NCBI RefSeq assembly: GCF_028641065.1
Contig: NC_073378.1
Coordinates: 69,006,001 to 69,070,000 of the forward strand
Origin: Leucoraja erinacea
Lineage: Eukaryota
DNA length: 64,000 nucleotides
Direction of reading: 5' to 3'
This document shows positions 1 to 64,000 of this stretch, piece by piece. Under the pieces are notes generated by a model that saw nothing but the letters and a program-made list of their open reading frames with translations, was not told the origin of the DNA and searched no databases. Each line of letters opens with the position of its first letter. Position 1 is the stretch's first letter. Made by a program: the position numbers and the translations under genes.

Positions 1-604
1 AGACACTCCAGAAGGTCATGCAGTCCTAAGCGTTCTCCCAGAAAATCGACACAGGACCTCGTGGGAGCGGTCTTTTATAGGTCCCCAAACCATGAGAGGC
101 CGAACCACATAGGGGTAGTCTCTTTACAGTCCAATAACAGATATCGATTAACACAGTAAATGACAGACATTTCCCTAACCCAATAATACAGTGACTAATA
201 CAATGTATTTGAAAGAAAGTTCTAGAAGGAAGCAAACAAGAATAAACATTGAAACATGTGCCCTGAGATTCAAACATTTTCTCCAAGGCTCAACAGTTCG
301 ACCAATCATCGATCAACAGGATGACCGTCTCACAATATTATTTATACAATCTACAATGCTACAATCTACAATGATCCATTCGAAATGATGCATTTAGGGC
401 TTGTTTGCAAAACTGCTATACACTTTATCAATTTAGAAGAAACAAAGAGAACAGCTGGATCCCTCACCATCCTGCATACCAGTCTGAGTCTAGACGGCCT
501 GTTCCATTCAAAGCCTGTAAAGTTCAGCTGACAAGGGTTAAGCAATTCTGACAAGTGCAGGGATCCTCCATTTTATGTTGACTTTAATTTGGCCAATATT
601 AACA
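1..604 (-). mobile_element. LTR copy (cut by window edge), same family as solo LTR at 41596-42358
   Basis: Aligns to ~41782-42358 and ends in the same ...GGCCAATATTAACA terminus; minus-strand TATAAAA near 73-79. Confidence 0.8.
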
Positions 605-640
605 CTTCAATTGCATAAAGGTATCATTATTTCACTCTAG

Positions 641-735
641 ATATACACAAAAATGCTGGAGTAACTCAGTGGGACAGGCAGCATCTTGGAATAGAATGAA
701 AGGGTGACGATTTGGCTTGAGGCCCTTCTACAGTG
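641..735 (-). repeat. Penelope-associated terminal repeat fragment
   Basis: ACACAAAAATGCTGGAGTAACTCAG...GGTGACG...CCCTTCT motif that recurs throughout the window next to Penelope-like RT relics. Confidence 0.6.
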
Positions 736-989
736 AGCGCCAGTCTGAATTTTTTTACTATTCAATATGAACAATATCTTTACAAATTACATTCAATTAT
801 TTCAATTGCTTTAAATTTTAATTTACTTCCATCTACGTTTTATCCTCATCCCTTTCCCCCTCAGTCCCTTGCACCAATTTCCTTCCCTTCAGCTGTAGAT
901 TTAATTTATCTTCTCTGACACCATTTCACCTCTAATCTTGTCACCTACTCCACCCACCTACCAATAAACACCCCCTTCTGCTCCATCTC

Positions 990-2100
990 ACCTCTCCACC
1001 TATGCTCTGCTGGCCACAGCAGCATACTGCTCGTTCCTGGCTACACACCTGTGGTAAAGAGAACAGAGAAAGTCATCAAGGACATCAAACAGTGGACACC
1101 GGACAGTATTGACAGGCTTCAAGGGTGTTTTGAAACCACAGACTGGAATACCCTCACATCCTCCTCCACCAACATCAGTGAGCAAGCGGATATAGTCTCA
1201 GCATACATCACTTTCTGTGTAGACAATATTATCCCCTCCAAGAAAGTCACAATCTTCCCTAACAATAAACCCTGGGTGACTAAAGATCTAAAAAACATAT
1301 TGAATAAGAAAAAGAGAACATTCTTTACCGGTTCTGAAGCTGAGAAGAAGGAGGTAAACAGAGAGGTCAAGCGGGCCATAAAAATCGCCAAGCTGAAATA
1401 CAAGAACAAAGTGGAGCAGACCTTTGGAAAAGGGAACCTCCGTGCGGCTTGGCAGGGCCTCAAGAACATGGCAGCAGTGAACTCTGTCTCTACCAGCCGC
1501 AAGCCCATTCAGGTAGCAGGAAGCAGCTTCACTTCACTCCCGAATGATCTCAACTCCTTCTACACCAGATTTGAAAAGGACAATAGCACCCAGCTAGAAT
1601 CAATCGTCTCCACACTCAGACCTGATGACTCCGGCCTCAACATCAACACATCAGAGGTGGTGAGAGCCCTCAAAAGGACTAAAAAGAACACAGCTCCAGG
1701 GCCAGACAACATCTGTGGGCGGACCCTATGGCACTGTGCTGAGCAGCTGGGAGGTGTGTTCCAGCATCTGTTCCAGGGCTCTTTGACCAGCAGCACAGTC
1801 CCCGCGATGTGGAAAAACTCAACAATGATTCCCATCCCAAAGAAGGGCACCACCAAGGTCCTGAATGACCTTAGACCGGTGGCTCTCACCTCCCTGATCA
1901 TGAAGGCCATGGAGAGGATCATCAAGGAGCACATCACCAAGGCAACTGGCTCGATGATGGATCCATTGCAGTTTGCTTACCAGGCTGGCAGGGGTGTCGA
2001 TGACGCAAAAATATTCATCTTAAACACCATCCATAAGCATCTGGAAATCCCCAAGGCCACAGCCAGACTTCTGTTTGCAGACTTCTCATCTGCATTTAAC
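990..2100 (+). mobile_element. Rex1/Babar-type LINE ORF2 fragment (end of endonuclease to RT N-terminus)
   Basis: ORF 1051-2190 with CFETTDW, FPNNKPW, APGPDNI, LNDLRPVALTS, DPLQFAY, LFADFSSAFN; LINE similarity ends at ~2100. Confidence 0.9.
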
Positions 2101-2810
2101 GTTCACGATCCCTCCCATTATATCTGTCTGAAGAACGGACCTGAAACATCATCCAGCCATTCTTTCCACAGATACTGCCTGACCTTTTGAGTTCCTCCTG
2201 CATGTAGTGTTTTACAGGAGACTGTACAGATTCTTTATTTCCATAATCCACATAATTCGATTTATGTGCTGTCTCGTCATGCAATGTAGATCACCTTTTA
2301 CCTGCTTCCCAGACATAAACCAGGCTTTAGTAGTGAAGATATAGGAAGCTGAGCTCAATGCATGGGCCACAGACTACAATTGGCACTCTACTATCTCCAG
2401 AGATTGGATATATGCCTACCATATATCACGTCCACATTCAAAGCCCATGAGTTAGAGCTCAAGTGACTCACATTGTATAGGGAAGAACCTGGTGTCAATG
2501 CGGCAAAGTTGTGTACCCTGACGTAATGTACAGTCTGTCAGGTCCTGTCAACCTTTATTTCAGCAATCTTTGATATTCTCATCCCAAGAGTGCTCTATTT
2601 TTTGTGAACTAAATTCAAACAGTTTAGCTTCGAATAAGGTTTCCTTTAAGATTTATTGTCAATGGAAAACTCTCTAATAAATTAAGTGTTTTATCCAATC
2701 ATTTCTCTGATCTTCTGATGAGATACATCTCTTTGTCAACCTTTGGTGTGTCACTACTGTAAGTTTAGAAAATACTGTATATCCTTCTGTACTGAAATTA
2801 AAACATATTT

Positions 2811-3137
2811 TAGTTTTGGTTAGTTTAGAGGTACTGTGCGGGAACAAACCTATCGGCCCACCGAGTCCGCACCGACCAGAGATCCCCTCATACTAACACT
2901 ACCCTACATACACGCGGGACAATTTACACATACACCAAGCCAATTACGTACATACCTGCTCGTCTTTGGAGTGTGGGAAGAAACCAAATATCTTGGAGAA
3001 AACCCACGTGGTTACGGGAGAACGTACAAACTCGGTACAGACTCCATACAGACGGCACCCGTAGACGGGATTGAACCCGGGTTTCCGGTGCTGAAAGCGC
3101 TGTAAGGCAGCAAGTCTACCTCTGCACCACCATGACA
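2811..3137 (-). mobile_element. HE1-type tRNA-derived V-SINE
   Basis: Reverse complement matches the copy at 38494 (tRNA-like head with GGGTTCAATCC, CTCCAAAGACG core, CTAAA tail). Confidence 0.85.
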
Positions 3138-4104
3138 CAAAACTATATGGTGGATTAAATTTTGGATATTGTGTATACATTTAGAATACATGGGTAATCA
3201 CATGGAGCTCACTTTTATGAATATTTACAGCGAGAAGCAGGGCATTTGACTCCTCAGGAACATGTCATAGTTCATGCAATGCCTGAACCTATAGCTTACT
3301 TTTACCTCCACCCTCATTAATGTATCCTTCTGTTCTGTTCTCTGTCTGTGTGCATCAAGAACCCATAGTATCTGCCTCAATTACTCCTTGTGGTAATACA
3401 TTTGGTCTGATTGATTCCCCCATTTCTATTGATTTACTAGTGGCCATCTTATATTTATACAGTAGCTCCTGGTCCTCTGGTCCTCTGGTCCTCATTTCAT
3501 CTGGAAGCTTTCTGTCTGTGTCTAGATCATCAAATCATTTTGTTAAAGTAACCGTTCAGGTTGTGCTGAGCAAGTTCATCAATTAGAACACCATTATCAC
3601 ATATCAATGCTTTTATGAGGATTGACTTCCCTGACCTGGAGAAACTAGGAATAGAGAGCACTGTGTCTCAGAATAAAGGGGCCACACAAGGCCAGCATTT
3701 ACTGTCCATCAATAATTGCCCTTGGGGAAATGGCAGTGAGCTGTCTTCTTAAACTGCAGCAATCCTTTTGTTAAAGTACTCTCAAGGCAGTATTGGTGAG
3801 CGAGTTCCCAGATATAAACCCAGTAATAATGAAGCAATTATTTCCATGTCAAGGTGGTACCTGTCTTGGAGGGGAACCTGGGGGGTGGTGGTGCTACCAT
3901 GAACCAGAGGCTTTTATTCTTTTTGATCTGTTTGCTCAGAGCTGTTGGATAGAGACGAGTAGCTGCAATGCATTTCATAGATGGTATAGACCGGAAACTC
4001 AGTAGACATATGATAGAGGAAGCAAATGCTTGGAATTAAGGTTTGAAGTCATAAAAATAGCCTTTAGAAATAAGGATCTGTGGATGCTGGTTTTCAAAGA
4101 AAAG

Positions 4105-5045
4105 ACTCAAAGTACTGAAGTGTCTAAGTGGGTCAAGCAGCATCTCTGGAGAGCACAGATCGGTGAAGTTTTGGGGTGGGATAGGTGGACGGGGAAAGGA
4201 CCAGATGAATTCTATCCTTGTCCTGTCTGGGAGTGAGAGCAGAACCATGGGATGCAGAGGAGCCGAAGGTGAGGGATCCATCTGTGACAGAAGGAGGAAA
4301 CTACCTTCACTAAAGAAAAAATATATCCCAGATATCTTAAACTGGAAAGCCTCATCTTTGGAGCAGATGTGGTGGAGACAGAGAAATTGAAAGTATGGGA
4401 TAGCTTATTTGCAAGAGGCAAGGTGGGAGGAGATGTGATCCAGATAACTATAGGGGGTGGTGGATTTGTAGTGGAAGTCTGTCAATAGTACATCCCCTGT
4501 GATGGAGACAGAAAGATCAAGAAAACGGAGAGATGCGTCAGAGATAGTCCAAGTGAATTTGAGGACAGGGTAGAAGTTATTGGCAAAGTTAATGAAATTA
4601 GCGATTTCTACACACGTGCAGTGGGCAGCCTTCATGTAGTCATTACCGTAGCAGAGAAAGAGTAGGGGGATGGTGCCAGTGCACGTTTTGAACAAGGACT
4701 ATTCAACGTAGTAAAAACAAAAAGCCAAACATCGCTGGGTCCCATCTAAGTGCCCATAGCTGCACCTTTAACGAAGAAAGTGAGAGGAATCAAAAGAGAA
4801 GTTGATGAGGATGAGGACAAGTTTTCTCTGGTGGAGGAGTGTGTTAATAGAAGGAAATAGATTGGGGTCTCTGTTCAAGGAAGAACCGGAGGGCCTTGAG
4901 ACCTTCTTGGTGGGGGGTATAAAGGAACTGAACATCTATGGTAAAGATGCCAAGGGGGCCTAGAAATTGAAAGCTATATAAATTGAACAGTTGAAGGGAA
5001 TTTGAGGTGGCTCGGATGTAGGTCAGAAGCGAGTACATTTGTGGA
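4105..5045 (-). mobile_element. Penelope-like retroelement relic (RT plus C-terminal region)
   Basis: Minus-strand peptides HQEGLKALRFFLEQR and FINFANNFYPVLKFTWTISDASLRFLDLSVSI...YLDHISSH, typical of Penelope-like RT; many stops and frameshifts. Confidence 0.85.
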
Positions 5046-5599
5046 AGGGAAAAAGTGGATTGTTTTGTTCTGAGTGCTGTTGAGATTCTCATGTGTTGTT
5101 GGAGCTGTACTCATCCGGACAGCTTTGGCTAAGTTGAGTGTAAATTTTTTCAAGCCAAGAGTTGAAAATCTTTAGAAATGTTTAACCTGGGATGATGTTG
5201 TTAATGTTGGTCTGGATACATAAGCTCTGCCATGGACTACATTCAAGTTGGTGCTTTGGCATAAATGCAATTAAGGAATTGGAGTGAAAGAGGATGTGGC
5301 ATTAATGAAAGCCTGAGTTTGCTGCAGGGGCTGAATGGCTATTTTCTCCTTCAACTTTTTTTTTCCTGTTATGGTTTTAAAGAAACAATAAAGCTGAGAA
5401 ATTTGGTTTAATTTTATTTTGGTGCTTTTAACAGGTGATGCGCAACAATGCTGACACACTCTCCTAACAAAATGTTGACATGGGGAAAGGACACAAAGTG
5501 CTGGGATAACTCAGTGGGTCAGGTAACATAATTGGAGAATATGGATTGGTGACAATTTGGGTCGAGACCCTTGTTCAGATTTCTGATTATTCTCACTTT

Positions 5600-5945
5600 T
5601 GGAGCTTCGATCGCCCCGAAGCGGGAGCTTCGACTGCTGGCTGCGGCAGCTTCGATCGCCCCGACAGCTGATTCAACAGACCCAACCGCAGGAGAATTAA
5701 GAGGAAGAAGATTTGACTTTTTTGTCTTCCATCCAGTGAGGAATGTAGGGAATCCACTGTGGTGGATGTTTATGTTAACTTTTATGTTGTTGTGTGTCTT
5801 GTTGCTTTTTTTTTTTTTTTCATTTGCTGTATGGTAACTCACATACAAAGATACTAGAGCAGAGCTCTATTATCTCTGCTCACATATCACTGTACCTTAA
5901 TTGTTACATCTGACAATAAAAGACTTTTGAAACTTTCAAAACTTC
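5600..5945 (+). repeat. Unclassified SINE-like repeat with L2/Rex1-type 3' tail
   Basis: Repeated GCTTCGATCGCCCCGA motif, then ACTGTACC...TGACAATAAA and a short tandem tail. Confidence 0.45.
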
Positions 5946-6160
5946 AAATTCAGAAATGGGATTTTTTTTTGTTCCTGGCACAGAGACTGGCGCTGTCAGG
6001 AACCAATGGAAAAGGATCACAAATTTGAAATGGTCACTTCATGGCAGTGACAACACAACAGAAAAGACCAACAATAACAGGAGGGGAAAATATCTGTCCT
6101 CATCATATTGCTCACAGCATCCTACCCAGCGGTCAACCTCACAGATTACCAAATCGGTAC

Positions 6161-6360
6161 TGGGGCACAGCGGTAGAGTTATTGCCTTTCAGCGCCAGAG
6201 ACCCAGTTTCCTCCCACACTCCAAAGACGTAATTGGCTTGGTAAAATTGTAAATTGTCCTTAGCGTGTGTAGGATAGTGTTAGTGTGCGGGGATCATTGG
6301 TCAGCATGGACTCGGTAGGCCTAAGGACCAGTTTCAACACTGTATCTCCAAAAAAACTAA
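6161..6360 (+). mobile_element. HE1-type V-SINE, internally deleted
   Basis: GGCACAGCGGTAGAGTT head, TTTCCTCCCACACTCCAAAGACGT core, CTAAA tail. Confidence 0.8.
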
Positions 6361-9300
6361 AATAAATAAGTGGAATACAAACCATGCCAAGGCAGAATGT
6401 ACTCAGTACTAAGACAAAGAACACAGCATATTTGTGTGGTGCATTGTTTGGAAAGCCTGTAATAAGCACTACAAAGTCCAGGGATAAACAAAAGCAAGCA
6501 TGCACACCACAGAAAACAGCCACACACAGGCAGACATGAAAACACTTATGTCCCACTCAAGACCCTTTAATTTATATCTCCCAACAGCTTGCATGATTTG
6601 CTACTTGTATTTATTTGTATTTATAAATAAGGATGATAAGTTGCAGATTATTTTACTCCAATTTCTGTCAGTAATGCAAGGATGAGAATAGCAGATATTG
6701 ATGGTGTTGCCATGGGTGCAAACATTGTAAAACCATTAGCCAGGCAACTAATAGCTGGAAGTGCCTGGTCAAACGTTCCCAAGAGACACGTCTTCCATCA
6801 AAAATGATCACTGTCATCTTAAAGAGTGTGCAACATACCTTATGTGTGATTTGCACACAAATAAGGGTACAAATGGGACCCATTTCTTTGCCTATGTTTC
6901 ATGGTCATCAATCTTTAAGTCATTCTTCCTAACGGGAGATCCATTTTATCTGGCAGAATGACAGTGAGAAGATTTGTCTTTTCTCAAACTAGCAACTTAT
7001 ATCACTGAGATAGACTTTTAATAGCTATGCTCCTGTGTAAAATTAGGTCGCAGATCTGGACGGAGTCCATCAGTGAAATCTTCGACATCCATTTCCATTG
7101 AAACAAAGTTGAAAATTAACTCACGTTTTTCAGAAATGTCTCTTCTTCTAATAATATATGAACACCTTCAGTGGAGCTCTCGTGGAACTGAAAATGACTC
7201 AACATTGGTGATAATCCTACAAAATATCTTTAAAGTATTTGTGACAGAGCTGTAAACAAGGTACAGCCCTATCATTCAAACAGATGATTTTTTTTGGTTG
7301 CATATTCTTTTTAAAATAAAGCAACTTACGTTTTCACACGTGAAGTAATTGAGATTTAAGACTGAAAACAAAGATTTGTCAGCTCTCCTTAGAGAAACCA
7401 TTCATCTCTGTACATTTTTGGGGGTGATAATGTATGCTGGCTGCAAGGAAAACTGATTTAATCATTGATTTTGTTTCCACCAAGCTGCCGATGTACATTG
7501 TTTATGAGAAGCCAGCCTTACAAAGGGTGCTGGAGTGAAACGATTTATAAGCTGCACTCAATTCAGTTTGCATATCACTTACAACTGCCACAGAGCTCCG
7601 GGAGGGAAGTCAGTGGGGGCGAAATGCGCAAGCAATCTGTTTATAAGGATTAATAATAAAACGTACAAAACAGCCATATTCTGAATTTTGGGGATAATAC
7701 CCAATGGTTTCCAACATGCAGTTGCAATATTTGCTCTGATATTTTTCAATTCTCACATTCCGTTTTGGTCTTGGGGCAAATCATTATGGAAATGTGTCCA
7801 TGAGTTATTTATCTCCAGTTCTTGTGTAACAATATGCTATTACAATCAGGGAAGGCCATAGATTTATGAGGGAAATCTGTTAAAAAAAAAAACAACATGT
7901 TGGCAAGGACTGGACTGGATTAGACAGTTTTTCAGGGAAATTTCAATACCTTTCAAGAGTTTCAGAAACCTTCATTTTAAGAAAAAAAATCTTACTGCTG
8001 GCATTAAAAAAATAATTTGGTTTCATATAACTCCTTTCGAATAACATGAAGGATTTTACAGGCACATGAGCTTTGCTTTGGAAGTATATCTGCTGTTATA
8101 ATTCAAATAACATACAGAGGCAATTTGCATAAAGCAAGATCCCATAAACAGCAGCATGATAATAAAAATCAAAAAATGCAAACTGACATAACATGTGAAG
8201 ATATTGGAGATATTTCACAACTGTGACAGAACATTCGCAAAATAAAACAAGATTTAGGTTCCAAGTTGATGCCACGTGCATTAGATTAATTTCACTCCAT
8301 AAATGCTGTCTGGCCAACAAGGTAATAAAGACAAGGACAAAATATTTTATATATAGTATTTTTTAAGAGATTGATATTAACTGGCATACCAGTTAAATTG
8401 CTCTTGTTTCTCTAACATAGAGTGGTAAGGAATCTTTTACATCCACCAAAGAGAAAATGGTCTCTCTGTAGTGTGTAAATCAAAAGATTGTGTGAATGCT
8501 GCGGTGCTAGTTCAATTAATCAATCTACAGATTTATGCTCAAGTCCCTGCAATATGATTACAATCTTCTAGTTCGGTAATAAAAATATAGCAACTAAGTC
8601 ATTACTGATAGTGATAGTGAGGTATTGAGAATGTTGAGCACATTTCCTGACTGACAAGTGGATTTCCCAACCATCTCCACCCTGGCTGCTTGATGGATTT
8701 TGCTACACATGCATCATACTTTTATGGAGATATTGATGCTTTCAGCAGTTACATGCAGATGTTTGTATCCATTCTCTTTCTTCTAAAATATCAGTAGCAA
8801 AGTAGTCTTAAAGCTGCACTCACTGGGTGGTTGGCAGTGGACCTAATTAGAGAAATTGAGACAAATCGATACAAAGAAAAGCCCAGAAATGCAAGAGTTT
8901 TTGTTTTTATTTTTTCTTCTGGTATTCGCAGGCAAAGATTAGGCCTCAGCACTACTATATGGCCTCCTGAAGCCTTTCTCAGGTATTGTAAAGCTTCAGT
9001 TGCACTTATTTCAGTTTAGTTTTTGACATTCAGTGTTCACAACACGGAATCTTCTGCACTGGATAAACAAAATGCAGATTGAGTTATTGCAAAATACCTG
9101 TGTTCCATCTGTAGAAGTGATTCTGAGCTTTCATGTCCTGCCACTGATATATCTGCCTGTGTTCTCCTCACAGTTAAATAGGGCCTAATGCAAGGTTGAG
9201 GAACAATGCCTCATTTTCAATCTTGGCACATGATAGTACTTCAGGTTTAATATCAAAATACTCCAACTCAAGGTAATGCGCTCTCTTTCTCTGTATCTGT

Positions 9301-9904
9301 ATCAGATTTAGTTTTAGAGATATCGCATGAAAACAGTCCCTCTTGCCCACCAAGTCCACGCTGACCATCAATCACCTGTTCACACTAGTTCTGTGTTATC
9401 CCACACTCCCATCCACACCAGGTGAAATTAATCAACAAACCCAGACATCTTTGGCACTTAGATACTAAAGTAGAAGGATATAGTCCTAATACATGCAAAT
9501 AGGATTAGTGTAGATCAGCAAAAGTATTGTCATGGATGTGGTGGGCCGAAGGTTCCGTTTCTGTGCTGTCCAACACTGTGATTCTGTGACACATTAGAAG
9601 ATGTAAGCCAGATGTCCAATAACTCAGTCAAAGAGAACACAGAACAGCACAGCACACAAGAACAGATCCTTCAGCCTACAGTGTCTGTGCCAAACATAAT
9701 GCCAGGACCATTACTCATCTATCCTCAGATAACCCATATTCTACAATTCCCTGCATATCCATATGCCTGTGCAAATGTTGTTTCTGCCAATCCCCCATCT
9801 ATGCTTATTGGCTTAGTTTTCATTCTCTTGTGTATAATATGGCCTTTGGGTGAGCCTCGCCATCCTGCTATAAAATTAAAAAAAAGCATTAACTGCTAAT
9901 CTCC

Positions 9905-11464
9905 ACATATTTTTATAATCTCCACCCCTCTCCAATCACCACGTAACACCCACTTACAGCCTGACCCTAGTCTGCAAATACGGGGCCCTCATCGACTACC
10001 CACCCCCTCCTTGCTGCCCATCATCTGTCTGGCCACTTCTGCATCACCAACAATTGAAAATGAGGAGGCTATTCAGAAGACAGAAAAGCATGAAGTCTCC
10101 AGGTCAGGACAATGTTCCTTCAAGCTCTGTGCCAATCCACTGGTTATCGGGCTACATAGACATTTTCAACCAGTTCCTGCAAACCTGCACTGTCCATGTC
10201 GGCTTCAAAGTCTCCACTAATGCCCCGTACCCAAAAATACAAGGATTACTGGTCTTAATGACTACAGGACTGTTGCACTGACCTCTGTAGTTATGAAGAC
10301 CCTTGAAAGACAGCTGAAAAATATCACAAACCCCCTGCTGGACTCTCTACAGTTTGCATATTGGGCCAATAGATCAGTGGCTGACGCAGAGCTATTACAC
10401 TCCAAACTCTCCCAGAGACCTTGCCTGATCCCCTCTGTCAGTGGATCACCAACTTCCTGACAGACAGGAATTAGCATGTGAGACTGGGAGAGCACATCTC
10501 GGACCCGCAGACCCTCAGCATAGGTGCACCGCAAGGTTGCATGCTCTCCCCTCTCCTTTACTCTCTCTAAACCAACGACTGCTCCTCCACTGATTCCTCT
10601 GATAAGCTTCTCAAGTTTGCGGACGACACAACGCTGATTGAACAGATCCAGGATGGGGAGGAATCCACTTACAGACAGGAAGCGACACAGCTGGTGTCCT
10701 GGTGCCTTCGTAACAACCTGGAGCTCATTGCTCTTAAGACAATGGAATTAATAGTAGACTTTAGGAGTGCTCCCCATCCCCTCCCCCCACTCACCATCAA
10801 CAACACCACAGTCACATCTGTGGAGTCCGTTATGTTCCTTGGAACCATCATCTCCAAGGACAGTCAAAAAGGCACAACAGAGGATTATTTCATGCGGCAG
10901 CTGAGGAAACACAATCTGCCACAGGCAATGATGGTCAAATTCTATACTGCCGTAGATTCTGTCTTCGCCATCTCCATCATGGTCTGGTTTAGCTCAGCCA
11001 CCAAGCATGACATCCGGAGGCTGCAGCGAATCGTTCGATCAGCTGAGAAGGTTGTTGGCAGCAACCTTCTCCCCATTGATGAACTGAACACTGCAAGGGC
11101 CAGGAAGCGAGCAGATAAGACCACCTCTGACCCCTGTCACCCTGGCCACAAACTCTTTGAAGCACTTCCTTCTGGAAGGTGACTCCGGACCATCAAAGCC
11201 GCCATAGCCAGACAAAAAAACAGCTTTTTGCCACGAGTAGTAGCTCTACACAATAACCAGATGTCTGTAGCTTCCTTTTGCTCTGGTATTTTATTTCATG
11301 CACATGTTTAAACTATAATGTTTTATTCTTAATGTTTTAATGTTTTATGTTTTATTCTTAATGGTTTACTGTATGTTGTATTGTTACTTGCGATCGGAGC
11401 ACCAAGGCGAATTCCTTGTATGTGTACCTACTTGGCCAATAAACTTATCATTCATTCATTCATT
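9905..11464 (+). mobile_element. Rex1-type LINE, 5'-truncated and degenerate
   Basis: NDYRTVALTS, LQFAY, QGCMLSPLL, KFADDTT, SWCLRNNLEL, HPGHKLFEALPSGR; ends with AATAAA and a (CATT)n tail. Confidence 0.88.
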
Positions 11465-11689
11465 TTTGCACCATATCAGAAATATTTATTTGTTCTAACT
11501 GTCCTTCCCACACCTTCCCTGCTACTGAAAACAACTTATTTTCTCATTTCCCTATTCCGAAAAAAACCTTTGGGATGAAATATTAATTTTGTCTCTTTTT
11601 ACATGATCATTGAACGTTGAACCTGTTGAATGTTCCCAGAATTTTCTGTTTTTATTTCAGATTTCTAGCATGTGCAGTTTTTTAGACTT

Positions 11690-11880
11690 TACTTTTTAGA
11701 TACAGAGTGGAAACAGTTCCACATACTAGCACTATCCGACACAATAGGGGCCATTTCTTTACAATTATCCGAAGCCAATTAATCTCCAAACCTGTATGTC
11801 TTTGGAGTGTGAAAGGAAACCAGAGCCAGAGTGTGGAGAAACCCATATGGGTCTCCACGTCACAAGGAGAACGTGCACGT
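11690..11880 (-). mobile_element. HE1-type SINE fragment
   Basis: ACCTGTATGTCTTTGGAGTGTG core in reverse orientation. Confidence 0.65.
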
Positions 11881-12763
11881 CAGAGCATGGCTCAAGCACA
11901 TTTATGGCAACACAGACCATAGGGTGAAGGTCAGGTTTTTCAAAAGCAGCAAGATTATTCACTCAATAATCTTGAGAACAAGTGACTATTTAAATATCCA
12001 GAATCTTGCAAGCAAATTCCACTTCATGTGGCTGTTACCGTTATTTATTCACTTTAGATCAGTCCATTGTTCCCGCAACATCTAAGCAGTCTAGAGGACT
12101 TGAATGATGATTATTTTGTTCTAACAATTTGCCACAAATCAATTTAGGTCTGAACCGAGATCTACCTGTTTTATGTAATTTAGAACCAAGCCAGTAATCT
12201 CTATATACGTAACTCAGAATGCATAAGTCGTCGATGCTAGCAAAAGCAAGGAATCTGTGGACTAGACTTGATAAACCTAGTGACCTAATAAACAGACACA
12301 ATCCTTAATGACAATACAGACAAGTTAACAACTCAGTGGATAAGAAGCCGATTGAAATTTCTGGGATTATTTTTGCACCTGTACTCACATTGCCTGCAGC
12401 ACATGGCAGAAGATCATGCAGGTCAGGTAATTTCATCCTCTGATTTCCAGGGACACATTTGCTGGGTAAAATGACCCCTCATGCACTGCTGGTGAACATC
12501 CCGCCATGCAGTAACACACCAGTATAGAATTAATATTAACATATTGAACAAGAACACTTTAAATAAAGCAGGTGAGCAGAGTCATTACAAAATGGACCAG
12601 GAGAGACACAAAGAGCAGGAGTAAATCAGCAGGTAGGCAGCTTCCCTGGAGAACATGGATAGGTGGTATTTTGGGTCAGAACCCTTCTTCAGCCCCCAAC
12701 ATCCCCCCACCTGCCTGAGCTTCCTTCCAACCTCTGTTCCCCTCTGACCTCAGCCCTCACTTT

Positions 12764-12990
12764 TGTCATAATTTCACCATCCCTCCGACCTTCCTCTTTC
12801 AGATGCAGAAAGGTCAGTCCTCAACACATTTAATGTATATAATGTAATTAGCATATGTTATGTCTTGTGCAAGGGGACGCATGCGCTAGAAGAGACTCAT
12901 GGTGGCGTCCAGCAATAAAGAAGCTTGTTAGTTTACTCCTGTATCTGAGAGTTCTTTTGAGTCAGTTCCAAGTACCCAAAATACACTACA
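12764..12990 (+). repeat. 5' LTR
   Basis: TGTCATAAT...ATACACTACA with internal AATAAA; repeated at 16933-17159. Confidence 0.9.
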
Positions 12991-12992
12991 AT

Positions 12993-13010
12993 TGGCGACG
13001 AGGATGGGAT
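12993..13010 (+). promoter_or_regulatory. Primer-binding site, tRNA-Ser(GCT)
   Basis: TGGCGACGAGGATGGGAT is the reverse complement of the vertebrate tRNA-Ser(GCT) 3' end ...ATCCCATCCTCGTCGCCA; lies 2 nt after the LTR end. Confidence 0.85.
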
Positions 13011-13769
13011 AGAGTTTGTGAACTCGCCCACAGAACTGTTTTGCAACACACAGGATTGTTTAACAGTTTAAACTGTAGATGCGGAGTTGTATTGTAGTTG
13101 TTTGTGACCGGGACAAGAGAGGCCTGCAGATCCCACTATGCCGGGGACTGCATTTAAAACATCAGCTGTACAAGTCGGCGAGTTTTGTGAGGCTATCTCT
13201 ACATTGTGTCTACATGGCAAGATGTCGTCCTTCGGATTGTCACTCATTTTAGAGTTTTCTTTTGTCAAATTCCTCAAGCTGAATAGTCTTTGTATAAGTT
13301 TTAGGTGAATTGTTACACCAAAACACACAACAACAGCACGAAGAGGATAAAAGAACAGAAAAGGAAAGAAGAAGGACTGTCAGAAAAAAATAAAGTTGTG
13401 TTTGGAAACAAAGTGGAACGGCACCAAGCCAAAAGATTTGGCGCCAAACGATTTTGGATTGGCGCCAAAGAAAAGAAAGGTTGGAACAGGAAGCAAGGAA
13501 AACAAGTGGGGCAGTAAGTAAGTGTCATCGAAGAAAGCAGCCGAAAGCTGGAAGCCTAACCAGCAGGACAGCGACAGCGTCAACTTACCTGGAACATTTT
13601 CCAGGGCTGTGTAGGTAAGGCAAAGGGGCAGAAGAGGCCCAGCAGCTGCCACCGACTTTGGACGTTTTACAGCGCTGTGTAGCCCACAACCAGGCCCAGG
13701 AGCCGCCAACGACGTCGAGTGAGGGCCTAGTACCGGGTAGGTCACGGACAGGTACAGTGAAGCCACCGA

Positions 13770-14330
13770 CGAAACAGAGTAAGCCCGGCTGGGAGAAGAG
13801 TCAACCCGGTTGAGGGAGAAAGCCGGCTGCGTGAGAAGCGGACCAGCAGAGTAAATAAAAAAAATAAAAAACTGGCTGCGAGAGGAGCGGACCGGTCGTG
13901 AGAGAAAGCCCAGTCACAAGAGACAGCCGTGAGCAGAGAAAGCCTGGTTGGGAGCAGAGTCAGCCCAACTGTGAGCAGAAAAGAGGGTCCGGCTGCACAA
14001 GGAAGCGGATTGGCCGAGGGGGAAAGCCCGGATGTGAGAAGAAGTCCAGCCCCGAACAAAGAGTGGGTCCGCACGAGAGAAGCAGAACAGCACTCAAGCA
14101 CTTCAGCCCGATCGGGAATAGAGTCAACCCGGTCGTGAGGGCTGTGGAGACAGCGAGCAGGCAAATCAGCAGAGCAGCAGTAGTCAACTTGGCAGCGAGC
14201 CAATGGCAGCAAAAGTAACGGTGAAGCCCGGAGGAGCCAGCAAAAGCAGCAAAAGTGGAGGTCTGGCGAGGCCAGCAGCAAAAGTACCGGTGGGGACAGC
14301 TCGAGAGGTCGAGAAGGCACTGGAGTCCAT
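13770..14330 (+). repeat. Degenerate purine/GC-rich tandem repeats in the LTR element leader
   Basis: Recurring AGAGTCAACCCGG, GAGAAAGCCC, GTGAGCAGA and CAGCAAAAG motifs. Confidence 0.6.
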
Positions 14331-14595
14331 AGGCCGACAATATAACGGGACTGTTTGGATGTAATGCATTGGTCACTGTTATTAATAGTAAATCTGTGTG
14401 CATAGCAGGAATATGATTAAAATGTTCTAAATGTCTATTAACATGAAATGTTGGTTAATAGTATAAATGTATTATTATAAGAATTAGTAATAGTCAGTGG
14501 GCTGGATCACTTCTTAGTGTGTAGAAGGATTAAGTCTAATACAGAATACACAGTGAGAGAAAAGAAGATAGTGCACCTGAATAGCAACAGGTAAC

Positions 14596-15204
14596 ATGGC
14601 TTTTCAAATTGTAGGAAATGTGCCCCAGTTAAAATATGGGTGTAATTTTGAGAAATGGACCAAAGTCTTGGAGGCTTGTTTCATTTCCAATGATATCGCT
14701 GCAGAGGAGAAGAAGAAAGCATGGTTCATATTAGGCTTAGGAAGAGAGGGTTATCAGACCTTACATATGTTACTGCTGCCAGCCAAGCCCACAGATAAAA
14801 TGTATGAGGAGTGTAAGGAGGCTTTAATGGCTTATTTCTCGCCAAAAGCTCCAAGGGTATCCAGAGGCAAGGAGCCTGAACTAAAGAGGACAGAGAGTCT
14901 CTCAAAGGACCAAGGTCAAGTGCAAAAAGACAAAGGTCAAGTGCAAAAGTACAAAGGTCAAGTGCAAAAGGACAACGGTCAAATGCAAAAGGACAAAGGT
15001 CAAGTGCAAAAGGACAAAGGTCAAATGCAAAAGGACAAAGGTCAAGTGCAAAGGGACACAAGTCAAATGCAAAGGGACACAAATCAAGTGCAAAGGGACA
15101 CAAGTCAAGTGCAAAGGGACACAAGTCAAGTGCAAAATGACACAGGTCAAGTGCTAAGGGACAAAGGGCAAATGCAAAGTGGCAGAAGTCAAGGGCAAAG
15201 ATAA
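14596..15204 (+). CDS. Gypsy (Mag-like) Gag N-terminal domain plus Q-rich heptad repeat
   Basis: WTKVLEACFISNDIAAEEKKKAWFILGLGREGYQTLHMLLLPAKPTDKMYEECKEALMAYFSPK fits the Mag/K02A2.6-type Gag N-terminal pattern; followed by 13 KDKGQVQ-like repeats. Confidence 0.75.
   Translation: MAFQIVGNVPQLKYGCNFEKWTKVLEACFISNDIAAEEKKKAWFILGLGREGYQTLHMLLLPAKPTDKMYEECKEALMAYFSPKAPRVSRGKEPELKRTESLSKDQGQVQKDKGQVQKYKGQVQKDNGQMQKDKGQVQKDKGQMQKDKGQVQRDTSQMQRDTNQVQRDTSQVQRDTSQVQNDTGQVLRDKGQMQSGRSQGQR
14905..15177 (+). repeat. 21-bp coding minisatellite, 13 units
   Basis: Consensus AAGGACAAAGGTCAAGTGCAA; in frame; drifts from KDKGQVQ to RDTSQVQ. Confidence 0.95.
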
Positions 15205-16418
15205 ATTGTCATCCAAAGGGAAACCCTAGCTATTCAAGCTGCATTCAGGGCTATGAATGTATGGAAAGAAATCCGGAACAAACAGAAGGCAGCAATGGTA
15301 ATACAAGCAGCATTTAGAAGGCATAAAGTATATCGTCAATACAAGGCAATGAGATTGGCAGCTATACTAGTACAAACCCATTATAGGACACCTTCAAATG
15401 GAAAGTGATCGCAAAACTTACATGAAGGTACGCAGAAGCGTTGTACTGCTTCAGGCAGCCTACCGTGGCATGCTTGTTTCGAAGGCAATTGCGGGGCATG
15501 CATAAATCTGTCAGGGTCCTACAGACTTATTATCAGATGTATAAACAGCATCAGTATTTTAAGAAACTACGCTGGTCTGCCATTGCTGTACCGCAACGAT
15601 ACAGAGCATGCCAGATAAGAGATGTCCAAGTGAGACAGTATAAGAGTTTGAGAGAAGCAGTGGTTTGTATTCAGGCCTTATGCCGCGGGATCAAAGCCAG
15701 AGTATTGGTAGAGAAAACCAAGGCAGCATGCTGTATTAAGTCATTCATAAGAATGTGCATTACAAGAAAGCATTTATTGATGCAAAAGGCGGCTGTAGTC
15801 ACTCTGCAAGCTGCATACCGTGGTTACCGATTAAGGGTATGGCACAGAGCTATGCGACAAGCAGTCATTTCGATCCAGAGATGCTACAAAGCATGTAAAA
15901 TAGGGCATTCCCAGTTTGTGCAATATCAACCAATAAGGGATGCAACTATTACCTTTCAAACTGCCTACAAGAGTATTGTGGTTAGGCAGTGGGTTAAGCA
16001 AAAGAGAGCTACTGTACTCTATATGAGTTGGTATAGGAAAGACCTAAGGAGACAAATAGATGCACAACAGAAAAGGCTGAAACGATACAAAAGGCTTAAA
16101 CGATATAGGAAAGACTTCCTCAAACCGATTTATATAGCAGTTGTAGTGCAGTATCACTACCGTGCTTATGTAGTAAGAGAAATATACCAAGCGCAAATCA
16201 AAGCCATTGCTGTATTGCAAGGACAGTATAGATCCTACTTCTTGATGAATAACCAGAAAGGTGATTTAAGAAGACAAATAGAGGAACAGCAGAAAAGGCT
16301 TAAACGTTGCGAAGAACGGTTAAATAAATGTGTGACGATGAGCAAAAAGCTGTTAACAGAAAAGTCTAAAGAAGAGAAGCTTGTTGGTCGAGACAAAAGT
16401 GTGCAGGACCGATTGTGA
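15205..16418 (+). pseudogene. Captured ASPM-like IQ calmodulin-binding repeat array plus coiled-coil tail (frameshifted)
   Basis: [99 protein letters not shown] with roughly 23-27 aa spacing and basic linkers; frameshifts near 15390 and 15478. Confidence 0.8.
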
Positions 16419-16886
16419 TTAGGACACTTCAGTATAGTCCAGCATGGAGCTTCCTTCACTGAGCAATGGACAAATGTTTATGCATTGCAGAATGTCCTTA
16501 TACAACAAGAGCAGATAAATATGCAGCACCAGGAAATTGAGCAACTGAAAAACTAAAACCAGCAGTCATGTGTCAGATCCCACCTACAAATAAGGAACAG
16601 AAACAGAAGAAATGTTAACTTTAGCGGAATATCAAGAACAGGAAGAAATCTGCAAATTAGATTAGGATATTTAAAAAGGGAAGAGGCAGAGATACGGGTA
16701 GAGCTAGAGTGATTAGAAAGATGAGTGGAATGAACCCTTATAAGTGCTAAGTTTAGATACAGTTTACAGTTATGAGGATGTAATGTCAGATGACTGTAAT
16801 AATATAATTTTGCAACTGCGTGTTAATCAATTATATATAATGTAGTAGAAATGGTGTTATTCGCCTCCAAGCTAAATGGGGAGCAG

Positions 16887-17159
16887 TGTAATGTATATAA
16901 TGTAAATGGTGTTACCCTCCAAGTAAAATTATTGTCATAATTGCACCATCCCGCCGACCTTCCTCTTTCAGATGCAGAAAGGTCAGTCCTCAACACATTT
17001 AATATATATAATGTAATTAGCGTATGTTATGTCTTGTGCGAGGGGACGCATGTGCTAGAAGAGACTCAAGGTGGCATCCTGCAATAAAGAAGCTTGTTAG
17101 TTTACTCCTGTACCTGAGAGTTCTTTTGAGTCAGTTCCAAGTACCCAAAATACACTACT
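16887..17159 (+). repeat. 3' LTR
   Basis: Starts TGTAATGTAT directly after the PPT-like AAATGGGGAGCAG; 16933-17159 matches the 5' LTR. Confidence 0.85.
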
Positions 17160-17184
17160 TTTTGTTCTGCCTATTTGTTAGAAA

Positions 17185-17450
17185 TGGGAGGCTATAACCC
17201 AGCAGTATGAATATTGATTTCTCAAGCTGATTTATCTAACTCTTGCTTACCCTCTGTCTCCGTTCCTTCCCCACCCTAATTCTCCGATTAGTTTCATTGT
17301 TCTGATTTGTTCGACTGATTGTATGCCTCGCAGTCACTTTCCCCGCAGCTAACAATGAATGATTCTACATTTCCTTATCATTGCTTGATCTGTCATTTCT
17401 ACACGTTACCCTTCCATATTTTTGGTCTCCCTCTCCCCTTATTACTGCTG
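17185..17450 (+). mobile_element. Penelope-like 3' end fragment
   Basis: ATGAATATTGATTTCTC (MNIDFS-type ORF end) and a 3' region similar to 26340-26580. Confidence 0.55.
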
Positions 17451-18861
17451 TTACTCAGTTATTGAAGTTCCTCAAATCTAAATTGATTAGAATTTAAATT
17501 TAGGATGATAAAATGTTATTTGGATCAGAAGAAAGAGTAGATGCAGGATTCAAAACATCCCCTATTCCTTTTCTCCAGAGATACAGCCTGTGTCACACTC
17601 CAGACACTTGAAACTCTTTCCACACTCCTCCCCTGAGCTACTAGGAATAACACCTGCATTTAATCTGTTCCCCCAATCTATCACTTGGTATAAATACCCG
17701 TGATCATCAGCTATTGGGTGCCGACAATTCAGTTCTGCATTCTGTTGGTTCCAGGTCTATATTTTTCGGTTCCTTGCCTATATCTTTTTGTTCCATTCGT
17801 GTTTGCATTTTACTTCGGAGTCACGTGAGTGACTACGTGAAGAAGCCCGCTTCCACGCATGCGTGCCATATCGCTACACGCATTGCAACGAGTCACACAG
17901 GGGGGAACGGCGTTCCCCAAGCGGGAGATTTGAAAGTCGGGAACAGCAGGTAAGAGACTCTGCGTTCCTTTTTACTACTTACTTTTAGGAGGCTGCGGAA
18001 AGCCGGCGGGGAGACCCGTGGAGGGCGAGCAGCCAGCAGCAGCAACAGCATGAGTTTCCCTGGAGGGGAACAACCTGAGCCCGACTTTGCTCCCGCACCG
18101 GCAAAATTCACCTCTCGGCCGGGCGGGAAGCAAAGTAAAAAAGGTCCCTATGCCAGTCTCAAACGAGACTGGCTTGGGACCAGTCGCTAGCAGCCAGCAC
18201 AGAGGCTGCGGGACAGACAGCTCGGACCAGCGAGGGGCTCGAAACGCTCAGCGAGTGCAGCGGCACTTGTGGAGTCGGAACGGGACGTTCGGGCTGAAAA
18301 CCTTGTTCACAAGGTAAGCACCAGGGTCCAGGGGATCTATAGGAACAGCCGGGGTTACCGGCTGCGGAACTGCCGCGAAGGACCAGGCCCGTGAACACCG
18401 GGGTCGGTCCAAGCGGCTTGAACCCGACACAGGGAACGACGGTCACCGGCGGGAGAAGGAAAGTCGGGAACAGCAGGTAAGAGACCCTGCGTTTCCTTCA
18501 ACTTACCTTTCTAGGTGCAGACATGGACCAGGTCCATGTAAGGTGCAGAAGGCCGGCGGGAGAACCGCGGAGGAGCGGCAGTAGCAGCGGCAGCGGCAGC
18601 AGCAGTGGCAGCCGGCAGTTGCAGTAGCACAGACAGCAGCAGTGGCAGCTGGCACTTCGTGAGGAGCTGGCAACGGCAGGAGCAGCATGGGCACATCGAT
18701 TCCCGGAAGGGGAAAAACACCTGTGCCCAACTTCGCTCCAGCATGGTGAGAAAGTTCATTTCTCGGCAGCAAAGGACTTTGCAGTTGACTGGCTGCAATC
18801 TACTACAAGGGACCAGTATGTGAGTACCAGGATCGGTCCCAGCGGGGTTTTAGTTACAATA

Positions 18862-18955
18862 ATCGCTTCTCGGCTTTTTGGCTAAGATCAAGTGTAGTAT
18901 CTGTTCTTATCAGTTTAATATCTGATACACCCCTTATCTAGGGACTATATATATT
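18862..18955 (+). pseudogene. U2 snRNA 5' fragment (about nt 1-95, no Sm site)
   Basis: ATCGCTTCTCGGCTTTTTGGCTAAGATCAAGTGTAGTATCTGTTCTTATCAGTTTAATATCTGATAC is nearly identical to the vertebrate U2 5' end; a second degenerate partial copy lies at 18968-19025. Confidence 0.92.
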
Positions 18956-21264
18956 ATATAAAAACTATAGTAGCTGTTATCATCAGTTTTAATGTCTTAT
19001 ATGTCCCTTATCTAAGGACCATATAAGTAGGAGTGCCCAGAATTGAGGGCATTAGAGTGGGGTTGACCGGCTGCAACGACCATAAGGGACCAGTACCGTC
19101 AGTACGGGGGTGGGTCCCAGGGGTCTAAGATAAAGGAGCAGCCAGGAGTGCTGAGAGCGTTGAAGTCAGGTTAAAGGAATAGATGGAAGCAGCTGTGCCA
19201 GTTATCCTCCACACCGGCCATATCCACTTCACGGAAGGAAGGACAAAACTGGAGAAGGAGGACCATGGAACAGCGGGCAGCCAGCAGCAGCCAGCGGCAC
19301 TTGGATCAACCGTAGTGGGATCAGCTGTGCCCGATGTCGGCCCCGCACCGGCCAGATCCATGTGACCGAGCGGTAGGCTTGACACAAATCAAACAAGGTA
19401 GTGGACTCGGAAGGGTCCGACTTTGCATAAAACCGCCGGCAACCAGTGCCCGAGAGGGCTGGAGCGGGAAGAAGCGGTGTATGGAGCCTTGCTCCAACGT
19501 GATAAAACCACAGCAGTACCTCTTTGAGGGCTGCACAATGCTTTTACCCCATCAGAGGGGAGCACTGTGGGTCAGTTCTGGGCTCACCTGCAAGAGGGGT
19601 CCGCAGAACAAAAGACAAGTGGGCAGCAGTTTAGCCCCACATGGGTACCCCGTGTGGGACCCTAGAGATCTCTAACTCTATAAAAAAGAGTAGGCAGGAC
19701 CCTGATGGGCCAGAGCCTGGTAATACAGCGTCCCATGATCCTAACACAGCAGGGACTCTGCTGGACATGGTGGCCGATTACTTTAGCCAAGTCAAACATG
19801 GGTAGACTTGGATCCAGGATGGCAATAGTATTACTATATGTCTGGCCACAAAACGCCAACAAGAAAAATTTACAAACACTGGCCAGACATCTGCCACCTG
19901 GCAACGGTGAGGCATTACAGGTGCCCAGTGTAAACCAATGCATTTGGCAGCATATGGACGAACATCAGGAACCAGGACCTCAAGATCCAGAGAACCTTCA
20001 AGGGATTGACGGAAGGCATCATAGCACACACCAGCACCCTGGACTAAACGTAGGTAACCAAAGACCATCAAGACGCACTAGATCTGTTTAATAATATGCA
20101 ATATAACCTGAACTACACGTGGAAGGCGGCCATTCAGCCAGCACTAGGACCCCAAAAATGCTACCATTTGCAAATAAAAACCATGTGTGGACTAAGCCAA
20201 GACACTGGGGCTCATCAAGGCCAGCGCAAGGGCCTATTTTGGAGCATGATACCAGCCACAGGTAGGCCATAAAAAATGTGGCTCATACCAGTAGCAGGGT
20301 CAGAAATCAATATAACCTGCAGGATCCGTTTTAGGGTATGGCCAGGGCGGCCACCCTGGAAGATGCGGAAGCCTCAACCTCCCACACAACCCCGAACAAG
20401 AAATATTAAACCAGAACCTTATTTTCAAAAAACCAAGGAAATAACAAAACCACCGGTAACCAGGGAGGTAGGTGGGTGGGGTTTTCTTCTGTTAAAATAG
20501 GGACCTACGAGGGTAGGGGAGGTTGCAACACTACAGTTATGTATGGTATATAATCACTACAGATTCATATAATCTCAGCAGTATTCAGGGTTATCTGATA
20601 GGGTTTTTCTCATCCCATTAACCACAGTACATCATACACCAGAAGGGCGTTTTGTCCTTACATAAACCAAACAATCTAAAACCCACATGGTGCTACAAGA
20701 ATTGTACACAAAAGATGGGATTGAACATATTTATTAAATATAAGATAGAGTAGGGTTGCAGGATTATCATTGATTTTAACCCTAAACACATTTGTTTTAG
20801 ATATTCATTTTAAGATGGATGCTCTTATTATTGATATAGACTTGGTGTCAGTTGTGGGTTTTTATATGGCAGGCATTGACTCAATAGAGGAACTTTGGCA
20901 ATATAGAGCTTACATAAGGGGCAATCATTAGCCCCATTATTATGTACTAAAATTCGTAAACCAGCTTGGCATTGTTATGTAAATAAGCCATAGGGTGAGG
21001 TTTTTCCCCCGTTCGGACCCATCATTGGGGTACTAGGGATAATTCAACCACACTCGGCATCTGGAATTTTCAGAGTACCCGACTGACCTTCTCAATCATG
21101 GTATTTCAGTCTTACAGGGGATGGTGTTAGAACCATGTTCCCTATGAACATTGCCAAAAAATTATTGATTTATCCAGTGATTGGAGGCAGTCATCCATGC
21201 CATAACACTATGGATTTATTGATTTGTAGAGTCTAACAGACCCACTACACTGTCAGACAGGACG

Positions 21265-22075
21265 ATGAATCTCATCTCATCTGCACTAAGACTGTCAACA
21301 CGGAAGCAGTACCTTGGACACATCAAGAAATGGGGCATATACTGCTTGGACAACAATCTCGACCAAAAGGCCAAGAACATTCTGGCCGTATTGGAATTTT
21401 TACAAGCCTCCATTAGGATAATCGATGGAGCTACAGTGCCTTCAATAGTGCCACAAATGCACTCTCCAATTACCTATCACAAGGAACGGAGCGGCACGCG
21501 GTGGAAACGCACCCCTGGTAAGAAAACCAGGTACTCCGAAATCTGGGACGTGGGTGTCGTTTTCTCAACATGCTGAGGAGCCTGTAGCTCATAACAGCGT
21601 TGTCACTTCAGTAACAGTCCAGGAAGATGGTTATGCTCATGGTGTTATTTACCGCACAACAAGTCCAGCCATTAAGCAAACTGAGCCTGGACTCCCTGAT
21701 CATCTCACCGAGAAACTGGTGTTGTCATACAGGATTTAATAAAAAGAAAACAGATCGGGTTCCTCGGGTCAAGTGTTTGAATTTATGGTACACCCATATG
21801 GCAAACGACTGTATAGCAAGACACATCTAACAATACATAGAATATACTAAGAACATTCGAGGTCAGAGAATGGAGTTGTTTATCTCTTACAAGAAACCGC
21901 ATGAAAGGGTCATGACTCAAACTATATCAAGGTGGCTCAAATAGGTCCTAAAAATGGCAGAAATAGACACTAATGTTTTAACTCTCATTCCACCAGGGCT
22001 GCAGCAACATCCGCAGCAAAAATTGTACAGGTACCCACAGACCAAATCCTCAGAATGGCAGGATGGTCATTAAAA
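21265..22075 (+). pseudogene. DIRS tyrosine recombinase remnant
   Basis: N-terminal STRKQYLGHIKKW...VLEFL; C-terminal LFISYKKPH...TISRWLK*VL...HSTRAAATS...ILRMAGWS; stops and frameshifts. Confidence 0.88.
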
Positions 22076-22353
22076 AAGGGTTTTCCACAGGTTTTATAAT
22101 AAACCAGTTATTTTTTGGAGCCATCATTGTATTAAGAAAACATTTTATGTTCAACAAAATAATTTGCCCGAAAGGTTACAGGGCTATGATTCTCAAATTT
22201 AAAAAAAAAAAAAATGTTATATATTTTTTCGTTATACCACACAACTCTTTGTATAATTGTGTTTAAAATTACTAATGATGCTCTCTCCCAATACCCAAGG
22301 CAGTTTGTGAAGCATGGACTCGTTCCACGGCATGAGGTCACAGAGCTTTGAAA

Positions 22354-22466
22354 TCTTCACGTAGTCACTCACGTGACTCCGAAGTAAAATAGTAAGATTA
22401 AACGAGAACTTACCAGTTTGAAGTTTGATCTGTATTTTATGAGGAGTTACGATGAGGGATTACGTG
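22354..22466 (+). other. DIRS internal complementary region (ICR)
   Basis: 22354-22390 is the exact reverse complement of 17807-17843; 22386-22466 is the exact reverse complement of 22607-22687. Confidence 0.92.
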
Positions 22467-22689
22467 CCCTCCGCTCCCACCCTCTTATGATCATATCAAA
22501 AACTGGTATCTCTTTGGTAATCTTACTATGTTAGATCATTATAGGTTCCTGTGACCTCACACCGCTGCTTTGAAGTATGACACGCATGCGTGGAAGCGGG
22601 CTTCTTCACGTAATCCCTCATCGTAACTCCTCATAAAATACAGATCAAACTTCAAACTGGTAAGTTCTCGTTTAATCTTACTATTTTGG

Positions 22690-22984
22690 GTTATAGAATA
22701 AAGGGGAGGCCATTTAAGACTGAGGTGAGAAAAAACTTTTCACCCAAAGAGTTGTGAATTTGTGGAATTCCCTGCCACAGTGGGCAGTGGAGGCCAAATC
22801 ACGGGATGGATTTAAGAGGGAATTAGATAGAGTTCTAGGGGCTGGTGGAATCAAGGGATATGGGGAGAAGGCAGGCACATGTTATTGATTGGGGACGATC
22901 AACCACGATCACAATGAATGGTGGTGCTGGCTCGAAGGGCCAAATGGCCTCCTCCTGCACCTATTTTCTATGTTTCTATGTTTC
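22690..22984 (+). mobile_element. CR1/HER1 LINE 3' end
   Basis: Encodes FFTQRVVNLWNSLP; GGCTCGAAGGGCCAAATGGCC stem and (TTTCTATG)n tail. Confidence 0.85.
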
Positions 22985-23012
22985 AGTACTTCGCCATGAC
23001 CCTGCATGCAAT

Positions 23013-23080
23013 TCCTTTCCATTTCTGAGCCCTCTGACAGCGGCCAACTAATCTGTCAGAGGGCTCAGAAATGGAAAGGA
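23013..23080. repeat. Perfect 28-bp inverted repeat with 12-nt loop
   Basis: TCCTTTCCATTTCTGAGCCCTCTGACAG / CTGTCAGAGGGCTCAGAAATGGAAAGGA. Confidence 0.9.
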
Positions 23081-23536
23081 CTCGAATGCAGGCTCACTGA
23101 GAAGTACTGAAGAAAATCCGAACATGAACCGAAAGAGATAGACCTGGAACTGACAGAACTCAGAACTGCTATCGAACCGACAGAATACAAAAATTCTGGC
23201 AGCAGGCAGAATTCCATCCCATTCCCCTTTGAATGGATTGTATCCCCGGTGAGTCTTTAGTATAATCTTTGCCAATTACTTCCTTTCTCAAGGGACTTCC
23301 CCGATATAACAGCCAAAGATTCTTCACCTGTCCTTTCCCTTCTTCACTTTCTACCATCCAGTGATCCAAACAATCCTTCCAAGTGTAGTAGTGATTTTTC
23401 CAATCCATTGTACTTCATTCAATGTTCACAGTGTAGTCTCTCCTGCAGTGAAGAAAACAAAAACAGGTTTGGGTGAGTGCTCTTTAGAGCATGTGTCAAG
23501 TATTCCAAGATGATCCCAAACTTCCCACGGGCACTT

Positions 23537-23765
23537 TAGTTTAGTTTAGAGATACAGTGTGGAAACATGCCCTAGGCCCATAGAATCAACTAACACCAAC
23601 CTACAGACACTAGAGACATTTTACATGTTTGACAAACCCAATAAAACTACAAACCTATATGTCTTTGGTGTGTGGAAAGAAACCGGGGAACTCGGAGAAA
23701 ACCCAGGCAGGACGCGGGGGAGAACATTTAAACTCCGTACAGGCAGCACCCATGGTCAGGGTCTA
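23537..23765 (-). mobile_element. HE1-type V-SINE
   Basis: TTTAGTTTAG tail, then core and head in reverse orientation. Confidence 0.75.
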
Positions 23766-24063
23766 AATTCAGTCGACAGCTTCTGTTTTTACAGTTTTGT
23801 CCTAAAACTTTAGGCTGTGCACGCCACATGAAAGAAGAGTAAATACATTCAAGAATGTTCCAAAAGCTGGAAGATTGCTTAACAACAGACATTAACCAAA
23901 TAAATCCAGCCACTACATTTTAAAATAACAGTAATTCCCAGTAAAGACAAGAAAAATTATGAGCTATATGAAAACCGCTATACAAATAATAATCTGGAGT
24001 GTAGGGGGAACAAGATGATCTCTGATTCCGATTTGCTCTGCCTAAGCTTGTAAAATAATTTGC

Positions 24064-24263
24064 TGTGTAGGAAAGAACTGCAGATGCTGGTTTAAATCAA
24101 AGGTAGACACAAATGCTGGAGTAACTGAGAGGGGCAGGCAGTATTTCTGGAGAGAAGGAATGGGTGACATTTCGGGTCTGAAGAAGGGTCTCAACCGGAA
24201 ACATCACCCATTCCTTCACTCCAGAGATGTTGCCTGTCCCGCTGAGTTACTCCAGCATTTTGT
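24064..24263. repeat. Fold-back pair of Penelope terminal repeats with central hammerhead-like motif
   Basis: Arms ACAAATGCTGGAGTAACT...GGAATGGGTGA and TCACCCATTCC...AGTTACTCCAGCATTTTGT; CTGAAGA...GAAAC at 24178-24202. Confidence 0.75.
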
Positions 24264-25339
24264 AAAATAATTTGATGTTCCTTTTGGTATGAACAGATCC
24301 TATGATCACCCTGATGATTCATCTCCAGCAGCTTGGCATTATATTTTATTTGATAATGATGTTTTTAAGATGTCGATGGTGATATCTATAACAACCCAGA
24401 GAATGTTTCGGCATGATGCTTTTGATGCAAAATGACCTTAACAATGTTGTCTGTGCCCTGGCTTGAATGCGGTGCTGCAAAACTGGGGCAGAAATTGGTA
24501 CTCTGTGAGCTAATATTCAGGATTGGGTGAAATCAATGGAGCTGAATGTAAGAAGCAGAGTACAGCTGGCTGGCATCATTATAAATGCATTTTTAATGCA
24601 AAATACAACTAAAAATTTCATCCTCAGAGCATTTCATGTGGAGCAAAATATAACCCAAAGACCCAATGTGGGCATAGTTTCCAGCATATTACATTATCCA
24701 CCATCCCTCACATCACACTTATTGCTGCCCACTCCTCCTATTTTCCAGATGATCATCCTCAATCTCTTGCCCCTAAAGGTCTTTTTTTTTTAACAGATCT
24801 TAACTGATAATATTTGACAGTAACTCAAATAACAGACAATCTATAGCGAGTGGGAGACAAGGGTGACCTCGCAGATCCATCTACTTATCGAGTTCACACA
24901 CAAGATTAGAAGTTGTTCAGCCAGAGTTGAACATACTTCTCGGCATCTGCATACAATGGTGCCTGTCTGGTCGATTCTTGTGCTTCTTGTGCGTGGTGGT
25001 GGAAAGATTGGTGGAAACAGGGCCGCGACATGAACGCTCTTTACTTGACCCCGCAGATCCATTAAGCCAACTGTCCCTTGTAGATCTATTTTTTATTTCA
25101 GATTTCAAGCACATGAAGTATATTGCTTTGTTCTCTGATGAAAAGTAAACAGACAGGGTTTCCTGTTCTGTTAGCTAAACCCTGGTGATTTGTCACAGGA
25201 AATGTAGCCCAGATCATAGGAGAGTGAGAGTAATGTAGAGTTCACACAAATACATAGTATGGTAAGGACAGAATGAACTAATCTGTATAGTCAATCCATG
25301 TCATCACATTACAGTTTGATAACAGTCATAACAGTCAAG

Positions 25340-26316
25340 GAGGAAGAGCCATCTTGGGGAACGGCTGCTAACCAGCAGCCGTCCGTTTAATTCTTTTTTT
25401 TTTTGTAGTTCTAGTGAGTCCTGTGTTTTGTTTGTGGGAGAAATAGACTTTTTAATGTGGGGGGAAGGGGGTAACTATATTTCTAGGTCCCTACCTGGTT
25501 GGTGAGGCAGCTTTTTCTCCGGGCTGCCCCGTCGACCCGTCCTCGTGGCCTACCAGCGGGCGTGGAGCGCCGTTTCCTGGCGGGGACCGCCCAGCACCTC
25601 GGCTTCGGTGGCGGCACAGCGCTGGAGCGCTATCGCGGAGCGGAGCGGGCGATGCCTTGCCTGGGTCGCCGCGCTGGATCGACGCGCTGGAGCTCCGGTG
25701 AGCTGTGACCGCCGAGTTCAACACCTCCGGGCTGCGGGTCTGCGGAGCGGAGCGGGCGGCGCCGACTTCAACATCGGGAGCCTGGGAGCTCCAAACTGGC
25801 GCAGCCTTGTCAACTTCGGAAGCCGCGGTCTCCGGTAAGGAAGCGGCCGTCCAGGTGGCCCAGCCGCTGAGAGGACTCTCCCGACGCCGGAGCAACAGCA
25901 CCCGGCGAGAATGGCCAGGAACATCGGGCCTCCGTAGAGGCAATAGCGGAGGCCTCAATAGGCCTGACTTTGGGAGAACTGGGGATGGGGACTGGACATT
26001 GTGCCTTCCCCCTCAGTGGTAACCATTGTGGGGGGATGATTTGTGTGTGTAAGTGATTATTTTAATTTGTGTCCAAGATGGCTATCGGAAGGAAGAGTGT
26101 ACGCTGACGCGGTTTAGCTGCCGCTGCTCTCTCTTCACATTGTGTTTTTGATTTTTTTTGTCTTTGGATCGAATTATGTCTTTAATTTGTGTATTGGTGA
26201 TGTCTTTATTATTTATTTTACTCCGATTATATGTTTTTTACTCTTGTTAAATTCTGTAAGGTGTCCTTGAGACTTTTGAAAGGCGCCCACAAATAAAATG
26301 TATTATTATTATTATA
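25340..26316 (+). mobile_element. CpG-rich non-coding retroposon with L2-type tail
   Basis: GC-rich body without a credible ORF; ends GAAAGGCGCCCACAAATAAAATG(TAT)n. Confidence 0.55.
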
Positions 26317-26339
26317 ATCTCATATTTTGTGCAGAGAAT

Positions 26340-26710
26340 AGTGCGCCCTGTACACTAGTGGTATGAATATTGATTTTTCTCACTTCAGGCTGCCCCAGCA
26401 TTCCCTCTCTCTCTATTCCTACCCCACCCAAGTCGCCGTAGCTTGTAATTTTCACACTACAAAAAGCTTACAATGGCCTGTTTCCTTTGTCATTGTCACT
26501 TTTTGCATATCTTTCATTCATTGTTCTTTATCTCTCCACATCACCATCTATATCCATCATGTCCCTTATCCCTAACCAGTCTGAAGAAGGGTCTCGATCT
26601 GAAACATCACCCATTCCTTCTCTCCAGAGATGTTCCCTGTCCCGCTGAATTACTCCAGCTTTTAATGTCCATTTCAGTTTAAATCAGCATCTGCAGTTCC
26701 TTCTTGCACA
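26340..26710 (+). mobile_element. Penelope-like 3' end with hammerhead-like motif
   Basis: GMNIDFSHFR ORF end, then CTGAAGAAGGGTCTCGATCTGAAACATCACC at 26581. Confidence 0.75.
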
Positions 26711-26789
26711 TCACAATGAAGCAACTGATTCAGGAACAATAGGAAGCAATGTAATGGAAATATTCTGGGGACATTTAATAGAACGTTGT

Positions 26790-27110
26790 GCTGAACAGAA
26801 TGCCAAGATAAACTAATCTCATCTGTCCGCACATGATCCATATCTCTCCATTCTCTACATATCCATGTGCCTATCTAAAAGTATCTTAACCATTTCTGCC
26901 TCCACCACCAAACCAGGCAGCATGTTCCAGGCACCCACCACTCTCCGTGTGTAAAACATGCCCCGCACATCTCCCTTAACTTTTGCCCCTTTCACTTTAT
27001 GCCCTCTAGTCCTTGACATTTCCATCCTGGGAAACAGTTTCTGACTATTGACTATAATTTTACATACTTTGATCATGTCTCTTATCCTCCTGAGTTCTAG
27101 AAAAACAATC
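26790..27110 (-). mobile_element. CR1 LINE 3' fragment
   Basis: SRTRGHK...FYTRRVVGAWNMLP (ORF 26855-27076). Confidence 0.8.
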
Positions 27111-29269
27111 CAAGTGTCCTGGGGTATTCAAAAATTCTTCACATTGTACAATGATGACAAACGGGTGTTGGAAACCAGAAAAATAGAAGACTAGATCATT
27201 TTAATGAGCCTCAAAGTCTCATAACTACCTTAATTAGTATTTTTTAAACATCATAAATGAAATGTACTGTTTTTGTACTGAGCATTTAATGGGAAATGCA
27301 AGCTGTTAATAATTTCACAAAAATCCCATTGTTGTCAAGAGTCATTATTTTCCACTCAACGATGAACTGACAGTTAACATTTTCTGCTGATCCATAAATT
27401 GTTTGCTACACTCTATCACTCCTGCATGCTCCCGGCCTTTGCTACAGCAGCTGTGCGTTGTTAAATGTTCTATTATAGTGCAAATCATTTCTGCATTTTT
27501 GCTTCCAAATTTGCACCGACTGCTACTTAAAGGGAGAGACAAATCAGAAAGAAATTTCATGGGTTGGTACTCATTCATTACGTAAATCATATTAGCGGTA
27601 TGGCTGATTGAATCTTTGAAAAGGTTGAAGATCAAAAGAACAATAACTCCTTGGTATTACCAATTAAATGTGGCACTATATGATTTTTTCAAAGCAGCTT
27701 TAAAAACAGCATTCAGAATCTACTCTAGCAACTTTTGCAAGTAATTCTGATCAAAGTGGACATAAATAACTTTGCGATTGCAGATCAGCTAAAACTTAGT
27801 TTGGGGAATCGTTAGCCTTCAGCAGGCATTGATAACCTTATAGCAAATTACGTGTATTTTTCACCTCAAATTTTCAATGTTTCCCATCTTAATCCTTCCT
27901 TCCTTTTGGCAGGTGTAAAATGTCCTTTTTGGATCAATGGCGAAGCCTGAGATGGCCCAGGATATGAGAGCAGATATCTCTGTATAAATACTGGGGGTTA
28001 TCAGTAAACTCCTGCTCTGGCCTTGGACACTGTAAATTCCAAGGGTGGCGTACAGCTATGGCATTGTCAGTGAGCCTTTCAAAATTCGTCTATTCAGATT
28101 GATCATCACAAAAATGTATAATTTGGAAATCTAAAATCAAGTATAAAATTAATTGTTTTTAATTAAAAGCACTCCAGTGATTGTTTTGCATCCAAAGTTT
28201 AAAATATGAACACGTAATAAATTGAATTAATGAATTGTGACTAATGTTTATTTTATACCTCATATATGTTTCCTTGTCATTCATTGCCAATATGGGGGAA
28301 TTTTGACCGTTTATTTTACACACAGCAAGATCCGAATACTGGAAAACTACCACCACAGAATATTCCAGCACCATCTGGAAAAACAGGCTTGATTCAAAGA
28401 TAAAACCAAAATGCATCACCATCTCATAGGGCACCACACATTTGGAACAAACATGTATTCTGGAGTGAATTAGTGCCAAGAGTGTTGTCATAAATTAATA
28501 TTAGAGTTAATCATGACATTGTTTCCATTAACAATATAAACAGATGTCATTCTTTTCCATTGTGGGCACATCCACATCACTTTGATCAGATAAATAGGTT
28601 AATTTAAAAAAAAGCCTGTGATGAAAATATTGTAGTGGGCAAGTAAAATGTTATCCAGAACATTTAGAAAAAGCTATATGGTTTGTATTTGATTAATCCA
28701 GTAAGTAAAATATGCCTTGTAGATTAATTAAACAGCAAGTTTAATATAATTTTAACTGTGCCAATTTCCAGATGTAATCACTGAAGTCCATTTATATGGT
28801 TCCTCTGGAGATTGGTCTCTGTACTCAGACACAATTCAAATATGATCCTCCACTGTGGAACGAGGTGAAAGATGGCCTTTTATCTGACAGTCATGGCTTT
28901 TCACAGTGACCTTAAAGCTTTCCATTCTCTTTGGGTCCTATAAATATTATAATAGTTTCACTGTTCACAATTTCAATTGTACATCAAGTTTTTCTTTATG
29001 CCTTGCAAAGATTGAATTTTTTATAACCATGTGGTCTAAACTCACAAAACATAAAGAGTGAGGATTACAAGAAGCTGAGGAAGTAAATCAACAAGCTATC
29101 CAAATCCAATGTATATGAATTATGATGATTTACCATTTCAGATATTTTCTGTTTTATTTATCACTTCTTTTTTTTTGTGATTTTCTTTAATATAACTTGT
29201 TCATAGTAAATGCAATGGTGACTTTCATTCCGAATACAAAAAATTAAATCAACTAAATAGTCAAAGTAT

Positions 29270-31426
29270 TGTAGTGGCCTGGACGAGGTCAGGAAAAGGC
29301 CAGACGCCCGGCGGGTTCAAACAGTAGTCTTTTAATCCCTACAGCGAGAGTACACCACACACACATCTCGAGAGCACTAAACTCAGGGTCGTCTAGAAAC
29401 CCCGTGGCAGACCAATGCCCCGTCCCTCAATCGGTGAGGGGGCTGATCCATGGAGTGGCCTACCCCCCAGGGACCGTCACAGACCCCCCCCCCAAGTACC
29501 CGAGGGACGAAACGAACAGGAGGGCGTAGACGGCGGCCAGCCCGGGTGCACACCACGCCCGGCCCCGGAACACGCGACTGACCAACAGTTGCAGGGGACG
29601 GAGTAGCCAGAGAAGGAGGTACCCTAGACAGAGGCCTCCCTCGCTTACGGGGCTGTGCTAACAGCACTGGCTGATCAATATCAATATGTGCTGGCTTCAG
29701 CCGCGCAACTGAACCAGTCTCTTGCCGACCCCCCATGTCCAGGATGAAAGTGGATGAGCCATGTTCCAGGACCCGGAAGGGACCCTCGTACGGCCGCTGG
29801 AGAGGTGTCCAATGCACATCCCTGTGCAGGAAGACAAACTGGCAGTCCTCCAGAGCAGAGGGTACGTGCAGACGGAAGGACCCATGACAAGACGTGGGCA
29901 ACAGCGCCAGCTTGCCCACCATCTGCCGAAGACTTTGAAGAGCGTCCGAAGGCTGCTCCACCTGGCCACATGCCGGCGGGATGAATTCCCCAGTCACCAT
30001 CAACAGAGACCCATACACCTACTCGGCGGAGGTGGAGGGCGCTTGACATCCACGATCAGTGAATGGGCTCGAAGGAAGTCGGCGCCCAGCAGCGGCTGGG
30101 AAACGTCGGCAATGATGAACTTCCACGAATAGGAGCTGCGGCCAAAGTTGAGGGGGATGGTGTGAAACCCATAGGCGAGAATAGCACTCCCATTCGCCAT
30201 AGTGAGGAGGGAGCCTTGTTTGCCCACATGGATGTCAGCGATGGAGGGAGGCAGAACACTCACTTCCGCACCAGTGCCCACGAGGAATCGACCTACAGTG
30301 TGGCGATCCCAGGCGAAGACACGATGAATTGTGCCGGCCGGCAAAGGAATCACTGACGACTGGCCCCTTTGTTTCCCGGGAATAAACAGGGTGGGCGACA
30401 TAGCCTGGCTGCAGCTCCCCACAACAATGGTAATAGCAGCAACCCCCTTTGCTGGCGTTTGGTGGAACTGCAGGCGAATTAGGCTGGTTTGAATGCCAGT
30501 GACCTCTCCTGGCATTGGGTGGAACTGCAGGCTGGCCGTGCTGGAAGGACGTGCCTGCAGTGGAATGGGCAATGGCGACCGGATTTTGCCGCAGGGGGCC
30601 GACTGGGAGCAGTGGAAACACGGTCGATAGCGTTCCCGACCTGCTCTGAGCCTCCAAATGCTGCAGGAAGGACGGTCAGCACATCCAGATTCTGATGGCG
30701 GGAATTCCACACCTCGTCGGCGTGTTCACCCAATGCCCGCATGTCGGTAAATGGATCCCTGGTGAGCTGCAGGCGGATGTTGGGCGGTAGCTGCTGCAGG
30801 TAGGCGTATTTAAATAGAAAACAATGTTCATGGTCTCCCATTAGGGTGAGCATGTCTTCCAGGAGGGCAGACGGCCGGCGGTCGCCCAGGCCGTCCATTC
30901 TGAAAATCCGAGCTGCCCACTCGGAGTCACCTAGGCCAAACCTCCTGATAAGGAATTCCTTAAGGCCCCTATATTTATTTGCTACCGGGGGGGCCATGAG
31001 GAAAGGCTTAACTCGCCTCGCAGTCGCTTGGTCAAGCGCGCCAACTACTTAATAGTATTTTGTCTCATCTGCTGTAATACCTCTCACAGCAAACTGTGCC
31101 TCTGGCCTGCTGGAACCAGATGTCAGGTTCTTCGGTCCACAAAGTTGGGAGTTTCAGCGCAACAGCGTTATTATCCATCACGATGCGTGATGAACGGCGT
31201 GGGGTCACCAGTGTAGTGGCCTGGACGAGGTCAGGAAAAGGCCAGATGCCAGGCGGGTTCAAACAGTAGTCTTTTAATCACAACAGCAAGAGCACACCAC
31301 ACACACACCTCGAGAGAGCACTAAACTAAGGGTCGTCTGGAAACCCCGTGGCAGACCAATGCCCCTGTCCCTCAATCGGCGAGGGGGCTGATCCAAGGAG
31401 TGGCCTACCCCCCAGGGACCGCCACA
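29270..31426 (-). mobile_element. Gypsy LTR retrotransposon (CsRn1-like), internally deleted
   Basis: LTRs 29270-29481 and 31212-31426 (TG...CA); 4-bp TSD GTAT; tRNA-Trp-like PBS TGGTGACCCC (31201-31210, minus); G-run PPT; gag VALKLPTLW...WFQQA; protease FLVGTGAEVSVLP; integrase C-terminus PYEGPFRV...RLKPAH; RT and RNase H absent. Confidence 0.93.
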
Positions 31427-31466
31427 GTATCTTAATTTATTTTGAATATTTAATTGATTTAATTGT

Positions 31467-33889
31467 TGTTATATTCCGGACGGCAGAATGAAGAACACGA
31501 TTTACACATTGTTTACCTGGATCACGAGAGAGAGTGATTTATTAACCAGCATTCCCTGCTTATATCAAACACCAACTCATTAACATACACATGAATATAT
31601 ATGAATACATTACACTGCTCTCCTTTTAAAAAATATTAAATCTAATTACTCAGTTACAACTTTGTTGTTGTGATACTTGATTGAAACCAGTATTTATTTT
31701 ACATATCTACACATTTTTGTTTTACTTGTGCAGTGAGTTATTTAACTTACAAACCTAACCTGATGACCGGTTTACGGATCCTGCCTGATCATCTATTTTC
31801 TTGTCCGTCATTCATTATGTGGGAGATTACTACACCTACACCATAACTCGAAGCATCACAAGCAAGTTTCATCTTGCGTGTCGTGTCGTAGTGAACAAGG
31901 AGGTTGTCACTTGTCAAGTTTTCCTTGCAGATGTCATTTGCACGTTGCTGTTCCTTTCCCCACGTCCATTTCACATCTTTTTTGTAGCAGATGATGTAGT
32001 GGCTTTAGCACAGTTGCTAAATCTGGAAGGAATCTTGCATTGAACTGCACCATCTCAAGGAATGATCGTAGCTCTGACACATTGTTGGGTTTTGGAGCAT
32101 TCATTATTGCTTCAACTTTCGCCTCAATGGGGCGAAATCCGTTGGCAGCTACTTTGAGTCTAAGGTAGACCACCTCTGACTGTGCAAATGCACATTTACC
32201 TTGTCGCAGTTTGACATTGTGGCAGTTCAGTCTTGTGACAACTTGCTCGAGGATTTCCAGATGTTCTATCGTGCCCTCTGTGAATATCAGTAGGTCATCC
32301 TGGATGCGCACACAGTGCAGAATGCCATGACATTTTGCCCATGACAGACTGGATGATTTTCATCAAGGATTTCACACCTTAGGGAAGCTTTGTATATGAA
32401 TAGAAGCCCTTATGTGTATTGATAGTCAAGTACCGGTGACTTTCCTTGTCGACATTGAGTTGGGTGTAGGCGCGAGACAAATCCAGTTTAATGGAGACTA
32501 AGTTCTGCGTTCAAATCATGTGAGGTTGGTAACAGATATTGTTCATCGTCAACGTCTTGGTTGATTGTGATTTTGTAGTCACCACATAGTCACACAGTTT
32601 TGTCGGCCTTGGGTATGGCCATAATTGGCGTTGCCCAGTTACTCTGGTCTGTCTTCACGAATACTCCATTCCGCTCTAACCTGTCATGTTTTTCCACCAC
32701 TTGTTGCTTTAGTGCATACGGTACAGGTCTTGGTCGACAATACACAGGTTGCACATCTTGCTTAAGTCGAACATGTGCAGAGTACCCTGTTATTCCTGTG
32801 TAACTGTTGGCAAATATTTCTGCATGTTTGTGGTAGCAATCTTGCATGCTTTCTCGAAAGTCAGATCTAGAGTGTTCATGGGTTTGGACTGAATTCGTTC
32901 ATCCACTAGACCACAAACAAATCTGTCACGAAGTGTGCATCTGAGAAAAGGTCCAAAGTTACAGTGCAAAGTTATGTTTTTCAAGGCAACAATGTACTTA
33001 TTGATTGTCTCAATCTGCTTCTGGTTTCAGGTGCCAAATTTATGGCTTTCTGCAATTTCCAGAGGCTTTAAATGCTTCTCCAGCTTTTTCATAATGTCAT
33101 TGAATGGCATGTCTTTTGCCTTTATGGGCGCAAGGAGATTTACAATTGTGCCGTACACTTCTGGACCAATCTCCGTGAGCAGAATAGCTTTAATGCGTTC
33201 TCAAACGGCTTTATTTGTTTCAGTCACTACCTATCCTTCACTCCTAATCTCCATTATGTTATTTGCCGTAAGAAACATGTTCACTCTCTCCATATATGAG
33301 CTGAACGGCTCTCTACTCTTGTCGAAAGTGCCAAGGTTTCCGATCTAGCACGTGGACGCCGCCATCGTGCCGTTCTCTTTTTCCCAATTTCCTGTCTGTT
33401 CTGGTGTAACAATTCACCTAAAACTTAGCTGTACAAAGGCTATACACAAAAAAAAACTCAGTTTAAAATCCTGTACAATCCCAAGGATGCCATCTTGCCA
33501 CGTAGACAGAACATAGAGATAGCGTGACATACTCCCGATGATTTGTACAGCTGCTGTTTTAAACTACAGTCCCATACATAGAAGGATCTACGGCCTATCA
33601 TGCCCAGTTCGCAAACAATTGCGACAAAGCTCTGTATTTACTGTTTAAAATGTTAAACAATACTGCTGGTTGCAAAACAGTCCTGCACTGTATTTAAAGG
33701 ATGAGTTCGCAAACTCTATCCCGTCCTCAACACCAATTTTGTTATATTTCGGACGGCAGAATGAACAAGACTTACACACTGGTTGCCTGGATCATGAGAA
33801 AGAGAGATCTATTACCCAGAGATTTATTTCCTGCTTATATTGAACACCAACTCATTAACATACACAAGAATATGTATGAATACATTACA
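31467..33889 (-). mobile_element. Gypsy LTR retrotransposon (Mag-like), deleted and degenerate
   Basis: ~148-bp LTRs 31467-31614 and 33740-33889; PPT AAAAGGAGAGCAG; Ser-type PBS; gag (LLTEIGPEVY, LRDRFVCGL); RT (RPVPYAL, WATPI, IQDDLLI); RNase H (LACDASSYGVG); integrase missing; TSD not resolved. Confidence 0.9.
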
Positions 33890-34074
33890 ACTTTGATTAT
33901 CTTAATTTACCTAACTGCATTTGTTAAAAATATTCTGCTAAATTATCAGTGCCTGTTCATTCCTTCCAGTGTTGGGCTTTCATAATGTGGGCACAGCAGC
34001 AAATGGATATTTGCCATGTTGCTTTCTATATTTGGAGCAGGTTAGTGTTATTAGGGGAAAGTCGATAATGGCCT

Positions 34075-34410
34075 GGCCACACACTCATCTCCCCGCTACC
34101 TTCAGGTAGAAGGTACAGCAGCCTGAAGACTGCAACGTCCGGGTTCAGAAACAGCATCTTCCCCACTGCCATCAGGCCATTGAACTCAACTCAAACAAAA
34201 CTCTGAAAATGAATTGCCCATTATCAGTTTATTTGCACTTTATCTGTTTTATTTATTTGTGTGTGTATATATTTATACAATGGTATATGGACACACTGAT
34301 CTGTTCTGTATTCATGCCTTCCATATTCTGTTGTGCTGAAGCAAAGCAAGAATTTCATTGTCTTATCTGGGACACATGACAATAAACTCTCTTGAATCTT
34401 GAATCTTGAA
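34075..34410 (+). mobile_element. Rex1-type LINE 3' end
   Basis: Encodes LPSGRRY...RFRNSIFP; GACAATAAA and (TCTTGAA)n tail. Confidence 0.75.
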
Positions 34411-34867
34411 ATAATTTAATACATTAAAATAAAGGAAGAAACGTTTGAAAAATATCTAAATTCAACATGTTTTTCTATCAAACTGACATGGCTGAGAATC
34501 CCCAAGCACATCAGTGGAAACACCCCTTTTATGTCAAGTCTGGCTGGCATGAGACCAGACAAGGGGAATCCCTAGCCGAACATTGTTAAAGCGCCAGGAA
34601 CGGTGACAAGTGTACCTAAATCTGTCGGTCAGAATGTCACAGACTTACTCACATGGGAAGAACTGAACACAAGCTGTTCCAAAGCCACCGCAATTCCCTG
34701 GTTTAACACTGACACCAAAGTTGCAATTGTTGCTGTTCCAGATCCTTTCTCTGCATTAAGATTTCTGTCTGTACCAAGTGCTACCTACACAAATGCCTCG
34801 GGATGTTGACTATAAGGATGAATCATGTGGTGCAAGTGCAGTATATATTGAGTTTGGGCTTTAGTTG

Positions 34868-35050
34868 ATAGAAACATAGAAACATAGAAAATAGGTGCAG
34901 GAGTAGACCATTCGGCCCTTCGAACCAACACAACCATTCAATATGATCATGTATGATCATCCAAAATCAGTACCCCTTTCCTGCTTTCTCCCCATATCCC
35001 TTGCTTCCGTTAGCCTTAAGAGCTAAATCTAACTGTCTCTTGAATACATC
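34868..35050 (-). mobile_element. CR1/HER1 LINE 3' tail
   Basis: (CATAGAAA)n followed by ATAGGTGCAGGAGTAG, the reverse of the 22690-22984 tail. Confidence 0.75.
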
Positions 35051-35198
35051 ATCAGATGTATGTTGAGTTAGAAGCTGGAAGAGGAAGAGTTAGAAGCTGT
35101 AGGAGGAAGTCCTGTCTGCTTCAATGATGAGCAAATTAAGCCAAAATATTATTTCCACCTACAGTATGTTAAACTTATGTTATAGCTATACCATAATC

Positions 35199-35224
35199 AT
35201 ATATATATATATATATATATATAT
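35199..35224. repeat. (AT)n microsatellite
   Basis: Seen directly. Confidence 0.9.
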
Positions 35225-38139
35225 GCAGAACATGGTGGCAATTGGATATGTGTATTTAAGCATGCAAGTCCATTTAATCATTTGATATGAGATACAAGGA
35301 ATTGCAGATGCTGGTTTATACGGTAAAAGACACAAAGTGCTGGAATAATTCAGCGGGTCAATGTGCCTCTTTGGATTGTTGGGACCCATCTTCAGATCAA
35401 AAAGGCCACCATTCCATGTTCCCCAGAGATGCTCCCTGACCCACTGTGTTATTCCATTACTTTGTGTCTTTTTTTTAGCCATTTAATATAATTAGCATGT
35501 TGAAAGGAACTGCAGATGCTAGTTTGCACCGAAGATAGACACAAAATGCTGGGGTAACTGAGTGGGACAGGCAGCTTCTCTGGATAGAAGGAATGGGTGA
35601 CCAAATCGGGTCACCAAATCTGTAAGAGCCTACATTAATATGATATAATCTTACAAACCCATACTTATCTCATTATTGCATTTTCTTAGTTTCTTTATTG
35701 TTAATTGATGTCAAAAGTATTGGTCCACTGGTGAACAGCATTTTAACGTTAACATCACACACAATTAATCTAAGTCCTTTGAATCATGGATCCATTATAC
35801 TAATGTTATGAGGCCTCATCGTCATGACATGACCCTAAAGGCCACTAATATTTACTGAGTTGAAAGTGTTCCACCTGTTACAACAGTTGGAGTGTGCTGG
35901 ACTCCTTGGCCAAATCAGTGAGTGGTGCGTGAAGTGGAAATTCAGCAAAAATAAGTTGCACAGAGATTATGTGCTGATCCAGGGCGTGGAGCACAGAAAG
36001 TTGGATTGAGCCATCAGAGCTTTTAGGATTCTGCATAAGGAGAGGTATAAGATTGGTTTATTGGTTATCTCAGGGAGATAGTACTGGTTGATCACTGTTG
36101 TCTGGTCACAATGTGGGGCTGGGCTGGGCTGGCGGATGCAATCAGGAGTCGGAGCCAGTGAGAAATCGGATAATTGGGTGCGCAAAGTTATGAGTCAGGT
36201 TTGGTAGCAGTTTAGAACATATTGAAAGTCAGGGGGATGGGAAGGGGGATTGAGTAATGGTAAATTCCAGAACAACATATGCTTCCCTTCTTCCAAAAGG
36301 ATTGTTTCATACGATGTGACATAATTAATGTACTTCACAAGATCAAAATGCAAGGACTCAAATTTCTTGTGCAGTATTAAACAAGACAAAAATATGGCAG
36401 ATGCTATTTTGCAATTACTGAGCAATTTTGGATCGAGTTGTGCTATAAAGAAACTGCATGGTCTGGTCAGATTTCTATCTGTAGTTACATTTCTTCCCTC
36501 CCAGACATATGTTAAAGGTTGCATGACTGTGTTTGAAGAGTGGACAAGTTATTCTCAGTTTCTGGCAGATATTTGTTCTTTAATTGACAGTTGTTAAGAA
36601 CAGTTTAACTGTTCATTATCACGATGCTGATTAATTCCTCTTGATGTCCAAATGGGCTGCATTCACTTTAAAAGCAGAACTGAAGCTACGATTCAAAGGT
36701 AATAATTGGTTTCAAAACACTTGGGGATGCCCTGGAGATCACAAAGAAGCACTATATAAATTCAAGGCCTTGCTCTCCAGATGAGGCATAAAGAGTCACA
36801 ATTTGATGACTGGGCATGATTGCCTCCCGGAGTTTTCTTTTCCAAATGTGGAACATTTTACCTCTGTACAGCAAGTAATTGGCCAAACTGGGAATTGAGG
36901 AAAACACATTCATGCCAAGTGAACATGAACATCAAGGACTCAGATCATCAAATGTGTGGTTGAACAATTTCAGCTTCTGGTTGTTCTGATTCAAGTATTT
37001 TTACCTCCCCTTTGTCTGAATGGTTTTCTTGAGGTATATGTCACACATCAAACCTCGCACCAAATCTAGGATCAAGACTGGATGCATTAACCTAACAAAT
37101 CAGCATCAGTGAGGCGCTCCACACTGCTTGCCCTGCTTGGGATCATATGCGAGCAGGCAACATTAATCTAGTCAGCCTGAGCACAGTGAATTTCATTGGT
37201 CTGTGATCAGAAATGAGAACCAGAAGATTTATATTTTAACCTGCTAAACTCTACTTTCTACTTTTATGAGTAGGAGAAAAATGATCAAAACTTGAAAGTA
37301 AATAAACAATCCTTGGTTACTCTATTGCCATTACATCAATGGTAAATATTCATCAGTTCATAAATTCACAAGTCATGGGAGCAGAAATAGGCCTTTTGGC
37401 CCATCAAAACTCCTCGGCCATTCAATCATGGCTGATCTATCTTTCCCTCTCAACCCCATTCTCCCGCCTTCTCCCCATAATCCTAAATTCCTTTTCACCT
37501 TTCTCAGGGTATATATGTCCTTTTATTCTGAGGCTGTGCCCTCTGGTCCTAGACTCTCCCACCAGTGGAATCATCCACTCCATGTCCATTCTATCCAGGC
37601 CATTTGCAATCACATTACCAAACTTGGTAGTGATACCATGTGATTGGTAAATGACAAAAATATAGTTTGTAGAAAGTAAGATATTTCCATCGTTATGAGT
37701 TGGCTAAATTATACACTTAGGATTGTTTGAATTTTGAACAGTTCTAATTTTAGATTATTATGTGTCAGCTATTGATGACAAGATTCAAAATCTACCCATA
37801 TAATAGACAATAAAATGTTTTTCAATTCATCCTTATCTTCTCTTGCAGAAGTTGTCCCCTCTTGGGTCGGGTATGATTTCAGCATTACTCTCCACTGTTC
37901 TACTCAAGTCTGATGTGTGAGCAAAAAATATCACAAGCTAGCAGACACATCAAATAAGAACAAGAACAAGATTTCTAATCCCAGTGAGAGACACCAAGAG
38001 AAAAAAAAATCTGGCATGATGCTTCAGGGCAGCACTGAGAGAAAGATAGATTATTTCAAATAAAATGCTAAGCAAAGGTCTAATCTGATCACTCCAGTGG
38101 GTGTGTAAAAATAAAATGATATGTCACTCTTTCAGGTTG

Positions 38140-39460
38140 AAGTTTAGGTTTGTTAGTGTCACATGTACCAAGATAGTGAAAACTTTGATGATCATGCTAC
38201 CCAAACCGATCAGATAATACTATGCATAAATACAATCAAGCCAAACTCAAGTACAATGAATAGACCAAGGGGGAAGATACTGAACGCAGCATATAGTTAT
38301 CAGCATTGTAGTCCATCTGTTCCATTGATGTCCAATGTCCACAATAGAGTAGCAATGAATCGGAGATACCCAAGATTATAGAAGGACTGTTCTGAAGCTT
38401 GATATTAAGAGAAGAACAACTAAGTCTGGTGCTGCACACTTTCGAGCTTCTGTACCTTTAGCCCGAAGGGAGCAGCAAAAAGAAGGAATTACAGCGGCAT
38501 GGTGGCGCAGCGGTAAAGTTGCTGCCTTACAGCGCTTGCAGCGCTGGAGACCCGGGTTCGATCCCGACTACAGGTGCTGTCCGCATGGAGTTTGTATGTT
38601 TTCCCCATGACCTGCGTGGGTTTTCTCTGAGATATTCGATTTCCTCCCGCAATCCAAAGATGTACAGGTTTGTAGGTTAATTTGCTTGGTAAATGTAAAA
38701 AATGTCCTCAGTGTGTGTAGGATAGTGTTAATGTGTGGGCCCGGACCCAGTGGGCCAAAGGGCCTGTTTCCATGCTGCATCTCTAAACTAAATTAAACTA
38801 AACTAAAGAATGAGCTGGGCAAGTCTTTATTATTGGGAATTTTTCCAAGGCAATGTTTTGTCGATAAAGTCAATGGTGGGACTGGGCTACATCTACAACT
38901 TTCTGCAATGTCTTGTGATCTTGGGCAGAGTTGTTTCCAAGCCAAGCTGTGATGCAGCCCAACAGTATGCTTTCAATGGTCTACCTGCAAAAGGTTGTAA
39001 GAGGCATAGGAGATATGTCAAATTTCCACGTCTCCTCGGGTAGTGGAGGTATGGATGGGTCTTCATGGCCTTTGCATCAGTGTAGTTGGTCCATGACAGA
39101 TCATTGGTAATATTAACTCCAAGGAACTTGAATCTCTCAAACATTTCCATTTTAGTACCAGTGAAGCTGATTGGTGTTTCCTGAAGTCAATAACTAGTTT
39201 GTTCATCTTGCTGACATTGATGGGGATTTTATTGACCTGACACCATGTTATTAACTTTCTCCGTCTCATCATTATTTATGATCTGGCCTACCACAGCGCT
39301 GTCATTCACAAACTTGTAGATGGAGTTAGTACTGAATTTGGCCGTATAGTGGTGAGCATAGAATGAGTATGGTTTGCGACTCAGAACTCATCTTTGTGGA
39401 GCGCCAATGCTGAGAATTATTGCCGAGGAGACATTGTCACCTAACCTCACTGATTGTGTT
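38140..39460 (-). mobile_element. Rex1-type LINE relic interrupted by a SINE
   Basis: Minus-strand LITWCQVNKIPINVSKMNKLVIDFRK and FKFLGVNITNDLSWT. Confidence 0.75.
38494..38807 (+). mobile_element. HE1-type V-SINE, full length
   Basis: A-box TGGCGCAGCGG, B-box GGTTCGATCCC, central core, GGGCCAAAGGGCCTGTTTCC LINE-like 3' end, (CTAAA)n tail. Confidence 0.9.
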
Positions 39461-40207
39461 TTCAAGAAGAATTACAGAGTTAACTCCAATGTCATGGCTA
39501 ATATTTTTTTTGCTTCATCAAGATCATTAAAACAAATCTCTCTGTTATCACGCTGGTATCGGTGAAAAGTTGGTCTGCATTAATTTACTTGCCGTGTTTC
39601 CCAAAGTAAAATATTGACACATTTTTGAAAAGTACTCACTGACTGCAAAGCACTTCTTGATGTGCAGGCATCAGGTACGGACGGCACTGTAGATTCTAAT
39701 TGTTTTCACTTTCTAGACTGATCCAATACTCATAGCACTTACAGAATCATAGACAATTTACAACACAGAAGGAGTTGATTCAGCCCTTCAACTTCTGAAC
39801 TACCCATGAAAGAGCTGCCTAACCTAATAGCACCTTCCAGCACTCAGCTCTTAGGCCTGCAAACACCAGGTCTTCAAGTACACATTCAAGTATGAATCAC
39901 CGGAACATGATCATGAAACGAAACCTTTGCTTAACTTTCTTTTACGCAATCTACTATGGTGAATGGAAGCCCCTTCATTACTGCATCATTCAGAATAAAC
40001 AGTGCACAGAAGTTGTGAGCCTCCACATTCAACAGCTCAGCTCCTCATTGTCACAGCCTGCTGTACCATTGAGAGAAGCTTGGAATGGGCTACCTCATTT
40101 CAGAGCCACAGAACTGCTCACTAGAACAAATCAACAATTAAATTCAGCTATAATATTTATCCAACTGTCTTTTACTCAAGACAGGGTGGGCAATTAATTC
40201 ATGAGAT

Positions 40208-40424
40208 TTGTGTAGGAAGAAACGGCAGATGCTGGTTTACACCAATGCTGGAGCACTGCAGCAGGACAGGAAGCATCTCTGGAGAGAAGGAATGGGTGAT
40301 GTTTCAGGTCAAGACCCTTCTTCAGACCAGAGCCTGAAGAAGGGTTTCAACCTGAAACGTCACCCATTCCTTCTCTTCAGAGATGTTGCCTGTCCCACTG
40401 CTTTACTCCAGCATTTTGTGTCTA
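40208..40424. repeat. Fold-back Penelope terminal repeats with two opposed hammerhead-like motifs
   Basis: Minus-strand motif at 40295-40325; plus-strand CTGAAGAAGGGTTTCAACCTGAAACGTCACC at 40334-40364. Confidence 0.75.
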
Positions 40425-40670
40425 TCAATTCATTAGACTGTTCTCCCCCACAATCAATTATGGGTGCTCTTGTTCAAGCTGTTATATCAATAAAACATGT
40501 AGGTCCCTCTGAAAGCTGTCAAAATTAAAATTCTTCATGCAGCCCTGTTTTGTTTCAAGAATATGATAAAACTTCAAAGGTACGTGCAAAGCTGCATGAA
40601 TGTACTGTAGATAGTAAATGAATGATCTGAATCTTCCAATAATGAAATGTCTGCTACTTTTCTGCCTTTT

Positions 40671-40965
40671 GGCATGGTAGCACAGCGGTAGAGTTGCTGC
40701 CTTACAGCGTCAGAGACCGGGGTTGATCCCGACCACGGATGCTCTCTGTACAGAGTTTATACATTCTCCCCTTGACCACATGGATTTTCTCCAAGAACAC
40801 TCCAAAGACGTACAGGTTTGTAGGCTCATTGGCTTGGTATAAATGTAATTTGTCCCTAGTGTGTGTTGGATTGAGCTAGTGTGTGGGTGTCGCTTGTCGG
40901 CATGGACTTGGTGGGCCAAGAGACCTGCTTCTGTGCAATATCTCTAAACTAAAGTAAATTAAACT
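40671..40965 (+). mobile_element. HE1-type V-SINE
   Basis: Head, core and tail match the 38494 copy. Confidence 0.85.
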
Positions 40966-41595
40966 TTCCAAAATAATGTCTTGTAACGAAACAAAGTATT
41001 TACACTTGTTATCATCTGCACATCTATTTTTTGGTCATAGATTTCAAAAAGGTGTAAGTTTGTGCTGTCTTTCCCACACTGGTGGAGAATCGATACTTGG
41101 ATAATGGTTAACCTCATATTTGTGACAGAGTATCACTGAAAAATATTACTGAAGGCATTAGTACTTAAGATGACAATTAGAAAATTAGGATTATTTGAAT
41201 TAACTGCCACACTAAGTGGGTAAATGAACTCAAAATGGTTAACAAAATAAACTACTCTTCAGGCAAAGCAGCAATATTAATCTAAAACAAATCACAAGTA
41301 GGAATAGAACTTGGGATAAAGAAGAGCTTGCATTTTCAGAATTATATTTGCCATCTTCTCTTTCAAGTGTTGACTAATGACATAAATGTGTCGACTCTCC
41401 AAATTCAACCATCTTGTATGATATCCCACGTGTTAAGAAAGTCTTCATTATGTTATTCTTAAGTACTGTATACCCTTGAGAACCTTGAATTTGGTTCATC
41501 TTGAATTATTGTAGTGGATTTCTGAAAGTAGCTATAGGAGCACTTTCTACATTTAATCTATTTCCTGAGATGATATTTTTGAAATCTGCTCATAT

Positions 41596-42358
41596 TGTAA
41601 AGAACTTGTTCTAAGCTTCCCCCAGATTAGTTTCAGTCAGAAATCACTGAGCCAAGCACTTGCGCAACTAAACTTTATTTTAGAAAAACAACACGATAAC
41701 AGTTCGCACTACTAGACCTAACCACCATGGGTTCGATCATCGTATAGGCAAGGCCAAGCCCTCTTAGCCTCGTTCAAGCAGAGACACTCCAGAAGGTCAC
41801 GCAGTCTCAAGCGCTCTCCCAGAAGATCGACACAGGACCTCGTGGGAGCGGCCTTTTATAGCTCCCCGAACCTTGAGGGCCCTAACCACATGGGGGTGGT
41901 CTCTTTACAGTCCAATAACAGATATCGATTAACACAGTATATGATAGACATTTCCCTAATCCAATAATACAGTAACTAATACATTGTATTTGAAAGAAAG
42001 TTCTAGAAGGAAGCAAACAAGAATAAACATTTGCCATGAGATTCAAACAGCTTCTCCAAGGTTCAACAGTTTGACCAATCATCGATTAACAGGATGACCG
42101 TCTTGCAACATTATTGTTTTTGCTGCGATCCAATCGAAATGATGCATTTAAGGTTCGTTTGCAAAACTGTTATACATTTTATCAAATTAGGAGAAAAAGG
42201 AGAACACCTGGACCCCTCACCATCCTGCACACCAGTCTGTGCCTTGAGTAGCTGGCGCCATTGATAGCCTGTAAAGTTCAGCTGACAAGGGTTAAGCAAT
42301 TCTGACAAGTGCAGGGATCCTCCATTTTATGGTGTCTTTAATTTGGCCAATATTAACA
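41596..42358 (-). mobile_element. Solo LTR (763 bp, ERV- or Gypsy-type)
   Basis: TGTAAAGA...TATTAACA termini; 4-bp TSD ATAT; minus-strand TATAAAA (~41854-41860) upstream of AATAAA (~41674-41679); second copy at 1-604. Confidence 0.88.
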
Positions 42359-42824
42359 ATATCTGGTTTATTATCGTGCCTTAAAATCCCTTGCATTTTG
42401 TTGTCTCTTATGAGACAATGACAATAAATTGAATCCAATCCAATCCTTGTGATATTAGGGATCAATCTTATTTTTCTCAGAAACACCTTAATAATACAAT
42501 ATATTTAATGGAATAAAAACTCACAACATCATTCTAGTATTTACACGATTGGCATTAGCAGATACCAATTAAAGAGATAGATTTTAATGTACAATTGGCG
42601 AGATGGCAGATCTGCAAAGAGTGGCTGGCCAATGATTTGTGCTCCATTGCAATGTGTTATTTCAGCACTTTGTTTTTTGCCCAAAATTCCAGCACCTCTC
42701 TCCCTTTTCTCGAACTTTCTGTTTTTATCACTGGGGACACTCTATCAACTGACGTCTATTATAAATACCTAACTTCCAGCAGGTGGGGACAATTTTCAAT
42801 AAACAGAAGCCAATTAACCCACAA

Positions 42825-43305
42825 ATCTCATCACCCCGATTCTGGCCTCTCTCCACTCTCTGTGCGGTTCCGAATCAATTTCAAGCTCCTTCTTTATGTA
42901 TACAAAGCCCTTAATGGGCTTGCCCCCACCTACATCAAAAATCTGCTTACCCACCATACCACCTCCAGGTCCCTCAAATCGGCTGACTTGGGGTTACTGA
43001 CCATCCCGTGATCTAGGCATAAGCTCAGGGGCGACCGCGCTTTAGCGGTTGCAGCTCCCAGACTATGGAACAACATCCCTCTTCCCATCACAACTTCCCC
43101 CTCCATCGACTCTTTTAAGTCAAGACTTAAAACTTATTTCTACTCTCAAGCCTTTCTTGAGGTCCTCTGAGGGAGTGCTGTATGTATGTATCTATGTATG
43201 TATTGTTGATCTATTGTAGCACATTAGTACCTGCACCAATGTAAATCACATTGGTCAACGAGAGTTGTTTTTAAATGTGCTATAGAAATACAATTGACTT
43301 GACTT
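42825..43305 (+). mobile_element. L2 LINE 3' end
   Basis: VRFRINFKLLLYVYKALNGLAPTYI...SRSLKSAD; ends GTGCTATAGAAATACAA(TTGAC)n. Confidence 0.85.
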
Positions 43306-43329
43306 AAATGATAAATAATCACACCTATT

Positions 43330-43650
43330 TCTCCTCTCCCCCTCCTATTCCACCTACATTCGTTCCTGTTGCTTCACAATTCACAACTCTGCAATCTTTC
43401 GTCTCATGCCTTCTGTCTTTTCATTTCTGGCATTTGTCCAACCATCAGCCTATCAAAAAGCACCTTCACGTGTATCCATCTATTACCTGTCAGCCTTTGT
43501 CCTGCCCTCCTTTCTTCAAGCTTTCTTCTCTTCCCAACACACGACAATCAGTCTGCCGAAGAGTCTCGACTGGAAATGCCAACTGTCTTGGTTCTGCATA
43601 TGCTGCCTGACCCGTTGAGTTTCTCCAGCATTTTGCGTCTTTTTTTGTAT
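43330..43650 (+). mobile_element. Penelope-like 3' terminal fragment, old
   Basis: TGCTGCCTGACCCGTTGAGTTTCTCCAGCATTTTG end; degenerate hammerhead-like core at ~43553-43575. Confidence 0.55.
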
Positions 43651-44629
43651 TGCGTATAGTTTGGATTCCTCATTTTAGGAAGATTGTAAACATTTTCGGC
43701 TTGTAAATATGTTCATTTAGACTTGTGCCCTCGAAGTTCAGAAGTCTGAGAAGGAATTTAGTTTAAATATTTCAACACTTGTAGTTTCTTGTATCACTGA
43801 TTTTACAGCTCCATACAGATTGTCCCTACGGAAAATCACCGCCTCAAGTGGGAAATGGTCCCTCCTAACACTGATGTTTTGAATTTTAATGAAGACGTTA
43901 GCCATTTTAGAGTAGGCAGAACAACGGGAGGAGATAAATGAGTTGACTTTGCCGTCAAATTGGAGGAATTGTTTTACTTTAGCTATCATCCACTGGAAGA
44001 AGAGACCCAGGTTTGATCAAAGCTGAGTCAAATATCACGCCAATACTGTCCCTACGGATCGATTTGATTGAGTCCGAGAGGCCGAGTGTTCTATCTGCTG
44101 GGACGAGGCGCATGAGTTTTCTTCAAGTGCTCCAGATTTCTTCTATCTTCTAAAGATGTACTGTGGTCCCTTATTTGGGTGCCCGTCAGGAGTCTCGCTG
44201 CAGTGTTTTGGACCAATTGCAGGCGGGACAATGAAGATTGGCTGATGCCATTTTAAAAGTAGTTATAGTATATTAAGTGATGGGGGGTGGAAGATTGCAA
44301 CCTTCACGTGGTCCGCCCTGTTCGACGAATGCAATCAACCTGGCATGCACAATCAAATAAGATCAAATAGAACAAGTTGTCCAACAACTTTAGGCTGTAC
44401 ACGCCATGCTCAAGAAGAAGAAGAAATGATGGTACTTTGGCAATATTGATTTGTAGCCCTAAATCCTTACACGAGATTTGCAGGTGATTCCTTCCACATT
44501 ACTCAACATGTCAGCATATCCCTCTATTCCCTTTTCCTTTTGACTTTATCCTTCTTCTTCTTAAATATATCTTTATTTTTCTTATCCACTACTTGTTATG
44601 AAAGCAAGCTCCACATACCAATGTAAATA

Positions 44630-44905
44630 GGGTGGCACAGAGATGCAGCGGAAGAGTTTCTGCTTACCGTGTCATAGACCCGGGTTCGATCAACAATGGT
44701 GCTCCTTCTAATCTCGTGGGTTTTTTCCAGGTGCTCCGGTTTCTTCCCACTCTGCAATGACTTACAGGTTTGTAGATTAATTGGCTTCTGTAAATTGTAA
44801 AATTGTCCCTCGTGTTAAGATAGTGTTAGTGTATTGGCTGATCGCTAGTCGTTGCACTCGGTGGTCCGAGGGGCCTGTTTCCACACTGTTTTTCCAAGGG
44901 CTAAA
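44630..44905 (+). mobile_element. HE1-type V-SINE
   Basis: GACCCGGGTTCGATC, GTGCTCCGGTTTC core, GGGCCTGTTTCC end. Confidence 0.8.
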
Positions 44906-45124
44906 GATTAAATAGATGTATCTTGTACATGTGTTTATTAATGACTACCTTGTATTCTTAATCCTCTTTAGCATCATGGACAATTGGACACAGTATCCAT
45001 AACTTCACCCATTCAAACATTTTGATAATATTAAAGAACTCTGTCATTCTCTTACCACTGTGGGAGAGGAGAGAAGGATGTTGAGGTGCTGTTGAAGATA
45101 CATTATAAAATACACAAGAAATCA

Positions 45125-45452
45125 ATACAAGGCTAGGGAAGGCCACAGATAAGGTGGGTTTGGAACTGCGGCAAAACAATGCGTGGCAAAGGGGTGCCGT
45201 AACTTGAGGCGCACTCGTCGTGGTGTCTCTGTGACAATCTGTTGGAGGAGGTGGAGGAGAAAAAGACAGCCTCTATGCGGCCTCCTCCACGAGTAGCTTA
45301 CAGGCTCATAAGCCCACAAAGCTAAACCAATGTCTTTACCACGTCTGCAGACCGCTAAAAGCCATGCCTCCCCAGGCCAGGCGGCATCATTAAATGCTGC
45401 CAACTGTCAAGGTTTAGAGCTACTGCTGCTCAATGTTGAAGGCCTTACCGCC
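45125..45452 (+). mobile_element. Possible 5' fragment of a single-ORF LINE (Vingi/RTE-like)
   Basis: Ends in LELLLLNVEGLT, resembling the first motif of an APE endonuclease; no further support. Confidence 0.3.
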
Positions 45453-46659
45453 ATGTATTTTGATGATTAAATTAAACAAGTGTAATTGCTGAAATACTGT
45501 GGCACTGCAGACTTCGCTGTTTTGATTTTCTTTTCCCTTTACTCCAGGACCTGCATCAAGTTGTATAAAATATAACACCGCTGTTATTTATTTTGGATCG
45601 TGTCATTGTGTGATGCAACATGCAACATGACTAATACAAAATTAAAATGATCTTGATAACTGGGTGAATTGAAGATTCCAGCCTACTAGCACATACGATT
45701 TCATACCGTTAAATTCTCATCAGAAGGCAATTGGCATTAAATGCTTTAGAATGCACCAGATCTCTCAGTCAGATGACTTTTTTTGGCAACGCAATCATTC
45801 TGAATGCACGTTAATTCTTTACAATGAGGCATAATCACTGCCAATAATATCTCAACCTGTGGAAGTATGCCTGTTCACTCACAGCTATATTCACATTCAT
45901 GTGAATTTAAGAACGTCAGAAATACAAGCAGAGTAGGCAGTTCAGCCCCTCTTGCCTGCCTTACCGCTCAATAGTAATTGCATGATTTATACCACAGTCC
46001 CACTATCCTGATGGGAAATGGAGAGTCAACATCAACCTCAGGAATAAATGAGTTGAAAGTGGTTAAAAAGAAAATTGGCTTTGTTCAACATCACTTTTTA
46101 TTTTCTTCTCATAACCTGATCAACAATGCATGGCACATAGCTGGAGAATTTCAAGCAATTTCTCAATTATCCATGTGTAGAGAGTAGATTGGTTTATTTG
46201 CTTGCAATTTATGGGAGGTGGTTGGGGGAGCTTGTATAATATGACCTTGCAGATGGCGGGGTGGGGTGGGAGGGGGGTCATTAACATTGCACATAGTGAA
46301 GTCATTTATGATGGAAGCTTTTTATTTTGTGTATTTTTTAATATATCTCACAGGGTGATGGTATCAGTACTCAATGAATCCACACACCACACACCACAGG
46401 TATCTGGTTCTTAGACTTTTTCCTCTCTGGACTCACGCAATGAAATAAAGAAAAAACAAACACAAACCTTACCTAAACTTACCTTTTTAATGATGTTTTG
46501 TGAACTTATTCAAGCGACCAGGATTGTCATCTGCATACAAACTATGACAGAAACATAAATGCCACTGTTAGACCACCACTCGACCTTCCCTCCTCCAGAG
46601 AAAAAACAACTCGTCTGCTCATTTTTCTAAATATTGGGTGGTAAATTGTTGCAGCTGGT

Positions 46660-46955
46660 AGACATATTGTCCCAAAGTGCCAGAGACCCAGGTTCGATCC
46701 TGACCTTTGGTGCTGTCTGTGTGCAGTTTGCACGTTCTCTCCGTGTGGGTTTATTTTGGCTGCTCCTGTTTCCTCCCACATCCCAATGTTGTGTGGGTCT
46801 GTAGGATAATTAACAACTGTAAAATGTCTCCTAATGTGTAGGAAGTAGATGCAAAAGTGGGCCAACATAGAGCACGTGCGAACCGGTGATGGATGGCCGG
46901 TGTCGACTCGGTGGGCCGGAGGGCCTGTTTCCATGCTGGAAGTCACTAAAATAAA
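46660..46955 (+). mobile_element. HE1-type V-SINE
   Basis: AGAGACCCAGGTTCGATCC...GGTGGGCCGGAGGGCCTGTTTCC. Confidence 0.8.
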
Positions 46956-46964
46956 CTATACTCT

Positions 46965-47209
46965 TGTGGCGGCTCCTGGTGGTGAGCCACGCACAGTGCG
47001 AACCCTCGGCTCTGGAGGGGGGAGTCACGTGTCTTGGTGATGGGAGGTGCAGGTCATGCGGCCTCCCTGGGGAGTATTTAAGGTCGGGAACACCCGTGCC
47101 TTGATGAGTGGTAGGGAGCAGTATCATTAGATAACATTAAAGATTTACTGGCTGGACAAACTTCGTGTCCCACCTCATTATTGGCTGGACAGCTTTGAGT
47201 CCCGCCTCA
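46965..47209 (+). mobile_element. Solo LTR (245 bp)
   Basis: Inverted termini TGTGGCGG...CCGCCTCA; 4-bp TSD CTCT; TATTTAA followed by ATTAAA. Confidence 0.82.
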
Positions 47210-48259
47210 CTCTTACATTTCTGATTCATTCTTGCTTATCTCTTACGCAGCCTCTCAAGTCTCTCTGCATTATTTGCCACACCCCCATCACTATTCGTTC
47301 CATGCCATAACTGTGCCAAACAATACTTTTGTCCAAGATTTCAGTCGAGGAACCATTTACTTCTTGGATGGGCATAATAAAATCCCATGATACCATTCTG
47401 AAAAAGAATAAGGAAGCTATTCTCAATTTCTTAAACCAATATTTCATTCCACACAGATCACCAATCTGTGGAATAGTCCGGACCCAAAACATCACCTATC
47501 CATGTCCTCCAGAAATGCTGCCTTATCCGTTGATTCTCTCCAGCACTTTGTGTCCTATACAAGATTCTTGCAACTGCAGTTCCTTGTGTCTCTCTCACCA
47601 AACAGTTTAGCTAGTCCTTAATGGAATTAGTATAAATAGGGAATTGATAGTTGGCATGGGCATTATGGGCTGAAGGGCTTGTTTCTATGAGTTTCACTTG
47701 AATGCTTGTGGGAACATCCTGGGTATGAAAAGTAAGCTAAGGCTGGAACTACATTTCAAGTAATTTTCATGGCTGAAATGCCATTGGAATGTCTTAATGT
47801 CATGCAAGTCACTTTATAATCTGCCTCAAGTAGGCGGCATATGTCATCAATGCCCATGCCCCCTTGTCACTTCTACCATTGGTAGGATGCACAGAAATCT
47901 GAAGTGCCACAGCACATTTACCTCTTCAGTGGACCCAGTGATGGACATTGATGCAGTCGGTACAGTGATCATTGGGGTCGTTGGTCATTGGGGGCGCCAG
48001 CGGTCGAGGATGGGCCACGTGGAAGCTAGAGGAACTGCCATGATAGGAGTGGGGTGAAGAACAAAGGAGGATGTGGCATGGGGGGATGGCGTGATGAGGG
48101 GGGGAGGGGAGGAGGGGAGGGGGAAAACAAAAGAGGACGCGGCGTGGAATACTATGTAACTTTGTTGGCGACCTTTATGTAGGAACTCTTTGCATACATT
48201 GGGTATTCAAATCGAAGAATTTTACTGTGACTTGTCACATGTGACAATAAAGTTTACTT

Positions 48260-48325
48260 TCATACATTCATCATCCATTCATTCATTCATTCATACATCC
48301 ATTCATTCATTCATTCATTCATTCA
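48260..48325 (+). repeat. (CATT)n microsatellite tail of a retroposon
   Basis: Follows GTGACAATAAA. Confidence 0.85.
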
Positions 48326-50582
48326 CCAGCAACTTTCCTAAAACTATTAGATTCTTGAATCTGTAGGAAGGAACTGCAGATGGTAGAGTAACTCAGAGGG
48401 TCAAGCTGCATCTCTGGAGAAGAGAATTAGTCACTTATTCAATTTCTCCAGATATGCTGCCTGACCTGCTGTGTTACTCCAGGATTTTGTGTTGATCTGC
48501 TGCACAATCCTAATCCTACCTCGACAATGAAATACTATAAAGAACCCTTTTTTACTGCTATGGACGTGTTTTTTGGTTCTACGTGTTTTGTACTAATAAA
48601 ACTTGATGTTTTGTTCAGTAATGTTTTTTTTAATTTAATTGTATTGCAGACTTTTTGTGTGTAATTTATTGATAAATAGTGTATTTGTGCATTTACCTGA
48701 ATCAGTGTGCATGTGATGCTGCTGCTAGCAATATTTTCATTGCATCTGCACCTGACCATATTTTTGCATATGACAATAAACTCAACTTGACTTCAGATAT
48801 TTTGTTTCTTCAAACCGTTCAGAAATTTTCACCTGCTGGGTTCCTTTGTCAGATGTGGTGCCGTCAGCTGAATCTCAATATAATCTTCAATTGGAAAATG
48901 TCATCGAGTGGCAGCAGGGAGGATTTGAGTTGGACTGAAGATAAATGGCTCTGCAAGTGAAAACAAGACAAAGCATTCCTTCAAAGACACTAGGGGTGAA
49001 GGGTGAATGCTTTGGACTTAGAAGTGGTATCAAGGCTTCTTGCTGCACAATGGACATCAACCATTCCCAGCTGTGAGAAACCACTAAGTCTCTCTCCACT
49101 AGTTTCTGCAAACAAATAGGTGACACAGGGGGAGGACATTCTTCCCCTGGCAATAGAGGCTCTGCGATTATAGCTGTCTGCTCCAAGCTTGAAATTTAGA
49201 TCACCTTTTGATACTCAATTTTCCTTGCCTCTTCAAAAGTCCACTATATTAACATTAACACAAATATTTCCACTCCCTGAAGAACCCAATAGCCTTTCAT
49301 TAACCCCCATAAAGTGTTGGTAAAATGTCTGTGCTCTGATGCATACTACGCAATGTGGCATTTGACTTCCATTGAGAAGAAGCAGCATTTGGAAGGTGAA
49401 GAGGTAAAAAGACTGAACACTCAATTAGTGGCTAAGTAGGTCGAGTTTCAGATTAGAAAAGCTGCTTCAGGCATGAAACGACTTACACAGTTTTAAGTAG
49501 CACAGTGATCTTGTTTTCACCCTTCTACTTTGTGAATACTTTCTAATACAGAGCATCACATCCACATGCAGATATTAAATAAAATGCTAAGACCTAGAAA
49601 TCTGTCCCAAATCTACAGACTCCTCTATTCCACAGCTTCATATTTTATTGAAGGTTCAAAAGGAAAGGAAATCCTGAAATGCCATAGAGCCAAATACTTT
49701 TGAAGTGTAGTTAATACATTTGTTGGGACTTTGTCTGAGCCACACAAAGACCAGAGCCATTGGCATAAAAGATATTTTTTCAGCACAAACAGATGTTCAG
49801 GAGTGGACCTGGTGGAAGACACTCTCCAGGGAGAATTGTTCAGTAGAATCTCCTGAACTCAAAGTATATCATGTTTTTATACACATAAGAACAAAGACAA
49901 CATCCGGTGATTTAATGCAACTTCAACAGTTGCTATTGTATTGTTTACTTCAATATATTTTGAGTGCAGATAAATGAATCTGTCGAATTTCATATTTACA
50001 AAAGGGATACATTGTGACTGACAAGACCACCAAACACCTTTGTTGGGACAAAGTTTTCCCATTTATGGTTCCAAATGCTTCTGTAGCCAGAAACCCCATA
50101 TATTCAAGATTAACGTTGTGAGGGCTAACACTCTGGACATACAATTGCTCTGATTACCGATTGATGGAATAAATATGCCTATGATCATGCTCAATGTGTG
50201 AAGTAACAAAATACTCAGTTTGGTCTGAAACCTTCCTTGAACTCTGTCATGCTGGTGCAAAATAACTGAGTTGAAAATGTCTGCTGCAAGCCATATGGCA
50301 CAACCCCAGTGTCTGCAGGTTTGGCCATGGCTTACAGGAATGGCTCATGTACATATCAGTTTGCGAATGATATCTCTTGAGTGACGTTGTGCTGTGGACC
50401 AGTGGCCTGTGTTCTGCAGACTGTATTGTTTGTTTACAATGCCGTACTTTTAAGCTCAAAAATTGTCTCAAAACAGTTCAAAACTGCTTGTACTTCATAT
50501 TTTGAAATAGCTCTTGAAGATATGTTCTCATTTGTATTAATGGCTGCTTCCTCCATAACTCCTGAAGGATGTCCTACACCTA

Positions 50583-52148
50583 CAGTGCATTCAGGAAGTA
50601 TTCAGACCCCTTCACTTTTTCCACATTTTGTTACGTCACAGACTTATTCTAAAATTGATTAAATATATATATTTTTATCATCAATCCACACACAAAAACC
50701 CATATTAAAAAAGCGAAAACCGGTGTTTAGAAATTTTTGCAAAGTAATTAAAAAGAAATAACTGAAATATCACATTTACAGAAGTATTCAGATCCTTTAT
50801 TCAATACTTTGTTGAGGCACCTTTGGCAGCGATTACAGCCTCAAGTCTTCTTGGATATGACACTACAAGCTTGGCACACCTGTATTTGGGTAATTTCTCC
50901 CATTCTTCTCTGCAGATCCTCTGAAGCTCTATCAAGTTGGATGGAGTACGTCGATGCGCAGCTATTTTCAGGTCCCTCCAGAGATATTTGATTGGGTTCA
51001 AGTCCGGGCTCTGGCTGGGCCATTCAAGGACATTCACAGACTTGTCCCAAAGCCACTCCGGCATTGTCTTGGCTGTGTGCTTAGGGTCGTTGTCCTGTTG
51101 GAAGGTGAACCTCGGCCCCAGTCTGAGGTCCTGAACTCTCAGGAGCAGGTTTTCATCAAGGATCACTCTGTACTTTGCTCTGTTCATCTTTCCTTCGATT
51201 CTGTTCCTGCCACTGAAAAACATCCCCACAGCATGATGCTGCCACCAACATGCTTCACCATAGGTATGGTATTGGCCAGGTGATAAGAGATGCCTGGTTT
51301 CCTCCAGATGGGACAATTGGCATTCAGGCCAAATAGTTCAATCTTGGTTTCATCAGACCAGAGAATCTTGTTTGTGCCTTTTGGCAAACTCCAAGCGAGC
51401 TGTCATGTGCCTTTTACTGAGGAGCGGCTTCTGTCTGGCCACTACCAGAAAGGCCTGATTGGTGGAGTGTTGCAGATATAGTTGTCCTTCTGGAAGTTTC
51501 TTCCATCTCCACAGAGGAACTCTGGAGCTCTGTCAGAGTCACCATCAGGTTCTTGGTCACCTCCCTGACCAAGGCCCTCCTTCTCCGATTTCTCAGTTTG
51601 GCGGGCGGCCAGCTCTATGAAGAGTCCTGGTGGTTTCAAACTTCTTTCATTTAAGACAAAATGGAGACCACTGCGCTCTTCGAGACATGTAATGCTGCAG
51701 AAATTGTTTTATCTGTGTCTCGACACAATCCAGTCTTGTAGGTGTACGGACAATTCCTTCGTCTTCATGCCTTGGTTTTTGCTCTGACATGCACTGTCAA
51801 CTACGGGACCTTATAAAGACAGCTGTGTGCTTTTCCAAATCATGTGCAATCAATTTAGTTTACCATTAGTGGACCAATCAAGTTGTAGAAACATCTCAAA
51901 TATAATCAATGGAAACAGGATGCACCAAAGCTCAAATTTTAGTGTCATAAGAATGTAAATGTGATATTCAGTTATTTATCTTTAATTACTTTGCAAACAT
52001 TTCTAAAAACCTGTTTTCGCTTTTTTATTATGAGGTATTGTGTGTAGATTGATGATAAAAAAAAGAATATAACCAATTTTAGAATAAGGCTGCGACATAA
52101 CAAAATGTGGAAAAAGTGAAGGTGGCTGAATACTTTCTGAATGCACTG
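50583..52148 (-). mobile_element. Tc1 DNA transposon with long TIRs
   Basis: TA target duplication; CAGTGCATTCAG...CTGAATGCACTG termini; TIRs of about 200 bp. Confidence 0.95.
50801..51768 (-). pseudogene. Tc1 DD34E transposase, frameshifted
   Basis: MKTKELS start, [39 protein letters not shown] (catalytic E replaced by K), RLEAVIAAKGASTKY. Confidence 0.92.
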
Positions 52149-53089
52149 TAACTAAAAGTATAATGATAGGAAACAAAGAAGCCAGTTTGCACACAGCTAG
52201 CTCCTGTGATAATGACATTATTGGAAGAATACTGTTGATAACTCTTCTGTTTTTCTTTGCAAAAGCTCTAAACTGAGTTATTTGGCTCTGAACCATTGCA
52301 TTAGCTTGGGTACGGTCCCAATTCTCTATCCTACCTCATCGTGGATATTGTTTTTTTTTCTCTGGAACAGTTATGCTACAATGCTGAGTACTATATTCTG
52401 CACACTATATCTTCCTTTTTGCTCTACCAATTGTACTTGAATTTGGCTTGATTTTATTCAGATATAGTATTATTCGATATAATTGGATGACATGCAAGCA
52501 AAAACGTTTCCCTGTACCTCAGTACACGTGACAATAATATCCCACCCAATGATCATAGTGCCAACATTGTAGCACCCTTGCAGAATTAATGTGACTGGCT
52601 GTCATTGTTCTGGTCATTAAATGTCTGGGTTGCATTTCAATCCACAACTCTGCCTTACATCTGATATCTCACCAACAGTATGAAAAAATAGCTGCATTCA
52701 TAACAATATATATAAGAAATACAAAAAAGTGCTTGCCTTTTTTTATGTTCAATAATGCCACTCAGTCTATGCATTTGCCGTGCTATTGGTTGTATATATT
52801 TGTAGTGTTCTATGTAAGGAGCACCTATACCCCTCATGTAGTCTCCTCAGATGATCGTCTCATGGCAGAAAGATCTTAGACTGTAGTCCATGCTCACAAT
52901 GCATTTTTGTTGACACCACCAAGCTTCAATGCATCATGTAGTGCATTCTCATGTAGCCTGTAATGTGCCAGTCGGCAAAATTCCCTTATGGGCATTGTAC
53001 TTAAAGTCCAACAAGTTTTGGGCATGTCAACATCAACTTTTCGCTAAGTTTATGATCGTCCACCAGTAGATGTTTATCTCAATATGAAA

Positions 53090-54560
53090 TGGACAATAGA
53101 CAATAGATGCAGGAGTAGGCCATTTGACCCATCATGCCAGCACCGCCATTCAATGCGATCATGGCTGATCATCCAAAATCAGTACCCTGTTCCTGCTTTC
53201 TCCCCATATCCCTGGACCACCATTTTAAGAGCTCTGTCTAGCTCTCTCTTGAAAGCATCCAGGGAACCAGCTTCCACCGCCCTCTGTAGCAGAGAATTCA
53301 CAACTATCTGTGTGAAAACGTTTTTCTTTATCTCCGGTCTAAATGGCTTACCCCTTATTCTTAAACTGTTGCCACTGGTTCTGGACTCCGCCAACATCGG
53401 GAATAAGTTTCCTGCCTCTAGCGTATCCAAACCCTTAATAATTTTACATGTTTCAATACGATATCCTCTCATCCTTCTAAATTCCAGAATATACAAGCCC
53501 AGCCGCTCCATTCTATCAACATATGACAGTCCCGCCATCCCAGGAATTAACCTGGTGAACGTACGCTGCACTCCCTCAATAGCAAGAATGCCCTTCCTCA
53601 AATTGGGAGACAAAAACTGCACACAATACTCCAGGTGTGGTCTCACCAGGGCACTGTGCAACTGCATAAGGACCTCTTTGCTCCTATACTCAACTCCTCT
53701 TGCACTAAAAGCCAACACGTCATTTGTTTTCTTCACTGCCTGCTGTACCTGCATGCTTACTTTAATTGACAGATGAACAAGGACCCCCAGATCGCATTGT
53801 ACTTCCCCTTTTCCCAACTTGACTCCATTTAGATAATAATCTGCCTTCCTGTTTTTGCCACCAAAGTGGATAACCTCACACTGATCCACATTAAACTGCA
53901 TCTGCCATGCATCTGCCACCTCAACCAAACTGTCCAAGTCACCCTGCATCCTCATAGCAACCATTTCACAGATCACACTGCCACCCAGTTTTGTGTCATC
54001 TGCAAATTTGCTAATGTTACTTTGAATCCCTCATCTAAATCATGAATGTATATTGCAAATAGCTGCAGTGCCAGCACCGAGCCTTGCGGTACCCCACTAG
54101 TCAGTGCCTGCCATTCTGAAAGGGACCCGTTAATCCCTACTCTTTGTTTCCTGTCTACTAACCAATTTTCTATCCATGGCAGCACCCTACCCCCAAAACC
54201 ATGTGCTCTAATTTTGCCCACTAATCTCCTATCTGGCACTTTATCAAATGCTTTTTGATCAAAGGCTCTCCCTTGTCCATTTTCCCTGTTACATCCTCAA
54301 AAAATTCCGGAAGATTAGTCAAGCATGATTTCCCCTTCGTAAATCCATGCTGACTCAGACCGATCCTGTTACCGCTATCCAAATGTACTGCTATTTCAAC
54401 TTTTATAATTTACTCCAGCATCTTCCCCACCACCGATGTCAGCCAAACTGGTCTATAATTCCCTGTTTTCTTTCTCCAGCCTTTCTTAAAAAGAGGGATA
54501 ACATTAGCTACCCTCCAATCCACAGGAACTGATCCTGAATCTATAGAACATTGGAAACTG
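53090..54560 (-). mobile_element. CR1/HER1 LINE, 5'-truncated
   Basis: SGVPQGSVL, WQMQFNVDQC, LVRPHLEYCVQF (ORFs 53179-53976 and 53973-54239); 3' tail at ~53090-53105. Confidence 0.92.
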
Positions 54561-55084
54561 TTCATAAATGATCAATATGCATTCCTGTGAATGGTCCATA
54601 AATCAGAGTCCACCATGTCACCAGTGCTCAGACTGACCCTCGACAAGGCTCCTTCCATTCTTTTCCTGAACTGCTTTACAAATCTACAAAGTAGCAGCCA
54701 ATTGGCCTGAGGGCAGCATGCATTGGCGATGAGACTCCAATCATGCAGAATGGAGAGAGCCTCTCACATGGCCAGTCAACTGAGGACTTGGTGCTGATTG
54801 ATTAATTTGTGCAATGAAACATTCCACTATATGATTTGGAAATATTTCTCAGGTACCACCCCCTCAAGATCCATCATGTCTTGTCCACAAGTGCCTGCAG
54901 GATGTTCTGTGCTGGCAACTGCATGATGGACTTGTGGTCAAAGGTGTTATTCTGAAATAACTTGTCCATGCAGGATAAGTAGTGTGGCTAGGTCCAATTG
55001 AACAGAACATTGTGCTACAATGAGGCCAAGCCCATCCTTTGCAACTCCATGGATTGGAAGGGTCAGGTTTAGGAATGCTGCCGA

Positions 55085-55400
55085 TAGAGGGGATTAGCTA
55101 TAAAGAGATGTTTAAAAAACATAGATTTTTTTGTTGGAGGAGACCTAATCAAACTATATTAAATTATGAGAGGCACAGATAGGTAGAAAATCAGAAACTT
55201 TTCCCAGAGAGAAAATGTCAAAGACTAAAGGGCACAGTTTTAAGGACAGAGTGGGATGCACGTTTTTTGCACAGAGAGTATTGCGTTCCAGGAATGCGTT
55301 GCCAGGAATGGTGGTGGAAGCAGATTTGATAGTAGTATTTAAGAGGCTTTTATATAGGCACATAGAATTATTTGGAATGGAATACAGTATGTGCGATGCA
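55085..55400 (+). mobile_element. CR1 LINE 3' fragment
   Basis: SKTKGHSFK...FFAQRV...NALPGMVVEA. Confidence 0.7.
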
Positions 55401-57344
55401 ACGGTAGTCCGGTCAGACCTGTTGCTGGAGGGCATGGCATTGCTCTTTCTGTGGTTGGCTCTGGCCATTGATACACACTTCCCTTCTTAGTGAATCCTGA
55501 GATGCTGCCAGCCAGCAGCATACTTCTTCAGCAAGCTCATCTGCTCCCATAGACCCGAGCACAACTTGGCTAGTAAGCCATTGCTTTTGGCAGTTTTATT
55601 CATCTCAAGGGCATGGGTGGACCTGTTCCCTCAGGGGCAGTTGCCAGTGGCTGGTTAGGTGCTCCTGCTAAGAGATCCCTGATAGTGTTTCGGAAGTTCC
55701 TGGAGTTCAAGCCAATCCGGTATACCTTCTTGTGTTCTGCTTGTAACTCCCCAAACTGTCATCATCCCTCATACATTTTCTGCTCACAACTTATTTATTC
55801 CTGTGGCAGTCTGATAGCAGTTGAAAAACATTTGGAAAGGCTCCAAAAGTGCTGATTAGGCTGAAGAAATATGCTGCAACAGATAAAGTAAAAGAGCACT
55901 TTAATTTTCCCTAAAGTCGGAAGTTAGTTCGGGAGAGCAACGGCTAGCAAAGCTAGCAATTATAAATAAACTCAAACATGTTGGAAACAGTCAATAGGCC
56001 AGGCAACAGCTGTGAAGGGCAAACAACACTTAATGTTTTAGATTGGTGACTTCTCTCAGAAAGATAAGGGTAAATATTTATGTATGCTAATTAAAGTCTA
56101 TACTCATAATTCTCAACCCACTGAGTTCCTCCAGCATTATTTTGTGCTCCAAATTCCAGCATCTGTGGTCGCCTGCATCTCCACCCACAAAGGAAGTACA
56201 GCAAGTATTCACATTTTACTCACATATTCTGACATGGACTGTAATATATGTGCATCACCATCATCATCATTTAATGGTGGCACAGTGTTGCAGATGGTAA
56301 ACTTCCTGCTTCACAGCACTAGAGGCCCATGTTCGATCCTGACCTCTGATAGTCAGTGTGGAGTTTTCATGTTCACCCTGTGGTCATGATTAATTCAGTC
56401 TCATAGCTTACAATGTATTCCACCAACAATTGCTTTAGCTCCTACAGTGTATATTCCAATAACCTCCAGTGAATTCTGGTACAGATGTGCAATTGAGGCT
56501 GAGGAATTTTCACACACTGGTCAATTAATAAGCTATTCATCAATAGAAAAAAAAACATTTTAATCCCCTCCTAATTTTGTGGATGGCAAGTGAGGAAGAG
56601 GATACTATTCAATTATTCATTGATGCTTTATTATCCCATGTACAGTGAAATGCTTGTTATTGCATACAACTCGGTAAAATCACACAGCAGACCTCACCTA
56701 GGCAAGAGCCACTATGTTTGTGGCACCGCCAAAGTTTCAAAAGTTCACCGAACTGTCCTAAATTCTGCCTGCCGTGGCACATGGCAGCAGGTGCCCCCCT
56801 TGCATGGTCCCCGCTTCATTCTCAGTGGTCCCCCACCGGGTTCCCCTTCGCTCTCAGCGGCTCTCTAGCCCACTGCTAGATGCCCTTTTGTTCTTGGCAG
56901 CCCACAGCAAGATAGTTCTCAGCGGCATGGATCCCCCTACGCCCTTGATGCTCAACTTTCTTCTAGAGAAATTGACTCCACAAATTCAAAACCAGCACAA
57001 TTGGGTGAGGATGCACAAGTGGTCACATGCATGCAATAGTTCAATGCTGAGAGTACTCTGAATTCACATAGGCCATGATAATTACGTGCATTTGAAAGAA
57101 TATGTATTTGAAGTTTTACCTGTGCAATTTCTGTTTATTTTGACAGTTCATAAAATATCCAAATCTGATGTCCATGGAATTGAATTTAAAGCCTCTGGCA
57201 AAGCATGTCATCACTCACTTCAGTTTCTCATGCCACAGTTATTTTGTGGATCTAGGACTAAAATTCAGAGCCAGGTTTGTCAGGAGTAAATTTTGAAACT
57301 AATTCTATGCATGGAAGCTGCTAAAAACCTCTTGGAAATCCTTT

Positions 57345-57915
57345 GCATAGAAACATAGAATCATAGCAAAATAGGTGCTGGAATAGGCCATTCAGCTCTT
57401 CGAGCCAGCACCGCCATTCAATATGATCATGGCTGATCATCTAAAATCCGTATCCCGTTCCTGCTTTTCCCCCATATCCCTTGATTCCTTTAGCCCTGAG
57501 CTAAATCTAACTCTCTCTTGAAAATATAAAGGTGGATAAGTTGAATTAGATCACAATTCAGATAACAACTTAGGAAAACAGACCTGCAGAGTTGAATGGC
57601 CAACTGTTTCAATGTTTCTATTTTACACACTTTTCAGCAGGTACTGACAAATTGAGGGGGGAAAGAATTAATAGGAATCTGAGGGATAACATTTTCCTGC
57701 AAAGAGTGGTTGGTGTATGGAACGAGCTGCCAGAGGAGGTAATTGAGGCAGGTACTATCGCAATGTTTTGGAAACATTTAGACAGGTACATGGATAGGAC
57801 AGGTTTAGAGGAATATTGGCTAAATTCAGGCTTGTTAGTGTAGATAGGACATGTTGGCCGGCATGGGCAAGTTGGGACGAAGGGGCTATTTCCACTCTGT
57901 AAGACTCTATGACTA
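57345..57915. mobile_element. Two CR1 3' fragments in opposite orientation
   Basis: Minus-strand tail 57345-57520; plus-strand FLQRVVGVWNELPEEVIEAG with tail 57650-57915. Confidence 0.7.
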
Positions 57916-60074
57916 CCTAGGTGACAATAATTAGATGGATGCAACATCAAAGGAAATGTTAATTGCATTCAACCACATTTCACCAAACCTATTGAAGTAC
58001 CGAATGGTGATTTCTAGGGCAAACAATATTAAACAAAAAGTGAATGCTTTGGGAATATGGTGGATAATTTGAATATTTGGACCCATTCCAAGGCTATCAA
58101 CCATTTAATATTAAATATGGAAATACCCTGTATCAAAACTCCTGAAAATAACCCAATCCTAGAATATCATCGATTTAGCGCTGCCCAAAGGAAAACATTC
58201 ACTATCCTTGTTACATAATATAAATGCAATTTCCAAGTTAAAGGATTGCAAGCATGAGTGAAATTGGCTTAATCATCCTTTGCTGAAAATTGGCACAAAT
58301 CCATTAAAGGACTCATTCTTCCATGGACAAACACACATGTTCCTTTGATCAATATCGAGTGCAAATGGAACTGCCACTTTCTACTCTTTAGCTCGTTAAT
58401 TATCACCTTGTTGAATACTGTTTTGGACTTGGTTTAACAGTAAAGTTCTGAGGTGAGTAGTGTGTGCTTCGTGTTATGGTTTCACGCCTCACTATGGGCT
58501 TGTGGGCTATTCAGACCATTGGACATGATGAAGGAATAATTAGCTTCATCATTCAAAGAGGTGATATCAATGTGAGGTGCTATGTCTGAAGCAAGTACAT
58601 TCTTACAACTTGTAAAATAAATGCTCCTGTGTCCCATCCATGCTGTTTGCCCTGTTTTCTTCAAAGCACATGGTAAAATAAATCTGGCGTGGCAAATGGG
58701 AGAATAAGTACGAAACAATCTGACTAGATCACAAGCAAATTTTAAATCAATGCAACGAGTTGCCTTAAACATATTCCATGAAGCAGTCTTCACACATTTT
58801 CCAGAATTTTATTTTTGTAAATCATATCCTGATTGTAGAAAAATGAGGCCTCAAAATTTCTTCTTGGGTATATTTGTTTTTACTTGGTGGGTTGTGGATC
58901 TTTGGAATTCTCCACCCTTGATATCTGTGGATGCCCAGACACTGAGCACCTTTGAGACTGAGATTTAATGAGATTTACAGCACTGGGGTAATGAAATATA
59001 GTGAGTGTTGAGTGGAAAATCACCAAGAATTCTGATGAATGATGAAGCAAGACTAAATGGCTATTCCCCCTCCTGCTGCTTCTGTTTTGTTTCTTCTTAG
59101 CATGTGAACAAATTATTCTTTATGTTATTTAATGAGGTTATTTAAAATTCTCTTGAAATAGTAAACTTTATGAAATCATGCTTGTCCTTAATTTAAGGTT
59201 CTAGATTAATTTAAGGAGTGCTGTAAAACACTTTATTACCATGTAGCATTCACAGAATCGTAGAATGGTACAGCCTGAAAGAAAAATGTTTGATCCATCA
59301 TGCCTGTTAAAGAGGTTTTCAATTTCAAATTCCCCTACTGCCCTGCTGTTTCACCATGGAATTAATTGTTTTCCTCCTCACATATATTAACTTTGGTCTA
59401 GAAACCACATTTTGATTATTGACATTATTTATGATACATTTACATAAATGTCATCACCAAATGTGTCACAGCTTATTGTAAAGAATGTAAGGACGTCAAA
59501 TTTTTATTGAAGCAGGAATATGCATTAATAGCTAATTCGCTATTAACAATCTAGGTTTCAGTGCTGCTCTTGGGGGAAGCAGTCATTTATATCTGCAAGA
59601 GACATACAGATAAGTCAACAGTTTGTACTCACAGATTTCAGATCTGTTCAATGAAGAAAGGTTAAGCCAAGAACTTTAGTGGTTGCCCAAAGGTGCGGCA
59701 CGGTGGCACAGCGGTATTGCTGCCTGAACTGCATGGCAAATGAAATTCCACCAGGTGGCACCGTCAGCAATGGCAGCCTCGCCAACGGTCTGTCTGTCTT
59801 TGTCTTTTTTGTTATTTTTTAGTGTGTTTTTAAAGGATGTGTTAATGTTCTCTGGTTTGTTTTATGAGGGGGTCAAGGAAAATATTTTTCAATCTCTTGC
59901 CTTGCCGGAGATGTGATTGTCTTCCGGATCGAAAGTCCAGTCCTTCTGTGGCCTAACATCATGGAGCTGGAAGCTTTGCCCGGGACTGACATTGAACCCG
60001 ACTGCCATGGACTTAACATCAGAGCCTGCAATCCCTTGCCTGGGATCAACAGTCCAACAGTCCAACCATGGCCT

Positions 60075-63000
60075 GCAGATTCCAACATCTCTGTATTAAA
60101 TTCCATCAACCATTCATTCGCCCACCTGGCCAATTGATCCAGATCCTGCTGCAATCATTCACAACCATCTTCACTATCTGCAAAACCACTAACTTTTGCA
60201 TCATCAGCAAACTTGCTAATCTTACCCTGTATGTTCTCATCAAAATCATTGATGTAGATGACAAACAGTAATGGGCCCAGCACCGAACCCTGTGGCACAC
60301 CACTAGTAACAGGCGTCCATTCTGAGAAGCAACCTTCCATAATCACCCTCTGCTTCTTTCCATGGAACCAATTTGCTATCCATTCAGCCATCTCTCCTTG
60401 GATCCTTAGATCTAACCTTCCAGAGAAGCCCTTGCGGCACCTTGTTGATCGCCTACTAACGTTCATGTCCACAACATTTACAGCTCTGCCTTAATCAACC
60501 TTTCACGTCTTCAAAAAAAACAATCAGATTTGTGAGACACAACCTCCCACAAACCAAACCATGCTGACTGTCCCTAATCAGCCTTTGCCCAACCAAATGC
60601 CTATATATCCTATCCCTCAGAATACTCTCCAGTAACTTACCAACTACAGATGTTAAACTCGCTGGCCTATAGTTCCCAGCATTTTCCCTGCAGCTCTTCT
60701 TGAAAAGAGACACAACATTTGCCACCTTCCAATCCTCTGGCACCTCTCCTGTATTTAACGATGGCTCATAAATTTTAACCAGGGCTCCCGCAATTTCCTC
60801 ACTAGTTTCCCGCAATGTCCTCGGATATATCTGATCAGGCCCTGGAGATGTGTCTACCTTCAAACACAACAGTATGTTCAGTACTTCCTTGACAGTAATC
60901 GTGACTGCTCTCATGGCACCTCCAGTGACTGCTCCAATTTCCTCCAACCTACTCTCTTTCTCCGCAGTAAATACAGAGGAGAAATACTCATTGAGGACAA
61001 TGTCCATCTCCTGAGGCTCCACACAGAGGTTCCCGAGGTCCCTTATTCCTGATAGGTCCCACTCTCTCTCGAGTTACCCTTTTCCCCCTTATGTATTTAT
61101 AAAATCTTTAGGGATTGTCTTTTATGCTACCCGCCAGAGCTCTCTCCTGGCCCATATTTGCCCTTCTGATCTCCTTTTTTAGTTTGCTCCTTATCTCCCG
61201 AAACTCATCCAGGGATGCACTTGATCCCAGCTGCCTATACCTGCCACATGCATCCTTCTTGTTTTTGACTAATGTCTCAATTTCCCTCGTCAGCCAAGCT
61301 TCCTTACATTTGCTTGCTTTGCCTTTCACTCTAACAGGGACGTACACACCCTGAGCTCCTCCAGTTGTTGTTTAAAAACATACCACTTGGCTGATGTTCC
61401 GTTCCCCTCAAATAACCTGCTCCAGTCAACTTGAGCGAGACCTTCTCTCATTCCCTCAAAGTTGGCCTTACCCCAGTTGAGTATTTTAACACATGGATCC
61501 TCTCCGTCCCGATCCATAACTATCTTATACCTAATCGAACTGTGGTCACTTGTCCCAAAAGGTTCCTCCTACCACACTTCATTTACTTGCCCTTCCCAAT
61601 TTCCTAATACTAGATCCAGCGTTGCCCTCCCACGTGTGAGGGCCTCCACGTTTAAGAAAATTCTCCTGAACACTTTTGAGGAATTGCACCCCATCTAAAC
61701 CCTTTACGCTATGATTTTCCCAGACTATATTGGGAAAGTTGAAATGCCCTACTACAATAACTTTATTTGACCTGCAGCTGTCTGCAATCTCCGGCACATT
61801 TGCTCTTCTAATTCCTGTTGACTATTTGAGGGTCTGTATGTAGTACATCCACAACAAGGTGATCATCCCTTTCTTGTTCCTCAGCTCCACCCATAAAGCC
61901 TCAGTAGATGAACCATCTGTTATGTCACCTCTGAACACAGCCGTGACATCCTCCTTAACCAACAATGCAACTCCCCCTCCACTGCTTTCCTCGCCCCTTT
62001 CTCTCATGATAGCTCCTTTACCCCACAACATTGAGCTGCCAGTCCTGCCCCTCCCTTAACCAAGTTTCAGTCATGGTTACAATGTCCCAGTCGCTCATAC
62101 TATCCACTCCCTAAGCGCATCTGCCTTACCCGTCAGGCCCCTTGCATTAAAATACGTGCAGTTTAAACCAACCCTCCCTCCTTGCTCACTGGCTTTTTGC
62201 CTATTCTGATCATTAACCTTTCCCACACCACCCTCCATACCAACTTCTAATCTCTCCTGTGCCTCTGTCCTGCACGAGATCCTACCCCTCTGCCAATCTA
62301 GTATAAACCCTCCCATGTAGCATTAGCAAACTTTCCCACTAGGATGTTGGTCCCCCTCCAGTTTAGGTGCAACCCATCCCTTTTATACAGGTCACCCCTT
62401 CCCCGGAAGAGATCGCAATGATCCAGAAATCCGAATCACTTCCCCATGCCCAACTCATCAGCCATACATTCATATCCTTTATCTTCCTATTCTGACCTTC
62501 ACTAGCACGAGGTACTGGAAGCAATTCTGAGATCACTACCCTGCAGGTTCTGCTTTTCTGCCCAATTCCGTAAAATCTTGTTGCAGAACCTCCTTCCTCT
62601 TTCGACTTATATGATTCTTGCCAACATAGACAACAACCTCCGGCTGCTCCCCCTCACCCTTGAGGATGTTGTGCAGCTCCTCCGAGACATCCTGGACCCT
62701 TGCACCAGGGAGGCAACACACCATCCTGGAGTCTTGCCTGTTTCCGCAGAGTAACCTGTCCGCACCTCTGACAATGGAGTCTCCCCCCACTATGGCTCTG
62801 CCTGATGTCACTCTTTCCCATTGAGCCTCAGCACCAGGGTTGGAGTCACAGCCCTGGCTACCATTCAATCGTGTCGTGTCATCCGCTTCCAAGAAGGTGT
62901 ACCTGTTTTCAGTAGGTACAGTCACCAGAGTCTCCTGCACTCCAAGTTTACCCCTCTTTCTCACAGTCACCCACCTTCGCTCTTCCTGTATCTTTGGTGT

Positions 63001-63330
63001 GACAACCTCACTGTAGATCCTGTCCAGGAAATAATTATTTTCCCGAATGGCCCCGACGTCATCCAACTGCTGCTCCAGCTTCCAAACACGTTCATTCAGG
63101 AGCTGTACCTGGACACAATTTCCGTATGTGTGATTTCCAGAAGTGCCAGCAGTGTCCCTGACTTCCCACATCCTACAAGAAATACACTGCACCAACTTAC
63201 CTGCCATTTCTTTAACAGACACAAAAAAAATCACAGCTTTTGAATCAAGTGTAGCCTCCTTGCCTCAGTCTCCTCGCCGAAGACTCTTGAGCCAAGGACA
63301 CTCTTGAGACGCTCTTTTTAAACTGTCTTT
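60075..63330 (-). mobile_element. CR1 LINE retaining ORF1 and 5' UTR, 3'-truncated
   Basis: ORF2 remnants: YFNARGL (APE), SPGPDQIYPR, NYRPASLTS, SGVPQGSVLGPLLF, KFADD; ORF1 upstream. Confidence 0.92.
62536..63207 (-). pseudogene. CR1 ORF1 (zinc-finger-like/coiled coil plus SGNH esterase domain)
   Basis: VQCISCRMWEV, coiled coil, GDSIVRG, CCLPGARVQDV, VVVYVGKN. Confidence 0.85.
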
Positions 63331-63497
63331 CCCTGTGACCCACATTCTTTCTCACAGACTTTCAAGCCAATAGTCTCTGCTCTCTGCTTCTGCTTGCTGC
63401 TTCTCCGAGCTCCACATAAGGACTGGGACTAGGACCGGATCTTGTCGCTCTTTTCGGTCTTTCTTGGCTAAAAAATTATGATTATGATTATGATTAC

Positions 63498-63748
63498 AGC
63501 ACCAGAAACCCAGGTTCAATCCAGACTACTGATGCTGTCTGTACGGAGTTTGTACATTATTCCTCTAACCGCATGATTTTTTCCCAGGTGCTCCAGTTTC
63601 CTCCCACATTCCAAAGACGTACAGCTTTGTAGGTTAATTAGCTTCGTAAAGATTCTAAAGTATCTATAGTATATAGGATAGTGCTAATGCATGGGGATCG
63701 TTGGGTCGAATGGCCTGTTTCCATGCTGTATCTCTAAATAAACTAAAC
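63498..63748 (+). mobile_element. HE1-type V-SINE
   Basis: AGGTTCAATCC, TTTCCTCCCACATTCCAAAGACGTAC, CTAAA tail; preceded by (ATTATG)n. Confidence 0.85.
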
Positions 63749-64000
63749 AATCGTCAACATTACACCATAATGCACTATATTCAGCACTCTTTTTAGTTCC
63801 TTTCACTCTGCCTATTGTACTTTAGTTGGGCTCAATTATATTTATGGATAGTATTATCTGATTTGATTGGAGAGCATGCAAAACAATTTTTTTCACTGTA
63901 CCTCGTGAATACTAGTGAAACTAATAAACATCAATCACGACCAAAAGTGCTTCAGACAGAGGTAATGTCATTCCTTCCCGAATAGGATAGTGATACTTTG

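Follow-up and report, generated by a model that had tools for sequence, protein, structure and literature searches.

Acutely transforming retroviruses carry Gag-onc fusions, in which the coding sequence of a host regulator continues the frame of a Gag stump; these viruses depend on a helper, and the fusions are somatic and short-lived. Capture of host genes is also known for LTR elements, mostly at low-copy loci. For example, maize Bs1 is described as a non-autonomous LTR element with several host mRNAs, a chimeric ORF and secondary retroposition; it has 1-5 copies and parts of three host genes, one of them out of frame (PMC5131818). The same source covers animal LTR-mediated retrocopies, where mRNA replaces internal ORFs at short shared switch sequences and multi-gene chimeras occur. 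In crocodilians, endogenous retroviruses (ERVs) are reported to carry captured host mRNA (KIT-ligand or nectin3) under purifying selection in several copies, each holding a single, nearly complete gene that forms its own ORF or takes the place of env (PMC4299795). Finally, Drosophila telomeric retrotransposons, which are non-LTR elements, contain fragments of nxf2, piwi and aub of 140-235 bp that are thought to act through piRNAs, and capture accompanies high copy number (PMC13534243).

The locus described here is from the skate Leucoraja erinacea (GCF_028641065.1). The window, that is, the whole 64,000-nt stretch analysed (NC_073378.1:69,006,001-69,070,000), contains one broken copy of the element at 12764-17159. 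The family is a non-autonomous Ty3/Gypsy element with a tRNA-Ser(GCT) primer and 5-bp target duplications, and it carries parts of two host genes, ASPM and TLK2, whose junction has 193 matches in the genome; the family amounts to about 200 loci. It resembles Bs1 in being a non-autonomous LTR element with several host mRNAs in a chimeric ORF and in its secondary retroposition, but differs in its 193 junction matches, its vertebrate host, the shared frame of Gag and both captures, and the remodelling of the ORF from lineage to lineage. Like the animal retrocopies, it has mRNA in place of internal ORFs, short shared sequences at its joins and a chimera of more than one gene. It is also, like the crocodilian ERVs, a vertebrate LTR element with captured host mRNA in several copies; unlike those retroviruses, it is a Gypsy element that has lost all of pol and has fragments of two intracellular proteins fused to Gag. 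It has a Gag stump fused in frame to host sequence and a probable dependence on a helper in common with Gag-onc fusions; in contrast to them, it is germline, without env and without a catalytic domain (the TLK2 kinase is absent). The Drosophila and skate elements both captured host genes linked to silencing and both reached high copy number, although the skate cargo is about 1.5 kb and largely protein-coding. A literature search for an LTR retrotransposon with captured ASPM in skate found none; most subscription papers and Repbase/Dfam lay outside that search, so a repeat-library entry may exist.

What defines the element? Two direct repeats with 11 differences in 227 bp had been taken as paired LTRs, and the repeat was indeed recovered at 12764-12990 and 16933-17159. 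Its length is not that of the LTR, however. Sibling comparison gives a family LTR of ~162 bp (TG-TAATG...ACTACA), and LTR matches of siblings start at ~12831. The extra 67 bp (12764-12830, unstranded; all other features below lie on the plus strand) are a dispersed host repeat with similar sequence at 15 other loci. It extends into the 5' flank to 12722 (four loci, L093, L094, L096 and L097, match 12722-12743), and in the window copy only it is duplicated into the rearranged 3' end, at 16933-16999. The 5' LTR core (12831-12990) is ~80% like the progenitor LTR in L148, and its leading TG is not intact; the 3' LTR core (17000-17159) differs from it at 9 of 160 positions and has altered last bases. 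Priming fits the sequence-only reading: the primer binding site (12993-13010) is an 18-nt match to host tRNA-Ser(GCT) at its 3' end, with 14 exact genomic matches, and both loci tested were called tRNA-Ser(gct). A 5' leader (13011-14595) has patchy blastn similarity to the progenitor leader (L148, L150 and L151). The polypurine tract is present at 16874-16886, followed by an aborted 3' LTR start (16887-16905) and local rearrangement. The window copy has damaged ends and no clean target-site duplication. Its reading frame is broken by a stop at 15202-15204 (also found in L033), frameshifts near 15387 and 15477, and a stop at 16416-16418. Among 25 young two-LTR copies, 23 start with TG, 13 have exact 5-bp target-site duplications, and 16 have duplications with at most one mismatch. 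The family likely belongs to the Mag/K02A2.6-like clade; clade features are a tRNA-Ser primer, two CCHC knuckles, short LTRs and 5-bp target-site duplications, and all are present in the family.

As first claimed, no protease, reverse transcriptase, RNase H or integrase was matched within the window element. Across the family, 52 of the 55 loci searched had no pol match, and the three exceptions are 22-32% matches that lie outside the element coordinates. The family has neither its own pol nor a whole Gag and is not an autonomous Gypsy element. A Gypsy Gag N-terminal ORF had been noted and is present (14596-15201; atlas neighbours DUF7041 and Retrotrans_gag), but its Gag part is limited to residues 1-84 and a short linker, the C-terminal half of the capsid and the zinc knuckles being gone. 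The 84 codons (14596-14847) encode the N-terminal part of the capsid, with 57% amino-acid and 75% nucleotide identity to the progenitor Gag. Next to them is a linker remnant (14848-14903); between the two, 342 nt encoding the C-terminal part of the capsid were deleted in frame, as judged from old copies aligned to the progenitor L150. A tandem array of a 21-bp (7-codon) unit follows (14904-15199), with 14 units in the window copy and a variable number among copies; it appears to resemble ASPM sequence at the point of fusion. In 55 copies, out of the 193 junction matches, that were examined for the pattern of a domesticated (PNMA/Arc-like) Gag, the rate of private decay was neutral.

The source of the IQ array is the ASPM exon of the host itself, at 82-83% DNA identity. 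One part (15165-16043) is 81.8% identical over 896 nt to the host exon at L071:6950-7843, and a second (16104-16263) is 83% identical to L071:7832-7991. Pfam IQ matched both IQ ORFs, in line with the array first reported, while the count of about 13 motifs becomes 11 IQ-like motifs by pattern in three frames of the window copy. The best matches of the segment are to ASPM. Could the locus be the true ASPM gene, or the segment a late insertion into a single copy? The former is rejected: the single ASH match and the IQ exon lie together on contig C10, where the host ASPM resides. The latter is also rejected, the segment being present in 40/40 scored candidates and in the 193 junction matches. Taken together, the ASPM matches, the siblings and the separate host locus support the proposal that part of the host's ASPM was taken up by a Gypsy element, which then moved as a non-autonomous Gag-IQ unit.

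The coiled-coil tail of the sequence-only reading is real sequence, but its source is a second captured gene that was missed. At 16261-16721 lies spliced host TLK2 mRNA, five exons encoding host residues about 193-362, with four exon junctions crossed and no introns. A true TLK2 gene or an ordinary processed pseudogene is rejected: the match ends before the kinase, ASPM and LTR sequence flank it, and host TLK2 is on C27. The RefSeq entry XP_055497199.1, "TLK2, partial", is one family copy and spans the ASPM-TLK2 join. Between the two ASPM parts (16041-16103) there is an in-frame insertion of 72 nt net that contains a second copy of the start of the TLK2 coil (86% to the TLK2 exon at L072:446-496). 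This insertion is +72 in 27 copies, +70 in four, and missing from the oldest copies.

How did the chimera arise? A decayed gag-pol progenitor, traced by pairing an integrase match with a 60% Gag match, has its LTR, primer site and polypurine tract in common with the chimeric family. Its pol runs RVT_1, RT_RNaseH, rve in L148, with protease matches in L149 and L151, and its Gag has weak Retrotrans_gag/PNMA matches. None of the four progenitor copies fetched is an intact helper, a protein search of the Gag stump against longer proteins found none in 40 candidates, and none of 17 long-ORF integrase loci screened as a helper matched the element. One of these loci, L143, has the same primer site and a similar polypurine tract, with LTR and Gag not in common. 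Each join lies at short shared sequence, and frame is kept at the two upstream joins. The Gag residues ...CDAVRAYQQ are continued in the same frame by QYRAHV of ASPM, with CCA(A/G)CAG common to both sides; ASPM meets TLK2 at a shared TGTG, and progenitor sequence resumes at the end of pol. Short shared sequence at joins and intron loss at four TLK2 junctions are hallmarks of LTR-mediated retrocopies; the ASPM piece lies inside one exon, so for that piece we infer an RNA origin. On this sequence evidence, host mRNA is shown to have taken the place of the whole stretch from the zinc knuckles of Gag to the stop of pol in a Gypsy element of the skate lineage. A portion of the IQ exon of ASPM came first and spliced TLK2 second, likely by template switching of reverse transcriptase. 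In old copies Gag still has its zinc knuckles and leads in frame into ASPM; in later lineages the knuckles are gone and insertions that keep the frame have been added. The host-rooted copy tree is a ladder of successive lineages, along which the chimera spread to ~200 loci while its ORF was remodelled yet stayed open from Gag through ASPM to the first ~90 TLK2 codons. Mobilisation was likely in trans, by the progenitor family.

Spread to ~200 loci suggests that the stolen protein helped the element. The best explanation, to which we give a probability of about 0.6, combines this capture history with a chimera that was likely translated and gave the element an advantage. What the copies document well is the history, and not the role of the chimeric protein. 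Support for this explanation comes from comparing changes fixed in lineages with those private to single copies. Stops account for 0/79 lineage-fixed and 25/471 private changes (p=0.036), and the N/S counts are 52/27 and 347/99 (p=0.031); these and the other selection p-values are modest and not independent. Within the coding part, at least four copies carry each of the indels -12 (15 copies), +72 (27) and -3 (5); the share of multiples of 3 among private indels is 20/81. Beyond TLK codon ~96, the frame is shifted by 5/6 of the shared indel classes, which provides an internal control within the same captured mRNA. Hence the first ~90-100 codons of the TLK2 insert behave as coding and the remainder as 3' UTR, with a boundary picked after the data were seen. 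A frequency test without CpG sites agrees (ASPM p=0.016; TLK codons 3-88 p=0.012; TLK codons 104-166 p=1); with CpG sites, TLK gives p=0.07, and there is no shortage of shared transitions in ASPM.

These data bear on neutral cargo, captured in frame by chance and carried by master lineages with too few replication rounds to break the frame. Young LTR-mediated retrocopies are often in frame, 14/17 in Drosophila (PMC5131818), and the modest p-values point the same way. However, none of the 79 lineage-fixed substitutions is a stop, rearrangements that keep the frame arose independently several times upstream, and shared frameshifts cluster downstream, which makes chance very unlikely.

A second alternative is that only the frame matters: translation through the cargo would guard the RNA from nonsense-mediated decay or be coupled to packaging, the cargo being filler of suitable length. 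Frame conservation is indeed strong and amino-acid constraint weak and patchy. A clade test gives a pooled omega of about 0.55 (p=0.03), below 1, but ASPM alone is 0.68 (p=0.28), TLK 0.41 (p=0.057) and Gag 0.78 (p=0.76). Of 59 TLK positions that never vary across 20 host proteins, 10 are changed in each clade, and sparing of invariant sites or IQ cores as classes is not significant (p=0.10-0.52). The end of the ORF moved between sub-lineages (14 copies stop at TLK codon 89), and the linker grew by the 7-codon minisatellite. Linker segments that recur have lengths divisible by 3; only 17/43 copies keep the frame through the Gag-ASPM linker (p=0.24, tested against one third). Some breaks are found in more than one copy, namely a 2-nt linker loss in four copies, the +70 insertion in four, and the first stop of the window copy, also in L033. 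Against filler stand the pooled omega, the second TLK2 coil start, which entered in frame and persists in nearly all of the later copies examined, and the Q and R of the IQ cores, changed at 0/16 positions in the young clade and 1/15 in clade M (a post hoc count). We regard the frame-only account as unlikely.

Family RNA was found in 4/4 raw-read runs, but at a low level to which host reads contribute in part; the run with the strongest strand bias has it mostly on one strand, consistent with sense transcription. RNA alone might be beneficial, if element small RNAs target TLK2 or ASPM transcripts or if resemblance to essential genes protects the element from being silenced. Such effects are proposed for the Drosophila telomeric elements (PMC13534243), human cells that lose TLK show desilencing of heterochromatin and of some ERVs (PMC7408502), and most copies examined keep the non-coding TLK2 tail. 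Nevertheless, an RNA-level benefit has no need for an open frame, and young copies are only ~84-89% like the host, close to the ~79-82% at which targeting is reported to fade (PMC13534243), which leaves this account highly improbable.

If the translated protein did benefit the element, how might it act? It could form a rod whose capsid N-terminal handle rides with helper Gag, whose IQ helix would be coated by calmodulin, and whose TLK2 coil might oligomerise the rod or bind host TLK1/2; such a rod might aid element RNA or particles in germ cells. Prediction of a complex between a natural copy's 90-residue TLK2 piece and host TLK2 155-300 scored 0.00 in both runs, with the alignment not used, and counts neither for nor against such binding. 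Targeting of a Gag-IQ protein to spindle poles, as first suggested, is a weak idea because the captured piece is without the ASH and CH domains; a review names ASH (putatively) and CH as the microtubule-binding parts of ASPM (PMC10047693). A distinctly unlikely version is that the kinase-less TLK2 coil joins TLK1/2 dimers, lowers the TLK-ASF1 histone supply and loosens germline heterochromatin over LTR elements, with the IQ rod as a tie to calmodulin and the Gag stump as a tie to particles. If true, a transposon of a vertebrate would have built itself a suppressor of silencing by gene theft.

What are the implications for the skate and its transposons? First, skate ASPM and TLK2 annotation and RNA-seq are polluted by family copies. 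Second, the captured TLK2 mRNA supplies its own non-coding control. Third, two stolen regulators were carried over many lineages by a Gypsy family of a vertebrate that reached ~200 copies, and these copies reveal in which order the events took place. Such a long-lived, high-copy capture makes it testable in a vertebrate whether transposons exploit captured host proteins for their own spread.

The IQ array of the window copy is of ASPM origin, as the sequence-only reading had proposed: positions 15165-16043 and 16104-16263 are 82-83% identical to the final stretch of the IQ exon in host ASPM. At 96 sites that differ between skate and stingray ASPM, eight copies agree with skate at 50-67 and with stingray at 10-18; the captured ASPM sequence therefore came from the skate lineage. 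The host exon itself (L071:2215-8125, contig C10 of the skate assembly G000) contains two overlapping ORFs in differing frames, 2215-4908 and 4838-8125, reflecting either an assembly error or a genuine break, and four internal repeats of ~200 codons, nearly identical to one another, lie in its 3' part. The coiled-coil tail described in the earlier reading is also present, but its source is a second captured host gene, TLK2, which had gone unrecognized. The tail matched TLK2 in PDB (5o0y, E 9e-14) and aligns to five host TLK2 exons spanning ~7.5 kb, with all four introns absent. Translated, these exons agree exactly with residues 192-379 of P0078, labelled at its source as a little-skate protein, which makes the host a skate; the captured piece begins at about host residue 193 and lacks the kinase. 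The RefSeq protein XP_055497199.1 (P0146), named “TLK2, partial,” is a piece of this element across the ASPM-TLK2 join.

Much of the remaining anatomy of the window copy, on contig C2 of this 2.19 Gb genome, stands as first described: the primer site is complementary to host tRNA-Ser(GCT), a Gag ORF is followed by IQ ORFs, and no pol domain was found in the element. A 21-bp array, a 7-codon tandem repeat, adjoins the Gag and IQ ORFs. The paired LTRs are a real direct repeat, with 11 differences in 227 bp, but the family LTR, judged from fetched copies, is only ~162 bp. In this copy, the extra 67 bp come from a host repeat that extends into the 5' flank and has been duplicated into the damaged 3' end. 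The sequence just 3' of the element (17800-18700) is GC-rich and contains tandem repeats rich in CAG/CGG as well as a direct repeat of 45 bp. By eye, long ORFs at 919-2187, 10571-11179, 29386-31048 (minus strand) and 53182-54030 (minus strand) resemble fragments of LINEs or other retroelements.

Where did the family come from? Locus L148 is a decayed full element carrying RT, RNase H and integrase domains; its LTR is ~80% like the family's, its primer site and polypurine tract (PPT) are identical, and its Gag is 57% identical. L149-L151 are its relatives. The L148 family would have mobilized the chimera in trans. All four parent copies fetched are damaged, and the L148 family may therefore be dormant now. 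Four copies placed near the host root of the tree (L076, L079, L081 and L084) retain the Gag zinc-knuckle region. In all four, 342 nt of capsid are already missing, and the reading frame carries on from Gag into ASPM across a shared CCA(A/G)CAG. The ASPM-TLK2 join lies at a shared TGTG, and the sequence reverts from TLK2 to that of the parent where pol ends. These joins agree with a template-switch model (PMC5131818). The tree, built without six copies of poor coverage, has a ladder shape: the old copies come first, then loss of the knuckle and a 72-nt in-frame insertion that includes a second copy of the TLK2 coil start, then growth of the 21-bp array, and then two clades. Several backbone nodes have support of 0.97-1.0, and the young clade is star-like. 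In clade M (L061, L062 and L064-L067), ASPM-to-TLK2 spacing is ~290-330 nt versus 165, owing to a further duplication around the join.

The genome also holds other retroelements. One young LTR family (L134, L136, L138, L139, L145 and L147) has LTR pairs up to 99% alike and a single ORF of ~1,260 aa, with no TGG-type tRNA primer site after the 5' LTR. Retrovirus-like pol ORFs, some running 1,330-1,340 codons without a stop, occur at L131-L133, L140-L142, L144 and L146, where several copies with equal score suggest recent activity. L143 (contig C11) and about ten relatives form a second tRNA-Ser-primed Gypsy family (LTR identity 97%), whose PPT is similar to that of the ASPM-TLK2 family but whose LTR and Gag are different.

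The chimera has amplified. Searching the genome's DNA with the IQ region yielded 267 candidates, and all 40 of those scored matched, mostly at full length and, the window copy itself aside, at 87-94% identity; the IQ segment is thus shared by sibling copies. A 25-nt pattern for the ASPM-TLK2 join, with up to 2 mismatches, has 193 matches (reversed control, 0); because at least one locus carries two matches, there are slightly fewer loci than matches. The 54 copies fetched come from the top of the searches and are not a random sample. Exact 5-bp target-site duplications (TSDs) flank 13 of 25 young two-LTR copies. Among the 22 of these whose LTRs align well (three poorly aligned pairs excluded), the median divergence is 6.5 differences in 160, or ~2% per LTR, which in a slowly evolving lineage would make the family old. 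L059 has no differences in 160 between its LTRs, yet it lacks a matching TSD and carries a number of insertions internally, pointing to either gene conversion or rearrangement. At L033, L041, L045 and L063, PPT-side sequence lies upstream of the 5' LTR, as in tandem or extended-LTR copies.

Transcription of the family is low. All four RNA runs, from two organism labels, gave reads at 89% identity or more (264, 295, 542 and 317 of 7-18 million read). Most are 90-99% like the window and so come from other copies, and loose ends mark some as reads of host ASPM or TLK2. Coverage spans the ASPM-TLK2 join, and some reads include the family's PPT-LTR joint. In run X15, which has the strongest strand bias, first mates are mainly minus strand, indicating sense RNA given usual stranded libraries. 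These data concern RNA and not translation. That the captured sequence brings its benefit as RNA is the least probable account, set beside the retention of its reading frame.

Private changes are near-neutral (pN/pS near 1), as expected once copies have inserted. The changes that copies share do not look neutral, and we consider it quite improbable that the captured pieces were neutral cargo. Over Gag, ASPM and TLK2 codons 1-92, indels common to at least four copies are −12, +72 and −3, and four copies have a +70 variant; of the 81 private indels, 20 are divisible by 3. Past about TLK2 codon 96, shared indels are mainly frameshifts. Across ASPM and TLK2, stops account for 0 of 79 lineage-fixed substitutions versus 25 of 471 private ones (p=0.036), and N/S is 52/27 versus 347/99 (p=0.031), with 1-11 poorly aligned copies left out per test. 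Values for single regions are weaker: 0.68 for ASPM (p=0.28), 0.41 for TLK2 (p=0.057) and 0.78 for Gag (p=0.76). Stops are frequent at ASPM codons 139 and 216 and at TLK2 codon 53; these three fit recurrent CpG decay, since they fall at CGA codons and are spread over clades. Our reading is that the frame was retained during element replication, with amino acids mildly constrained. A stricter reading is countered by three observations. First, the frame stays open through the repeat linker in no more than 17 of 43 copies, although the parts that recur in it measure 93, 21n, 42 or 48, and 57 nt, all multiples of 3. Second, the ORF end varies among sub-lineages. Third, each clade has changed 10 of 59 invariant TLK residues. 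Such changes leave some room for an open frame that matters in itself rather than for its protein; with the N/S difference on the other side, this is unlikely, though the strongest of the alternatives.

What might the chimera do? We favor a useful translated chimera, with a probability of roughly 0.6. The IQ motifs of ASPM in other animals are bound by calmodulin, and the ASH and CH domains are credited with microtubule binding (PMC10047693). Both domains are absent from the captured piece, so the direct spindle-pole targeting suggested from the sequence is unlikely. One version of the useful chimera is a decoy of TLK. The first coiled coil of human TLK2 is required to bind TLK1 and LC8, but deletion of any one coil does not abolish activity (PMC6023931); when TLK is depleted, silencing is lost in heterochromatin and at some ERVs (PMC7408502). 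Given these data, and a captured piece that begins at about residue 193 and may hold the first coil only in part, a decoy is a possibility, and a rather improbable one.

Host-gene capture of this kind is known already from Bs1, from animal LTR retrocopies and from crocodilian ERVs (PMC4299795). In literature searches that do not reach repeat libraries or the bulk of subscription journals, we found no earlier description of this family. It stands out for its combination of features: a Gag stump joined in frame to two intracellular regulators from the host, spread to ~200 copies, with a legible history of remodelling under frame constraint.

Follow-up and report, generated by a model that had tools for sequence, protein, structure and literature searches.

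In the ETn/MusD system, a non-autonomous LTR element is mobilised in trans. In the soybean element SNRE, parts of the LTR were reportedly swapped between related partners. TR-GAG, LARD and mouse VL30 carry LTRs, a PBS, a PPT and target-site duplications without pol, retain a gag remnant and are mobilised in trans, as set out in parts of PMC13570524 and PMC4859993. Non-autonomous endogenous pararetroviruses of grasses have noncoding regulatory sequence in common with their partners through recombination (PMC5491270, in part). In LTR-mediated retroposition, partial mRNAs from more than one host gene replace internal ORFs via template switches at microsimilarities; the process is known in zebrafish, chicken and mammals and, in the portion of PMC5131818 used here, yields mostly single retrocopies. 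Cross-packaged RNAs give rise to new lineages, very distant pairs being rare and amounting to a handful of cases (sections of PMC6894440). On how non-autonomous LTR elements choose or change their helper, the cited part of PMC13570524 favours generalist mobilisation.

Here we describe the IQ element, found in a window of 64,000 nucleotides of Leucoraja erinacea DNA (the window is the whole stretch that was analysed), and its relations to two Gypsy families, G and P (Table 1). A sequence-only reading had noticed that this element shares its PBS, leader, PPT and LTR tip with a Gypsy copy in the same window, and had taken the leader for a conserved packaging/dimerisation signal and the Gypsy family, which it called Mag-like, for the parent or trans-acting helper of the IQ element. 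That family label rests on the wording of the sequence-only reading, the gag start and the tRNA-Ser PBS, and we keep it as an assumption.

Table 1 Features of the IQ element and of the family G copy in the window
Feature	Position	Strand	Remarks
IQ 5' LTR	12831..12990	+	P lineage, about 162-bp form; first bases missing in window copy
Active PBS	12993..13010	+	18 nt complementary to tRNA-Ser(GCT), G-type continuation
Leader, very probably captured from Gypsy family G	13011..13324	+	absent from leaderless IQ copies and from 20/20 fetched P loci
Relic of own U5 end and second PBS	13325..13348	+	decayed here; intact in L190, L254 and L256
P-derived own leader	13349..14595	+	purine-rich, indel-rich
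gag N-terminal fragment (gag-N) from P	14596..14870	+	72% nt to L225
21-nt tandem array (7-residue repeat)	14904..15180	+	
Captured ASPM-like large IQ-repeat exon piece	15165..16263	+	82-83% nt to L173:7949-8990
Captured spliced TLK2 coiled-coil coding sequence	16263..16694	+	residues about 134-291 of P0029
PPT and U3 tip	16874..16896	+	last 16 nt (16881-16896) identical to family G
IQ 3' LTR	16887..17158	+	contains 68-bp copy of 5' flank, window copy only
G copy PPT and 3' LTR	31465..31630	-	
Broken gag and RT/RNase H remnants of G copy	31800..33365	-	protease region and integrase deleted
G PBS (decayed) and native leader	33391..33735	-	ends about 25 nt before gag start
G copy 5' LTR	33740..33889	-	133/150 to own 3' LTR, K 0.124

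Results

The leader of the IQ element and that of the window's G copy are collinear, as the sequence-only reading had described, and every block that it listed lies inside their alignment. A local alignment of window 12976-13329 (+) with 33752-33393 (-) had 278 identical positions in 334 aligned columns, with a further 46 gap columns, and scored 251, against 21.5 ± 2.6 (maximum 35) in 500 dinucleotide shuffles. Significance persisted beyond the PBS: with the PBS removed, 227 of 270 positions were identical and the score was 221 (shuffles 19.8 ± 2.5, maximum 30). BLASTN matched the leader pair at E 8e-55. Outside the leader, the two elements had just one further significant match, the 24-bp PPT/LTR-start junction (22/24, E 2.6e-4), where in both GAGCAG at the end of the PPT is followed by TGTAATGTAT. 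The likeness of PPT end and LTR tip pointed out by the sequence-only reading is thus borne out, as is its remark on the LTR interiors, between which no alignment was found. In the window's G copy the PBS has decayed and is unlike that of the IQ element at 4 of 18 positions; the U5-PBS spacer is 2 nt in IQ and 4 nt in G.

We use G for the Gypsy family represented at window 31465-33889. Gaps against full-length copies show that the integrase region is missing altogether from the window copy, together with about 750 bp of gag/protease, and its RVT_1 match (E 3.8e-6) is below the curated cut-off. Without protease region and integrase, this copy is therefore unable to act as a helper itself. Full-length G copies are about 5.1-5.8 kb long, with gag, RT and integrase regions, and match the gag-RT-RNase H-integrase pieces of the P element L225 in the same order at about 40-50%. 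The distance from leader end to gag start, short in the window copy (about 25 nt), is about 55 nt in other G copies, and a deletion that removes about 36 nt from the leader's 3' portion is common to five young G copies. A 24-mer common to the IQ and G leaders occurs at 144 places in the genome; 50 of these, fetched without selection by likeness, comprised 44 G copies and 6 of the IQ lineage, and there was no third family with the leader among those 50. Adjoining the G copy, window 29270-31316 (-) holds a second Gypsy-type element, with 105-bp direct repeats and DUF7041 and aspartyl-protease matches. Elsewhere, long inverted repeats at window 50581-52150 surround a transposase-like frame (50801-51337, -), an element that we take to be Tc1-like.

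The IQ element has the paired TG..CA LTRs, PBS, PPT and target-site duplications of a non-autonomous LTR retrotransposon. Copies are about 4.2 kb long, with LTRs of 162 bp, sometimes 217 bp, and 5-bp target duplications; an LTR pair was present in 16 of the 20 copies fetched first, and the duplications were visible in most. RT and integrase gave no match inside fetched IQ copies, though the family is dispersed and multi-copy: its leader gave 464 candidates, and the 40 that were scored (window included) were all at least 92% identical and lay on many contigs. In the window copy, the 5' LTR is identical to the 3' copy at 217 of 227 positions (K 0.043-0.046). The tRNA-Ser PBS pattern occurs at 18 genomic places, and both of the two that were checked are tRNA-Ser(gct) genes.

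Some copies have structures of their own. Window 12763-12830 is duplicated at 16932-16999 inside the 3' LTR, which was seen in none of 20 other copies. Tandem 55-bp units of PPT and LTR start occur in the P/IQ lineage (window 16780-16930; L066, L067, L121, L159, L200 and L238), and the 162-bp or 217-bp LTR form is set by which PPT primed. In the IQ copy L191 (400-430), an almost full 18-nt PBS is fused straight to the repeat array; this copy is without both leaders and gag-N, yet has the LTR pair.

Searches with TLK2 and with the U5-PBS pattern, which returned IQ copies whose LTR and PBS run straight into the own leader, led us to family P. The own leader lies directly 3' of the PBS both in these leaderless IQ copies and in P. 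L225 is an autonomous-type P element, with Pfam matches to Retrotrans_gag, RVT_1, RT_RNaseH and integrase in Gypsy order, and it has the LTR (76-79%), the own leader, gag-N (72%) and the 3' region in common with the IQ element. In tblastn, the gag-N fragment matched P (68% over 47 aa) and none of five G copies. No BLASTN match to P was found in any of the four G copies tested; protein identity between the families is about 40%, and the G leader was found in none of 20 further P loci. By sequence, these matches mark Gypsy family P as the ancestor of the IQ element, which is a non-autonomous LTR retrotransposon. G cannot be called its parent, as had been proposed: its similarities, from LTR and own leader to gag N-terminus and 3' region, are to P instead, and the shared LTR and internal remnants of a classical autonomous/non-autonomous pair were not found with G. 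P is rare (23 RT candidates) and G abundant (506 leader candidates, in a pool that overlaps that of IQ). P was still active and not extinct; only three of its copies are datable, at K 0.025 (L238), 0.050 (L225) and 0.071.

The cargo of the IQ element comes from two host genes. The genome has a single ASH-domain match, and the host exon at L173:7949-8990 lies about 37 kb downstream of it; the large IQ-repeat exon is therefore called ASPM-like. The TLK2 piece is continuous where the genomic TLK translations P0046 and P0050 run into intron; it thus crosses exon borders and derives from spliced RNA. A short TLK2 duplicate is present at 16041-16091. Window 14596-16694 reads as a fusion of gag-N, the 7-residue repeat, ASPM IQ repeats and the TLK2 coiled coil, and in some copies gag-N, array and IQ repeats form one open frame of up to 433 residues. 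The dN/dS of the ASPM cargo was 0.41 (CI 0.24-0.71) in the master lineage versus 0.68 (0.51-0.90) in young copies; with these intervals overlapping, the values are only suggestive of selection in the master lineage. A protein search with gag-N had P0085 as its sole match (XP_055489032.1, 'ASPM homolog isoform X1', skate). P0085 starts with the gag fragment and is the product of an element copy, so that its ASPM label is likely a mis-annotation; as a practical point, copies of the IQ family get read as genes.

Reads of the IQ family were present in RNA runs X22 and X24, at the family level and with no DNA control, mostly from one strand and thin over the captured leader; run X23 had no reads of the IQ family. 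Five X22 reads skip window 13808-14002, a GT..AG-bounded part of the own leader, with 35 other letters at the joint, reflecting either a splice or the structure of another copy.

We next consider when and from where the leader was gained. In a tree of the ASPM cargo (47 copies with at least 600 nt of exon, rooted on the host ASPM exon; bootstrap not fully settled), all 28 leader-bearing rows form one clade (100/99), which sits at the tip of a ladder formed by the 19 rows in which the leader is absent or the 5' end unseen. Immediately 3' of the captured leader, a relic of U5 end and PBS was found in every leader-bearing copy read. In L190, L254 and L256, the end of the G leader is followed by the U5 tail and then by an intact second PBS, and in L101 the second PBS has partly decayed. 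In a leader tree that also included four badly truncated rows, the captured IQ leaders nest inside G diversity and group with the donor-type G copy L123 (99/97; LTR K 0.031), while AU tests on this tree did not discriminate (support 28 and 67). Seven places carry a diagnostic 19-mer, and these are exactly four early IQ intermediates and three G copies. One late clade and intermediates with both PBSs together indicate a single capture of the leader, its source being a young G subfamily. Contigs from four public runs with four organism labels (X3, X10, X17 and X16) bridge the junction of G leader and own leader, extending at least 31 nt to each side, and the junction is therefore neither an assembly error nor confined to one organism label. 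The 3' limit of the cassette falls shortly before the start of G's gag, and only stretches of 12, 4 and 1 nt have been lost from it. Capture of a G cassette into a P-derived element, in that direction, is very highly probable.

In the account that we propose, the P-derived IQ element acquired from the distant Gypsy family G a PBS and a 340-bp leader, which came to lie ahead of its own PBS, likely by template switching in a particle shared with G RNA. Minus-strand synthesis would have run through the PBS of the IQ RNA into U5 and then, by way of a short ACA-rich match, switched to a co-packaged G leader at its 3' end; plus-strand transfer would have closed at the tRNA-Ser PBS common to both families. 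Such a double template switch would be the simplest mechanism, a two-step route at the DNA level being the alternative. After capture, the second, native PBS decayed and the G-side PBS was kept.

Among the first 100 of 215 matches to the U5-PBS pattern, 34 were young leader-bearing copies, 3 had a G-type PBS on an old U5 and 63 were P-type. Of 25 P-type places fetched, 17 were LTRs of a BEL/Pao family, which would bias any estimate of copy-number gain after capture. In this BEL/Pao family (DUF1759, Peptidase_A17), an LTR of 1.2-1.3 kb embeds about 750 bp of P's PPT, LTR, PBS and leader. L224 is a whole, full-length copy (LTR K 0.016); most of the other places (L192, L193, L199, L201-L204, L206-L209, L223 and L226-L229) look like solo LTRs, several with 5-bp duplications.

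RNase H cleavage and integrase binding both take place at the PPT/U3 junction, and convergence there is therefore expected under a switch of helper. G's exact 16-mer was present in 25 of 30 readable leader-bearing IQ copies (39 fetched) and 23 of 32 readable G copies (64 fetched), and in none of 16 readable IQ copies with no leader seen (27 fetched) or of 9 readable P copies (21 fetched). The PPT (CAG) half changed first, being found in 5 of the 16 IQ copies with no leader seen. To judge from these copies, the likeness of the IQ junction to G is derived by stepwise convergence and not inherited. Convergence takes only 2-3 substitutions at labile sites, and the P copy L245 has a G-like U3 tip. 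IQ shares PBS, leader and PPT/U3 junction with G; it does not share the U5 tip, which has changed away from both P and G, or the spacer, kept at 2 nt in 34 of 35 IQ copies versus 4 nt in G.

LTR divergence placed the leader-bearing copies late. Median K was 0.038 for leader-bearing (n = 33) and 0.072 for leaderless IQ copies (n = 12; Mann-Whitney p 0.0007), single values being noisy with LTRs of only about 150 bp. From this set L091 and L195 were dropped as spurious pairs, L113 as a tandem duplicate, L106 because it nearly duplicates L105, L127 as rearranged and L224 as BEL/Pao. We relied on the unsplit count for G, since a young/old split made by eye is partly circular: 12 of 34 dated G copies have K ≤0.05. 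The age comparison envisaged in the sequence-only reading thus found an autonomous relative whose activity overlaps in time with that of the IQ element, as a helper's should.

The position of the leader, from the PBS to just before gag, fits a candidate packaging region. Covariation across copies, which the sequence-only reading had named as a check, did not rise above the level of shuffles. In 41 leaders (85% column identity, a low divergence that gives little power), 2 of 50 pairs had changes on both sides, and 132-178 of 500 shuffles reached the observed values; the covariation term of the alignment fold was -0.64, with no excess over shuffles. Fold z values for the whole leader were -0.9 and -1.6. 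In 120-nt windows from 11 copies, a fold signal was seen only beside the PBS and on both strands, the best window reaching z -4.9 in one of the 11 and being equal on the antisense strand. In one hairpin the IQ lineage shows two changes from G-U to G-C, a number too small to carry weight. Between hand-chosen G subfamilies, net divergence of the leader was 0.023 (CI 0.012-0.037), lower than that of the LTR (0.061) and 3' UTR (0.058) but similar to that of integrase third positions (0.028); first and second codon positions diverged less than the leader (0.006-0.008). These values point to modest constraint on the leader in G. After capture, the leader branch (0.027-0.036) was not shorter than the cargo branch (0.019). 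The description of the leader as conserved holds for the likeness itself, which is real, but its cause is recent capture and not deep conservation.

Discussion

Taken as a whole, our account of descent from P, late gain of a G cassette and a likely move to G's enzymes is probably right. We consider it somewhat probable, from the sequence comparisons, that G was the main later helper of the leader-bearing IQ copies. The cassette would give recognition by G Gag, whether for packaging or for dimerisation with G RNA, while the PPT/U3 junction, now matched to that of G, would suit G's RNase H and integrase. The earlier suggestion of a trans-acting helper would then hold for family G and the late leader-bearing subfamily, where ages overlap and the junction converged; it does not hold for the window's own G copy, an old one (LTR K 0.124) that has no integrase. 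Whether the captured leader holds a packaging determinant we regard as evenly balanced.

The strongest competing explanation is neutral hitchhiking: the template switch occurred by chance and the cassette spread with a master copy at a well-expressed locus, while P or any available Gypsy machinery went on mobilising IQ. IQ retains P's LTR body, 2-nt spacer, own leader and gag-N, all of P's cis-elements, and P could therefore still have mobilised it; the P copies of K 0.025 and 0.050 fit this, as do the missing covariation and a leader that evolved no more slowly than the cargo after capture. The parallel entry of P's PBS and leader into the BEL/Pao LTR also means that such captures need not be helper switches, and generalist mobilisation without sequence likeness is argued in the part of PMC13570524 cited here. 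Against hitchhiking stand a junction that reached G's exact 16-mer in the same lineage, the preservation of the G-side PBS while the native one decayed, and a cassette that stops shortly before G's gag with so little lost, and we consider it unlikely.

More doubtful still is that the cassette was useful for something other than packaging, by supplying a full 18-nt PBS or elements of a downstream promoter, of splicing or of translation, with the helper unchanged. The P-type PBS pairs over only about 13 nt, compared with 18 nt for the G-type, and the folding signal is confined to the first 120 nt beside the PBS, both as this explanation would have it. But an 18-nt PBS without the G leader also arose in L191 and in one P copy, so 340 bp are not needed for it, and convergence at the far end of the element is left unexplained. 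The version of the sequence-only reading, in which the IQ element is a deletion derivative of G with the leader as a conserved remnant, draws on the common leader, PBS class and PPT/U3 junction but has next to no probability, being ruled out by the P origin of LTR, own leader, gag-N and 3' region, by a cargo tree in which basal copies are without leader and by intermediates in which the relic second PBS marks an insertion.

A change of helper from P to G would make this family a fossil record of that change, in which a packaging leader was captured, the element's own primer site silenced and the junction tuned step by step; that all of this holds jointly is conceivable, at slightly less than even weight. 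If so, the 340-bp cassette would mark a packaging determinant that is portable and belongs to a vertebrate Gypsy lineage, and the fusion of gag, ASPM and TLK2 driven by it would be a selected product. States before, during and after capture are preserved in one genome in which both candidate helpers are present, so that sequence-specific partnership becomes testable, and the ends of the cassette give natural boundaries for a candidate packaging region.

In the literature searched, whose coverage is incomplete without Repbase/Dfam, we found no description of the IQ family, nor any case in which one LTR family captured the PBS-leader of a distant one. Known non-autonomous/helper pairs usually have the LTR in common, whereas IQ and its presumed helper G have only the leader and the PPT/U3 junction. 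As is reported for SNRE, a non-autonomous LTR element took cis-sequence of an autonomous family by recombination and then amplified; unlike SNRE, IQ kept its LTR, a PBS-leader cassette was inserted that left two PBSs, and the donor family is only about 40% identical in protein. The pararetroviruses resemble IQ in that their shared noncoding region nests with the youngest partner clade, but they are plant elements undergoing repeated homogenisation, whereas IQ is a vertebrate LTR retrotransposon with one dated insertion, fossil intermediates and a change of donor family (PMC5491270, as far as the cited part goes). Compared with the retroposed mRNAs in the cited portion of PMC5131818, IQ carries a two-gene cargo, which some copies join in frame to gag-N, in a lineage of several subfamilies whose candidates number in the hundreds. 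Unlike the cases reviewed in the sections of PMC6894440 used here, recombination between distant families was confined to the PBS-leader. The IQ element thus differs from described systems in the capture of a PBS-leader cassette with the LTR kept, in the distance between donor and recipient, in the change of family and in its preserved intermediates.
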